Below are positions 1-64,000 of a stretch of 64,000 bases of DNA, in pieces. The position numbers were made by a program, and so were the translations under genes. Location of the stretch: positions 28,644,001 through 28,708,000 of the forward strand of contig OZ024758.1 in NCBI GenBank assembly GCA_964016885.1, in the 5' to 3' direction. This DNA is from Eledone cirrhosa (Eukaryota). Positions within the stretch are counted from its first letter, which is position 1, and each line of letters opens with the position of its first letter. The notes below the pieces were generated by a model. The model ran no database searches and was not told the DNA's origin. It worked only from the letters and a program-made list of their open reading frames with translations.

Positions 1-119
1 ACTGATCCAGTGGCTAACTGCATTTTGTGGGGGGTGAGGGGGTTGCTCAAGAGTAAGTGGATGTCGGTATGGCTTTTGTATGCACTCCAGCACCTGTGAG
101 ATCTATGCAATTACTGTTC

Positions 120-322
120 TTAAACAGTTTCAAGTGTATGGCTGTGGGAAACAACATAAGTAGTAATGTAAATTCCAGATTCTGAGATGGAAGAACTGGA
201 AAGTGAGTGACTTGATGCCAATCAGTGAGATGGCCGTTTGGGAGCTGCTATCTAGGATATCTGCATGTGTAGCTGCAACACTGTACTAGATATCACTGTG
301 GGTCTCATTTGAGCTTTGTACA
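120..322 (-). mobile_element. Degenerate CR1-like LINE fragment (RT C-terminal region)
   Basis: Minus strand reads LYKAQMRPTV... and ...AATHADILD, and resembles the plus-strand relic at ~55710-55860. Confidence 0.5.
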
Positions 323-337
323 GTTATTAGTTGTGAA

Positions 338-655
338 GGCCCGTGGCTTGTGGTTAGGGAATTCGGTTCACGATCGTAGGGTTGGGAGTTCGATTGCTGG
401 TGGGGTGCTGTGTCCTTGAACAAGACACTTTATTTCACTTTGTTCAGTCCACTCAGCTGGCAAAAATGAGTTGTAACTGTAATTTAAAGGGCCAGTCTTG
501 CCACATTCTGTGTTATGCCAAATCTTCCCGAGAACTACATTAAGGGTACATGTGCTTGTGAAATGCTCAGCCACTTGCATGTTAATTTCATGAGCAGGTT
601 GTTCCATTGATCGGATCAACTGGAACACTCATTGTCATAACTGATGGAGTGCCTT
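338..655 (+). mobile_element. tRNA-derived CORE-type SINE (family C)
   Basis: A box (TGGCTTGTGG), B box (GAGTTCGATT), central TGTCCTTGAACAAGACACTT block, and a 3' region shared with the copy at 26225-26540. Confidence 0.8.
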
Positions 656-1379
656 CCATTCCAGTTGTTATGAGATCAAGTACATCATGACCATGAATTG
701 GATGGCCAGTTTTTATGATTCAGTCTTTCCTCTAACTGGTTACTTGTTTTATCTACCATGGATATGTTACCTGCCACCGAGCCAACTTCAACATTTTAGG
801 ATTTGTACCTGTCTACTGCCCCTCCAAAGTCAACCCAAGTCAGCCCACTGCTGACCTGGATGCTTGCATGTCACCCCCAGGGAATGGCCATTTGTCTGTG
901 TGTGCCACCTGCCACCAAGCCGTCTTTGAAATTTTACAAAAAGTACATAAGCTTTTTTGAAATGATTTAGATATTCACTGCCTTTATTGTAAACAAAATA
1001 ATTAAACCCTGTTTTGTTTTTGTTTTTCATCTTGATATCTTACAGACACAAACATATAGATCAGTCTTAACTTTATTGAAATTTAAATAATAACTGAAAA
1101 TAAAAAAAAGAAAGAATTTGAGTTAGAAATATTTTGGGTATTCCATAAATTACTGAAAACAGAACAAAAACAAAATTTATTTAATTAACAATGGTTTGTG
1201 AATGAATTTGGCTTTCATGATTTGAATTTTTAAGGGTTTCAGTTACAATAATAAAAACACAATCTCAAATACCATAAGACCAAATCTTGGTATTTCAAAC
1301 AATCAGAGAACTGAAAGCTTGAAAAACTGAAAATCATATTACCGAAAGATGAAAATCTCAAAAATATATTTTACGAAAA

Positions 1380-1577
1380 AATACATCATTTTGGGGAAAA
1401 TATACATTTTAGGGAAAATATATATATTTTAGGGAAAATATACATTTTAGGGAAAGTATATATTTTATGAAAAAAATACATTTTAGGGGAAAAAATACAT
1501 TTTAGGGAAAATATATATTTTAGGGAAAATTTATATATTTTAGGGAAAATTTATATATTTTAGGGAAAATATACATT
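1380..1577. repeat. Minisatellite, ~20-22-bp unit (TATACATTTTAGGGAAAA-like), about 9-10 copies
   Basis: Repeated ATTTTAGGGAAAA cores with variable TA spacers. Confidence 0.85.
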
Positions 1578-2502
1578 CTTAAAAGTAATTTACTTTTAGT
1601 TTTAGAAGGATAATTTTTATTTGAGAAACAATTTATTTAAATAATATAAATAAATGTTGAAATGATATCAAAGGTGTAATTGTAAATTCTGAAAACATAT
1701 TCTACATTTTTGTTCTTTGAATACAAACAAACTGAACACAAAAACAACAAAATGATTTTTTTTTTCATCTTATTGTCATTTGCCTTCTTTCTTTTATTGT
1801 AAAATGCCAATATTTACACTTTTGCCAGACTGATTTCGTTTCTTTCATTAACTAAGTGATTGTTTCAAATAAATCCCCTTTTTAAAAATTTAAATGTCTT
1901 TTCAGTATGTTTTTGTTACTATTTTTTCTTAAAATATATTGTTTGTAAAATTGGAGTATTCTCAGTGTGAAAGGTAGCCATAACAGCTGGATACTATTTG
2001 CATAGTAAACATTTTTGGGGGGGTTAAAATATAACCACAAATTGAACGGAGAGTGGGAGAGGGTGGGAGAAAGAGAGTCAAAGTAAGAGATGAGAAATGA
2101 GAGGGTTATAGAGAGAGAGAAGGGAAGAGGAGGAAAGGAGAAAAATGGGGACGAAAACGATGGAACGGGACATATGGAGAAAGACAAAGAGATGGAGAGA
2201 AAGACGGAGAGAATAGACTAACAAGAAAAAGGAACTTAGCATTATCGTCAGCTTCCCAACAATACTTTACAATATAATACTGTAACATGTTTAGTTTGTA
2301 ATTTTAGAATTTTCGAGTTTTTGGTGTTTTCACGATTCAGGGTTTGGCATTTGGTTTTGTGTCACTCAGAATTATGATTGGAATCCAAATTTTTTAAAGC
2401 AATTATTTCATTAATTTAAAATCCTGCTTTACATTTTATATCTCTTTTTTTTAATACAGTACAATACATACATACATTACATATATATATATATAGAGAG
2501 AG

Positions 2503-2878
2503 AGAGATTACAATAATCAAAGTTCAGTTTAAATCATTTATTTGCTCACAATTGTTTCCTCCAAACCGAGATTTGGATTCTTCGGAGCAACTATTTAGTG
2601 ATCTATAACATACTTGACCTCCTTTTCAACACAAGAGATATATAAAATATATGCACATATTGATCCACAGTGGGATGACATCCATCAAAATTTTGATGGA
2701 TGTCATCCCACTGTGGATCAATATGTGCATATGTTTTATATGTCTCTTGTGTTGAAAAGGAGGTCAAGTATGTTATAGATCACTAAATAGTTGCTCCGAA
2801 GAATCCAAATCTCGGTTTGGAGGAAACAATTGTGAGCAAATAAATGATTTAAACTGAAATTTGATTATTGTAATCTCT
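2503..2878. repeat. Near-perfect 376-bp palindrome (188-bp arms, no spacer)
   Basis: Centre TCCATCAAAA|TTTTGATGGA at 2690/2691. The arms are reverse complements with about 3 mismatches by eye. Confidence 0.95.
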
Positions 2879-5800
2879 ATATAACTGCTCTGTAAAACAG
2901 CCGATGTTATTACATTGAGCTATTTATCTTACTGGTAATAAGATAGTAATTAATGACTATCTTTCACTATTTAAGGTTTGTATAAAAAATATATTACCAT
3001 ATAAGGTTTTATTACATACATAACCATAAATAGTATCCTTAATACTATATATATATATATATATATATATAATGTATGACAGCTTTATAAAAATAAATTT
3101 TGTTAACATGTTCAACAAGCAAAATGATGTGAATTCAAAAAATATCTGACATAATAATGATCCACTTCACCATTATCATTTTCGTTATTATTACTAGATG
3201 CCTTTCATCCTTCTCACAAAGTGCTGGTTAAGTACTGTGGTTAGTATAAACAACTTTTAGATTTCTTCTAACCATTTTAATGATATGCTATTGCTGGTTT
3301 CCACTTCAGTATTGTATATGTTGTTTAGATAACCTAACTCATGCAATACAGTTTGTGTATCATATTAGCAATTCAGAGGCTTAAATCCAGGACAATTCAC
3401 ACAACATTTGATGAGTTTAAATATTCATTTGCTTTAATATCATGATGCTTTAATATACACATCGTTGCATTATTAAAATAATATTAAGTTTATATATAAA
3501 CATTTTTATATATAAACATTTTTCTATTTTATATATAATTATTTTTCTATCAAATATAATTATTTTTATATTAAACATGATTATTTGTTTCACCATTAAC
3601 TATGATGTTCAAATTACTTAGTAATACTCAGATTGGCAATTTTTAACATAAATTTTGTTGATCCAATGTATGCCTACATTAAATTTATCTTAGATTTTCA
3701 TTTCTTTGTTTAGACATTGTATAAAACAGCATCTTTTTCACATTCACTAACTCAACTTGATTATTTTATTCTGATTGAGCCAACTTAGCTATAATTCTCT
3801 TTATGGGTTCCATTGCTTCCTCTATACATTTATTTCTCAAAGTTGACCCTTCTTGGTGCATTTACTTTCTTTTTATGGCTGATAACAGAACTGACTTGCT
3901 CATTATTACAACATAAAACTTAACTATAAAATGTAGCAAGTAGTGTACTCAACACTTCACTACCCAATTTTTTGTTATATGTACTGTACAACCAACAACT
4001 TATATCCAATTAATTCCAGGTTCTCTTCACCAATCCATCAATAAAATATCATTTATTACAATAATATTACTAACATAAACTTGGAAAGCATTAAATCTGA
4101 GAAAATGCATACACATAGAACTAAAAGATAATAGTAACTAAGCAACTAAGTGGGATAATAATGACATGAATTAATAGGATTGAAGCAATAAAATGAAAAG
4201 AGAAATTAATAAAATTAATACCATATATTCAAGAATAAAAAATATAGAGATTAGTTGACATTGAAGATAATTACTATAAATCTGAAATTATGAAAAAATA
4301 AATGATAAAATAATGAATAATGTTTTTTGTTATGAACAATTTCTATATTTAGTATTGAAACAAATAGGTCATATTATTTTTAAATTTACATTTTTTCTTC
4401 TCTACTTAACTTTGATATTACAAGTCATTGACAAATGTTCACATTACAAGCAGTTTATGTTAAATCAATCACTACATTCTTCCTATAAAATACCAATTAC
4501 TCTCTAAAAATGGTTAACTCAAATAATTTAAACATATTAGATATTTTTAGAAGTAACAAAAAAAATTGTTTTAGCCACAATAAACCATTTAAAACATTTA
4601 ATTAATTTCAGTCATTAGAAATCATCTCTTAAAGTGTCTAAAAGCTTCAAATGACATATCATCATCATCATATAACCTCCATTTTCCCTGCTAGCAAGGG
4701 TTGGATAGTATTTAAGCAGAGCTACCTACCTCTTAGATGGGTGGGGTCTTTGTTTCACTTACAAAACGTTTCCACACTCTACCAAGTGTATTTGATCATG
4801 GCACTAGCAGTGGGGAGGTTTCCATGTCTTTGGCATAGCTGAAGAGACCCCCTAACCCATTGTTTGGCAGTTTTCTACAGCTGAAAGACCTTCCTATCAT
4901 CAATGTACTGGGTGCATTTATCATGTAAATCACCTACACTAGAGAAGCTGTCATGTCTTTGTTAGATTATTGATATATTTGGAGAATGGATGAATGTTTC
5001 TATTCATTGTAAATTTAACTATCCACATTGATATTTTATTAACTTTATACTTTATAATAATAGATGAATGTACTAATATAATGTTCAAATCATGAAAAAT
5101 CACAATGGCTGTGTAAATTTTGATGCATGTATTTTAAATGAAGAAACATGATTTCATGTGACTACACTGCTTGCAACATATCTGATCTTGACAAAGCATT
5201 GAACTACTCCCTATCCACTTAACTGCCAGCCAAACAGCCAAGAGAAAAGAAATAAAAAAAATTCTTGTTGAAATGATGAATTAATTGGAAATTAAAAGTA
5301 TTGATGTAGGAGGTACAACATCAGTTTTATTATAACAATTTAAAAAATTCTTTTAATCTGTTAAAAAACAAATTTAAAAATTTAAATTACATTTTAATTA
5401 TGTATTTTATTGTTGGTAAAAATCATATAAAATTACTATTATACAATAATATAACTTTTGGCGATATTTTGATAGTTGTTATTCAAAAGATGCCTTTGCC
5501 AATAATTTGATTATGAAATTTTGACAAACAATTTATTCTATGGTAAATTTATAGAAGTAATTTTTTCAAGCTGAATATTATTTTTATGTTTTGACACTTG
5601 AGTCCAGCCGTTTATAATCATGAGGAAATAAAGCAATTTTACTAGCATTAAATATCAATAATGCTTATTGTTAGATAAAATATATCATACACATGATGAG
5701 AATTGAGCCTTAACAATTGGTAAATTGTGACTAGCTCAGTTGTAATGAACAGTAAGGCACTGAAGAAACTAAAGGGTCAGTGTTTCTTTTACTGTTACTG

Positions 5801-6600
5801 GCACTGTGTTATGCCTTTGAAATAGATACTACAGTTTTTATGGCCCTGTTCACCAAGTTGTCAATCAGTACTATGTGCTATCACTTTTATAAGCATCAAG
5901 AATATGCTATAAAATAAATGAGTCCTTCATTAGCTTGCTGATGAATTCAGCTTGTCCTATGGGCATAGCAACAAACAAATTAATAACTTGTCATTTTTAA
6001 TAATATGGTGTGGGATTATGACATAACTCAGCAAATACGGTGATAATTATGAAACCAATATCACACTAACATAGCATCTGCTAATTAGTAGATGAGTGAG
6101 CGCAACAAAATAACATTCATTATCATATTGATCAGACAGTAAAGTGTTAACATTATAAAACCAAACATGAAACATGGTAAACTGTATAAATTCCTTACCA
6201 CCTTTTGTAACTATCTGTGGTGCTTAGATTAAAAAAGCAGTATTCTATACAGCCCTATGTTATGTTATTGTTATAGATTGTTGATTATTATTATTTAACC
6301 CCAGGTCAGCAATGATCAAACAGACATATTAACAAAGGCACTCCATCTATGACCACCCTGTCTTCTCTTCAAGTAGTCCATCAAGACATTCTTCAAGAGT
6401 TCACAGCTCCAAAAATTAGCTGCTCTTACTGAATTTCATATAAAATTGTGAACGTGAAGAATCATAACTCAATTGAGTGCCCTATAATCTCTACATGGCT
6501 CCAATCTCTGGACCCCTTCAGAATTAATAGAAGGGGACTGGTGTAGGACCAACAAAACTCGTGGTCCCAAAATAATAAACTGAGCTTCTATTTGAGCAAA

Positions 6601-8078
6601 TCATCATCATCATCATCATCAACGTTTAACGTCCGTGTTCCATGCTTGCATGGGTTTGGACGGGGGTAGTCCCACTTGAGGCAAGAGTGATTGTCTTGCT
6701 CGCATAGGACTGTCTGGCAGGTTTTCTACAGTTGGATGCCCTTCCTAACACCAACCACATTTACAGTGTGGGTCTGGGAGGTTTTTACCGTGTTGCCTAC
6801 ACGGCCACATTACAGCGTGGACTGTGTTTTTTTATCATGACACCTACACGATCTCATTTGTTTCGGCCTGGATGGCGCGGCACCAACATAACTTTACATA
6901 GAACGGGGTGGTGTGGATGAGGTGGGGTGGGGGTGGTGGGACGGGGTGTATTTTGTTAGAGATGCCTACTGGCTGGAGTAGGTTTTACTATATATTTAGG
7001 TAAGGCGGGTCTTCTCTGTTACTGAGTACCGCCAAAGGTCTCGGTCTAGTGACATTGTCTTGGAGAGGTGTAAGTGTGTGATGTCGGAGTTTATCAGCTC
7101 GTCCCAGGTTTTTCTAGGTCTGCCTATTCCGTGACTACCGTCTATCTTTATTGCCCTGCACTTTGTTATACAGCTATCGACTTTCATGCGCATCACGTGT
7201 CCATACAAACGTAGCCTTCTCTCGAGTAAACAACATCTGATCCCTCTTATCTCTAATTTTTTCCTTAGTTCGTTTATGCTTTGCCGTTCACGTATATTAC
7301 TGTTACACATCCAGCGGAGCATGCAAGCTTCGTTCCTCTCTAGTCTGCGTATATCCTCTGCACACAATGCCCAGGTCTCACTGCCATGCAACATTGCTGT
7401 TCGTATGCAGGCATCGTACAACCTGCCTTTCATTTTTAGGGAGAACCCTTTAGCAGCTAATAGTGGTATAAGCTCTCTGAACTTTTTCCAACCAGTTCTG
7501 ACTCTAGCTACAGTACTTTCAGAGCACCCTCCCCCACTGCTGATTTTATCGCCCAGGTAACGGAAGCTGTCCACTATTTCTATAGAACCCTCTGCGCAAT
7601 TGAAAGAGCTAGTATTTTGTGGGCACTTGCTGCTACTTATTGCACCAGAACACCGGCCACATGTAAAATCTATGTTCTTAGTTAGCTTACCTGTGATCCC
7701 ACTACATCTTTTATGCACCCATACTTTGCATTTAGGACATAAAATGGAGTTTCTACCTACGCCTTTCCTACACACCGAGCACGACCATTTCCCAGAAGGG
7801 ACTGCCGCCTTGTTTTCTTTCCTACAAACTAGAACTTTGGTCTTAGCCAGGTTAATTTTAAGTCCTTTTGACTCTAGGCCGTGCTTCCATGTTTGGAATT
7901 TCTTCTCTAGCTCGGCCATTGATTCCGCTATGAGTGTCAGGTCGTCTGCGTATAGGAGTTCCCATGGGCAGCCTGTCTTGAACTCCTCTGTTATAGCCTG
8001 AAGGGCAATAATAAATAGTAGGGGGCTGAGAACAGAGCCCTGATGGACGCCAACTTTTACGCTAAACTCTTCACTATA
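6601..8078 (-). mobile_element. 5'-truncated RTE-clade LINE (RT C-terminal half, 3' UTR and (ATG)n tail)
   Basis: Open frame 6996-~8078 with GVHQGSVLSPLLF, YADD, a Cys/His cluster (CSVC...CPKC..WVHKRC...CGRC), FRYLG, LHGSETW, LYGHVMRM and GRPRKTW. The 3' UTR ends in GGACGTTAAACGTT(GAT)n. Confidence 0.93.
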
Positions 8079-8622
8079 TTTTACAAATATAAAATACAAT
8101 TGTTTAACCAATAAGGAGATCATTATAAATCAACTGCAAATACAAATATAAATTCTGAACTTGTCGGTGAAGGTGGAGAGCTGGGATTAGGAGTTGAACA
8201 TTCAGCATGCTGGTTAAATATTAAAGGTCTAACATAATGTCTCTACATAATCAAATCATCTGGGTCACCAATTTTATTAACATAATGTGCAGTGGCATTT
8301 TGCAAAATTGTTGTCAGAAAGTTAGTTATTTTTGTCAGAAAATTATGAGTCTGCATCCCCAAAAATGATAGCCACAATACACTTATGATTGTGTTTAATA
8401 ATAGTGTAACAATCAAGATTAAGAAATACAATCATAATTATGAAGCCATTATTAGACTGTTAATTAGCACTATCAGTTGCAGTTAAATGTGGAGAGCTCA
8501 GTAAAATAGCATTTACTATAATGTTGATCAGACAGTGCAGTTTTTGGTGTCAGAAAACTAAACATGGGAAGCATTGTAAACTGTGTCTAAAGTACTCCCT
8601 ACTGTAACTGTGTAATGTTTAA

Positions 8623-9170
8623 CCCTTTAGCATTTAAATGGCTTAGTGGTTAGAGCATTGGCCTTGCAATTGAAAGGTTGTGAGTTCAATTCTCAGACCG
8701 GGTGACGTGTTGTTTCCTTGAGCAAGACACTTTATTTCACATTGCTCCAGTTTACTCAGCTGTAGAAATGAGATGATAGGGACTGGGGTCCATATCATTC
8801 CACTGTAAAGTGGTCGTGAAGGTGCCACGGCAAAAAAGCACCCAGCACTCACTGTAAATGAGGTTGGTGTTAGGAAGGGCATCCAGCTGTAGAAATCAAG
8901 CCAGAATCAGTTCCCATCAAACCCTTACAAGCAGAGAAAAGCAGACGTAAAATGATGAAATGAGGATGATGATGATGATTACTCTATATTTACTATTGCA
9001 TTTTCATGGTAAAGGCTTTATCTCACATAATATCAAATCTATGAGGTTTTGAAATTATTTATTTTGAGAACAATACCTTAACATCGATATGAGTGGCCGG
9101 TTACAGTCGGTTTTAACAGAAAGAAGTAAGAGAATTCTGGCCGGAAAGAGCCAGTTTAAATGCTAAAGGG
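8623..9170. mobile_element. piggyBac-like MITE (TIR CCCTTTAGCATTTA, TTAA TSD) interrupted by a SINE
   Basis: TTAA-CCCTTTAGCATTTA ... TAAATGCTAAAGGG-TTAA. Internal sequence is shared with copies at 36755, 37928, 56049 and 57387. Confidence 0.88.
8638..8978 (+). mobile_element. SINE family A (tRNA head, CORE-like block, RTE-type 3' region, (ATG)n tail), nested in the MITE
   Basis: GGCTTAGTGGTTAGAGC A box, GAGTTCAATTC B box, CCTTGAGCAAGACACTT, GGTGTTAGGAAGGGCATCCAGCTGTAGAAA and an ATG-repeat tail. Confidence 0.9.
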
Positions 9171-9765
9171 TTAAGTCACAACAATGGATGTTAAGAATGT
9201 TTGGCTTTACAACAGATTCAAACATAAATATTTGTTATCCCTACAAGTTTTAAATTTTTACTCATTAAATTACACCCATCACAGAGCTTTTACTTTTTTT
9301 AAATTACCATTTAGCCATGGGTTGGGCAGTATATCATTATGCCACCATAACTAATTTTTATCTGTACTTCATTAAATATTATAGCAGTTGAAATATACAG
9401 AATAATTGTAAAATACTATGGTATGGACCTGTAACACCTGAGGGAGTCGTAGGGACGCCATATTGACATACAGCGTTTCTGGGCATTTTTTAAACCTGGC
9501 AGAGCCCATCTCCTCTCCAGGCCTGAATAGAGAAGATTTCTTCCAGAAATGGATAGAGAGAGTGAGAGAAAGGAAGTGAGAAAGAGATATACTGATAGCC
9601 AAAAGAAAAATCACGTCAAATACATTTTATTTCATGAACCCAGAGAAAATTAATAAAACAGCAAAACTAATATCTAACATAAAATGAGGATCAAAATATC
9701 TTTGATATCTGGAGTATTGCTGAAAATACCAAATGAAACAAATTATAAATATATACTGGAGACAC

Positions 9766-10191
9766 TGGCTTAGTGGTTAGAGCATTGGCCTTGCAATCGA
9801 AAGGTTGTGAGTTCAATTCTCAGACTGAGTGATGTGTTGTTTCCTTGAGCAAGACACTTTATTTCACATTGCTCCAGTTTACTCAGCTGTAGAAATGAGA
9901 TGATAGGACTGGGGTCCCTAATATCCCACTGCAAAGTGGTCGTGGAGGTGCCACAGCAAAAAAGCACCCAGCCCACACTGTAAAGTGGTCGTGGAGGTGC
10001 CACGGCAAAAAAGCACCCAGCCCACACTGTAAAGTGGTCGTGTCGGCGCCACGGAAAAAAAGCACCCAGCACTCACTGTAAATAAGGTTGGTGTTAGGAA
10101 GGGCATCCAGCTGTAGAAATCAAGCCAGAATCAGTTCCCGTCACACCCTTGCAAACAGGGAAAAGCGGATGTAAAATGATGATGATGATGA
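9766..10191 (+). mobile_element. SINE family A, full length, three internal 49-bp units
   Basis: Near-identical to the 8638 copy. Units start at 9927, 9976 and 10025. Confidence 0.9.
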
Positions 10192-11233
10192 TACTAAACA
10201 AATAATATACATGACAATATCTTACATTCACTTATATAAGAATTTTTCTTAGACATATTATAAATATATAAGCCAAAATCAGTTCCCGTAAGAGCTAACA
10301 TCGCCCACAATAGGGCAACCCGTCTAACCCATGCTAGCGTGGAAGAATGGACCTAAAACGGTGATGATGATTATGATATATATATCAACAGTCAATTGAC
10401 AAGATCCCAGACCTCATTTGCTTAATGAGTGGGGAGGAGCTCATCAAATCGGACCGAGAAAACAATGTTTCCATTGGTCTTTCCAATTGCTAATACTATC
10501 TGTCGGTCGCAAATCCAGACAAAAGGAGTAACGTGAAATAAAATGTCTTGCTCAAGGACCTAATGCATTGTCGGCTCTGGGAATTGAAATCACAATCTCA
10601 TGATTGCAAATCCAATTCTCTAATTACTCAGCCAAAGAGACAGAGAGATACCATGACATAAAATTTACTGAAATGTCATCACCATCATCAGCTAATAATT
10701 TTATTTTAATATGAGCAATTTAATTTTCTGGGAGTGGTATTCCACAATATGTAATATCTTTTCAACAGATGAGACAATGAATAAAGGATTTCTATAACAA
10801 TGGTATGTTTAAAAGGATATAAATATGAAGGCAATAACAAAAAACGTCTAATTTGAAACAGAACAATGAAACACTCCATAATGGAAGTTTGGCAATGAAA
10901 CTCCAATATTAGACAATTCATCAATATGATAAAGTGAAATGAATGGTAGATCCTTTGATAACAAAAATCTGAAACTGACTATATAACGAAGTAGCTCAGA
11001 ATATGAAACATAACATACCCATAACTTCATCAATTTATACAAGAGCAACAGTATTTCATTGAATATAAGAAAAAAGATTTTAGTAGTATCTTGATCAAAT
11101 GCAGTAACTTTATTCCCAATTAATGATATAGGAGTACAGAGGCTGTGCATATTGATATTCAGAAGTGTATTATGAAACTACAAAGTTTCAGAGATATTGA
11201 ATAATCAAAAACAAACATTTTAAATAGAATAAT

Positions 11234-11418
11234 TGTTTCTACATTAGGCACAAGGCCAGCAATTACCCAGTGTATTACTGGTACTTTATCTTATCGACCC
11301 CGTAAGGATGAAAGACAAAGTTAACCTCGGCGGGATTTGAACTCAGAATGGCAAGGGCTATAACTCTATGCGTCAAAGCATGGCGTCCGACCCTCTTCCA
11401 ATACTGCCAATCCACCGC
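11234..11418 (-). mobile_element. SINE family B (tRNA head plus Meta-like GCCTTTCATCCTTACGGGGTCGATAA core) with TSD
   Basis: Flanked by an 18-bp direct repeat CATTTTAAATAGAATAAT (11216-11233 and 11419-11436). B box GAGTTCAAATCC on the minus strand. Confidence 0.9.
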
Positions 11419-11579
11419 CATTTTAAATAGAATAATGTCTGCATATTAGTTGGAACATGATGAAAATAAGCAACTGTTTCCTCAGGACATAACATTCATA
11501 TGTTAAACATTATTTAACATATCACAAAACTCTACAAAACTACTATAAATAGCACTCTAATCTCACCTTACTATCTTAA

Positions 11580-11844
11580 CCTGTTGACTGCTGCATATAT
11601 TTTACACAGTACAGTTGCTGTGCTGGAGTTTTTTTCAAATAAAATGACTATTTTTTTAAAACAAACATTTATTAACAACAAATGATTGACAAATGTCACA
11701 TCAGTAAACTAGTAACCCCATCTAGCTTTGAAGTTAGGAACTTTTGGAAAAGAGTTCAAACATGTTAAGACAAGTTATTTCGTCTGTGACACTGGAATGC
11801 ATACATGTTAGGACGAGTTATCTCATCTAATGGCATTAAAGAGG
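11580..11844. mobile_element. Possible old TTAA-flanked MITE (second family)
   Basis: TTAA-CCTGTTGACTGC ... GGCATTAAAGAGG-TTAA, with degenerate TIRs. Confidence 0.35.
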
Positions 11845-13227
11845 TTAAAAAAGAAAGACAATTTGGATATTGGTGTCCTGTGATAGATTGCCCTTGACCA
11901 TAAGTCTGCTGGATCAGAGCTGACTCGGAGCTAAACAACTACTTGTTATATTATGATTATTTGTGGAGATAATTCCAGCTGTAAAGAAAAGAGTAAAGAA
12001 CTATAAAGAAAATGAAATGGGGAGTATTTGTCACTATAACAACTGAAAAGAAATATTCAATGTGAACAGGAATTGTAGAGTTATTTACTATGTTAGTCTT
12101 TCAGAACTATGCAATCTCCATGCTATTTTAAATATATTCAGAAAAATATTAATGACAAGTTATGTTTCAAAGAAACTTATACTATATTGTTATTGAGAGT
12201 GAACAGACTGTGATTTGGTGAATGACAATTAAAAACACATCTATCTGAAAGAATGAGAATATATTCAATTAATATGGTATAGGAAGTTGAAACAGGACCA
12301 GATAACAACCTAAGGGAAAACAAAGCTAACATTATTTTAGTTTACTTTGGAAAAGGTTGCTTTTTTTAATATTAATTCTTATTTGAAAGCTGATGCTTTA
12401 AAAAGCGTTGTTTTTCTATTATCAATGAAAATGTATCAGTGAAACCATAGAAATAAACCAATCACAAATATGATGTCTGAGAAAGGTAGTGTAAGATTAC
12501 TAATAATTTAGAACATGCCTTCAGTGAATTTGAATAGAACCATAGAATTTCTCAATCAGAGAATAATTCTTAGAAAATCTCAGAAAATCAATTGCATTGA
12601 ATGCATTTAAAGCTACAGTGAAAGTAACATGTATTTAAAACTGCAACTTTCGAAATTGAATCAACATGTAGGCAAACAGATTGTATACATCTGTTCATAT
12701 GTAGATTATCTGGTAGCTTAAGTATTGAAATGAACATTACTGGGATCCTGGGTTTCCAAGGTGATAAAATATATTTTCTGCCCTTGTAATTACAGCTGAA
12801 AGCACTTCACTATACTTAGTTCTTGCTTACCACTAATTTGAGATGATAGCTAGATATTAAAAAAAAGTAGGGACTGCACTGATTGTTGTAATATAGTTTC
12901 TTGATTAAGATAAAATCTATAAATTAAAACTATAAAATAACTTTAATTATTTTGATTATTTTGATTATTTTTGATTATTTTTTTCAAGATAATCTAGAAT
13001 AAACTATGTAGGAAAAAAAAAGAATAACAACGAATATTGATATTTTTATCACCATTACCATTTCAATGTATGACATGCTGACATGCATTGAACAAGTTCA
13101 CACAACAGTATATTTCCATGCATCCCAATTCTATCATGATTTATGGGAGATCCAACTTTCTTAAGTCTGATACAACTACTTAATTCCTAGTTTCCTTGGT
13201 TTACTTTTCTACCATGTAATATTAAAA

Positions 13228-13452
13228 AATTGTTTCTACTTTATGCACAAGGCCAGCAATTTGAAGTGTGGGGGGGGGGGGGCTAAGTCAATTAAATTGA
13301 CCCCAGTGCATTATTGGTGCTTTGTTTTATCGACCTCGAAAGGATGAAAGGCAAAGCTAACCTTGACAGGATTTGAACTCAGAACGCAAAGCGCCGTAAC
13401 TCTATGCAACAAAGCATATTATCCGATGCTCTACCGATATTGCCAATCCACC
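13228..13452 (-). mobile_element. SINE family B (variant with G-run insert)
   Basis: Same core and AATTGTTTCTACT tail as the 11234 copy. Confidence 0.85.
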
Positions 13453-14428
13453 AATAATGATTGCAAAACGTTACTAAAAATGTGTTAAGATGTTAACTAT
13501 GAAAAAAAAAAAACATTCAACAATTTTGTAATTTTACTCTTTTGTAAATAATTTTTCTTTCAAGAAAAATTTAATTCACTTTTATATATATGTAAATGAC
13601 TGCAAACTAGAAAATGCCAAGGCAAATTTCATGCTTTTCTTTAAAACTAATTTAAGTATAAAAGCATATTTTTAAAACAAAGATAAATTACTTTTTTTTT
13701 ATTGTTACATATACTTATAAGTCTTAAAAGAATGTTAATAGTGTTATTATTATTATTACCATTTCTAAATAATGCATCATAAAGAGGAAAAAGAAACAAT
13801 CTATAAACCTCACTGCATAAACTCTTTTAAAATGTTGTTTACTGTTTACAATACATGATAAGCACAACTTTTAAAAATAACTTAAAAGCACAGACTCTAT
13901 ACAGAAACAAAAGTACATCAAAATGCTTACAATAGGAACAGCATTAAGATTAACATCATCAACAGCAGAAATTCCATATTGTTCAATAACCAGCCACAAA
14001 AATACAGAACATATTCAAATAAAAAATACATCATATTATACTAGCATTTCTGTTTTAATCTACAATGCAAATACCAAATTAAATCTAAATATGAAGAAAA
14101 TAGACATTAAATCAACAAAACTAATTATAAAACAATAAACAATAGTAATAAGGTCTTGGTACAAAAAATACTTTCTGGGAAACAACACAATTTTGATGAG
14201 TATAAGACATCCATTAAACATCCATTAAGCCCTTATGCTTTTTTATATTTTAAATGAGTAATAATTACCTTATCTGGCATTTTGTTACAGGATCTTTGTA
14301 TGAGTGACTATCAAAAGATTAAAAAATATAAATTATTTCCAATTAAATTTCGAAAAATTATTTATAGCCAATGATGTCAAGTTCAGACATACCAGATTAA
14401 ACAAAACACATATTTAAATAGACTTACA

Positions 14429-14488
<60 letters not shown>

Positions 14489-14504
14489 TCTTAGTAAAAC
14501 TTAC

Positions 14505-14585
14505 CCGGGACATTTGTTCCACTAAGTGAAGTCTACCATCGAGTTCTCGACGTACTTGTGCTGCTTGTTCATCAGCATTATCAAG
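14505..14585 (-). CDS. CADPS: CADPS second coding exon (81 nt, LDNADEQAAQVRRELDGRLHLVEQMSR)
   Basis: Read manually from the minus strand: pyrimidine-rich acceptor ...TTTGATTTATAG|CTTGATAAT and donor CGG|GTAAGT. The peptide continues the CAPS sequence directly after ACQ (LDNxDEQAAQxRRELDGRL). Phase 0/0. Confidence 0.95.
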
Positions 14586-14738
14586 CTATAAATCAAAGAA
14601 AAATGAATGACAATTGTAATGATATAAATACAGAATACTGTTACATAATTTTAAAATAAAAAAGCAATTTTAAAAACATTTCAATGCCAAATCGGTTCAC
14701 TGCTTTTTATAAATACATTGAAAATACATATATATATA

Positions 14739-15113
14739 CAGGGATCCCCTGGCATTCACAGTCCCGACATTCATGGTCGCGGTTATTTGCGGGATTTTCT
14801 TTAGAACCTAAATAATAATTGTTCGTGGAAACCACCGCATATTTGCAGAATCATAAATATCTTCTGTGATTCTTTATGGCTTTTCTCGTAGCAATATATA
14901 TATTTTTAACATTAAATTATCAATAACAATATACCATAGTTGCTGGCCTATTGGATGCCCCTTCGCATAAGAAGCTCCCCCTTTTTGTATTATATTTTAC
15001 ATTATATTTTGACGTTTATAGGCATTTTTATGGACCACGTCCACTATTCATGGTTTTTCACTCTTAGCAGGTGCTCTAGGAACATAACCCCTGTCAATAC
15101 TGGGAGACAACTG
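14739..15113. mobile_element. pogo/Tigger-like MITE
   Basis: TA-CAGGGATCCCC ... GGGAGACAACTG-TA ends with internal ATTCRCGG-like subrepeats. Confidence 0.6.
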
Positions 15114-15514
15114 TATATAGTTATTCATTGAGATTGATCTATTTTCTTATCAAAAATATATTTTGATACCACATTTGTGGTGCTTTATTTTCTAATTTCC
15201 ATCTAACAAACCCCTAAATTGCAATTTTATCTACAGAACCAGATCTTATGTATTTTACTTAAGGTAAGCTCTTTGGTATTGTAATTATTTTAACAATAAC
15301 TATCAGTGGAAAACTCCAGCACCCCTTTGTAGTGGGATGTGATTGAGTATGTGGGTCTTCTCCGATGATTTTTCTCTTTTTTTAATTTTTTTTATGTTTT
15401 ATATATATTGTATATACTTCGATGGAATAAACTTTTTATATAATCAGGGTCTCATATATGTAACAATGTGCATTTTAAAACTTGGTCTTAAAAATGTTTG
15501 GAAATAATAATACT

Positions 15515-16096
15515 AATAATTGTTTCTACTTTTGGCACAAGGCCAGCAATTACCCAGTACATTACTGGTACTTTATTTTATCAACCCCGTAAGGATGAAA
15601 GGCAAAGTTAACCTCGGCGGGATTTGAACTCAGACCATAAAGGGTCGTAACTATGCTAGAAAGCATGGCGACCGACCCTCTACCAATACTGCCAAATCAC
15701 TGCCCTTAATAATAATTGTTTCTACTTTTGGCACAAGGCCAGCAATTATCTCAGTGTATTACTGGTACTTTATTTTATCGACCCCATAAGGATGAAAGGC
15801 AAAGTTAACCTCGGCAGGATTTGAACTCAGACCATAAAGGGCCATAACTCTTTGTTGCAAAGCATGGCGTCCGACCCTCCACCGATACTACCAATCCAAA
15901 TACTAATAATAATTGTTTCTACTTTAGGCACAAGGCCAGCAATTACCCAGTGCATTACTGGTACTTTATTTTATCGACCCCGTAAGGATGAAAGGCAAAG
16001 TTAACCTCGGCAGGATTTGAACTCAGATCGTAAAGGGACGTAACTATGCTGGAAAGCATGGCGTCCAACCCTCCACCGATACTGCCAATCCACCGC
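15515..16096 (-). mobile_element. Three head-to-tail copies of SINE family B
   Basis: Units at about 15515-15705, 15708-15898 and 15905-16096, each starting AATAATTGTTTCTACTTT on the plus strand. Confidence 0.92.
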
Positions 16097-16129
16097 TAAT
16101 AATAATATACATTTAATATCATTAGTTGA

Positions 16130-16300
16130 TCATGGTCATGAATCTTGAGTAATGACCAAAAGAATACAATGAGCTTGGCTGGTCATGCTGAGGCATCCAG
16201 CCAGATCAGTTGGAGACAGTTTCTTCTGACAACCCACTGGAGGGAGTATTTGAGGACTCTTCCCCATGACCCTCTCAGGAATGAGTCGGTGAAGAAGACG
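16130..16300 (+). mobile_element. Rex3/Expander-like RTE 3' fragment
   Basis: Homologous to ~24005-24136 (GAGCTTGGCTGGTCA...TGGAGGGAG...GAGGACTCT...GAAGAAG). Confidence 0.7.
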
Positions 16301-16467
16301 AATAGTTTGTCATTCAAACAGCTCAGTTAGTTGACAATAATCAATATATTTTCGAAATGTTTACTCTAATTTCAGTTAAACATGCAGAGCTGCTGTTACA
16401 GTTTCAGGATTGGGGGCAGAATTAAGTATATATACTGTACATGTGTATTATTATTATTATTCAGAAT

Positions 16468-16640
16468 CAGTAGAAGGTTGGACGCCATGCTTTGCAGCAT
16501 AGAGTTACGGTCCTTTACAGTCTGAGTTCAAATCCTGCCGAGGTTAACTTTGCCTTTCATTCTTACGGGGTCGATAAAATAAAGCACCAGTAATACACTG
16601 GGGTAATTGCTGGCCTTGTGCCAAAAGTAGAAATAATTAT
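16468..16640 (+). mobile_element. SINE family B, inverted relative to neighbouring copies
   Basis: GAGTTCAAATCCTGCCGAGGTTAACTTTGCCTTTCAT...GGCCTTGTGCCAAAAGTAGAAA. Confidence 0.9.
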
Positions 16641-16868
16641 TAGTTCATGCTTTTTTATCTTCAATACAAGAAAGACTAAGAAAGAAATTAAAGACAAGAT
16701 CTTACTAACGTATTTAGAGTCAACAGAAAATCAGTGTAGTAAAAGCCAAAGCACAAGTATATTGAAACAAATTATTGGCATGTGGCCACACTTAGTAATT
16801 ATAGAGTGTAGACACCTTTTTTCTTACCTTCAAATATAAAGAGTTCCACATAAATACCAACATATATA

Positions 16869-17078
16869 TAGGGCGAGCATAAAGTCTTTCCCTGATTATG
16901 AAATACCATATCTAGGAAACTATTCGAGATTTTACTTTTTCATTGTTTTAATTTATAAATTTTAAGTTTAAAGTTTTTCTGAACATGTTTTATATTTTCT
17001 CTTCTACAAGAAATAGTTGTAATTTTCAGTAAAAAAGTGGCATCTAGAAACAAAAAGAAAGACTTTATGCTCACCCTG
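16869..17078. mobile_element. Tc1/mariner-like MITE
   Basis: TIRs AGGGCGAGCATAAAGTCTTTC / GAAAGACTTTATGCTCACCCTG with TA flanks. Confidence 0.8.
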
Positions 17079-17404
17079 TATATCTTTTCTTCACTTTTAT
17101 AATATCAAGCTGCTCTACCCCAGTCACTATGCCCAACTGTTAGTCCCAGTTTTTATGTCTCAACACAAATACAATTCTGTGTTGATCTACCCAAATTCAA
17201 GCCCCTCATTTTAAACTGTTTGATACCTAAACAACTATGAACTCTAGTAATTTATATATCCAGGTATGACTTTGCAAACAATTCTCAGAAATTAGTTTCT
17301 TTCTCAAACAAACACATTTCATTTTAATTCAAAATATAAATTCAAGCATGGCTGTGATTTAGGAATTTGGTCCCACTGCATGGTATCTTAGACAAGTATC
17401 TTAA

Positions 17405-17755
17405 ATAATAATAATAATGAAATTATTATTTACAGTGCTCAGGTGCACTACAACTCATCAAAAGTGCATCTATAGTACATAGAATAAATTACAAATGTCA
17501 GGAAAGTGAACAGCATATGAATCATGATATACACACATACATGCATGTACGGAGGCAGAATATCAGGTGTAGTGTTGATGAATTTTGGGATGCATGGAAG
17601 TTTTGAAAGATGCAGTGTCCCGACAGCTAACAACTGATGCAGGTATTTTTGTCCATGCTTCAGTAACTCTGAGCATGAAAAAATGTTTTCAAAAGCCATG
17701 GGACTGTGCTGTTTTCTGATTTTGTAAGCATGTCCACGTGTGTTAGACACATTCA
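17405..17755 (-). mobile_element. CR1-clade LINE 3' end
   Basis: NTRGHAYKIRKQHS motif and (ATT)n tail. A second copy lies at 58870-59150. Confidence 0.8.
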
Positions 17756-18170
17756 TCTTCTATGATAGACTAACTAATACCTTTTGAGTAAAATTTAACA
17801 GGTAGAAAGTCTGTGAAATATTGTATATATCATCATTATCATCATCACCTTGTGTCCATGTTTCTATGTTGGGATGGGTTGTTATAGACCAAGTTAGAAT
17901 TTAATTGTAGCCACAGTCCTCTTAGATAAGTCGGATGACCAGAACTTGATCAAATATATTCCAATTTGATGTAGGGGGGGGGGGGCGTCTTTACATATGT
18001 TTTTGTGTTGACACGTCTTAAAAACAAATACAGCTAAGTGGTTTGATGGAAGTTCAATGGAATAAGTACCTTATAAATATGTAAGGGCTGGTATCAGGAA
18101 GTTCTTCCAGCCATAAAACACTGCTTCAAAGAGTTTCATCTAGCCCAAGCCAGCATGAAAAAGCAGGCAT

Positions 18171-18466
18171 AATGATGTTGATGATGAAGGTGTGGATGAT
18201 GATGATGATGATGATGATGATGGCAATGATAATCATGGTGATGGGGATTATGATGGTTATGATGATGATAATGGCAATAATGGTGGTGATGATAGTGATC
18301 ACAGTGATAATGGTAATGATAACCATGATGGTGGTGATGATAGTGGTGTTAATGAAAGTGATAATGGTTGTGACAGTGTTGATGATGATAATGGTGATGA
18401 TGATGATGGAGGTAATGATAATCATGATGGTGGTAATGATGCATATGATGATGGTGATGGTGATGA
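18171..18466. repeat. Degenerate (ATG/GAT)n expansion continuing a SINE/RTE tail
   Basis: Preceded by a decayed GGTATCAGGAAG...CCAGCATGAAAAAGCAGG tail. Explains the poly-M, poly-D and poly-I ORFs. Confidence 0.85.
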
Positions 18467-18919
18467 TTTCATCCAATGTTCTGGTCTAGATTATTTATCT
18501 CTTACACCCAATACTCAATTTTCACCTTATAAGCTTGTATGAACAGATAATATAACTTGTTTCATGAAGCAGTTATAAATAGTAAATAGGAGTTTTACAG
18601 AAATATTCAAACAGAGAAATAGAAATGAACTTTACATGATTCCCAACAAAACCTTATCAAAATTTTAATCCCTAATTGAAATTTGAGAAATCAATAACTA
18701 AATTTCTAAGAAATGACCCTTAGTTACTATATGATTTATTAGTTAACTAGCTGGCCCCCGTATCATCAAAAATGAGGGTTTATACATAATATAAAAAAAA
18801 AAAGAGATGTTTGTTTGTTGCTTTGTTGGTTGGTTGGTTGGTTCCTTCACACTCACTTACACAAGTGATACAAACACACAACTGTGATGAATTTTAGAAT
18901 GCTGTACTTCTATAGTTTC

Positions 18920-19303
18920 TCACCCCTCCTTCCTCAGTCAACGTAATCACCCCTTCCTTCCTCAGTCAACGTAATCACCCCTTCCTTCCTCAGTCAACGT
19001 AATCGCCCCTTCCTTCCTCAGTCAACGTAATCACCCCTTCCTTCCTCAGTTAACGTAATCACCCCTTCCTTCCTCAGTCAACGTAATCACCCCTTCCTTC
19101 CTCAGTCAGCGTAATCACCCCTTTCTTCCTCAGTCAACATAATCACCCCTTCCTTCCTCAGTCAACATAATCACCCCTTCTTTCCTCAGTCAACATAATC
19201 ACCCCTTCTTTCCTCAGTCAACATAATCACCCCTTCCTTCCTCAGTCAACGTAATCATACTTTCCTTCTTCAGTTAATGTAATTACCTCTTCCTTCCTCA
19301 GTC
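18920..19303. repeat. Minisatellite, 28-bp unit TCACCCCTTCCTTCCTCAGTCAACGTAA, about 13-14 copies
   Basis: Units start at 18947, 18975 and onward. CG>CA variants occur in later units and the array decays at its right end. Confidence 0.95.
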
Positions 19304-20350
19304 ATCTCTACTGTTTTACAGACAAAAATCCCGCCAAGGTTAACTTTGCCTTTCTTCCTTATAGGGTCAATAAAATAAAGCACCAGTAATACACTGAGAT
19401 AATTACTGGCCTTGAGCCAAAAGTAGAAACAATTAAATTAGCAGATTCTTAATGTCCTATTCAGCATGAAACCATATTAGCAAGATATTCTTGGAAACAA
19501 TACTATGAGTTCACATTAAAATTTAAAGTCTTTATTGTAGTTTACAGTATATTTTTACAATAAATCCTCCAAACGTTTATAATATCTTTATATTATAAAC
19601 GTTTGGATTAACAAACCCATTTTTAGATATTTTCTGCTAAATCATTACAGGATGTTAAGTGTTAATATATTACTACCAGTTGGATAAAAAAAAAAATAAT
19701 GGTTACTAAAATTGGACTTTGAGTATGTATATTATCCTAAGCAAATAAAGATTATCTAAGATGCTTATCATGAGATTAAAAATCTCAAAATCTACCAGAT
19801 TGTTGCATAAATGTCAGAATATAAGGATGGAAATCAAGACAAAAAGTATTAGGCTTGCATATCTAATTGAAAAACAAAAAGATAGTGAAAAGATACATGT
19901 CCACCAGATGTAAAACTTTAATTACAACAAGCATTTTAAGACTATTTTTTACACTAAATCTGGGATTAGCCTTGCAGGCCTCGTGACATATTGTCTTGTT
20001 CATCCAACTCTAAAATCTTGCCTTAAAATTTAAGGCAAAATTTTAGAGTTGGATACCGTTCCTGGTCCCATCTCTTTTAGTTGCTTCTAACAACAAGCAG
20101 AGATAAAGTGTACCTATTCTGAACTAGATATACAGTCATATACAAATGTAAAATTATATATATACAATAAATAGGAGAGACAGTTTTATTTGTACATCCC
20201 TATTTTATTCACTATACATATTTCGAAGATATAAGTAGTTATATAATCACTGCCTTACACGTTCTCTTCAGACAAACATACAAACAAGATTTAATATTCC
20301 AGTTGGACATGTTATTCACCTCGCTAATCAACACACACACACCCACACAA

Positions 20351-20385
<35 letters not shown>

Positions 20386-20885
20386 CACAAAATCAAATTG
20401 AAAAACTTGACAACAGCTGTTACTGTTAAAATGAAGTCTACAAAATTATTAATTCATACTAAAGACCTTTATTAAAATATTGTTTAGCACTCAACCATTG
20501 TTATATAAAATCAAAGAGAAATGGTACAATCATACCAATGACCTTCATCAAACAGCTGAAATGCAGGACATTGTTTATGCAGGACATAAACAAACATCAT
20601 CGCCTACTTTTAAGCTATGTCAATATGAAGAAAGACATGTGGAGACAGATAGACAATCAGTCACACACTTGTGACAAGCTTTCTCTAAGTTCCCATCTAC
20701 CAATTTCACTAATAAGACATTGGTCAATCTGGAGCTATAATAGAAGACACTTATCCAAGGTGCCATGCAGTAAATTGAAACAGAAAATGCCATATTATCT
20801 AGATAAATTTTCAAATAAAAAGAATAATTGATTAAATTACATAATTAGTTGGTATCTGATTGACAAAAAGTCACCAGTAGTTTGA

Positions 20886-21033
20886 ATAATGATTGTTTCT
20901 ACTTTTGGCACAAGGCCAGCAAATACCCCAGTGCTTTATTTTATCGACCCCATAAGGATGAATAAGGATGAAAGGCAAAGTTAACCTTGACAGGATTTGA
21001 ACTCAGAACGTAAAGGGCCATGACTATGCTGCA
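20886..21033 (-). mobile_element. SINE family B, partial
   Basis: Shared core and tail. Confidence 0.8.
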
Positions 21034-21822
21034 AAGAATGATAATAATATATTATATTTAGAACAAATTGCATTTAATCATGTCACCATATGTATATTTA
21101 CACAGTTTTCCAGAAATGTAGTTTTCAGTCAATCATTTGAAAAATCTGTGTTAGATTTTTTAAGGTGAAAATATTCACTGAAGCTAATACGATATTGCTG
21201 CTTTTGAAGAATTCAATGTAATAGACAAGACTACATTGCAAACAAGAAGTTCTAAAAATATGTAGTTTGAAAGGAGACATATTAAACAAGATATTTTTAC
21301 TCTAGCAACATATAAAAATGTTATAGATGCCTGCAATGTGATTTGTAAGCTAAAAACAACAATGGCTGCTAGTTTTAATTGCAAACAATTATAGGAGTTT
21401 GAAATACTGGCACATGAGATAAGCAACTCCCCTCACCCTGGCCTTTTACCAAGAAGACTAATAAATGAATGCATTTCTTTTCTCCATAAAGGCAATAAAT
21501 TAACTTTATTAGCGTTACAGTAAAATTTTTCAGTAGCATTTGTCTTCAACATTTCAATATGAGAAAGACTATATCAGTTTGATCAAAGCTTCGAGTATAC
21601 CTAATACTGTCAGCAATCAACTATTATATATTTCAACAACTTCAAATCTGCTTTTGACCCAGTTATAAAATGTTCAGAATATAGGATGCATTACAAAACG
21701 TCCTTGAAACTAAAATCATACAAAATGGTGAAGTGTATTCCAATATAGTGTTATAGTGTTTTAGAGCTAATTAAGTTATTGATGCTGGTGATGTTGTTAC
21801 TATTTGTGTGTGCATATATATA

Positions 21823-21901
21823 CAGGGTGTCCCTAAAGAATGTATACACATATTCATTAGAATGCTGTTGAAGTTCGTATACATTTTTTGGGGACACCCT
21901 A
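21823..21901. mobile_element. Tiny (~79 bp) Tc1/mariner-like MITE
   Basis: TA-CAGGGTGTCCCTAAAGAATGTATAC ... GTATACATTTTTTGGGGACACCCTA-TA. Confidence 0.8.
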
Positions 21902-22184
21902 TATATATCAAACAAATAGTAGAAAGGAAAAAGATTTTTTCAGTAGAAAATGTTGAAGAGATCTTTTCAGTGAAATATCAAAACAATTTATTTACAATAC
22001 CAGTTTCAGCATTATATGCATTGTCAATTTCAGATATGCAGAATATTGTTAAGTTGCATATTTGTACAAATAGTGATAATAATAATAATTCTTTCTAGTA
22101 TAGGCACAAGGCCAGTAATTTGGGGCGAGGGGAAAGTCGATTAAATCGACCCCAGTGCGTTACTGGTGCTTTGATTTTATCTAC

Positions 22185-22525
22185 CACATCAAGACGTAAA
22201 TTATCCGCATATTGTTTGTACTATCCATTAGGTTATGTGGGCTGTAATACATTATGCCCTAATGGATAGTACGAACAATACTTTACGCCTTGATATGGTA
22301 GTTCTCATCGCTCCACATAACAACATATTATCTTCGCCTTTTTCCGTTCATTGCCTGAGAACGTCTTCACAAACCAAAGTATCGTCTTCCTGTTTTCCTT
22401 CAGTCGTAACGTTTTTAGAAATATTTACTTCTGCGTTCACAGATTGATTTTTTTAGTTTCAGAAGATCCCGTTAAGGGTGAAAGCAGCGATCGATTCTTT
22501 GCTTAAACTTTAATCTGTTATTTTT
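22185..22525 (+). mobile_element. (TA)n-adjacent repeat with hammerhead-like 3' motif (Penelope-like/retrozyme-like), copy 1
   Basis: About 200 bp shared with 29160-29375. Ends in a type-I hammerhead-like fold at 22439-22518. Confidence 0.55.
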
Positions 22526-22534
22526 TTATATATA

Positions 22535-23192
22535 TCATCATCATCATCACCGTTTTACGTCCGTTCTTCCACGCTAGCATGGGTTAGATGGGTTGTCCTG
22601 TTGTGGGCAGTGTCTGGTCGGCTGACCATGCCTTGCTCATACAGGAACTGATCTGGCTTGATTTCTACAGCTGGATGCCCTTCCTAACACCAACCTCATT
22701 TACAGTGAGTGCTGGGTGCTTTTTCGTGGCGCCTACACATCCACTTTACAGTGTGGGCTGGGTGCTTTTTTTGCCGTGGCACCTCCACGACCACCTTGCG
22801 GTGGGGGGGGGGGGCATATTGTTTATATGCTTCAGCATGTACCCATGGGAAGTCGGGTACCCTGTATTACTGCGTGACGCCAGAAGTCACGGTCGTGTGT
22901 CATTGACTTTGAGAGGTGTAGTTGGGTAAGGTCGGCTTTTATCACCTCATCCCAAGTCATCTTGGGTCTCCCCACTCCGCGGTTTCCATCAACTTCTAGT
23001 GCTCTGCACCTTTTTATGCAGCTGTCATCCTTCATACGCATCACATGTCCATACCAGCGTAACCGCCTCTCCTGCACGCAGCATTTGATTCCTCTTATGC
23101 TCAGTCTCTCTCTCAATTCCTTTATGCTTTGTCGTTCACGTATATTACTGTTACACATCCATCGGAGCATGCAGGCTTCGTTTCTCTCTAAT
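22535..23192 (-). mobile_element. RTE LINE 3' fragment (same family as 6601-8078)
   Basis: LRWMCNSNIRERQSI...RLRWYGHVMRM...GRPKMTWDE plus 3' UTR and (ATG)n tail. Confidence 0.9.
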
Positions 23193-23747
23193 CTACATAT
23201 ATATATATATATATATAAGGAACATTGTCTTTTGTATGGTGTAATGATTCGTTGTATTTTATGTTCTCTGCTATTCTTAGATAGTGCTACTTTAACTCAT
23301 TTCATTACCATATTTTTTAATGAAATACATTGTATTTGAAGCAATTAATGAAGAATTTCAAGAGCTTTATTAAAATTATTAATTATTTCATCTCTAAACC
23401 AGTATTTGTAACATAATTTAACAAAAAGTTTATATAAAGTTATGCTGAACGATTTTAATTTAAATAGCAACCTTTTAAAACAAGTGGTTTTGTTTCATAG
23501 AACCAGATGTGATTTGGGGCAGGCTGGCATCAAAAGCTTTGTTTTTTTATTTAGGAGCCAGCTTTCTGAGCCATTGATGTAGAGTTGGAGTAGTTGGTGG
23601 GAAGATGTAAGTGGGATAGCATTTGCATATGAGGCTGTGTATATTGTATATACTTGTGTGTAATGTAAATTTTTATGATCAAATTTTTAGGCAAAAAATA
23701 GGTGGAGGGCTTTTATGAATTTTCTAAAATAATGACTGAAAGAATAT

Positions 23748-24136
23748 GATCGCAAACACAAGCGGCTGAAATGGGGTTCTTCTGAAGGGTCTTTGGAGTA
23801 ATGTTACTCGATAAAGTGTGTAGCTTGGAGATCAGAGAGTTATTCCAAATAGAGCCACTACTTCTCTGAATTGAAAGATCACAGCTCCAATACTATGGGC
23901 ATGTGGTTAGAATGTCTCAAGAAAGAATCGCTGAACTGATTTTACAGGCAATACCAACCAGCAGGAGACCCAGGAGCAGACTCCAAGCAAGATGGTTGGA
24001 TAACATCCATGAGCTTGGCTGGTCAGGCTTGAGGATCTAGCCGGATCAGTTGGAGATGGTTGCTTCTGACAGGACCCGCTGGAGGGAGTGTTTGAGGACT
24101 CTGCCCCCTCTCAGGAATAAGTGGCCGAAGAAGAAG
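23748..24136 (+). mobile_element. Rex3/Expander-like RTE LINE 3' end, pseudogenised
   Basis: Reads QAAEMGF...IEPLLL*IERSQLQYYGHVVRMSQER...RRPRSR...RWRECL with stops. Ends in (GAA)n. Confidence 0.8.
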
Positions 24137-25744
24137 TATAAGTGCCAGAATATAAATAATGTACTATTAGAGAGAGGTGTAAAATATTATCAACCAAAAT
24201 GAGAAAAGTGAATGCATTTTTAATTCATAAATTTTTAATACACATTAACAGAAACTTGCTCATCGCATAACTGGAACATTTTATCTGCACTTTACAATAT
24301 TTTACGGATGACTTATACATATATTTTGGTTTAATTCCCCACAAGTTTCTATTCCAGTTACTTAACTCAGACTTCTCTATCATCAGTTAGAAATATTTTA
24401 ATGTATTAAATAAAACACTGCACCAGGTAAGTGAGTTTAGAAGCATATAAACACCATCTTCATGGGCAGTTAAGAGATACTCAGTCATTGATGAAATCCC
24501 AACACAGGACTGAAACTACTCCAGTGGTTCCCTCTTTTTCTGTCCCTGAAGATATTATATATTAAAAGACATCTGTTTCTATCATAGGGCTGGGTAATAT
24601 CTATAAATATATTCTAGAGTACAGTATAGCATTGTTTCTATTTAGTTGTTTATAATGATGTTCCAGTTCTTATAACATTATAACCACTAAATATTAGGGT
24701 CAGTTAATATCCAAGTAACAGTTCAAATATGATCTTATAGACAGCAATGCTCAATATCTATTATTTTATGCCCCATATTTATTTCCTTTCCTACACTGCA
24801 AACAAAGCGGAGATATTGACAATAGCTTTATAACAAGCTGCTTATAAGTGTAATCATAAATAATGAATTTTATTCTTTGGAATAAACATTTTTTCTAATA
24901 TTACAATACAATTTCATTACATTATAGTTATATTCAAGAAGTTTGTCTCCATTTCACAAACTTGGTTTGGATTTTATTATAGAAAAAAATATTTGCATGA
25001 TAACTTAGCTATAAATAAATATTTTGTAACTTTTATAGATAAATATAGCTTCATTTTTCATGAAATTTAATATTTATAAGTATATGTGCAGCATCTGTAC
25101 TAGCCTGATAAAGATATTAAGCTTAGCAGTAGAATACTTAACATAACACAACAAAGAACCATTATATCAATATATTCAGGGAATGAACTTCTTATCAATC
25201 ATCACTATTCTTTCTATACTCAACTAAACTGATTTTTACTCCGAGGAGTTCTAAATATATTGATTCTTAACCTAAAACTATACATAAAGCAATGAATTCT
25301 TCACATTTATTGTAAAAATAACATAAAACATATCTTTTGTAATGAAAACATTTTAAAAATTGCAATAAACGAACATAAAATGACCATATTATCTGAAACA
25401 TAATTAAAATATCTCAGAAAAAAATATAACTGAAAAGCCAAACTATTGATTTACTTCTTTAAATCAATTATGTTTGCTGCTTATTACGAAACTGCTAAAT
25501 ACTAACAAGTTAAGGAACATGTCAAGGTTCATTGATTTCTGACACCATTTAAAATCCAATTATGATCATGTTATATATTTATATTGTATTACCAATATTA
25601 TTCTCTGTAACTACTCAGAGTTTCATGGAATGGTGCTGATCACATGAAACTCAGAGTAGCAACTGAGAGTAATCTCAGTAATATATATGAAATATTCTCT
25701 GCTTTTGTATTGAATACTTATAAACCCAAACATATGGTATATAT

Positions 25745-26030
25745 ATCATCATCATTGTTTAACGTCCATCTTCCACGCTAGCATGGGTCGGACAGGCTGT
25801 CCCTTTGTGAGGGATCAGGTCGGGGGATCATGATTCGCACACACAGAACTGATTTTAGCTTGGTTTCTACAGCTGGATGCCCCTCCTAATACCAGCCACA
25901 TTTACAGTGTATACTGGGTGCTTTTTGTCGTGACACGTACACAACCACTCCTCTGCAGTGTGGACTGGGTGCTCACTTTTGTCGTGACACCTACAAAACC
26001 ACTATAGTGTGGGCTGGGCTCTTTTGTCAT
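25745..26030 (-). mobile_element. SINE A / RTE 3' tail fragment
   Basis: (CAT)n, AACGTCCATCTTCCACGCTAGCATGGG and CTACAGCTGGATGCCC. Similar tails occur at ~33468-33667, 52052-52145, 53437-53580, 61455-61710 and 63575-63812. Confidence 0.8.
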
Positions 26031-26224
26031 GACTCCAGAGGTGGATCACTTTATATATACATGGAAAATAGATGTTAAGCAGTGATGGTGATGATGACAT
26101 ATCTTTGTGTGTGAGTGTATGTATATACATGTGAGTGCATGTGCATATGTGTGTGTGTGTGAGTGTGTGTGTGCATGCATGTGTGTCATCATCATCATTT
26201 TACATCCGCTTTTCCCTGCTTGCG

Positions 26225-26540
26225 AGTGGTTAAGGTGTTATGCTCACTATTGTAAAGTCGTGAGTTTGAATACCCAGACTGGGCAACAGGTGTCCTTGAA
26301 CAAGACACATTTTCTCTTTGCTCCAGTCCACTCAGCTGGCAAAAATAAATTGTACATGTAGTTCAAATGTCCAGCCTTGTCACACATTGACTTATACTGA
26401 ATCTCCTTAAGTGCTATGTTAAGGGTGCACGTGTCTGTGGGATACTCAACTACTTGCACATTAATATGATAAGCAGGCTCTTCTGTTGTTCTAACAACTG
26501 GAATATTCATTGTCAAGACCGATGGATGTCCAACAACAAC
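26225..26540 (+). mobile_element. SINE family C
   Basis: Homologous to 338-655. Confidence 0.75.
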
Positions 26541-26632
26541 AGCTCCAAATCTGTTCAAGGGTGTTGGGCTGGACTGTTTCAATCATACCTCTGCCTTCTG
26601 AAGGAGAGTTATCATTGTAATACACTGATGTA

Positions 26633-26912
26633 CGAGGGTGAGCTGAAAGGTTTATAGGCTGACTATGAGGGAGTGATGCTAAAACTGTAAAATCATCTTT
26701 CCCTTGCTCAATGAGACTGGGGTTACCCTAGGTCAGTGATCCCAGAGGCATCATTCTGTGTAGAGCTGATGAAATCTTGTATGCATTAATTTCAACTCTT
26801 TTTATTAATAACTACATTGTTTCTTTCCAGGGACTATGTTGAAAAATTAACCACATTTGGTTATTCCATGAGAGTGTTTTGGTCAGCATATGAAATTTTT
26901 AGCCAACCCTCA
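26633..26912. mobile_element. mariner-like MITE
   Basis: TA-CGAGGGTGAGCTGAAAGGTTTAT ... ATGAAATTTTTAGCCAACCCTCA-TA. Confidence 0.6.
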
Positions 26913-27490
26913 TATCTGGACTTATGTCCTCATCTTGGTTGTTGTCAACCCAACATTTCAGTCTTCTTCAGTGTCTGTTGTACTCCGTAATGTTTTCAGA
27001 AAGAAACAACAGTCATATTTCCAGTCAACATCTGAACAGGTGCTACTACCAACCATTTCTATTTATATATATGTGCGTGTGTGTGTGTGTGTGTGTGGGT
27101 GTGTGTGTGGGTGTGTGTGTGTGTGTGTGTGTGTGTACATAAGTATGTGTGTATCAGGCAACATGACACCCGTCCTGTGTAAAACACCACCGCTTGGATA
27201 TATTCTAAATTATTCCATTATTCCTTAAGAACCTATCACATTATTACATCTTTACCCTCTTGTAAAAATAGTAAATGAGCATGTATAATATACAGGCAAT
27301 GTGTATGTAGGTGATTATGTCATCATCATCATCATCACCGTTGAACATACATTTTTCCACACTAAACAGAGATGACAATGATGATGGTGACATGTATATA
27401 TACTAATGATGTCTTCCAAGAATAGATAAATTTATTAGAAATTTGCCTTGCAAATACGTGCATGAAAACCCATATATATAATATATATAT

Positions 27491-27602
27491 ATAGGAAAAT
27501 GTTTAACCCCGACGGCAGAGCTCAAGCCGTTTTGACGACTATTTCTGGAAATAGCTGTCGAAACGGCTTGAGCTCTGCCGTCAGGGTTAAACATTTTCCT
27601 AT
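27491..27602. repeat. 112-nt near-perfect hairpin within a (TA)n-flanked insert (27491-27683)
   Basis: 46-bp arms with 2 mismatches plus an inner CTATTTC/GAAATAG stem. Confidence 0.92.
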
Positions 27603-27712
27603 TACCCACTCTACTACCCTAAGTATTGAGTACTCCGGTGCGTTATGGTCCATCTGGTTCCTTACCACACCTCCTTCGTTAACATATATATATATATATA
27701 TATGGAGGCACA

Positions 27713-28093
27713 AGGCTTAGTGGTTAGAGCATTGGCCTTGCAATCGAAAGGCTGTAAGTTCAATTCTCAAACCGGGTGATGTGTTGTTTCCTTGAGCAAG
27801 ACACTTTATTTCACATTGCTCCAGTTTACTCAGCTGTAGAAATGAGATGATAGGACTGGGGTCCCTATCATTTCACTGCAAAGTGGTAGTGGAGGTGCCA
27901 CAGCAAAAAAGCACCCAGCCCACACTGTAAAGTGGACGTGGAGGTGCCACGGCAAAAAAGCACCCAGCACTCACTGTAAATGAAGTTGGTGTTAGGAAGG
28001 GCATCCAGCTGTAGAAATCAAGCCAGAATCAGTTCCCATCCCACCCTTGCAAGCAGAGAAAAGTGGACGTAAAATGACGATGAAATGATGATA
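27713..28093 (+). mobile_element. SINE family A, two internal 49-bp units
   Basis: Near-identical to the 8638 and 9766 copies. Confidence 0.9.
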
Positions 28094-28212
28094 TCCAGAG
28101 TCAGGCCTGACTGACACGGATCAAACCTTCAGCTGATCAGACTACACATTGAGTGCTCACTTTGGTGAACCTACAATAACTTGACTTTACAATCCCTAAA
28201 CTATATATATAT

Positions 28213-28735
28213 AATAATTGTTTCTATTTTGGGCACAAGGCCAGCAAATACCACAGTGCATTACTGGTGCTTTATTTTATCGACCCCTTAAGGTTGAAAG
28301 GCAAAGTTAACCTTGGCGGGATTTGAACTCAGAATGTAAAGGGCCATAACTATGCTGCAAAGCATGATGTCTGGCACTCTACTAATACTGCCAATCCACC
28401 ACCTTTTATAATAAGTGAACATTATATACATATGTTAACTTTGCCTTTCATCCTTACAGGGTCGATAAAATAAAGTACCAGTAATGCACTGAAATAATTG
28501 CTGGCCTCGTGCCAAAAGTAGAAACAATTATATATAATTGTTTCTACTTTTGGCACAAGGCCAGCAATTATCCCAGTGCATTACTGGTACTTTATTTTAT
28601 CAACCCCGTACAATATGTATGGCAAGGGCCTCATTCTGAGTTCAAATCCTGCCGAGGTTAACTTTGCCTTTCATCTTTAGGGGTTGATAAAATAAAGTAC
28701 CAGTAATGCACTGGAATGATTGCTGGCCTTGTGCC
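28213..28735. mobile_element. Cluster of four family-B SINE copies/fragments in alternating orientation
   Basis: 28213-28402 (-), 28434-28530 (+), 28535-28610 (-), 28634-28735 (+). Confidence 0.88.
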
Positions 28736-28899
28736 AATAATTTATTTTAGTCAGTGTATCTGTGTACTGCATTAATAAGTAAGTGAGAACAAAGTACCAA
28801 TTTAGCATCTTGTACATGTTTTCCTGCTTGGTACGGGTATGTTCTTTGTAGAAATATTCAGATGTTGTTTCTGCATGTTGAATATAAGTCAATAGAGTG

Positions 28900-29375
28900 C
28901 TCAACCGAGGGAGCCAAATAGTAATAATAATAAATTTGAAGACTAAAATCCAAAGAGGGCTCGATAAGGATAAATATATATCAAATATATAAGAACCATA
29001 GAGCAAATATTTGTTCTCCACGCTCCACATATGACGTATTATCTTCGTTTTTTTCGTTCATTGCCAGAGAACGTCTCTATGAATCACCTAAGAGAACATT
29101 AGTCTACGACCTCTTTTATACCATAAACGTGGTTCTGTCTTTGCGCATATTTGTTTTTCACCGCTCCTATTAACAACGTATTATATTCGTTTTTTTCCGT
29201 TTTTTGCCAGCGAACGTTTCCACGAACCAAAGTATCGTCTTCCTGTCTTCCTCCGGTTGCAACATTTTTTGAAATATCCGCATCTGCGTTTACAGATTGA
29301 CTTTGTTAGTTTCAGAAGATCCCGTTAAGGGTGAAAGCAGCGATTCTTTGCTTAAACTTTAATCTGTTATTTTAA
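28900..29375 (+). mobile_element. (TA)n-adjacent repeat with hammerhead-like 3' motif, copy 2
   Basis: Homologous to copy 1, with an internal duplicated CGTATTAT..TCGTTTTTT..TTGCCAG..AACGT block. Motif at 29292-29367. The left boundary is uncertain. Confidence 0.55.
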
Positions 29376-32018
<2,643 letters not shown>

Positions 32019-32759
32019 AAGGGAGAGAATTGGGAGTGTGTAACACTCCACTTATCAAATAGACAGTATATGGTTAGCTCAATGTCAGAGGACAGAGCCA
32101 TAGTGTGGACGAAACACTGTTAGCAATTAAAGATATACCTATGTTCTAAGCGCTCTTTGTTGTTAATTGTAAATATATATATATACATATATATATAAAT
32201 ATATATATATACATATATATATAAATATATATATATACATATATATATAAATATATATATATATGTATATATATATATTTATATATATATGTATATATAT
32301 ATGTATATATATATATGTATATATATATATTTATATATATATGTATATATATATATATGTATATATATATATTTATGTATATATATATATGTATATATAT
32401 ATATGTATAGGTAGATAGGTAAATATTGCTGATGAGTTGTAACAACAACGAAACTAGTTCAATGTTCCTTGTCTGGCTTTCTGGAGAATAGAGGGAAGGT
32501 GTTCCCTCGAAAACCAGTATGACTCTAAAAACCGGTTTGTCTGTGTGTTTACATACAGAATAGCTGGGTTGCTCACAGTAAAGCAACCAGTGAAAGACTT
32601 GTTACACCTACATATGTATACGTGTGTGTATTCATATGCACACTAGTATTTCAGTATGCATATGTAGATGTACATTTTTAACTTAATTGTTTAAGCGTCA
32701 GTCATACAAAAGTGAGTTATAAACGAAACGAAATTTAATTTCGTTTCGTTATTTGTTTT

Positions 32760-33050
32760 TATATATATATACATATATACATATATATATATATACATAC
32801 ATATATATATATATATACATATATATACAAATATACATATATATNNNNNNNNNNNNNNNNNNNNNNNNNNNNNNNNNNNNNNNNNNNNNNNNNNNNNNNN
32901 NNNNNNNNNNNNNNNNNNNNNNNNNNNNNNNNNNNNNNNNNNNNNNNNNNNNNNNNNNNNNNNNNNNNNNNNNNNNNNNNNNNNNNNNNNNNNNNNNNNN
33001 NNNNNNNNNNNNNNNNNNNNNNNNNNNNNNNNNNNNNNNNNNNNACCCAC

Positions 33051-33083
<33 letters not shown>

Positions 33084-33164
33084 TATATACACACACACAT
33101 ATAAACACACACACACATATATATATACACACATATATACACACACACACACATATATATATAT

Positions 33165-33211
<47 letters not shown>

Positions 33212-34432
33212 TATATATATATACACACACACACACATATATATATACACACACACACACACACATATATATACACACACACACATATATATACACACAC
33301 ACACATATATATACACACACATATATATATATACACACACACACACATATATATATACACACACATATATATATACACACACATATATATATACACACAC
33401 ATATATATATACACACACATATATATATACACACACACACACATTATATATATATATACATACACATAGGTAACACGGTAAAAACCTCCCAGTCCACACT
33501 GTAAACGTGGTTGGTGTTAGGAAGGGTATTCAGACGTAGAAAACCTGCCAGATAGACCTATATGAGCGAGACATGGTTACCCGACCAACCTTGCCTCCAG
33601 TGGGACAACTCCCGTCTAACCCATGCTAGTGTGGAAAGTGGACGTTAAACGAAGATGATGATGATGATATATACATATATACACATATATATATATATAT
33701 ACACACACACATATATATATATATATATACACACATATATATATACACACATATATATATATACACACATATATATATATACACACATATATATATATAC
33801 ACACATATATATATATACACACATATATATATACACATATATATATATATACACATATATATATATATACACATATATATATATATACACATATATATAT
33901 ATATACACATATATATATATATACACATATATATATATATACACATATATATATATATACACATATATATATATATACACATATATATATATATACACAT
34001 ATATATATATATACACATATATATATATACACATATATATATATACACATATATATATATATACACATATATATATATACACATATATATATATACACAT
34101 ATATATATATACACATATATATATATACACATATATATACACATATATATATATACACATATATATACACATATATATATACACATATATATATACATAT
34201 ATATATATACATATATATATATACATATATATATATACACATATATATATACACATATATATATACACATATATATATACACACATATATATACACACAT
34301 ATATATATACACATATATATATACACATATATATATATATACACATATATATATATACACATATATATATATATACACATATATATATATATACACATAT
34401 ATATATATATACACATATATATATATATACAC

Positions 34433-34467
<35 letters not shown>

Positions 34468-34942
34468 CACATATATATATATATATACACATATATATAT
34501 ATATATACACATATATATATATATATATACACATATATATATATATATACACATATATATATATATATATACACATATATATATATATATATACAAATAT
34601 ATATATATATATACAAATATATATATATATATACAAATATATATATATATACACATATATATATATATACACATATATATATATACACATATATATATAT
34701 ACACATATATATATATACACATATATATATATACACATATATATATATACACATATATATATATACACATATATATATATACACATATATATATATACAC
34801 ATATATATATATACACATATATATATATACACATATATATATATACACATATATACACACATATATATATACACACACACATATATATACACACACACAT
34901 ATATATATACACACACACACACAGACATATATACACTCACAC

Positions 34943-34975
<33 letters not shown>

Positions 34976-35202
34976 TATATACACATATATACACACACAC
35001 ACATATATATATATACACACACACACATATATATATATACACACACATATATATACATACACACACATATATATACACACACACGCACACATATATACAC
35101 ACACACGCACACATATATACACACACACATATACACACACACATATATATACATGTGTGTGTATACACACACACTTATGTACATGTTTACATATACATAT
35201 AT
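32760..35202. repeat. Compound (TA)n(CA)n microsatellite with an inserted SINE/RTE tail (33468-33667)
   Basis: Direct reading. Confidence 0.95.
32845..33044. other. Assembly gap (200 N)
   Basis: Run of N inside the microsatellite. The true length is unknown, so the intron-1 length is approximate. Confidence 0.99.
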
Positions 35203-35642
35203 GTAACATGCTGCCTGTTGACAATACTACCTTCCCTTCAAACTATCACACAACTCCTTGTTACACACATGTACATGTGCACAAACACATCTGCACATCT
35301 TTACTATATGCACACATGCTGCTTGCTAACTTACTACCTTCCCATCTACCATCATATACGACATCCCATCCCACAAACACAATGTACACTTCTATATTAC
35401 TCCACCCTACACTCACACCTTCTTCCTACCCCTCACCCTTTTCATTTGCTAAAGCCCTATATTACTGTAGACCCACTTTTCATTCTTGGCTTATCCACAC
35501 AATACACAAACATTTAACTTCTTGCCCAATTTTTTCCTGTATACATAACATAATATTCTATTCTACCTAAGAACAAAACGATTTATTGCACCATTACACA
35601 ATGCGCTAGCACAAACATCTGTCTTATGAATATTAATTTTAA

Positions 35643-35808
35643 GTGGGTCGGACACCATGCTTTGACGTATAGAGTTACGGCCCTTGTCATTCTGAGTTCA
35701 AATCCCACCGAGGTTAACTTTGCCTTTCATCCTTACGGGGTCGATAAAATAAAGTACCAGTAATCTACTGGGTAATTGCTGGCCTTGTACCAAACGTAGA
35801 AACAATTA
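35643..35808 (+). mobile_element. SINE family B
   Basis: Shared core and tail. Further copies at 36493-36676 and 56585-56772; decayed ones at ~50487-50625 and ~59645-59785. Confidence 0.88.
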
Positions 35809-35833
35809 ATTTTAATACACTTGATTTCATACA

Positions 35834-36088
35834 CAGGGCCGGATTTAGATTTGATGAGGCCCTAAGCTATTTGAGATAATGGGGCCCTTTATATGTTATA
35901 AAAAATGTTATAAAAACTGCAAAACGTTCAATATTAAAGCAGAAAACTGTTTAAAACTATTGCATTATTTTTGTTCTTTTTTATCTTATATTTTGGAAAT
36001 GTACAGTTTTTTTTCAATTTTTTCAGGGCCCCAAGAAAGTGGGGCCCTAAGCTATAGCTTGTTTAGCTTATACGTAAATCCCACTCTG
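35834..36088. mobile_element. hAT-like MITE
   Basis: CAGGGCCGGATTTA ... TAAATCCCACTCTG ends, internal GGCCCTAAGCTAT repeats, and 8-bp TSD TTCATACA/TTCCTACA (7/8 match). Confidence 0.8.
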
Positions 36089-36754
36089 TTCCTACATAAC
36101 AACATTATCTATCTTCAACACACATGATTAAAATCACACATACATATACACAATGCGAGGTGTATACATATAGCCTACTGCAATCTATACGTTTCATACA
36201 TATACACAAAAAAGACAATATACCTCATATAAACACAAGCAATACACGCACTCACACACCGAAAACAACACTACACACACAAAAGCACAATTCAAATTAC
36301 ACACACACACACACTACATACATATATAGCTTACCAACATGTACGCACAAAAATCGCCCATACATACACTACACCTACATGAAAACAAATGTAGAAACAC
36401 ACCCACCCAGACATATCAAGACTACTTTCAATATATTTTTGCTAAAACTCTAGTTTCCATTCATCATATGCACTTTTATGCTTATCTACCCAGTGGTGAA
36501 TTGGCAGTATCGGTAGAGGGTTGGACGCCATGCTTTCTAGCATAGTTACGTCCCTTTACAGTCTGAGTTCAAATCCCGCCGAGGTTAACTTTGCCTTTCA
36601 TCCTTACGGGGTCGATGAAATAAAGTACCAGTAATTGGGTAATTGGTGGCCTTGTGCCTAAAGTAGAAACAATTAACCTGAATAACTATGTCACAACCAT
36701 CCTCTCTGGCTAATAAATGATCATATATTTAACATACACATTAATGTCATTTAA

Positions 36755-36959
36755 CCCTTTAGCATTTACATTACTCTATATATACTATTGTATTTTCATA
36801 ATTACATAATTATCTCACATAATATCCAATCTATGAGATTTTGATATTTATTGTGAGAAGACTACCTTAACATCAGTATGAATGGCTGGTTACAGCCGCT
36901 TTGTACAGAAAGCGGTAAGAGGATTCTGGCCGGATATGGCTGGTTAAAATGCTTAAGGG
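36755..36959. mobile_element. piggyBac-like MITE (uninterrupted, ~205 bp)
   Basis: TTAA TSD and CCCTTTAGCATTT TIR. Confidence 0.88.
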
Positions 36960-37133
36960 TTAAGTCTTCAACAATTGGAAGATGCAGAGATTATGTATTT
37001 CCATGATTTAGACTTGTCTTCATATCGAGTTCTTGACTCTGCATATGAAAACTTCTGGTGTGAAGGATTGAAGAAATGAAAGTCCTTAGTCAGGGTGAAA
37101 CTGCTTTAAAAAAAAGTCTAAAGTCTGTCTCAA

Positions 37134-37385
37134 GCCTGGAGCCTCATCAGGCCGGTACTTATCCTGTGAAGTGACAGAGTAAATGACTGGACTGGACAGG
37201 ACACTAGTCCATCACAGAGTTAAACCCCTAGCTATTGTTGGTACTTATGTTCAGCTGAATATACTGGAGCAGCATGAAATTAAGTGTTTTGCTCAAGAAC
37301 ACAACATAGAACCCAGCCCAGGAATTGAACCTATGACATCATGATCATAAGTCCAACACCCTTACCACTAGGCCATGCACCTCCA
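37134..37385 (-). mobile_element. Older CORE-type SINE with a different tail
   Basis: Plus strand AAGTGTTTTGCTCAAGAACACAAC...GGAATTGAACC...ACCACTAGGCCA (reverse complement of CORE, B box and A box). Confidence 0.7.
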
Positions 37386-37456
37386 CACTGCTTCAGAGAT
37401 ATTTAATTTCTATGGCAAAATGTCCTTAAAACTCAAAGATTTTGCTGTCTTTACAT

Positions 37457-37752
37457 GAGAGGTCCCCAAGCACCAAGCCACGGACCAGTACTGGTCTGTG
37501 GATCATTTGCTACCAGGCTGCAAAGAAATAATTAATTTGTTTAAAATTATATAAATAGATAAATTGCATATTGGACTTTAATTTAAAAAGATGTTTAAAT
37601 ATTCAATATTCATCTACTTTAATAAGTTGCCCTTTTTATTATTGTTCTCTTTATCGAAATGCACTTAAATAACATATGTGCAATTACTGGTCAGCGGAAA
37701 GATTGTGCAACATGAAGCCAGTCCATGGTATAAAAAAGGTTGGAGACCACTG
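37457..37752. mobile_element. hAT-Charlie-like MITE (MER1-type ends)
   Basis: GAGAGGTCCCCAA...CCACGGACCAGTACTGGTCTGTGG ... AAAAAGGTTGGAGACCACTG with 8-bp TSD CTTTACAT/CTTTACTT. Confidence 0.8.
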
Positions 37753-37927
37753 CTTTACTTGATGCCCCCTCCACTTATAGAATACTATTTTCATATTTAG
37801 GATGATGTTCAGAAAACAGCTTTATTTCATTGGTATTTCCACATTCATTCTTCTATGATTACAACTAACCTTGTATCACCAGAATTGCAGAGGCAATACA
37901 ACACTGATAAATAGACCTACATATTAA

Positions 37928-38130
37928 CCCTTTAACATTCACATTATTTTATATATACTATTATATTTTCATGGTAAAGGCTTTACCACACATAATTATC
38001 TCACATAATATTGAATCTGAGATTTTGTAAGTATTTATTTTGAGAACAATACCTTGACCAGTTCCAGCCAGTTTCAACAGAAAGGGGTAAAGAATTCTGG
38101 CCAGTTTTTGCCGGTTTGAACACTAAAAGG
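37928..38130. mobile_element. piggyBac-like MITE
   Basis: TTAA flanks and the same internal sequence as the 36755 copy. Confidence 0.82.
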
Positions 38131-39204
38131 TTAAGAGAATCCAACTACCATGGGAAACTTTTTTTTTTATCCTTCTGCTGTAAAAACAAAGTCATCTGAA
38201 CAAATGTTGCATTCTTAACGAAGCAAACCCATCTCTTCTAAATCTTAAGTATGTGTAAAACAGCCACAATCACCACAGCTTCTATTTGGTCAAACTGTGA
38301 ATAACAGTTGGTTGTCAAATGTTCAGTCACTGTTCCACAAATCTGTATGAGCATAACTAACAAATTGCTGAATACATTTATTTCTTGCCCTCAATATGTC
38401 TCATCTTCTTACTAGCTTTTCCCTAACTCAAAATATCTTCATCACTTTATATGTCTCCTTTTTCTGCATTTCCAACTTTTTTTAACCTAACACCAATCAC
38501 GTGAATTCCACCAATAATTTCCAACTTCTCACTCCAGAGGAATCTACACAAAATACAGTTTTTTTTTCTTTTTTACTTGTGAACAGATTTACCATCTTAG
38601 CAATCCTGATAATACTAATCATGTTTATTATCTTGGCTCTCCAGCTTAGATCAAACATTTCAATTGCATACAGAAAGTTAATCTATGATATGTTGATTAG
38701 TTCTTCAAAAACTACAACTAACTTTGTATAGCCAGAATTGCTGAGACAACATGGAAGGGGTGTGTGGTGGCACTTAATCTTCATCTCTGGCAGTACACAT
38801 ACTATTTTGTGCTTCTCACAGAAATACATAGAGGATTTTTACAAACAGTATAGGGATGAGAGTGCTGAGTCAAAATTGAGAAACTGTTTAATCCGAGAAA
38901 TTTCACAGCTGAAAATGAGTACCAGCAATAGCTGGGGGTTTAACTGTGATGAACTGGTGTCCAATCCAGGGGGAAGTCTTGTTCTCTCAGTCACTTTCAC
39001 ACCACGGAAAAACATGAAAAACTATTTTGAGCAGAGTGGCAGGTATACATTATAAATGTATAAGGAATATTGGTCATCAGATTAAAGGTCTTCATACAAT
39101 TTTTTAGGGTGAAGACAATTTAGGTACATCTTAAAGCAAATGTACATTTATTTTCCAAATCCTATAAAAGTTGTAAGATGATAAAGTATATGATAAAGTA
39201 TATA

Positions 39205-39238
<34 letters not shown>

Positions 39239-39243
<5 letters not shown>

Positions 39244-39430
39244 TAAAATACCTGATTATCCTTTCCAAGGATAACTTGAACCGTTAAGGTATATTATCCT
39301 TGGTCATGTCAAATATTTACAAAAAAACTTCTATTTTATCTGATGATAGCGTACCAAAATTGTTGGTACCCTTGAAATATATATAATAGAATAAATATGG
39401 TTTTATAAATATAGTTTCCATTTATTTAAT
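39239..39430 (+). mobile_element. Penelope-like terminal remnant with hammerhead core, next to (TA)n
   Basis: CTGATGA(39340-39346)-T-stem II AGCGTACCAA/TTGGTACCCT-T-GAAA(39374-39377)-TATATA, plus an upstream CCAAGGATAA/TTATCCTTGG hairpin. Confidence 0.55.
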
Positions 39431-39505
39431 ATCAATTGCATGCATGCATACATGCACACATACATACATACATACATACATACATACATACATACATACA
39501 TACAT

Positions 39506-39538
<33 letters not shown>

Positions 39539-40258
39539 TACACACACACACACACACAGCATCTAGGAATTGGTTTATCTATTTTATCATTAATATACTC
39601 TCGAATATGTATGCCTATGTATGCAAATTACCAATCACTACTTATATATAAGTCTATAAAAATTAAAATAAACCCCAAATACCAGTTAGCTGCTGTGTAT
39701 TTGTATATGTAATAAATATAATAAAGAGATATTTCGAAACCTCTATATCGTTATAAATAGTTTAGAAGACAATAATCTTCATAAACATTATTTAATGAAT
39801 TGAAAATATTTCATTATATATTCCAGAAACATAATCTATGTGAATATTTTACTATTAAAAGTAAGATGATACTGGTTGTTGGCGTTCGCATACATTAATT
39901 TTAATATTTAATTTTTTAGATAACCTCTATTGTGGTCAAAATTCAGACGTGATGTCTCTATTTATTATAAATAAAGAATTAAATATACATTTAAGCTCTT
40001 TATACATAAAATCTTTTCTGTCTTATATCTAGAGTACACTTCGTTAAAATTGAGGTTAATGCTCCTACTATCAACACACAAGACGAGTGATTTCACAGCA
40101 TCTAAATCAATAATAGAAATCAAATTTTATGTAAGGAAAAGCAGCAGCTACTCATCATTCAGTCGATATTTTGTTATGTTCAGCTGAATGTTCGCATTTT
40201 ACAAAAGCAATGATGATGAGACAGAGTAAAGGGATCGAATGAAGACTTATTAAATATA

Positions 40259-40343
<85 letters not shown>

Positions 40344-40358
40344 CGCGCACACACACAC

Positions 40359-40407
<49 letters not shown>

Positions 40408-40452
40408 TATACTATATATATATATTGTGTGTGTGTACTCGCGCACACACAC

Positions 40453-40492
<40 letters not shown>

Positions 40493-40514
40493 GTGTGTAC
40501 TCGCGCAAACACAC

Positions 40515-40545
<31 letters not shown>

Positions 40546-40792
40546 CTTATACTATATATATATCTTATACTATATATATATATTGTGTGTGTACTCGCGC
40601 AAACACACACAATATATATATATATATATATATATATCTTATACTATATATATATCTTATACTATATATATATATTGTGTGTGTACTCGCGCAAACACAC
40701 ACAATATATATATATATATATATATATATCTTATACTATATATATATCTTATACTATATATATATATTGTGTGTGTACTCGCGCAAACACAC

Positions 40793-40823
<31 letters not shown>

Positions 40824-40840
40824 CTTATACTATATATATT
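40259..40840. repeat. Higher-order microsatellite array (six ACTCGCGC-containing units, ~62-97 bp period)
   Basis: Repeated (GT)n-ACTCGCGCAA-(AC)n-AA-(TA)n-TCTTATAC units. Confidence 0.92.
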
Positions 40841-42476
40841 ATTCAAAATATTAATAAATGAAGGCGTATTAATATTTTGAATAATATTAATAACTCCAGA
40901 AAACTTCCTCGTAGAGTGCTTTTAATCTATTGTAAAACTATATTCATTGAGTAATCAATGAACCATATTAATCTTTGGTCATATACTATATAAATATATA
41001 TATATATGGGGGGGGGGGCTATATGTATGTATATGTATATGTGCGAGAGAGAGAGAGAAGGAAAGAGAGAGAAAGGAGAGAAAGACAGAGAGAGAGAGAG
41101 AGATAATCAGTGATTAACTCCCTTAAATAGAGGAAAGTTTAATAAAAATCAGAAGATTAAGAAATTATTATTTAAATGAGGAGGTTTCCAATGTTTTTAG
41201 CTTTTTTTCTTTCATTCTTTCTCTCTTTTTTTCCTACTCAATACTATTAATAATAGGAAGATATGACAATTGATTGGGTCAATCGATAATGTGCGGAACA
41301 AATCGACTCAGACCTTAATATTACAATTTCTTCAATACAAAATGACCTTTTCAAAAGAATAACGAATTATATCTTGAGAAGCAGGGTATCACGTAAATGG
41401 TATTATTCAACTATACAGGTTACTTTATAGTTAGAGATACAAAAATTGTAAAGTAAATAAATAAAAATATAATTAAAAAAAAAAAAAAAATGATCAAAAG
41501 GAAGCAATTATCGATAATAATATACGAAATAGAAAAATCTTAACATCTAAAATATCGCTGGGGAAACTCAGGAGTGTCACACCCTCTAATTCTTTCTCCC
41601 CTTTCATTCCATCGATTTTATACCTTATTAAAAAATGTTATGTGTAAAATACCGCAGAAATAGCATTTTTTTAAATATATTTTATATTTTTCCCCTTCAA
41701 ATTAAAAGTAAACGACGACGGATATTATCAACTTATATACTGTATATAAGTATATAATATACGTGTAAAATATTACGCTATAAACATAAGCACAATTATA
41801 ATTCACTCATCAACTAGAACACGATCAAAGACTGCTAGGAATTTGATTTTCTCAAAAATAAAACAATTTATTTATGTATTTCATTCATATATTAATTTAG
41901 TTTTAGTTCATCAGTATATAAAAATATTTAAAATACAATTATTTTTTGGATTTCTTATGAAAACTTCAAAATCGAAAGCAATTGCAGACAAGCAATCAAT
42001 AACCCAAAGCTTTCTGTGTGTCTTTCTACCTATTCCTCATGTATATCTTTATTGATTTTAAGGGATCCAATTGTTGTGTAATAATGAGATTCAATGCGAT
42101 TGTTTCTCACTTGAATTAATAACTAACTGAATTCAATAAATGCAAAACAATCATTTAGATTGTCACATATATGCTAGAATATCATTAAATGAAAATAATT
42201 ACAGAAATTTTACTCAAGTAAAAAAACAACTCCCCCCTAAAATTAATAAAGATATACAAGAGGAACAGGTAGAAAATGATAGACTAGGGGAATGCAGCAT
42301 CAAATGTATTACCTGATCTAGCTATAAAGATATATATATTTCTGATCGTCTTCGGGTGAAAATCTCAGGTAAACTAAGGAAATCGTTCGGTAGTGAAATA
42401 AATAAACAATGGGTTACGAAAACTATGGAAATGATGTATTATTTAGGGTTTCTATGTTAGAAATATATTCACTCAC

Positions 42477-43262
42477 CTGACATGCATTGTACAATATTTG
42501 ATGCTCATACTTCTTAACAGTTAATATATTCTGGAACATATCATAAAGTTGCTCTTTACTAAGAATTAGTTCAGAGGCAGCAGTGGTCCCTCTCTGGGGA
42601 TGTTTTCGAGGATCTTCCTCACCTCGAAATATCGCATCATATTTAGTCATCCAGGAACTTAAAACGGTTTCTTTACTGAGACCATCAATCTCCGGTAAAC
42701 TCCTCACCCGTTTTTCAATATTATTCTTAAAAACCTCTCTGAAATCGTTAGCCGATGACCCTCCACTTTTGACCATTGCCAACACACGGTCACTTTTAAC
42801 GAACACTTCATAATAACTTTGTACAGCATTCGTGAAAGCTTCGTCGGCCACAATATTAGTTTCTCCGTTAAGAAAGGCGCTGAATCTATCCTTAATAGTC
42901 TGCAGCTGTTGTTTAGTGATTTTGGTTTGTCGCCTGGCCATATCTGTCGGCTGCTTGGCATTAAACGGGTAAGCAATACACCGCATGACAAAGACATAAA
43001 GCTGCAACCGTCTTTTCCTTTCTTCTTCGGATTTTGCATCATTTTTCTCAGCATCTTCACTTTTTTCCCTTTCGCTAATTAGTGATGGACTGGGGCTAGA
43101 TGGCCTTGCTTGGCTGGTATTAGGTCGACTACTCTGCACACTCAGGTTATCCCCGCTTGCTGACAAACTCCGTTCAGCACTAGGTACACTAAGAACATCA
43201 GAATTTTCATCTTCGATAGTCTCATTTTCTGATTCTTCTTCACTGGATGACGGATCAAGCAT
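42477..43262 (-). CDS. CADPS: CAPS/CADPS (calcium-dependent secretion activator, UNC-31 homolog), first coding exon (262 codons)
   Basis: Translation begins [11 protein letters not shown] and contains [55 protein letters not shown] and [17 protein letters not shown], all characteristic of the CAPS N-terminus. Homology ends at ...LYNACQ, followed by a canonical phase-0 donor CAG|GTGAGT (minus strand, intron starts at 42476). Confidence 0.97.
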
Positions 43263-43640
43263 ATTAGGTATTCACTTTCCCCGAGTTGAATACCTTCGAT
43301 CTGAAGTGCTGTTGATATACTGGTCTTTGGCTCACAACTGGCTTACAATCAGGTTCGAAACCAGACTGACAATGGCCATATCATTAGCGCATGCGCTTTA
43401 TTCAAGCAGACGACATCAATGATAAAAAATCTTTTATCTTTTATTTTTTAATTTACATTACAGCATTTTCATTTAATTTATTCAAACAAAATTTTAACAA
43501 CAATTTTAGAAAATATTTTATATCGTTTGACAATTTAATAACTCATTTTAGTGACGTCATGCAAATTTGTGGGAACCCTCTGGTACACAACAATAGGTCC
43601 CCGTAGAACACACATTTATAATGGCAGCCATTATGCCGAT
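43263..43640 (-). promoter_or_regulatory. Putative CADPS 5' UTR and proximal promoter
   Basis: Directly upstream of the ATG: AGCGCATGCGCT palindrome (43386-43397, NRF1/EWG-type), TGACGTCA CRE (43552-43559) overlapping octamer ATGCAAAT (43559-43566), and ATAATGGC-A-GCCATTAT palindrome (43618-43634, YY1-like cores). The TSS cannot be determined from sequence alone. Confidence 0.6.
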
Positions 43641-44100
43641 TTGAGTTTAGTAATCATCCGTTTTGGATTGTAGTAAACATTGTACGTTGTTATTGACATT
43701 TAGAACGTCAGAAATTCCAGGGTAGCTGGGATGAAGGGTAGTATGGACAACGTTGCTTTGAGGAAACTTTACTTACTAACACAGAAAGGAAAAATTCTCC
43801 AGTTTAGACGGATTTCTTGAACCAACTATCTTTTGCATGAAATTACTTGCAGACAGTGTAAATAAACATACAGAACGGATCTTTTGTTACTTTCACTATT
43901 GTGATTAGAGAAAGTTATTCTCTGATTTTTCATTATTGTCTATTACATCGTATCGATACATTTCTTCATTAAGAAAACTTTTTTAACGCTGGAATATTGT
44001 CACCATAAGTAGAACGAGTAAGTACCTACGCAATCCATCTGTAAATATTGCTGAACGTATGTGTATGCATGTCCCTCTGTGATATATATATATGATATGA

Positions 44101-44160
<60 letters not shown>

Positions 44161-46459
44161 ATGTACATGTGTGTATATTCATATATATATATATATTTAT
44201 ATATAATGGGTGTGATCAATTTGTAATAATAAGTTATGTGATTGGGATTGTTTTTACAAAATTTCTAGCTAGAAATCTTTAAAAAAATGATATGTATGTA
44301 TATTTATTCACACACACATTGTAAATAAATTTATATATATATATATGGCTTTCACAATTCTGATAGCGCTTGTGTAGAGATTTCTATCTATTTACATATA
44401 TTATGTGTAAATATTTATACCACACCGATTGAATAAATATGTTTACCATGAAATATTTATTTTATTTTACTATAGCAATTCAATTTAATATTATTATTTT
44501 AGATGCATTTTATTCCTCTCTGTTAATCTTAAATATAAAAGAAGAAAATGGCAAATATCTTGTTTTAAGTAGTAGCCTGGTTGTGTTGATAGTGCCAGTC
44601 GAACGTGTCTCACTAAACAGCCATATTAGTTCCCTTGCTAATCTGCTACATTGAATATATTCCTCTAATATTTTCTTTTAAAATGAAGGTTTCTAGTTGT
44701 TTATTTTGCCTGAAAATATAAAATTACTTTGTTTTTGTATGTGTATCATTCAGATGATCTGCAAATGCACGTGTGAATGTATTAATTGTACGTTTTGTTT
44801 TGTACTTAAAGATATAATGCTAAAATAAAAGGTTCGGTGTTGGTTGTGCTTTGTTTCTGTTTAATTAAAAACAAAAAAAATGTGGGATTCTAATTCACCA
44901 ATTTCTTATTTATTGTTAAGTTTGATTAATTTTCAAACATTTTTATTTGCGTTGGTATGTAAATAAATGAAGAATGATATAAATCAGTAAATTATGTTAT
45001 GACCTTAATCAATTCAAAATGACCTGATTTTCATTTTTTCACTTGCGTTGTCTTCTCTTGTGGCGTTCAACAAACATGACGGCAATTTTTAATTGTTCGC
45101 GTGTGGATGGAAATGTGAGCTAATCTTTTTAGCTAGAGAAATATGGTTCAGAATAAATTTTTATTCCTTATATTCAATTTAGTATCCAGATGTGTGAATG
45201 TTTGTATATTTGCTTAAAACTAAGATATGTTGAAATATATCAACGAAGCTGTCAATGCTTATGTCTGATACCTATCTTTTTTTTTTTTTTTTCATTTACG
45301 TTTAAAATTTAACTTTGACATTTCCGTCGATGAAATATATATATATATTTAAATCAATGCTTTCAAAAAAAGACATTACTATATTTTAAAAAATTTGTGA
45401 GGAGAAAATATCACCTATACTGTTAAATCGATATTATCATTTGTTCACTGGTGTGTTCATATTGACATGAAATCGCTTGTATTGCGATCATCGATTTTGC
45501 CCTTCTGGTTCTTAAAACCAACAAGGCTGAATCAATCATATTGTTTGTGGAAATTTCTTGTATATTATTTTTTCCTTACTTGAATATATTTTTCTGCATC
45601 CAATGAGCATTGTCTCATTGTAATAAAATTTGGGTTTTTTTTATTTCTGATGTGATTCTATATTGTATCAAATTATTTTGGCATTTTTAATAATCCGGTT
45701 TGAAATGAATTGTCTCTTATTGTAAATATCTTACTAGTTACATTTGTGAAATTGTTTCTTTCTGAAATCTTATCTAGTGTATGTCATTAGTAGTGTTTTA
45801 CCTATGCAATACTGGTTTATTTCATTTGTAAAAACTCCCAAGTTTTGAAATCAAAACAAAACCCTAGCTCACTAAATAAATCACATCTCTTTCGGTATAT
45901 TATTTCTATTAAAAACTCGTTTTTTTTTTGTTTTTGTTTTTTTTTTTTAGTTTTATTTATTTGTCCAGTTAACAATTTACATAATTTCCTATAAAAGTTT
46001 GTCGGATTATATGAAAATATTTTAAAAATAATATCGTAAACATTAGATTAGTTTTTAGAAAGCGTCTAATTTACAACAAAAAGGCCTTCTTTCAAATATT
46101 AATATTTTTAGCTCGAAGGTTTGTTGTAAATGTATTCAAGGTGAAAGGCAGTGCTTAATGATTATTTATCACGGTAAACAGAAGATATAAAATTAAATTC
46201 TTCTGAATGTGTTAATCGATACTTTTATTGCTCTAACCTGCCTCTGAGGATGGATTATAAATGATAAAATTTCATAATGGGAGTTGATCTTTTAGCTTTT
46301 TTGTTGGCAAAACATTCTTCTTACTTCCCTTTGCTTAGTTTTCCTTACTAATTTTTTGTCTCTCCCCTCCCTTTTTTATTTTTTCGTAATCGTATATATC
46401 AAATAGTTAATTGTAATTCTAGAATGCTCTATAATTTCTTATTAAAAATGTTGAATTAG

Positions 46460-46500
<41 letters not shown>

Positions 46501-49500
46501 ATTTCAATCACACAATCTGTTTCTATCTCACACAGTCACGTTTCACTTGTATACACACCCACACTCAACAGGAACACCATTGCTTTCGTTAAATTGCACA
46601 TTTTCCAAACACTCTACTTATCATATTTATTTCATATTTATTAACTATCATCACATAACTATACTTTCTAAACAAAATCGCTTATGCAAGACCTTCAGAA
46701 TTTATGAATCTGCGTGCATGCATTTATATCTGTGGGTTAAATTCACTGGATTTTTTTTAAATGAGCTCTTAATTCATATATAACGCACATCAGTTGATAT
46801 CCTATTATCAAAGGGAATTTTTAAAAAATATTTTTGCAATTCTTTTATGTGGTTATACAGGCGCATACTAATATTAAAATTCATAATTTCTTCGTTTAGT
46901 TATTTTAAGTGTCTTTCTCATATACAGGATGTTGTAGCTACATCATTTTGATGACTTCCTGTCTACTGCCTTTTCAGAATATTTTTATTTGTAAACTTGT
47001 CATAAATTCTTGATGTTGAAAGAAATTGATAATAAAATTTAACCCCTTTTCTTTTTCCTTGATTAGTAAACTCTGTATTGCGTATCTGAACGTTATCATT
47101 TCCATTTTCTGGCTGTATATTTAAATCAATTTTCCAATCAATGTTTAACGCTAAAAAGCAATGGAGTTTTAAGCACCAATGGAGAGAGCTTTGCGGCATT
47201 GGCTGAGTTACTAAAGAATTCGCGGCTTCGAATTAAGTTCTCTTAGATGACTTCCCATTTAGATAAAACGATATCTAAAGATAGTTTCATTGATTTTATT
47301 TCCAGTGTGCACTGTTGCTTCTACAAATGAAATTTTGGCTTCTTTTCGGAATTTAATTTTGATGTTCTGTACATTACGTGTATTTTGATTAAAAACTAAA
47401 AAAGATTCGTTTCAAAAAATTAAATTATTTATATCGATGTTAAATTTACATTTTGTGGTGAAATATTAGATGTATTCCAAATATATTTAGCAGTGGTTAT
47501 GCAACAACGTTTAAAAAGAAAAGGCGTTTTACGAATTTAATATTCAATCTCCATCTAACTCAATGTTTAAGACGTGGAATATTTGAAATTCATCTAATTA
47601 ACCTGAAACATAGGACACTGGACTGGATAGGCTATATGTAATTTATTAACTCAATGGTTTTCAGGTGTGAATCCACAAATTCTCACTGAGTTATATTGGC
47701 TTTTAACATTCTCTGATCGACACAATAACTATCACATATCTGCTATGATGAGTTTTGGGTCATCTCTCCCTCTCCCTCTCGTACGCAACAAGACCCCCTC
47801 CCGCCAATGTTAGGTAAATGAGTCAAGAGGAATTCTCGTTACTCTTTCTCAAAAAAAAGATGAAATTAAAATTTATACTATCAGATCTGAATTCTAATTA
47901 AAGGAATACATACTGTAAACAGTATTTAGTTAGATGATAAATTGAATCCTAAAAGCCCATCAAGTGTTAGATAAATGATGATGGTAATGAATATATATAT
48001 ATGTATATATAATTATTAATTGTAACATCTGTTTATCCATTCAAACAGCAATTGTGAACGAATCTACAAAAGCACTTCTCCATCGTTTCCTGTCTTTCAT
48101 CATTTACAATTAAAATATGCTTTAAAAAATTTGGAACAATATTTATAAATAGGTATTAAGTGTAGAATAATTTAGATATGTTGTGGATTTAATTAAGCAT
48201 ATTTTCAACCAAGTAAACTAATTCATAATTGGTACTGTTTTATCTTTAAAATAAAATAAATCAGTGTTAAATGTTCATTATTGGTTTCATTTATTCCATG
48301 TGTTTGGTCAATTTATTTACAGAAGATAACCACTCCTGATAGTATTCAGTAGGAATATAGAACAGAAGCCAATATATGTTTAACACTTCAAAAGAATTTT
48401 TAGTTATACTTATATAATATTAATACTGTCGGCAATTAGTGGAACATTTTTATTTTCTACCACTTACTTTGGGAGAATATATATATTGTGTTGCAAAAAT
48501 AATAAATTACATTAGTGTTTTCAGATAAATACACTAAAGAAGTTTGAGTATTATATGTTTCTTAAGCTTCACTAATATTAATTAATTAACATTCGAAACT
48601 CTAAAGATGAAGTCTTTTTCTTTTTTTGCATAGGAACAGCTGTTGTACAGTTTAAGAAATTAATCGCTATTTAGCTTATTAATTCTTTATTGAACTATAT
48701 TATTCTCTGCATATGTTATCTTGAGACTGTTCAACAGAGCAGCAATCCATATTTCCATTCCTTACCTCTAAACCTTATAAGACTCAGCAGGAGAGAGATT
48801 AATTAAGAATGACAATTAACTGTGAGTAAAATTAAAATAAATAGGTAATGTCATTTTAGCAGACTCCCGAATTTATTATATATCATGTGTTAGTGCCAAC
48901 ATTGGCTACATTTCTTCATTTATGGGAGTAGGGGTTCTCAATTGACTAATAGGTGAAATGGTTGTTTTAGTTTGTCTTTTTTTATATTACAATTCAGTTC
49001 TTACTACATGAGCATCTTCTTAATATACATTTTACTTGCTTTTTTTTGTCTTGTGTTTTTAATTAATTCTGATGTGATTACATTCTGATTATGACTTCCT
49101 CTATGTACCTGTTAGTATATTATTAGGTGTTAATATATTTTCAAAGAAAGAAAATTATCAAATATATTTTGAGAATTTTTATATAAATTAAGTCTTATAT
49201 TTATTATTTTGGTGGTCTGTACAGTCCAAGACAGTTGATTGGTAGAATTGTTGAGGTGTGAGACAAGGTGCCTTTCAGTATCTTCCAACTCTTTGCATCC
49301 TGAGTACATCCAGCCACCTGAGCACTCTGTCAAATTTGCAATTGGTCATTGTAGCCTGGTCAGCTACAAACAACATAGATAGGACAATAGTAGTTGTTAT
49401 TCACTCATTTACCCAGTTTGACTTGGTTTTATTTATAGAGAAATATGTTGTATTTTTAAATTATTTATTTAAAAACCCTCTCTTCCCAATGCTATTTTGA

Positions 49501-52500
49501 AAAGGTCATTTTTCTATGATTTTCATAGTGATATTAAAAATATTTTTTAAATTGTTATAAATATTTTTGAATTAAAACACCAATGTTATCAATAGGAATA
49601 TCACAAAGGAGAATTATTCTTGATTATGATAGATTTGAAATGGGCTAAGTGGATTAAAGAAAGAGGAAAGTTAATCATGAAAAAAAAGAGAAAAAAACTC
49701 ACCCTGAACATTATCTAGTTCTCATTGATTGATTATACAGCTTAGGAGCTTATAATTAATAAGGGGTGTGATATTAGTTACTTGTGTCAGTCTCAACAAT
49801 TAAATCTTAATATTCCTCACTTCCATAATTTTCCTTTTCTTTGGGCTAGAAATTTATTTTTAAATTTTATAGATCAATGTATTGTCCAAGTTAATTTCAG
49901 CATTAGCAATTTCATTCTTCATTCAAAGGTTTTTTTTTTCAAATTTCCTTTCCTTTCTTTATAATGAAATATAAATGGCTACAAAGTTTGATATCGAGCT
50001 GACTAGAGTTATCCCTCTGATTATTATATTTCTAATGAAAGATACTGCCTATGATTTTGAAATTAATCAAGAATTCGGAGAGATTTAGTAATGTAACTTA
50101 CTGTGTCATTATTTATCTGGTATTACATAAAATTATGATGGAAGGTTTTTTAAATAAATATAAATACTTGTATAATATAAACAGCTTTTATCATAGAACC
50201 AGGGGTGGTTTCTGACAGTTTGGTATCAAAATAGTTAATTTATAATTATGTTTCTCATTTGCAACTTAAGTCATATATTTTTATGCGGAGCTATATCTCA
50301 CAATTAAAAGAATTTTATTGGTTCATTGGGAGTACTTCATCGTCTATCCCTCTCTGGTTGATTTAAAAAAAAGTACCAGTCCAATAGTATTGTCAATTTA
50401 ATCACCTTATCTTCTGCCAAACCTCACCTCTTAGAAATTATAAATGTATGTATATATGTGTGTGTGCATTTCTTTACAACGATGTATTGGCAGAGTCATT
50501 AGAACACCAAACAGAATAGTTTACAGTATTTGTTTCAGCTCTCTGCACACTGAATTCAAATCCCCACTAGGTCATCTTTGCCTTTCATCCTTTTGAGGTC
50601 AATAGAGGACCATTCATAACTGGAGTCAATTCTTCCTCTCTGTTACACTCTCTCTTTCTCCTTCAGACATTTGGAACATAAGATAGCAAAAATTATGATG
50701 GAAAATCTTTTGACATGTAAATCAACTGTGTTTATCCAGTTTAGAAATGGTACACTGTATTTCCGTGAGTCTTAAGAATTGACTACAAGGGTTGGTGTCA
50801 GAAAGGGCATCTAGCTGTAAAACATTGCTACAATACAGCCTATCCAGCCTATAGTATGGAAAAGTCAACTTAATGATTGTGATGAACACTTTAAAACAAA
50901 CAGTCTTGTATTATAGAAGAAAGGATGGTTTGGTATCAAAACATACTTTTCACTGATATTGATCCATAAAACTTATAACAGTGTGGTCACTCAATTGACT
51001 AAAAATAGCAACCAAGTCTTCTTGAACAAATAGCAAAGATTTAGTCCCTTATGTCCTCCCTTCCTCCTCTTTTTTATTTGATACTTATTAGAAAGGAGGA
51101 AACCTTGCCAGAAACAGTTCTGTATGAGCAAGACACGGTCACTTGATCTGACTTTGTCTTCTCACAACAGGACAACTTGTCTAACCAATGTTAGCAAGGA
51201 AAAATGGACATTAAATGGTGGTGATGATGATGATGATGTGTATATGGCAGCAACATGCTATGTAAAAGGCTCTGGTCTATAGACACCCTCACACCACAAG
51301 ATTGTATGTATCCTGAGAAACTATATAGGCCTAGCAGCCAACAATTTTAAGGTTAGATTCTCTCATTATATGCACTCCTTCAAGTGCAAGAACAAGGAAA
51401 ATTCTAGCTCCTGGTCCCATTTCATCAAAGGTCTCTAAGACCAATGAAACAACATCTCTGCCATTGCATGGAACCTCCTTGAGCCCCTTATTTGCTCCAC
51501 TTTGCCTCTATGAGAGGTTGCATATATGATAACACTGTAGGCTCCAACCATAAAAGAAACTCTGCTAGCTGTTTCATTACCATATTTATAGTCAAATATA
51601 ATATACCCGAGTCCATGTATGAAGAATTTGGAAGGATATACTAAAATTATTAGTTATTTCATTATTAAGATTGCAATTGTAACATAACTTAAATGGTTCT
51701 TATATCAATTTATGTTGAAATATTTCAATTTAAAACAGGTGGCCTTGTTTCATAGAACCAAAGACAATTTTAGGCAGGTTGGTACCAAAGCATTAGGCAA
51801 TTTCAGTCCTTGATATAACACTTTAGCTCCACCTAACCCATGTGCATGTACACACACCTAAAGGATGCCTACATCAATCTCACTGTAGCATCAGATACAG
51901 ATAGCTACTACAAAACAACACCTATTGCATGATGTTGCTAGTTCACCATTGTGTTTGTGTACTAGGCTGTCAGGCTTCCCACAGGGTCAGCAATCAAGCA
52001 GAACTGATCATTCAGTCCCACCACTGGTAATGCACTGAGTCAAACTTTATATCATCATCATCATCATTTAACGTCCATTTTCCACGCTAGCATGGTTTAG
52101 ACAGGTTGTCCCATTAGAAGCAAATTGGGTCAAGTGACTGAATCTTACTCATATAAAACTGTTTATATATATATTCAATTACCACCTTGCATTGATTGCT
52201 CCGTTCATTCGTTTATACCTCCAGCTGTATATATATATATATCCATTCATACATAAAACTACTCATTAAATATGGTTTGTGTGTTTGTGTCTGACATTTA
52301 AGTATATGAGTGATTCAATGGTTAGGGTGTTGAATTCTTGATCATATGGTTGTGAGTTCGATTCCTAAACTGGGTGTTGTGTTGTGTTCTTGGGAAAGAC
52401 TCATCATTTCATGTTGCTTTTCATGACACGACTGAAGGCTCATCATAAAGCACCTTAGAAACCTATCAAATGCAACCTTGTTGCTGGCCAACTAAAACCT

Positions 52501-53594
52501 GCATGTGTGAACAGATTTTTTTTTTTTTTTTTTGGTATGTGAAGGTGGTGTCCTATATGAATTATTAAATTTTTACTTTTATATCAAAGATGTTCCGCCT
52601 TTTAAACTCATAATTGTAATTTTTTCATATTTTTTTATAGAGACTGTCCATATTATCTTGTCAAGGATATCTACACCTATATTTGTCATATATATTGTGT
52701 TTTATACATCACTTTTAGTTGCATGATTAATGAGCAATCTTTGACTAGGGGCATTTTTTCAAATTTTCACAGCAAGGCATAAACTGTAGTTTTCTCTGCA
52801 GATTTTCTAGTATATACTCTGCAGAAATATTCATTATTTAATTATGTTGCTTATGAAAGAACCTTTACAGATTAGATTGGCTATTTTAGTTAATTCCCAA
52901 ATATAATTATGTATTGACCAATCTTGCCATCATCAACATCACTATCATTATCATCTCTACCTTCCCAATCCATTGATCTCCCTCTCAGCTTTATCCACCC
53001 AACTATCATAACTACCAATACAAGTACCATCCCTATATATACATATGTATACACATGTTTGTGTGAGTAGCTACATACATGTCAATCCAGCTAACTTATT
53101 TCTTTATTTTCTTTTTGTTATCCTGAATTGACCCCTCTTCAAATATAGCCGTTATACATTTTATTTTCCGTTATCTATGTTGGCATGGGTTGGATAAATC
53201 ATTACAGTCCGAGTCCTTATTTGGAATTGCTGACCTTGTAGAGAAGTCGTTAGGTACATTTCATCATAGCACCATCACTAAAATGTCTTCGACTGAGCGA
53301 GAATGCTCCATCCCTACTTTGCACTCATTATTTATATGTGCCAAAAGTAGAAACGATTGTATATACAGATATCTGTGTGTGTGTGTGTTCGCGTGAATGT
53401 GATCATCATTATATTTATATATGTATATATTCCCACTTTGTAAATAGGTGTTAGGAAGGGCACCCAGCTATAGAAATCATGCCAAAATGAGCAAGATGCG
53501 GTCATCTGACCCGTTAGTCTCAGACCGTGACAACCAATCCAACCCATGCCAGCATAGTTAACAGACTTAAAACTCTGATGATATTCTCTCTATC

Positions 53595-53654
<60 letters not shown>

Positions 53655-54309
53655 AAATCAAAATTGACGTTTACCCTTAAACGCATCCTTAAAATGAAAC
53701 AAAATCCGAAATTTATACTTGTTTGCGGTGACATACTTTATATCGAAATTATTTCCTGGTCGTGTGATCAGTTTTACTGCTGTGTAACAACTCTGAGATT
53801 TATAAATTTATAGTGTAATTTATCATTTTACTTTATCAAAACTATAACTATATTGTGTGTATTTCTAATGGCTTTATCTTATAAAGCTTGTTTTCATAAA
53901 TTCTCTTTTCATTCATATTCCTTGGCTTACATCGTTTCTTGAAATAAAAAATAATAATGTATTCAAGATGGATGACTGTAACAATAATTATCGATTTTCT
54001 AAGTTACCTCCCTTATCTGAATACTTTCCCTTTGTAAATGAAAGAGCTTCAACTATCTCTATCATGCAGTCGGTTCATATTTTTTACACACACACACATG
54101 CCATTTTTCACTATGTATATTTAGTTTCGAGTAGAACCAATTCTAAATTATATAGTTTTTTTTTTTTGTTTTCTTTTTATTAGGCTTAGTATTCTGACAT
54201 ATTTTTAAACAATATTGAATTCATGTAAAAACAAAGGTGATTAAAACGTATTAGGTTGGTGTTTTAAAGGTGATAAAAACGTATTAAATTGGTGTTTTAA
54301 AGTTATATT

Positions 54310-56270
54310 AGCTCTGAACGAAACCCCTTTCAACCACTGGACAAAAGGCGCCTCTGTTGATTTGGTTACTCACTCCGTCATGCTCTGCGAATTCATCCGC
54401 CAAGCACTCGCGCCACAGCCCTTCGAGTAAATGAAAAGGTGGATAGCAGGTTACGTAGATGAATTTGATGGCACTGTTGCTGGTTGACAATCTCCACATA
54501 TGCCATTGAAATTGTGACCGGTTAACAATCTCTACGTCCGTCAGACATCTCTGATCGACAAACGATGTTGGCTTCTGTTCTCAATATCCTGGATTCACAG
54601 GTTAGAGCTGGCTCAACTCAGTCGGATGAAAGCCAACATAACTACAAGTAATAGACTTCCATGGCAGTTTTCTATAGTAAACTATTGTCTTGTTGAACAA
54701 TGGATTAATCTTACACCTGTTTAGTGTCAGTCTGAATCAATAGATTACTGGGAATTGCCAGTGGATTAATCATAATATTTTGAAAACCTAGGTCCACATC
54801 CATATTCTGATCGTGTCCTCTTGTAATGAGGTTGAATCTTTTAATTGTACTTCTAGTCGATCCTAACCAATAAGACTACTTGGTCCTAACAATTTTCATT
54901 CCATTACACTCGATGTGCCCTAGAGCTAGCCCCTATACTCACCAAATTATTCAATCTCTACCTCTCCATAGTGATATACCCTGATCTTCTGAAACACTAT
55001 AGTATGGTCCATTCCCAAGAAGGCTAACTCCTGATCCCTATCAACTATCATATTCACTTCCAATATCTCAAAGGTAATGGAGACAATCCAGCAGCCCAAA
55101 TATTTCCAAATGACCACCAGTGCAGCTTCCATAAAGCCAGGTTTACTGGATATGTACTGTCCTGTCACACATTAATAGTTCCTGCCCTAGAAAATTTTTG
55201 TCGAAACAGCACTGTAGCCCTGAACATCAGCAAAGCATTCAATTATGTTTGAAATACAAATCTCCTGTCAAAATGACCACATATGGACTTCATGTGACTC
55301 TCATCACTTGGATTGTTAGATAGCTTCTTATGCTATTTGTTGATGACTCTCTCTCTCAACTCTGTTGTACCGTAGACTTTGGGGTTTTTTTTCCCTTACA
55401 CTTCCTCCTATACATCAATAACCTAATTTTCCACATTAGTATCCACATGCAATTTAGAGACCTGCTACCAAGCCTGCACTGACTCCATGAACAGAGATTT
55501 TGAAAGTATCCTTCAAGGGGGTCACGCATTTCGTTTCTTTCAACAATAAAAAAAAATAAATAACAAAAAAAAGCATCACACGGAGCTCTTGTACTTGCTG
55601 CAAGGTTTCCTCGTGGTGAACAAACGTCCTTATATAGTTAGAATTGCGTCTCAAAGTCTGGCTCTTCTCTTCATGACCAAAAAATAATTCAATCCCTAAA
55701 CATTACTGACTCTACAAAGCAAGGGTGAGACCATCGATGGCATATTGTTCTTACACCTGAGACAATGCTACTGCACACGTGGACATCCTAGATATACCCT
55801 GAGAAAAGCCACTTGATTTACTGACATGAAGTCACTCACAAATATATTTCAATCTCTACTCCTCATTGGTGACTGATCTCATGTCACTTTCACTCAGACA
55901 CTCCCAACTTGCTCATTTCTCCTTTCATTGTTTATGCTGTGTCTAAGCCTCATATTAACTACAATGCCCAATTTTTCACCAAAATGTCAACACACAGAAA
56001 TTCCTTCCTGGCTCGTGTCTTCCCAACAGGCATCTTGCAATTGTTTAACCCTTTACCATTTACATTACTCTATATATATATACTATAAAGGCTTTATCTC
56101 ACATAATATGGAATCCATGAGATTTTTATGTTTATTTTGAGAATAATACCTTAACATCAATATGAGTGGCTAGTTTTAACAGAAAGAGGTGAGAGAATTC
56201 TGGTTGGATACAGCTGGTTTAAATACTAATGGGTTAAGCAGAACATTAATGGCATCAATCTCAATAGTCA
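54310..56270 (+). mobile_element. Highly degenerate CR1-like LINE relic (interrupted by a MITE at 56049-56233)
   Basis: Near 55210-55320 reads VALNISKAF...LLSK..YG...ITWI (RT motif DISKAFD decayed); near 55710 reads LYKARVRPSMAYCSYT. Boundaries are approximate. Confidence 0.6.
56049..56233. mobile_element. piggyBac-like MITE
   Basis: TTAA flanks and the same family sequence. Confidence 0.8.
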
Positions 56271-57116
56271 TGGAAGGCTTGTGAAGGCCATAGGCACTAT
56301 CTCTTCTTCTAGACAGAGCAAAGTAAAAAACAGAAATGTGATTTTATAAAAAAAACTAGATTAAATATTGTTTCATTGATTTTGAGGTAAAGGTGTTTTG
56401 TTGTTCTTATAATTAATTTTAAATTTACTTCACTTTGGTTTTAAGCTGGTTACTCTCGTAATGCATTATATAGATTACTTTAGACCTGGAAAGTCTGTGT
56501 ATTGTGGTCTCGTGAGATAAAGTATGGTTTTATAGCAATGACTTCAGGTTGGATTCGATTAACAAGTTCTCTACTGAGTGTCTAGGATTGGCAGTATCGG
56601 TAGAGAGTCGGACGCCATGCTTTGCAGCAAAGAGTTACGGCCCTTTATGGTCTGAGTTCAAATCCCGCCGAGGTTAACTTTGCCTTTCATCCTTACGGGA
56701 TCGATAAATTAAAGTACCAGTAATACACTAGGATAATTGTTGGCCTTGTGCCAGAAGTAGCAACAATTATTATCCTGAAACCATACCAATTCTCTGTTTA
56801 CTAGAGGTTTTTAATATTGTGGCAACTGGAACTATTATATTGATACATGGTCCTTAGTTAATGTTGACTAGTTTTTTACCAATAAGAGGAATCGTTATTT
56901 TAATGAACATCAGCCAACTGTTGGTATTAATGTAAAGCTAAATACTGAAAATCATGATAATGAATGAACTTGAGTATTTTAGTAGATATAATTTGGATAG
57001 TGTATGAGTTGTTTCCCATCTACTTCTGCCTTTTTCTTTCTAATTATTTATTCGTTTAAAAACTGGTTTTAAGGAAGTAATATCATTATAATAAAGTATC
57101 ATCCATTTTTAAAACA

Positions 57117-57319
57117 TACATAGTTTTTTTATCAATAGTACCAAACAATGGTTCTGTTTTTCAGTGTGTAAACTAAATTGCTTTGCCTAGGAACAGGATG
57201 GTATGGTTTGAATTGATCCAGTCATCAAAAGATTGTTCTGGATTTCTGCATTGTGAATTCAAATTTGCTTTAGACCATTAAGTACTAATCTAGAGCAATG
57301 GATTGACAGACTTGTTAGA
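57117..57319. repeat. ~200-bp direct duplication, copy 1 (copy 2 at 60768-60976)
   Basis: Near-identical AAACAATGGTTCTGTTTTTCAG...GGATTGACAGAC.TGTTAGA. Confidence 0.92.
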
Positions 57320-57386
57320 ATGTCTGACAAGATGTCTGTTCCAGCTCTTGGTATTCTTGGTTCATATCTTGCTGTGGCAGACTTAA

Positions 57387-57608
57387 CCCTTTAGCATTTA
57401 AACCGGGCATATCCAGCCAGAAACATCTTTCTGTTCAAACCAGCCGTAACTGGCCACTCATACTTATTGTTCTCAAAATATATAATATCAAAATCTCGTA
57501 GATTCGATATTATGTAAGATAAAGCAATTGTAAAATGAAATGATGATTATGATGATGAAAGCCTTTACCACAAAAATACAATAGTATATATAGAGTAATG
57601 AAACTGGG
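57387..57608. mobile_element. piggyBac-like MITE, reverse orientation, with a short inserted (ATG)n tail
   Basis: TTAA-CCCTTTAGCATTTA ... GGG-TTAA. More decayed copies at ~58348-58549 and ~61990-62114. Confidence 0.78.
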
Positions 57609-57862
57609 TTAATCTCACCCCAGTTTAATGTTACTCCTGCAAACTTTCAGACCATGTTTCTGATTTAGTGATTTAGCTATCACATTTTGACTTACATTCC
57701 ACTAGAATCTCTTCCTTTTCCTATTTTCATAAATGTTTTCTGTATCCAATATCGATATTTTTTATAGCGAGAACAATGACATCACTGGCTTTTCAGTTTC
57801 TTGACAAATATATATCTATTTCCATTGTATATGTGTATACATATATACATTATATATTGTAC

Positions 57863-57907
<45 letters not shown>

Positions 57908-58869
57908 TATATATATACTAAAAAGGCAAGCAATTTGATTTTTTTTTTTTTTTTTTTTTTTTAAGAAAAATGGCTACTTTCCTACTAATGTCAAATCAGT
58001 GGCTCCCTGCAAGAAAACATGTCATTCAAACCCCAATCCAATGTTGAGCAATATTTACCATATTTTTTCGATTGTTACTACCATGATCTTCATCCTTGAC
58101 AACTCTCCACTTCATAAAGTTCTAGCTGATTGTAAAGATTTTTCCATTTTCTTTAATGTAGAAAGATGGTAGATTTTTTTCAAGTCAGTGATCATTTAAA
58201 ATTTTAATCTATGTTTATTTTAATTCACAATCTGAATTTATTTGGTCATTGATCAAAGTGGTTTCCTTCAGAAATAATGTAAAACCAAAACGGTAGCAAT
58301 AAAACAAAATGTGTGTAGTTTGTGTAGATACAAAAAACAGATACATCTCTTTAGCATTTAAACCAGCCTTATCCAGCCAAAATTCTCTCACTTTTTTCTT
58401 TTCAAACCGGTTGTAACTAGCTGCTCAAACTTATGTAAAGGTATTGTTCTCAAATAAATAATATCAAAATCTCATAGATTCGATATTATGTGAATTAAAG
58501 CCATTATCGTAAAAATATAATAGTAAATATAGAATTGCTAAAGTGTTAAAATTCTGTTTCAATAATGAGCTTTAATAATATCTCAAAATGTTCCAGCCAT
58601 GACCATCCTGTCAATATGTTATTTAATATGTATGCAATATATATCTTTTAATATGTTAAAATCGTTTCTCTTAATGTCTTGTACCACACAAGCCCACATT
58701 AGCAATGCATTCTTAAAAAGTCCAAAACACTGACTGCATCGCATTAAAAATTAAAATAATCGGCAAATTTTCATGATCTGTCTGCTAGTAAAGATACTAT
58801 GAACAGTTGAATTAACATAGCTATTTTTAGATATTTTCTGCTGAATCATTACAGAGTTGTTAAGACTTA

Positions 58870-59150
58870 ATGAAATGATAATGAAAATTATTGTGTACAG
58901 TGCTCGGGTGCACTTCAACTCATAAAATGTGCATGTATCGTACATAGAATAATGTACAAATGTCAGGAAAGTAAACAGCATATGAGTCATGATTTACACA
59001 CATACATGTGTGCTTGTGTATGGAAGGAGAATATCAGGTGTAGTGTTGACGAATTTCGGGAAGTATGGCAGTTTTGAAGGATGCAGTGTTCCGACAGCTA
59101 ACAACTGATGTAGGTTGTTTGTTCCATGCTTCAGCAACTCTGAGCATGAA
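58870..59150 (-). mobile_element. CR1-clade LINE 3' end, copy 2
   Basis: Homologous to 17415-17680. Confidence 0.8.
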
Positions 59151-62100
59151 AGAAATATATTAGCATAAATTGGGTATATATGAAACTGTTTCAACATTAT
59201 ATTAAATGATGTATTGGCTGGATGGTCGTGCTTGGAACACCTTCATAATATTTCCTATTATAAAAGGTTATTGAAAAACAAACAAAATTTAAGAAATATG
59301 TTTTTTCTTGTAGCAACATATAAACAGAAGCTGGTCAATTGGATGTTTGACATATTTATAAAATATAATTGACATTATTATAGTGATTTACACTCTTACA
59401 TATCAATTGTGTAGGGGTTAGGTCTGGACATGTCCGTCTCAAATATGACCTCACATTTGAGACAGGGACAAAATAAGTAATATTTAGTCCTTGTATATAA
59501 TGTGTATAGGCACGTGGCTGAGTGGTTAGAGAATTGGATTCACAATCATGAGGTTGTGGCCGATAGATAATATTATCAATTGGAAAGACCAATGGAAACG
59601 TTGTTTCCTCGGTCCAATTTGACGAAAGTTGATTGACTGTCGATAGGCAGAGTCATTAGAACGTCAGATTTAATACTTTATGGTATTCGTTCTCTGCTCT
59701 CTGAGTTCAAATTTCACTAAGATCAACTTTGCCTTTCATCCTTTTGAGGTTGATAAAAAAAGTACCAGTCTAGTACTGGGGTTGATTCTTCTCTCTGGAA
59801 GAAATCTGCTGTACTCGGACCTGGAAAGGGGCGGGCTCTGCCAGGCTTAAAAAATGGCCAAGAAATGCCATATGTCAATGTGCTGCACCTACGACTATTA
59901 GGAGTTACGGGACCATACATACACACATAATGTGTACACCTAATTTGTAGGTTTAATACAGGAATAAATACTGTAAGTGTTAATATTAGATCATTGTCAA
60001 AACTGACAAGGTTTATTCCATATCTCTAAAGTAATGTTTTGAAGCTATCTTCCATTTATGCCTGCTGTTTTGTTATTTAGTGGGAATAATTTAGAATTTA
60101 AATAGCTTGAGTTGAAATTATGAATATTCTTATGAAGCCAAATCGAAAATGGGTCACAGGTTGTAAATAAACCCATATATATTTGTTGCCATTCAAATGT
60201 ATTGATTTCTTTGTTACACCTTAGAGGTATAGATTTAATTCTCGTACGTAGGTTTCATTTTCAAAAGTTACTAATTTAGTTATTCTTATCTGGAAACAAC
60301 GTAGAGGCAAGGTAACCAGTACTCTGTTAAGTGGTTGGTGTTATAAAGATATCCAGCTGGAGTAACTGTGCCAAAAATTGAAACATACAAGTGAGATGTG
60401 GTTCTTCAACCCATCTTAAAGGGCAGTAACTCTGAATAAGAATTGACTTAGACTGTAGCAACCTGCCTAACCCATACCAACATAGAGAGCAACCATAAAA
60501 TGATGACAATGTAGATGATGTATTAATTCATCAGGTAGTTGTATCTGATAATTTTAAATTATTAAAAATGAAAACAAGAAAGCTTCCTAATTTTGTTTTC
60601 TTACCTTGCACATATTTAACAAAGTTGAAAACATTACTACCAAATATAGATGGATATAAATATTTCTTAGTGGAAATTGCTGAATCAATAGAGTAGCATG
60701 CAACAGAACCAGCTGAGAAAGAGGTCACTGGTTTGTATCCTGTTGCCAGCACTATGTTGTGTCCATGTACATAGTTTTATGATCAATAGTATAAATGATA
60801 AACAATGGTTCTGTTTTTCAGTATGTAAACTAAATTGCTTTGCCTAACAACAGGATGGTATGGTTTGAATTGATCCAGTCATCAAAAGATTGTTCTGGAT
60901 TTCTGCATTGTGAATTCAAGTTTGCTTTAGACCATTAAGTACTAATCTAGAGCAATGGATTGACAGACCTGTTAGACTCTTAACAAGCTTGCTCACCTAG
61001 AACTATGTCATCATAGCTGCTCCACTAGAACAACCTGCAGTTGAAGAAATGTTTTCTTTCTCAGACAGATTGCAAGATTTCCTCCCCTCCCTCACAACAA
61101 TTTGACCTATTGAACTTCACTTTAGAATTAGAGTGAAAATGCATTTCTCAGAAACTCAATGCAAATCTTTCTCTTTTTACATCATGAATCCATGTTGTTT
61201 AGCTAATTAGACACAAACACAATAACTCTTGTCAATAATTTTGTTATTGTTGAGATGTGGAAAAGGTTAAAATTGTTGACAAGTGAACCTTTTTATTCCT
61301 GATATCTATGATGAGGCATATACCTAGTAGGCAACACCATTCCCTACCATTTCCTCTCCCATAAACCTCCCTTGTACCTACGTCCCCAATTTCCCAAAGC
61401 ATCTTCCCCACCACTCCCAAGTTTCCAACCTCCTCTATAAAGTGATCCCCCCTGGAGCCACGACAAAAGAGCCCAGCCCACACTGTAGTGGTCATGTAGG
61501 TGTCTTGACAAAAAGCACCCAGTCCACTCTGTAAAGTGGTCATATAGGCGACACTGTAAAAAGCACCCAGCATACAGTGTAAACATGGTTGGTGTTAGGA
61601 AGCGCATCCAGCTGTAAAAACCAAGCCAAAATCAGTTCAGTGTGACCTCATCCCTCACAAAGGGACAGCCCATGCTAGCATGGAAGATGGACGTTAAATG
61701 ATGATGATGAGTTTTATTCCAGCTAGATCTAATTTTATTTCCTTTCAGTTATCAATTTAATCACCTGCTAACCATATTAGGATATTAGCTCAGCAAAAAT
61801 ATCACTACCATGTTCATATATGCCTGAAAATCTATACACATTGTCCTTCCTTGGACAAATATATGTACACAGAGTCTCTTGTTGCTATTTTTAATGTATA
61901 ATTCCTGGGATCTTCATTTTGTGTTAGTGACATTGTTGTTGCCATAGTTTCTTTGCAAAAAATGACTGAATAAAGTTTTAGGTGTATTTTGATATTATTT
62001 ATTTTGAGAACAATACCTTAACATAAGTATGAGCTGCTGGTTACATCCAGTTTGAACAGAAAGAGGTGGGAGAATTCTGGCCAGATACAGCCGGTTTCAA

Positions 62101-64000
62101 TGCTAAAGGGTTAATACTACCCTTCACTTGATATCTCTCTTGCCAGCAAACATAAAACTACCACCACTGCCTCTCTTGCATTACCTCCAACATCACTCTC
62201 TCTTTCTTCCATTGTTCATTCCACTACTGTTAATTCCTTGCCCATTGCTCCTGGATTTTCTCTCATTGCATCCAAACAGCTGGACATTATAGTCTTAAAT
62301 TCCAATGAGCCTACATTACACAGCAGTTTGAAATACTATAACATTTACTTAAAACTAACTGCAGTAAGAGGACTGTAGAAATATTATTGGCAATGCATCA
62401 GCCACATGACTAAAACTTACAAAAAACATCATCATCATCATCATCATCATCTAACGTCCATTTTTCAACACTCTGGAGGGTTAGTTGGGTCCGTTTCAGC
62501 ACGGCATCTTTCCACTTGCCGTGTTCCTTTATCATCTCTCTGAGTCTCAGTAATTTAAGATCAGCTTTTGCCTCCTTCTTATTTAGATAGGTATCTATAA
62601 ATATATGTATTTATAAATGAATCAGTGAGATGATTAAGACAAATCTTTTGAAATGTGATCTGATGACTTTAAAAAAAAAAACACACTAATTCAGCTTTCT
62701 AACTTAGATAATTGTGTAATGTCTATAACAGCAGCATGTAATTATGAGCCACAAGGAAGCTTTACATGGTCATTTAACTCTCTAGAAATGACAGCCAAAT
62801 CTTCTTTGTTATTTTTAGCATTGGTTGACAAGCTCCTCATGTTATTTAGGTAAAATATTATTTGAATTTGAAAAGCTCATTTTTCAACTGATTGGTATAA
62901 TGGTGTGAAGTTTTGTTTTCCTTTAATATCCAAAATATGCTAGAAGTAGCAGCCAAAATCTGCCATTCTATTCACTTCCTATTGTGTTTAAAAAGAAGGA
63001 AACATTGGATAATAAATTAGTCTTACTTTCATTAACTGATTGGTATAATTATGGGTGGGGGTTTATATTAAAAATATGCTGGAAATAGCAGCCAAAATCT
63101 CTCCTCTCGTCACATTCTTTCATCTTTAAAAAGAAAAAATCAGATAATGAATCAGTTTCAGTATAAAAATGGAATATTATCTACCATAAAATACATAAGT
63201 ATTTCTTCATATTTTCTATAACTAACATCAGAAAACTATTGTAATTGAGTTAAAATTTTAAGCAAACTATTTCACCACATGATTGTGCTTATAATGATGA
63301 TGATAATAAAAGTTGCTGGTTCTAATTTAGGTACAAGGCTGGAAATTCGGTGTGGGGTCGAGTTGATTAAATGGATTGGTCCTTTATTTTAACACCCTGA
63401 GCTCAGGACATAAAAGGCAGAGCCAACAATAATTTCTGTTATTGGCCCTTCAGTGATTTAAGCATCTTCACATCAAATGTTGTATTCATGGAGTTATTAA
63501 TTAAATATTTTACTATACACTGTCATTTTTTATGGGTACTATGCTTATATATATGTAAAGTGGTTGTTATGGTGACACGGTAAAAAGCGCCCAACCCACA
63601 CTGTAAAGTGGTCGTGTAGGTGTGTCGACAAAAAGCACCCAGTACTCACTGTAAATGGGGTTGGCATTAGGAAAGGCATCCAGCTGTAGAAACCAAGCCA
63701 TAATCAGTTCTGTATAAACAAGGCATAGTCAGCTGACTTAGCATTGGCCACAACAGGACAACTCATCTAACCCATGCTAGCGTTGAAAAATGGACGTAAA
63801 ATGATAATGATATATGAATACACACACACACACACACGTGTGTGTGTGTCAGTAATTGCAAGCCAGAGTATGTGTCACTAAGGCTGTAATTGTATATTCT
63901 TTAATCAGTATGTATGTAAAGTGCGCTATATAAATCTGCTGTAAATTAAGTCATTTAACTTCAACTTTAAAAAAAACCCCACATATTTGGCACCCAGACA

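Follow-up and report, generated by a model that had tools for sequence, protein, structure and literature searches.

A hammerhead-fold motif with adenine at core position 4 in a Hydra-clade Penelope-like element of Eledone cirrhosa

Two copies of a (TA)n-associated repeat in the genome of Eledone cirrhosa (GenBank assembly GCA_964016885.1, contig OZ024758.1, positions 28,644,001 to 28,708,000; this whole stretch of 64,000 nucleotides is called the window below) contain a motif resembling a type-I hammerhead ribozyme whose core begins with CAGAAGA instead of CUGANGA, which raises the question of what carries such a motif and whether it can still cut. The function of hammerheads in Penelope-like elements (PLEs) was called unclear by Craig et al. 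in the accessible text of their paper (PMC8557442). A very successful family in which a core change is fixed, sharing its genome with sister families that are canonical, offers a natural comparison and puts the need for cutting by PLE hammerheads to a natural test.

Fold and core of the two motif copies

Copy 1 is located at 22439..22518 on the plus strand (C3 at 22460, A4 at 22461, predicted cut after 22504), with the distal part of stem I at 22439-22445/22512-22518 and the proximal part at 22455-22459/22505-22509, and copy 2 at 29292..29367 on the same strand (C3 at 29313, predicted cut after 29353). All the parts of the fold named in the initial annotation were recovered in both copies, as a three-way junction of stems I, II and III with 5+7, 3 and 5 pairs that includes A15.1-U16.1 and an H17, and both motifs parse as type-I hammerhead homologues. 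An Rfam search with copy 1 returned no hammerhead match at E<=10. A covariance model of 47 unrelated Hydra-type hammerheads, drawn from metagenome contigs, ranked copies 1 and 2 second and third among its 33 matches in the window, with 20.3 and 20.1 bits (rough E 0.005) and with stem III not aligned to the model. The minimum-energy fold of the motif differs from the hammerhead fold, which costs 3.4-3.9 kcal/mol; the median cost for 59 canonical Hydra-type motifs is 4.7, and 40 of these 59 require at least as much as the family copy.

The core letters were compared with those of the clade by scanning 79 metagenome loci with position 4 left free. A hammerhead was found in 65, and 61 distinct Hydra-type motifs were counted after parses with a long stem III had been dropped. 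Position 4 is U in 59 of them, C in one, G in one and A in none, the single G4 motif lying inside an ORF and being probably a chance match. The U10.1-U11.1 pair, initially regarded as a novelty of this motif, is the commonest state in the clade (28/61), and U17 occurs in 8/61. Among the 26 Hydra rows listed in File S2 of Craig et al. (PMC8557442), all have U4 and G16.2, 14 have U10.1-U11.1 and 10 have U17. U10.1-U11.1 and U17 are ordinary for Hydra hammerheads, and the real departures are U4A and a flipped 15.2-16.2 pair, which is C-G in 60 of the 61 metagenome motifs and is kept here yet reversed to G15.2-C16.2, giving a CUU site. The rest of the core, with C3-G8, G5, G12 and A15.1-U16.1 among it, shows canonical bases in the majority sequence, and the family departs from the CUGANGA...GAAA core at A4 only. 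A search of mainly open-access literature for U4A in hammerheads found no report, and nothing else of relevance besides Perreault et al. 2011. Two loci (L256 and L288) carry Hydra-type hammerheads with U3-A8 covariation.

Further hammerheads and repeats occur in the window. A canonical type-I hammerhead at 32411-32482 (+; Rfam HH9, 35 bits, below the gathering score) belongs to an unrelated, young family (1,442 candidates, the best 40 at 99%) whose copies are found 467 nt apart and as inverted pairs, as expected of a non-LTR retrozyme. An inverted pair of hammerhead-like motifs at 2537-2595 (-) and 2786-2844 (+) has C4 and G17, and its relatives have C4 with A17 or C17 (L063, L084) or U4 (L148/L203), which suggests a recurrent U4C variant family. 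Another canonical-core family, with variable stem II and many relatives in the fetched loci, is represented at 39330-39395 (+). Three tandem copies of a 197-nt SINE-like unit, which we take to resemble octopus SINEs, are located at 15508-16107, and fragments of a LINE-like RT frame, presumably of RTE/CR1 type by motifs, at 6996-8129 (-) and 22832-23296 (-).

The carrying element and the state of position 4

The repeat common to both copies exceeds the motif, 22302-22535 and 29155-29384 being 84% identical. When compared with the natural full-length copy L066, the copy-1 repeat (22302..22535, +) is the 5'-truncated 3' end (pLTR) of a PLE of older-subfamily type with 83% identity and a short (TA)n at its end, and the copy-2 repeat (29011..29382, +) is a 5'-truncated PLE 3' end with 94% identity followed by a long (TA)n-type array. 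Joined to copy 1 at 22177..22301 (no strand assigned) is an inverted pair from the ORF-end region of the same family, in which 22251-22177 match the PLE ORF end at 80% and a self-inverted match covers 22181-22301. The copy-2 insertion has an inverted arm at 28816..29015 (-; 96.5% identity) composed of tail/5' UTR and PLE ORF codons 1-20, the latter matched by tblastn to residues 1-20. Both copies are 3' ends of a coding PLE, and not a stand-alone retrozyme. Both are also intronic and antisense to CADPS, as initially annotated, because minus-strand exons flank them: the coding exon upstream of the intron at 42474..43196 (82% identical to mollusc CADPS protein) and the next exon at 14502..14585 (tblastn E 8e-9).

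A DNA search gave 684 first-look candidates, and an exact pattern was found at 29,907 genomic places; an RT fragment adjoining one copy led to the family itself, with 32,045 first-look candidates. The motif copy count is inflated because Helitron-like non-autonomous elements have captured the motif. Such elements, with the captured motif and an inverted tail, are seen at L002, L004 and L023 (and L006 and L014), and we take them to be Helitron-like from their end motifs; some contain fragments that look helicase-like by their motifs. Twenty near-intact loci, picked for long open frames, were fetched. In 19 of them the motif follows the stop codon in the sense orientation; the twentieth (L072) has it in the 5' pLTR only. 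The frame comprises 709 codons from the ATG in 17 of the 20, and the core lies 917-1131 nt past it in 14 of these 17, namely those matched by a strict expression. Upstream of the ORF, a direct or inverted pLTR holds the motif again and continues into the 5' UTR, with the AUG 158 nt after the predicted cut and a cut-to-cut unit of 3,296 nt. Copies are inserted in (TA)n, in agreement with the association noticed initially, and show partial tandem or inverted pLTRs and a tail.

The single ORF appears to encode RT plus an endonuclease of GIY-YIG type at the C terminus, the domains being read from alignment motifs (in L056/L057: RWR, DKT, CNCRNRADC as CxCx5C, CDLC as CxxC and CKH as CxH); a Pfam search of the protein found no domain, and the protein is 39-56% identical to the 120 homologues listed. 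By these motifs, on which the clade assignment rests, the element is an autonomous Hydra-clade PLE. The Penelope-type ORF that the initial annotation proposed to look for is present, and the family regarded there as uncharacterised belongs to a kind already described in the accessible part of PMC8557442. The family was active recently, as the mean difference among the 17 intact frames is 2.2% and synonymous changes are over-represented in the variants that they share (23:13 vs 107:157, p 0.011). The corresponding site is occupied by canonical hammerheads in two further Hydra families of this genome (41-44% amino-acid identity). Three further readings were rejected: antisense placement of the motif, suggested by L022, which is an inversion; a TIR/MITE origin, as the inverted arms are pieces of the pLTR and of variable length; and a closer sister family, sought with P0001 (56% identical), whose matches coincided with this family in frame length and place.

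The state of position 4 was determined in 97 unbiased family copies picked by an upstream 19-mer. All 96 that reach the core have A4, which bears out the variant noticed in the two window copies and is the fixed state of the family. The 97 copies form a young (48), a middle (29) and an old (19) group, with one unassigned, and with divergences of 0.9%, 2.8% and 4.8%, respectively. Pattern matches without A4 number 1,319, and only 164 copies combine a native stem I with a base other than A4 (T 34, C 29 and G 37 among 100 listed). A subfamily with the canonical core CUGAAGA was considered and ruled out, because fold-back junctions with position 4 at their centre account for 21 of the 23 T4 loci examined. 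A contig of low depth, from a run labelled organism B in one study, spans the core without difference.

The fold-back inversion junctions centred on position 4 were observed at L108-L137, L141, L157 and L159. They make up about 3% of copies by pattern counts and 3 of 30 in a random sample, and a 3-bp microhomology may lie behind them; U4A as the creator of this hot spot was ruled out, as the odd palindrome is independent of its centre base.

Copy ends, constraint and predicted cleavage

Copies of the family end 25-30 or 114-118 nt beyond the predicted cut. Measured from C3, alignment ends cluster at +65 to +70 (48/97) and +154 to +159 (33/97), and none of the 97 ends at the predicted cut (+40/41). 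Junctions to AT flanks are not in excess at the cut (510 vs 504 at a matched loop II site, counted in this family alone, with no canonical family as a positive control), so nothing hints at linear cut RNA serving as template; contigs from three runs whose type is not on record yielded no RNA ends. Each of the two preferred copy ends is followed by short hairpins closed by GCUC/GAGC (L066, L089 and L103, between hammerhead and start codon), and a short GAGCACTCT motif is common to these three families, only 41-44% alike in protein.

The pattern of copy ends fits in vitro work on Poseidon_Ac, where, in the accessible portion of the report, reverse transcription begins at two internal sites, the hammerhead needs protein in order to cut, and insertion is unimpaired by catalytic mutants (PMC11167929). 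By analogy with that system, read-through RNA from a partial tandem could be the template, a nick in (TA)n could be followed by internal priming of RT at two sites, and cleavage could be assisted by the protein of the element. New copies would then likely be made from uncut RNA. We further propose that slow cutting may shorten the transcript to a point 158 nt ahead of the AUG, and that weak activity may be tolerated because insertion would not need cutting. A cut-and-circularised template, as proposed in PMC4209133, would leave the same DNA pattern at the copy ends.

The core and stems are better kept than the upstream flank and loops within the family. Between old and young subfamily majorities, 0 of 51 core and stem positions differ, vs 24 of 284 in the upstream flank and loops (far upstream 16/214, near flank 6/45, loops 2/25); at the flank rate about four changes are expected in 51, with a hand-computed probability of about 0.01-0.02 that none occurs. 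In diagnostic columns the difference is 0/51 vs 10/62 (Fisher p 0.002, or 0.04 once tail and loop II are counted as well), the comparison covering one subfamily lineage with few changes and a downstream region that is equally conserved (0/36). Internal-loop positions changed between subfamilies and paired positions did not, and the catalytic G8 and G12 show no subfamily change. No compensatory change or covariation in the stems was found among family copies, and strong stem covariation was found among clade relatives, which had been picked by a pairing scan. The absence of core and stem differences suggests that the motif stayed constrained after U4A, constraint on sequence and on structure being inseparable here.

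In our preferred reading, to which we give even weight, the pLTR of an autonomous Hydra-clade PLE of some 30,000 copies carries the motif as its hammerhead; the motif is fixed for A4, likely still folds and is predicted to cut slowly and probably only with protein assistance, while uncut RNA is the likely source of new copies. Slow, probably protein-assisted cleavage is itself a prediction that we hold with equal reserve and equal belief, and A4 likely slows self-cutting. The intact core apart from A4 and the conservation of core and stems between subfamilies argue for retained cutting. Position 4 does vary in nature, as C4 recurs in three diverged loci of another repeat family of the same genome and a U4C viroid variant stays infectious (PMC3088659, accessible text). 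Against cutting, U4 is nearly invariant in the clade, as in the metagenome motifs counted above, and CUU is a weaker cleavage triplet. The lack of copy ends and of a junction excess at the cut, and of compensatory change in the family, weighs on the same side. Moreover, a mutational scan of a type III ribozyme gave low activity for all CUGA mutants other than the C3/G8 swap, according to the part of PMC9901934 available to us.

These weak CUGA mutants also speak for a motif that is catalytically dead and selected as a fold, for example as a binding or positioning signal for the RT/endonuclease, a reading that we consider unlikely but the most serious alternative. The conservation of stems and core after U4A, the lack of a junction excess at the cut and the dispensability of hammerhead catalysis for PLE insertion in vitro (PMC11167929, in part) are all compatible with such a fold. 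However, the catalytic G8 and G12 are likewise unchanged between subfamilies, the separate downstream hairpins beside the copy ends are better candidates for an RT signal, and the minimal template of Poseidon_Ac lay downstream in the accessible portion of PMC11167929. A less probable alternative still is a dead relic, in which U4A inactivated the founder, the family spread regardless and the conservation is chance over a short time. The subfamily majorities differ by only about 8%, so that few changes are expected in the motif at all, covariation is absent in the family and Helitrons carry the motif passively; the improbability of 0/51 against 24/284 and the presence of changes at internal-loop but not at paired positions speak against it. 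Finally, a non-coding retrozyme-like family cleaving as a dimer through a palindromic stem III loop, the reading towards which the initial annotation points, is very improbable, because, even though dimer cleavage was described for metazoan PLE hammerheads (PMC4209133) and a minor loop variant (15/176) forms a 6-nt palindrome with the adjacent stem base, the motif belongs to a protein-coding 3.3-kb unit, stem III has five pairs, the main loop (115/176) is not palindromic and the CGATCG palindrome, indeed present in the copy-1 loop, occurs in only 2/176 loops.

Returning to the preferred reading of a slowly cutting variant, and leaving room for the silent fold, we suggest, with slightly less than even confidence, that the family amplified in three waves with adenine in place of the U-turn uridine and with the fold kept under selection, the motif being either an active core variant or a silent protein-recognition fold. 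If the former is true, an active natural core variant has been missed by CUGANGA-based searches; if the latter, the family gives in vivo evidence for a non-catalytic job of PLE hammerheads. Some 30,000 copies of the motif in a single genome go undetected by strict descriptors and by Rfam.

Comparison with known systems

The Hydra clade consists of C-terminal EN+ PLEs (Craig et al. 2021, PMC8557442), and the present family shares with it, as far as the accessible parts of that work describe it, the single ORF with RWK-like, DKT, CxCx5C, CxxC and CxH motifs, the (TA)n targets, direct and inverted pLTRs and tail, and a 3' type-I hammerhead with frequent U10.1-U11.1 and U17. A4 and C16.2 set this family apart from the 26 listed Hydra rows, all with U4 and G16.2, and its hammerhead lies in the place usual for the clade but with a noncanonical core. 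Its 3' UTR is about 1 kb and its tail about 90 nt, vs 30-40 nt in the Hydra clade, and Hydra-1_Obim, compared by its hammerhead alone, has another hammerhead sequence. The Hydra-clade PLE hammerhead is the known part of this system, and its fixation for U4A is the new part.

Like Poseidon_Ac (Frangieh et al. 2024, PMC11167929), in the portion of the report available, the family has two copy ends, which would correspond to the two internal start sites making the tail in Poseidon_Ac, and its copies run through the hammerhead with no RNA ends found at the cut. Poseidon_Ac belongs to another clade, has a canonical core and cuts with protein, whereas cutting by this family is predicted only. Among natural core variants (Perreault et al. 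2011, PMC3088659), U10.1-U11.1 and U4C are known and some activity is kept; U4A is unnamed in the accessible text of that paper, and its variants have not gone to fixation in a retroelement amplified to high copy number. Like the present family, non-LTR retrozymes (10.64898/2026.07.22.740005, in part) are animal repeats akin to PLE pLTRs that bear a type-I hammerhead, but they are non-coding tandem units, whereas the present motif is carried by a coding element.
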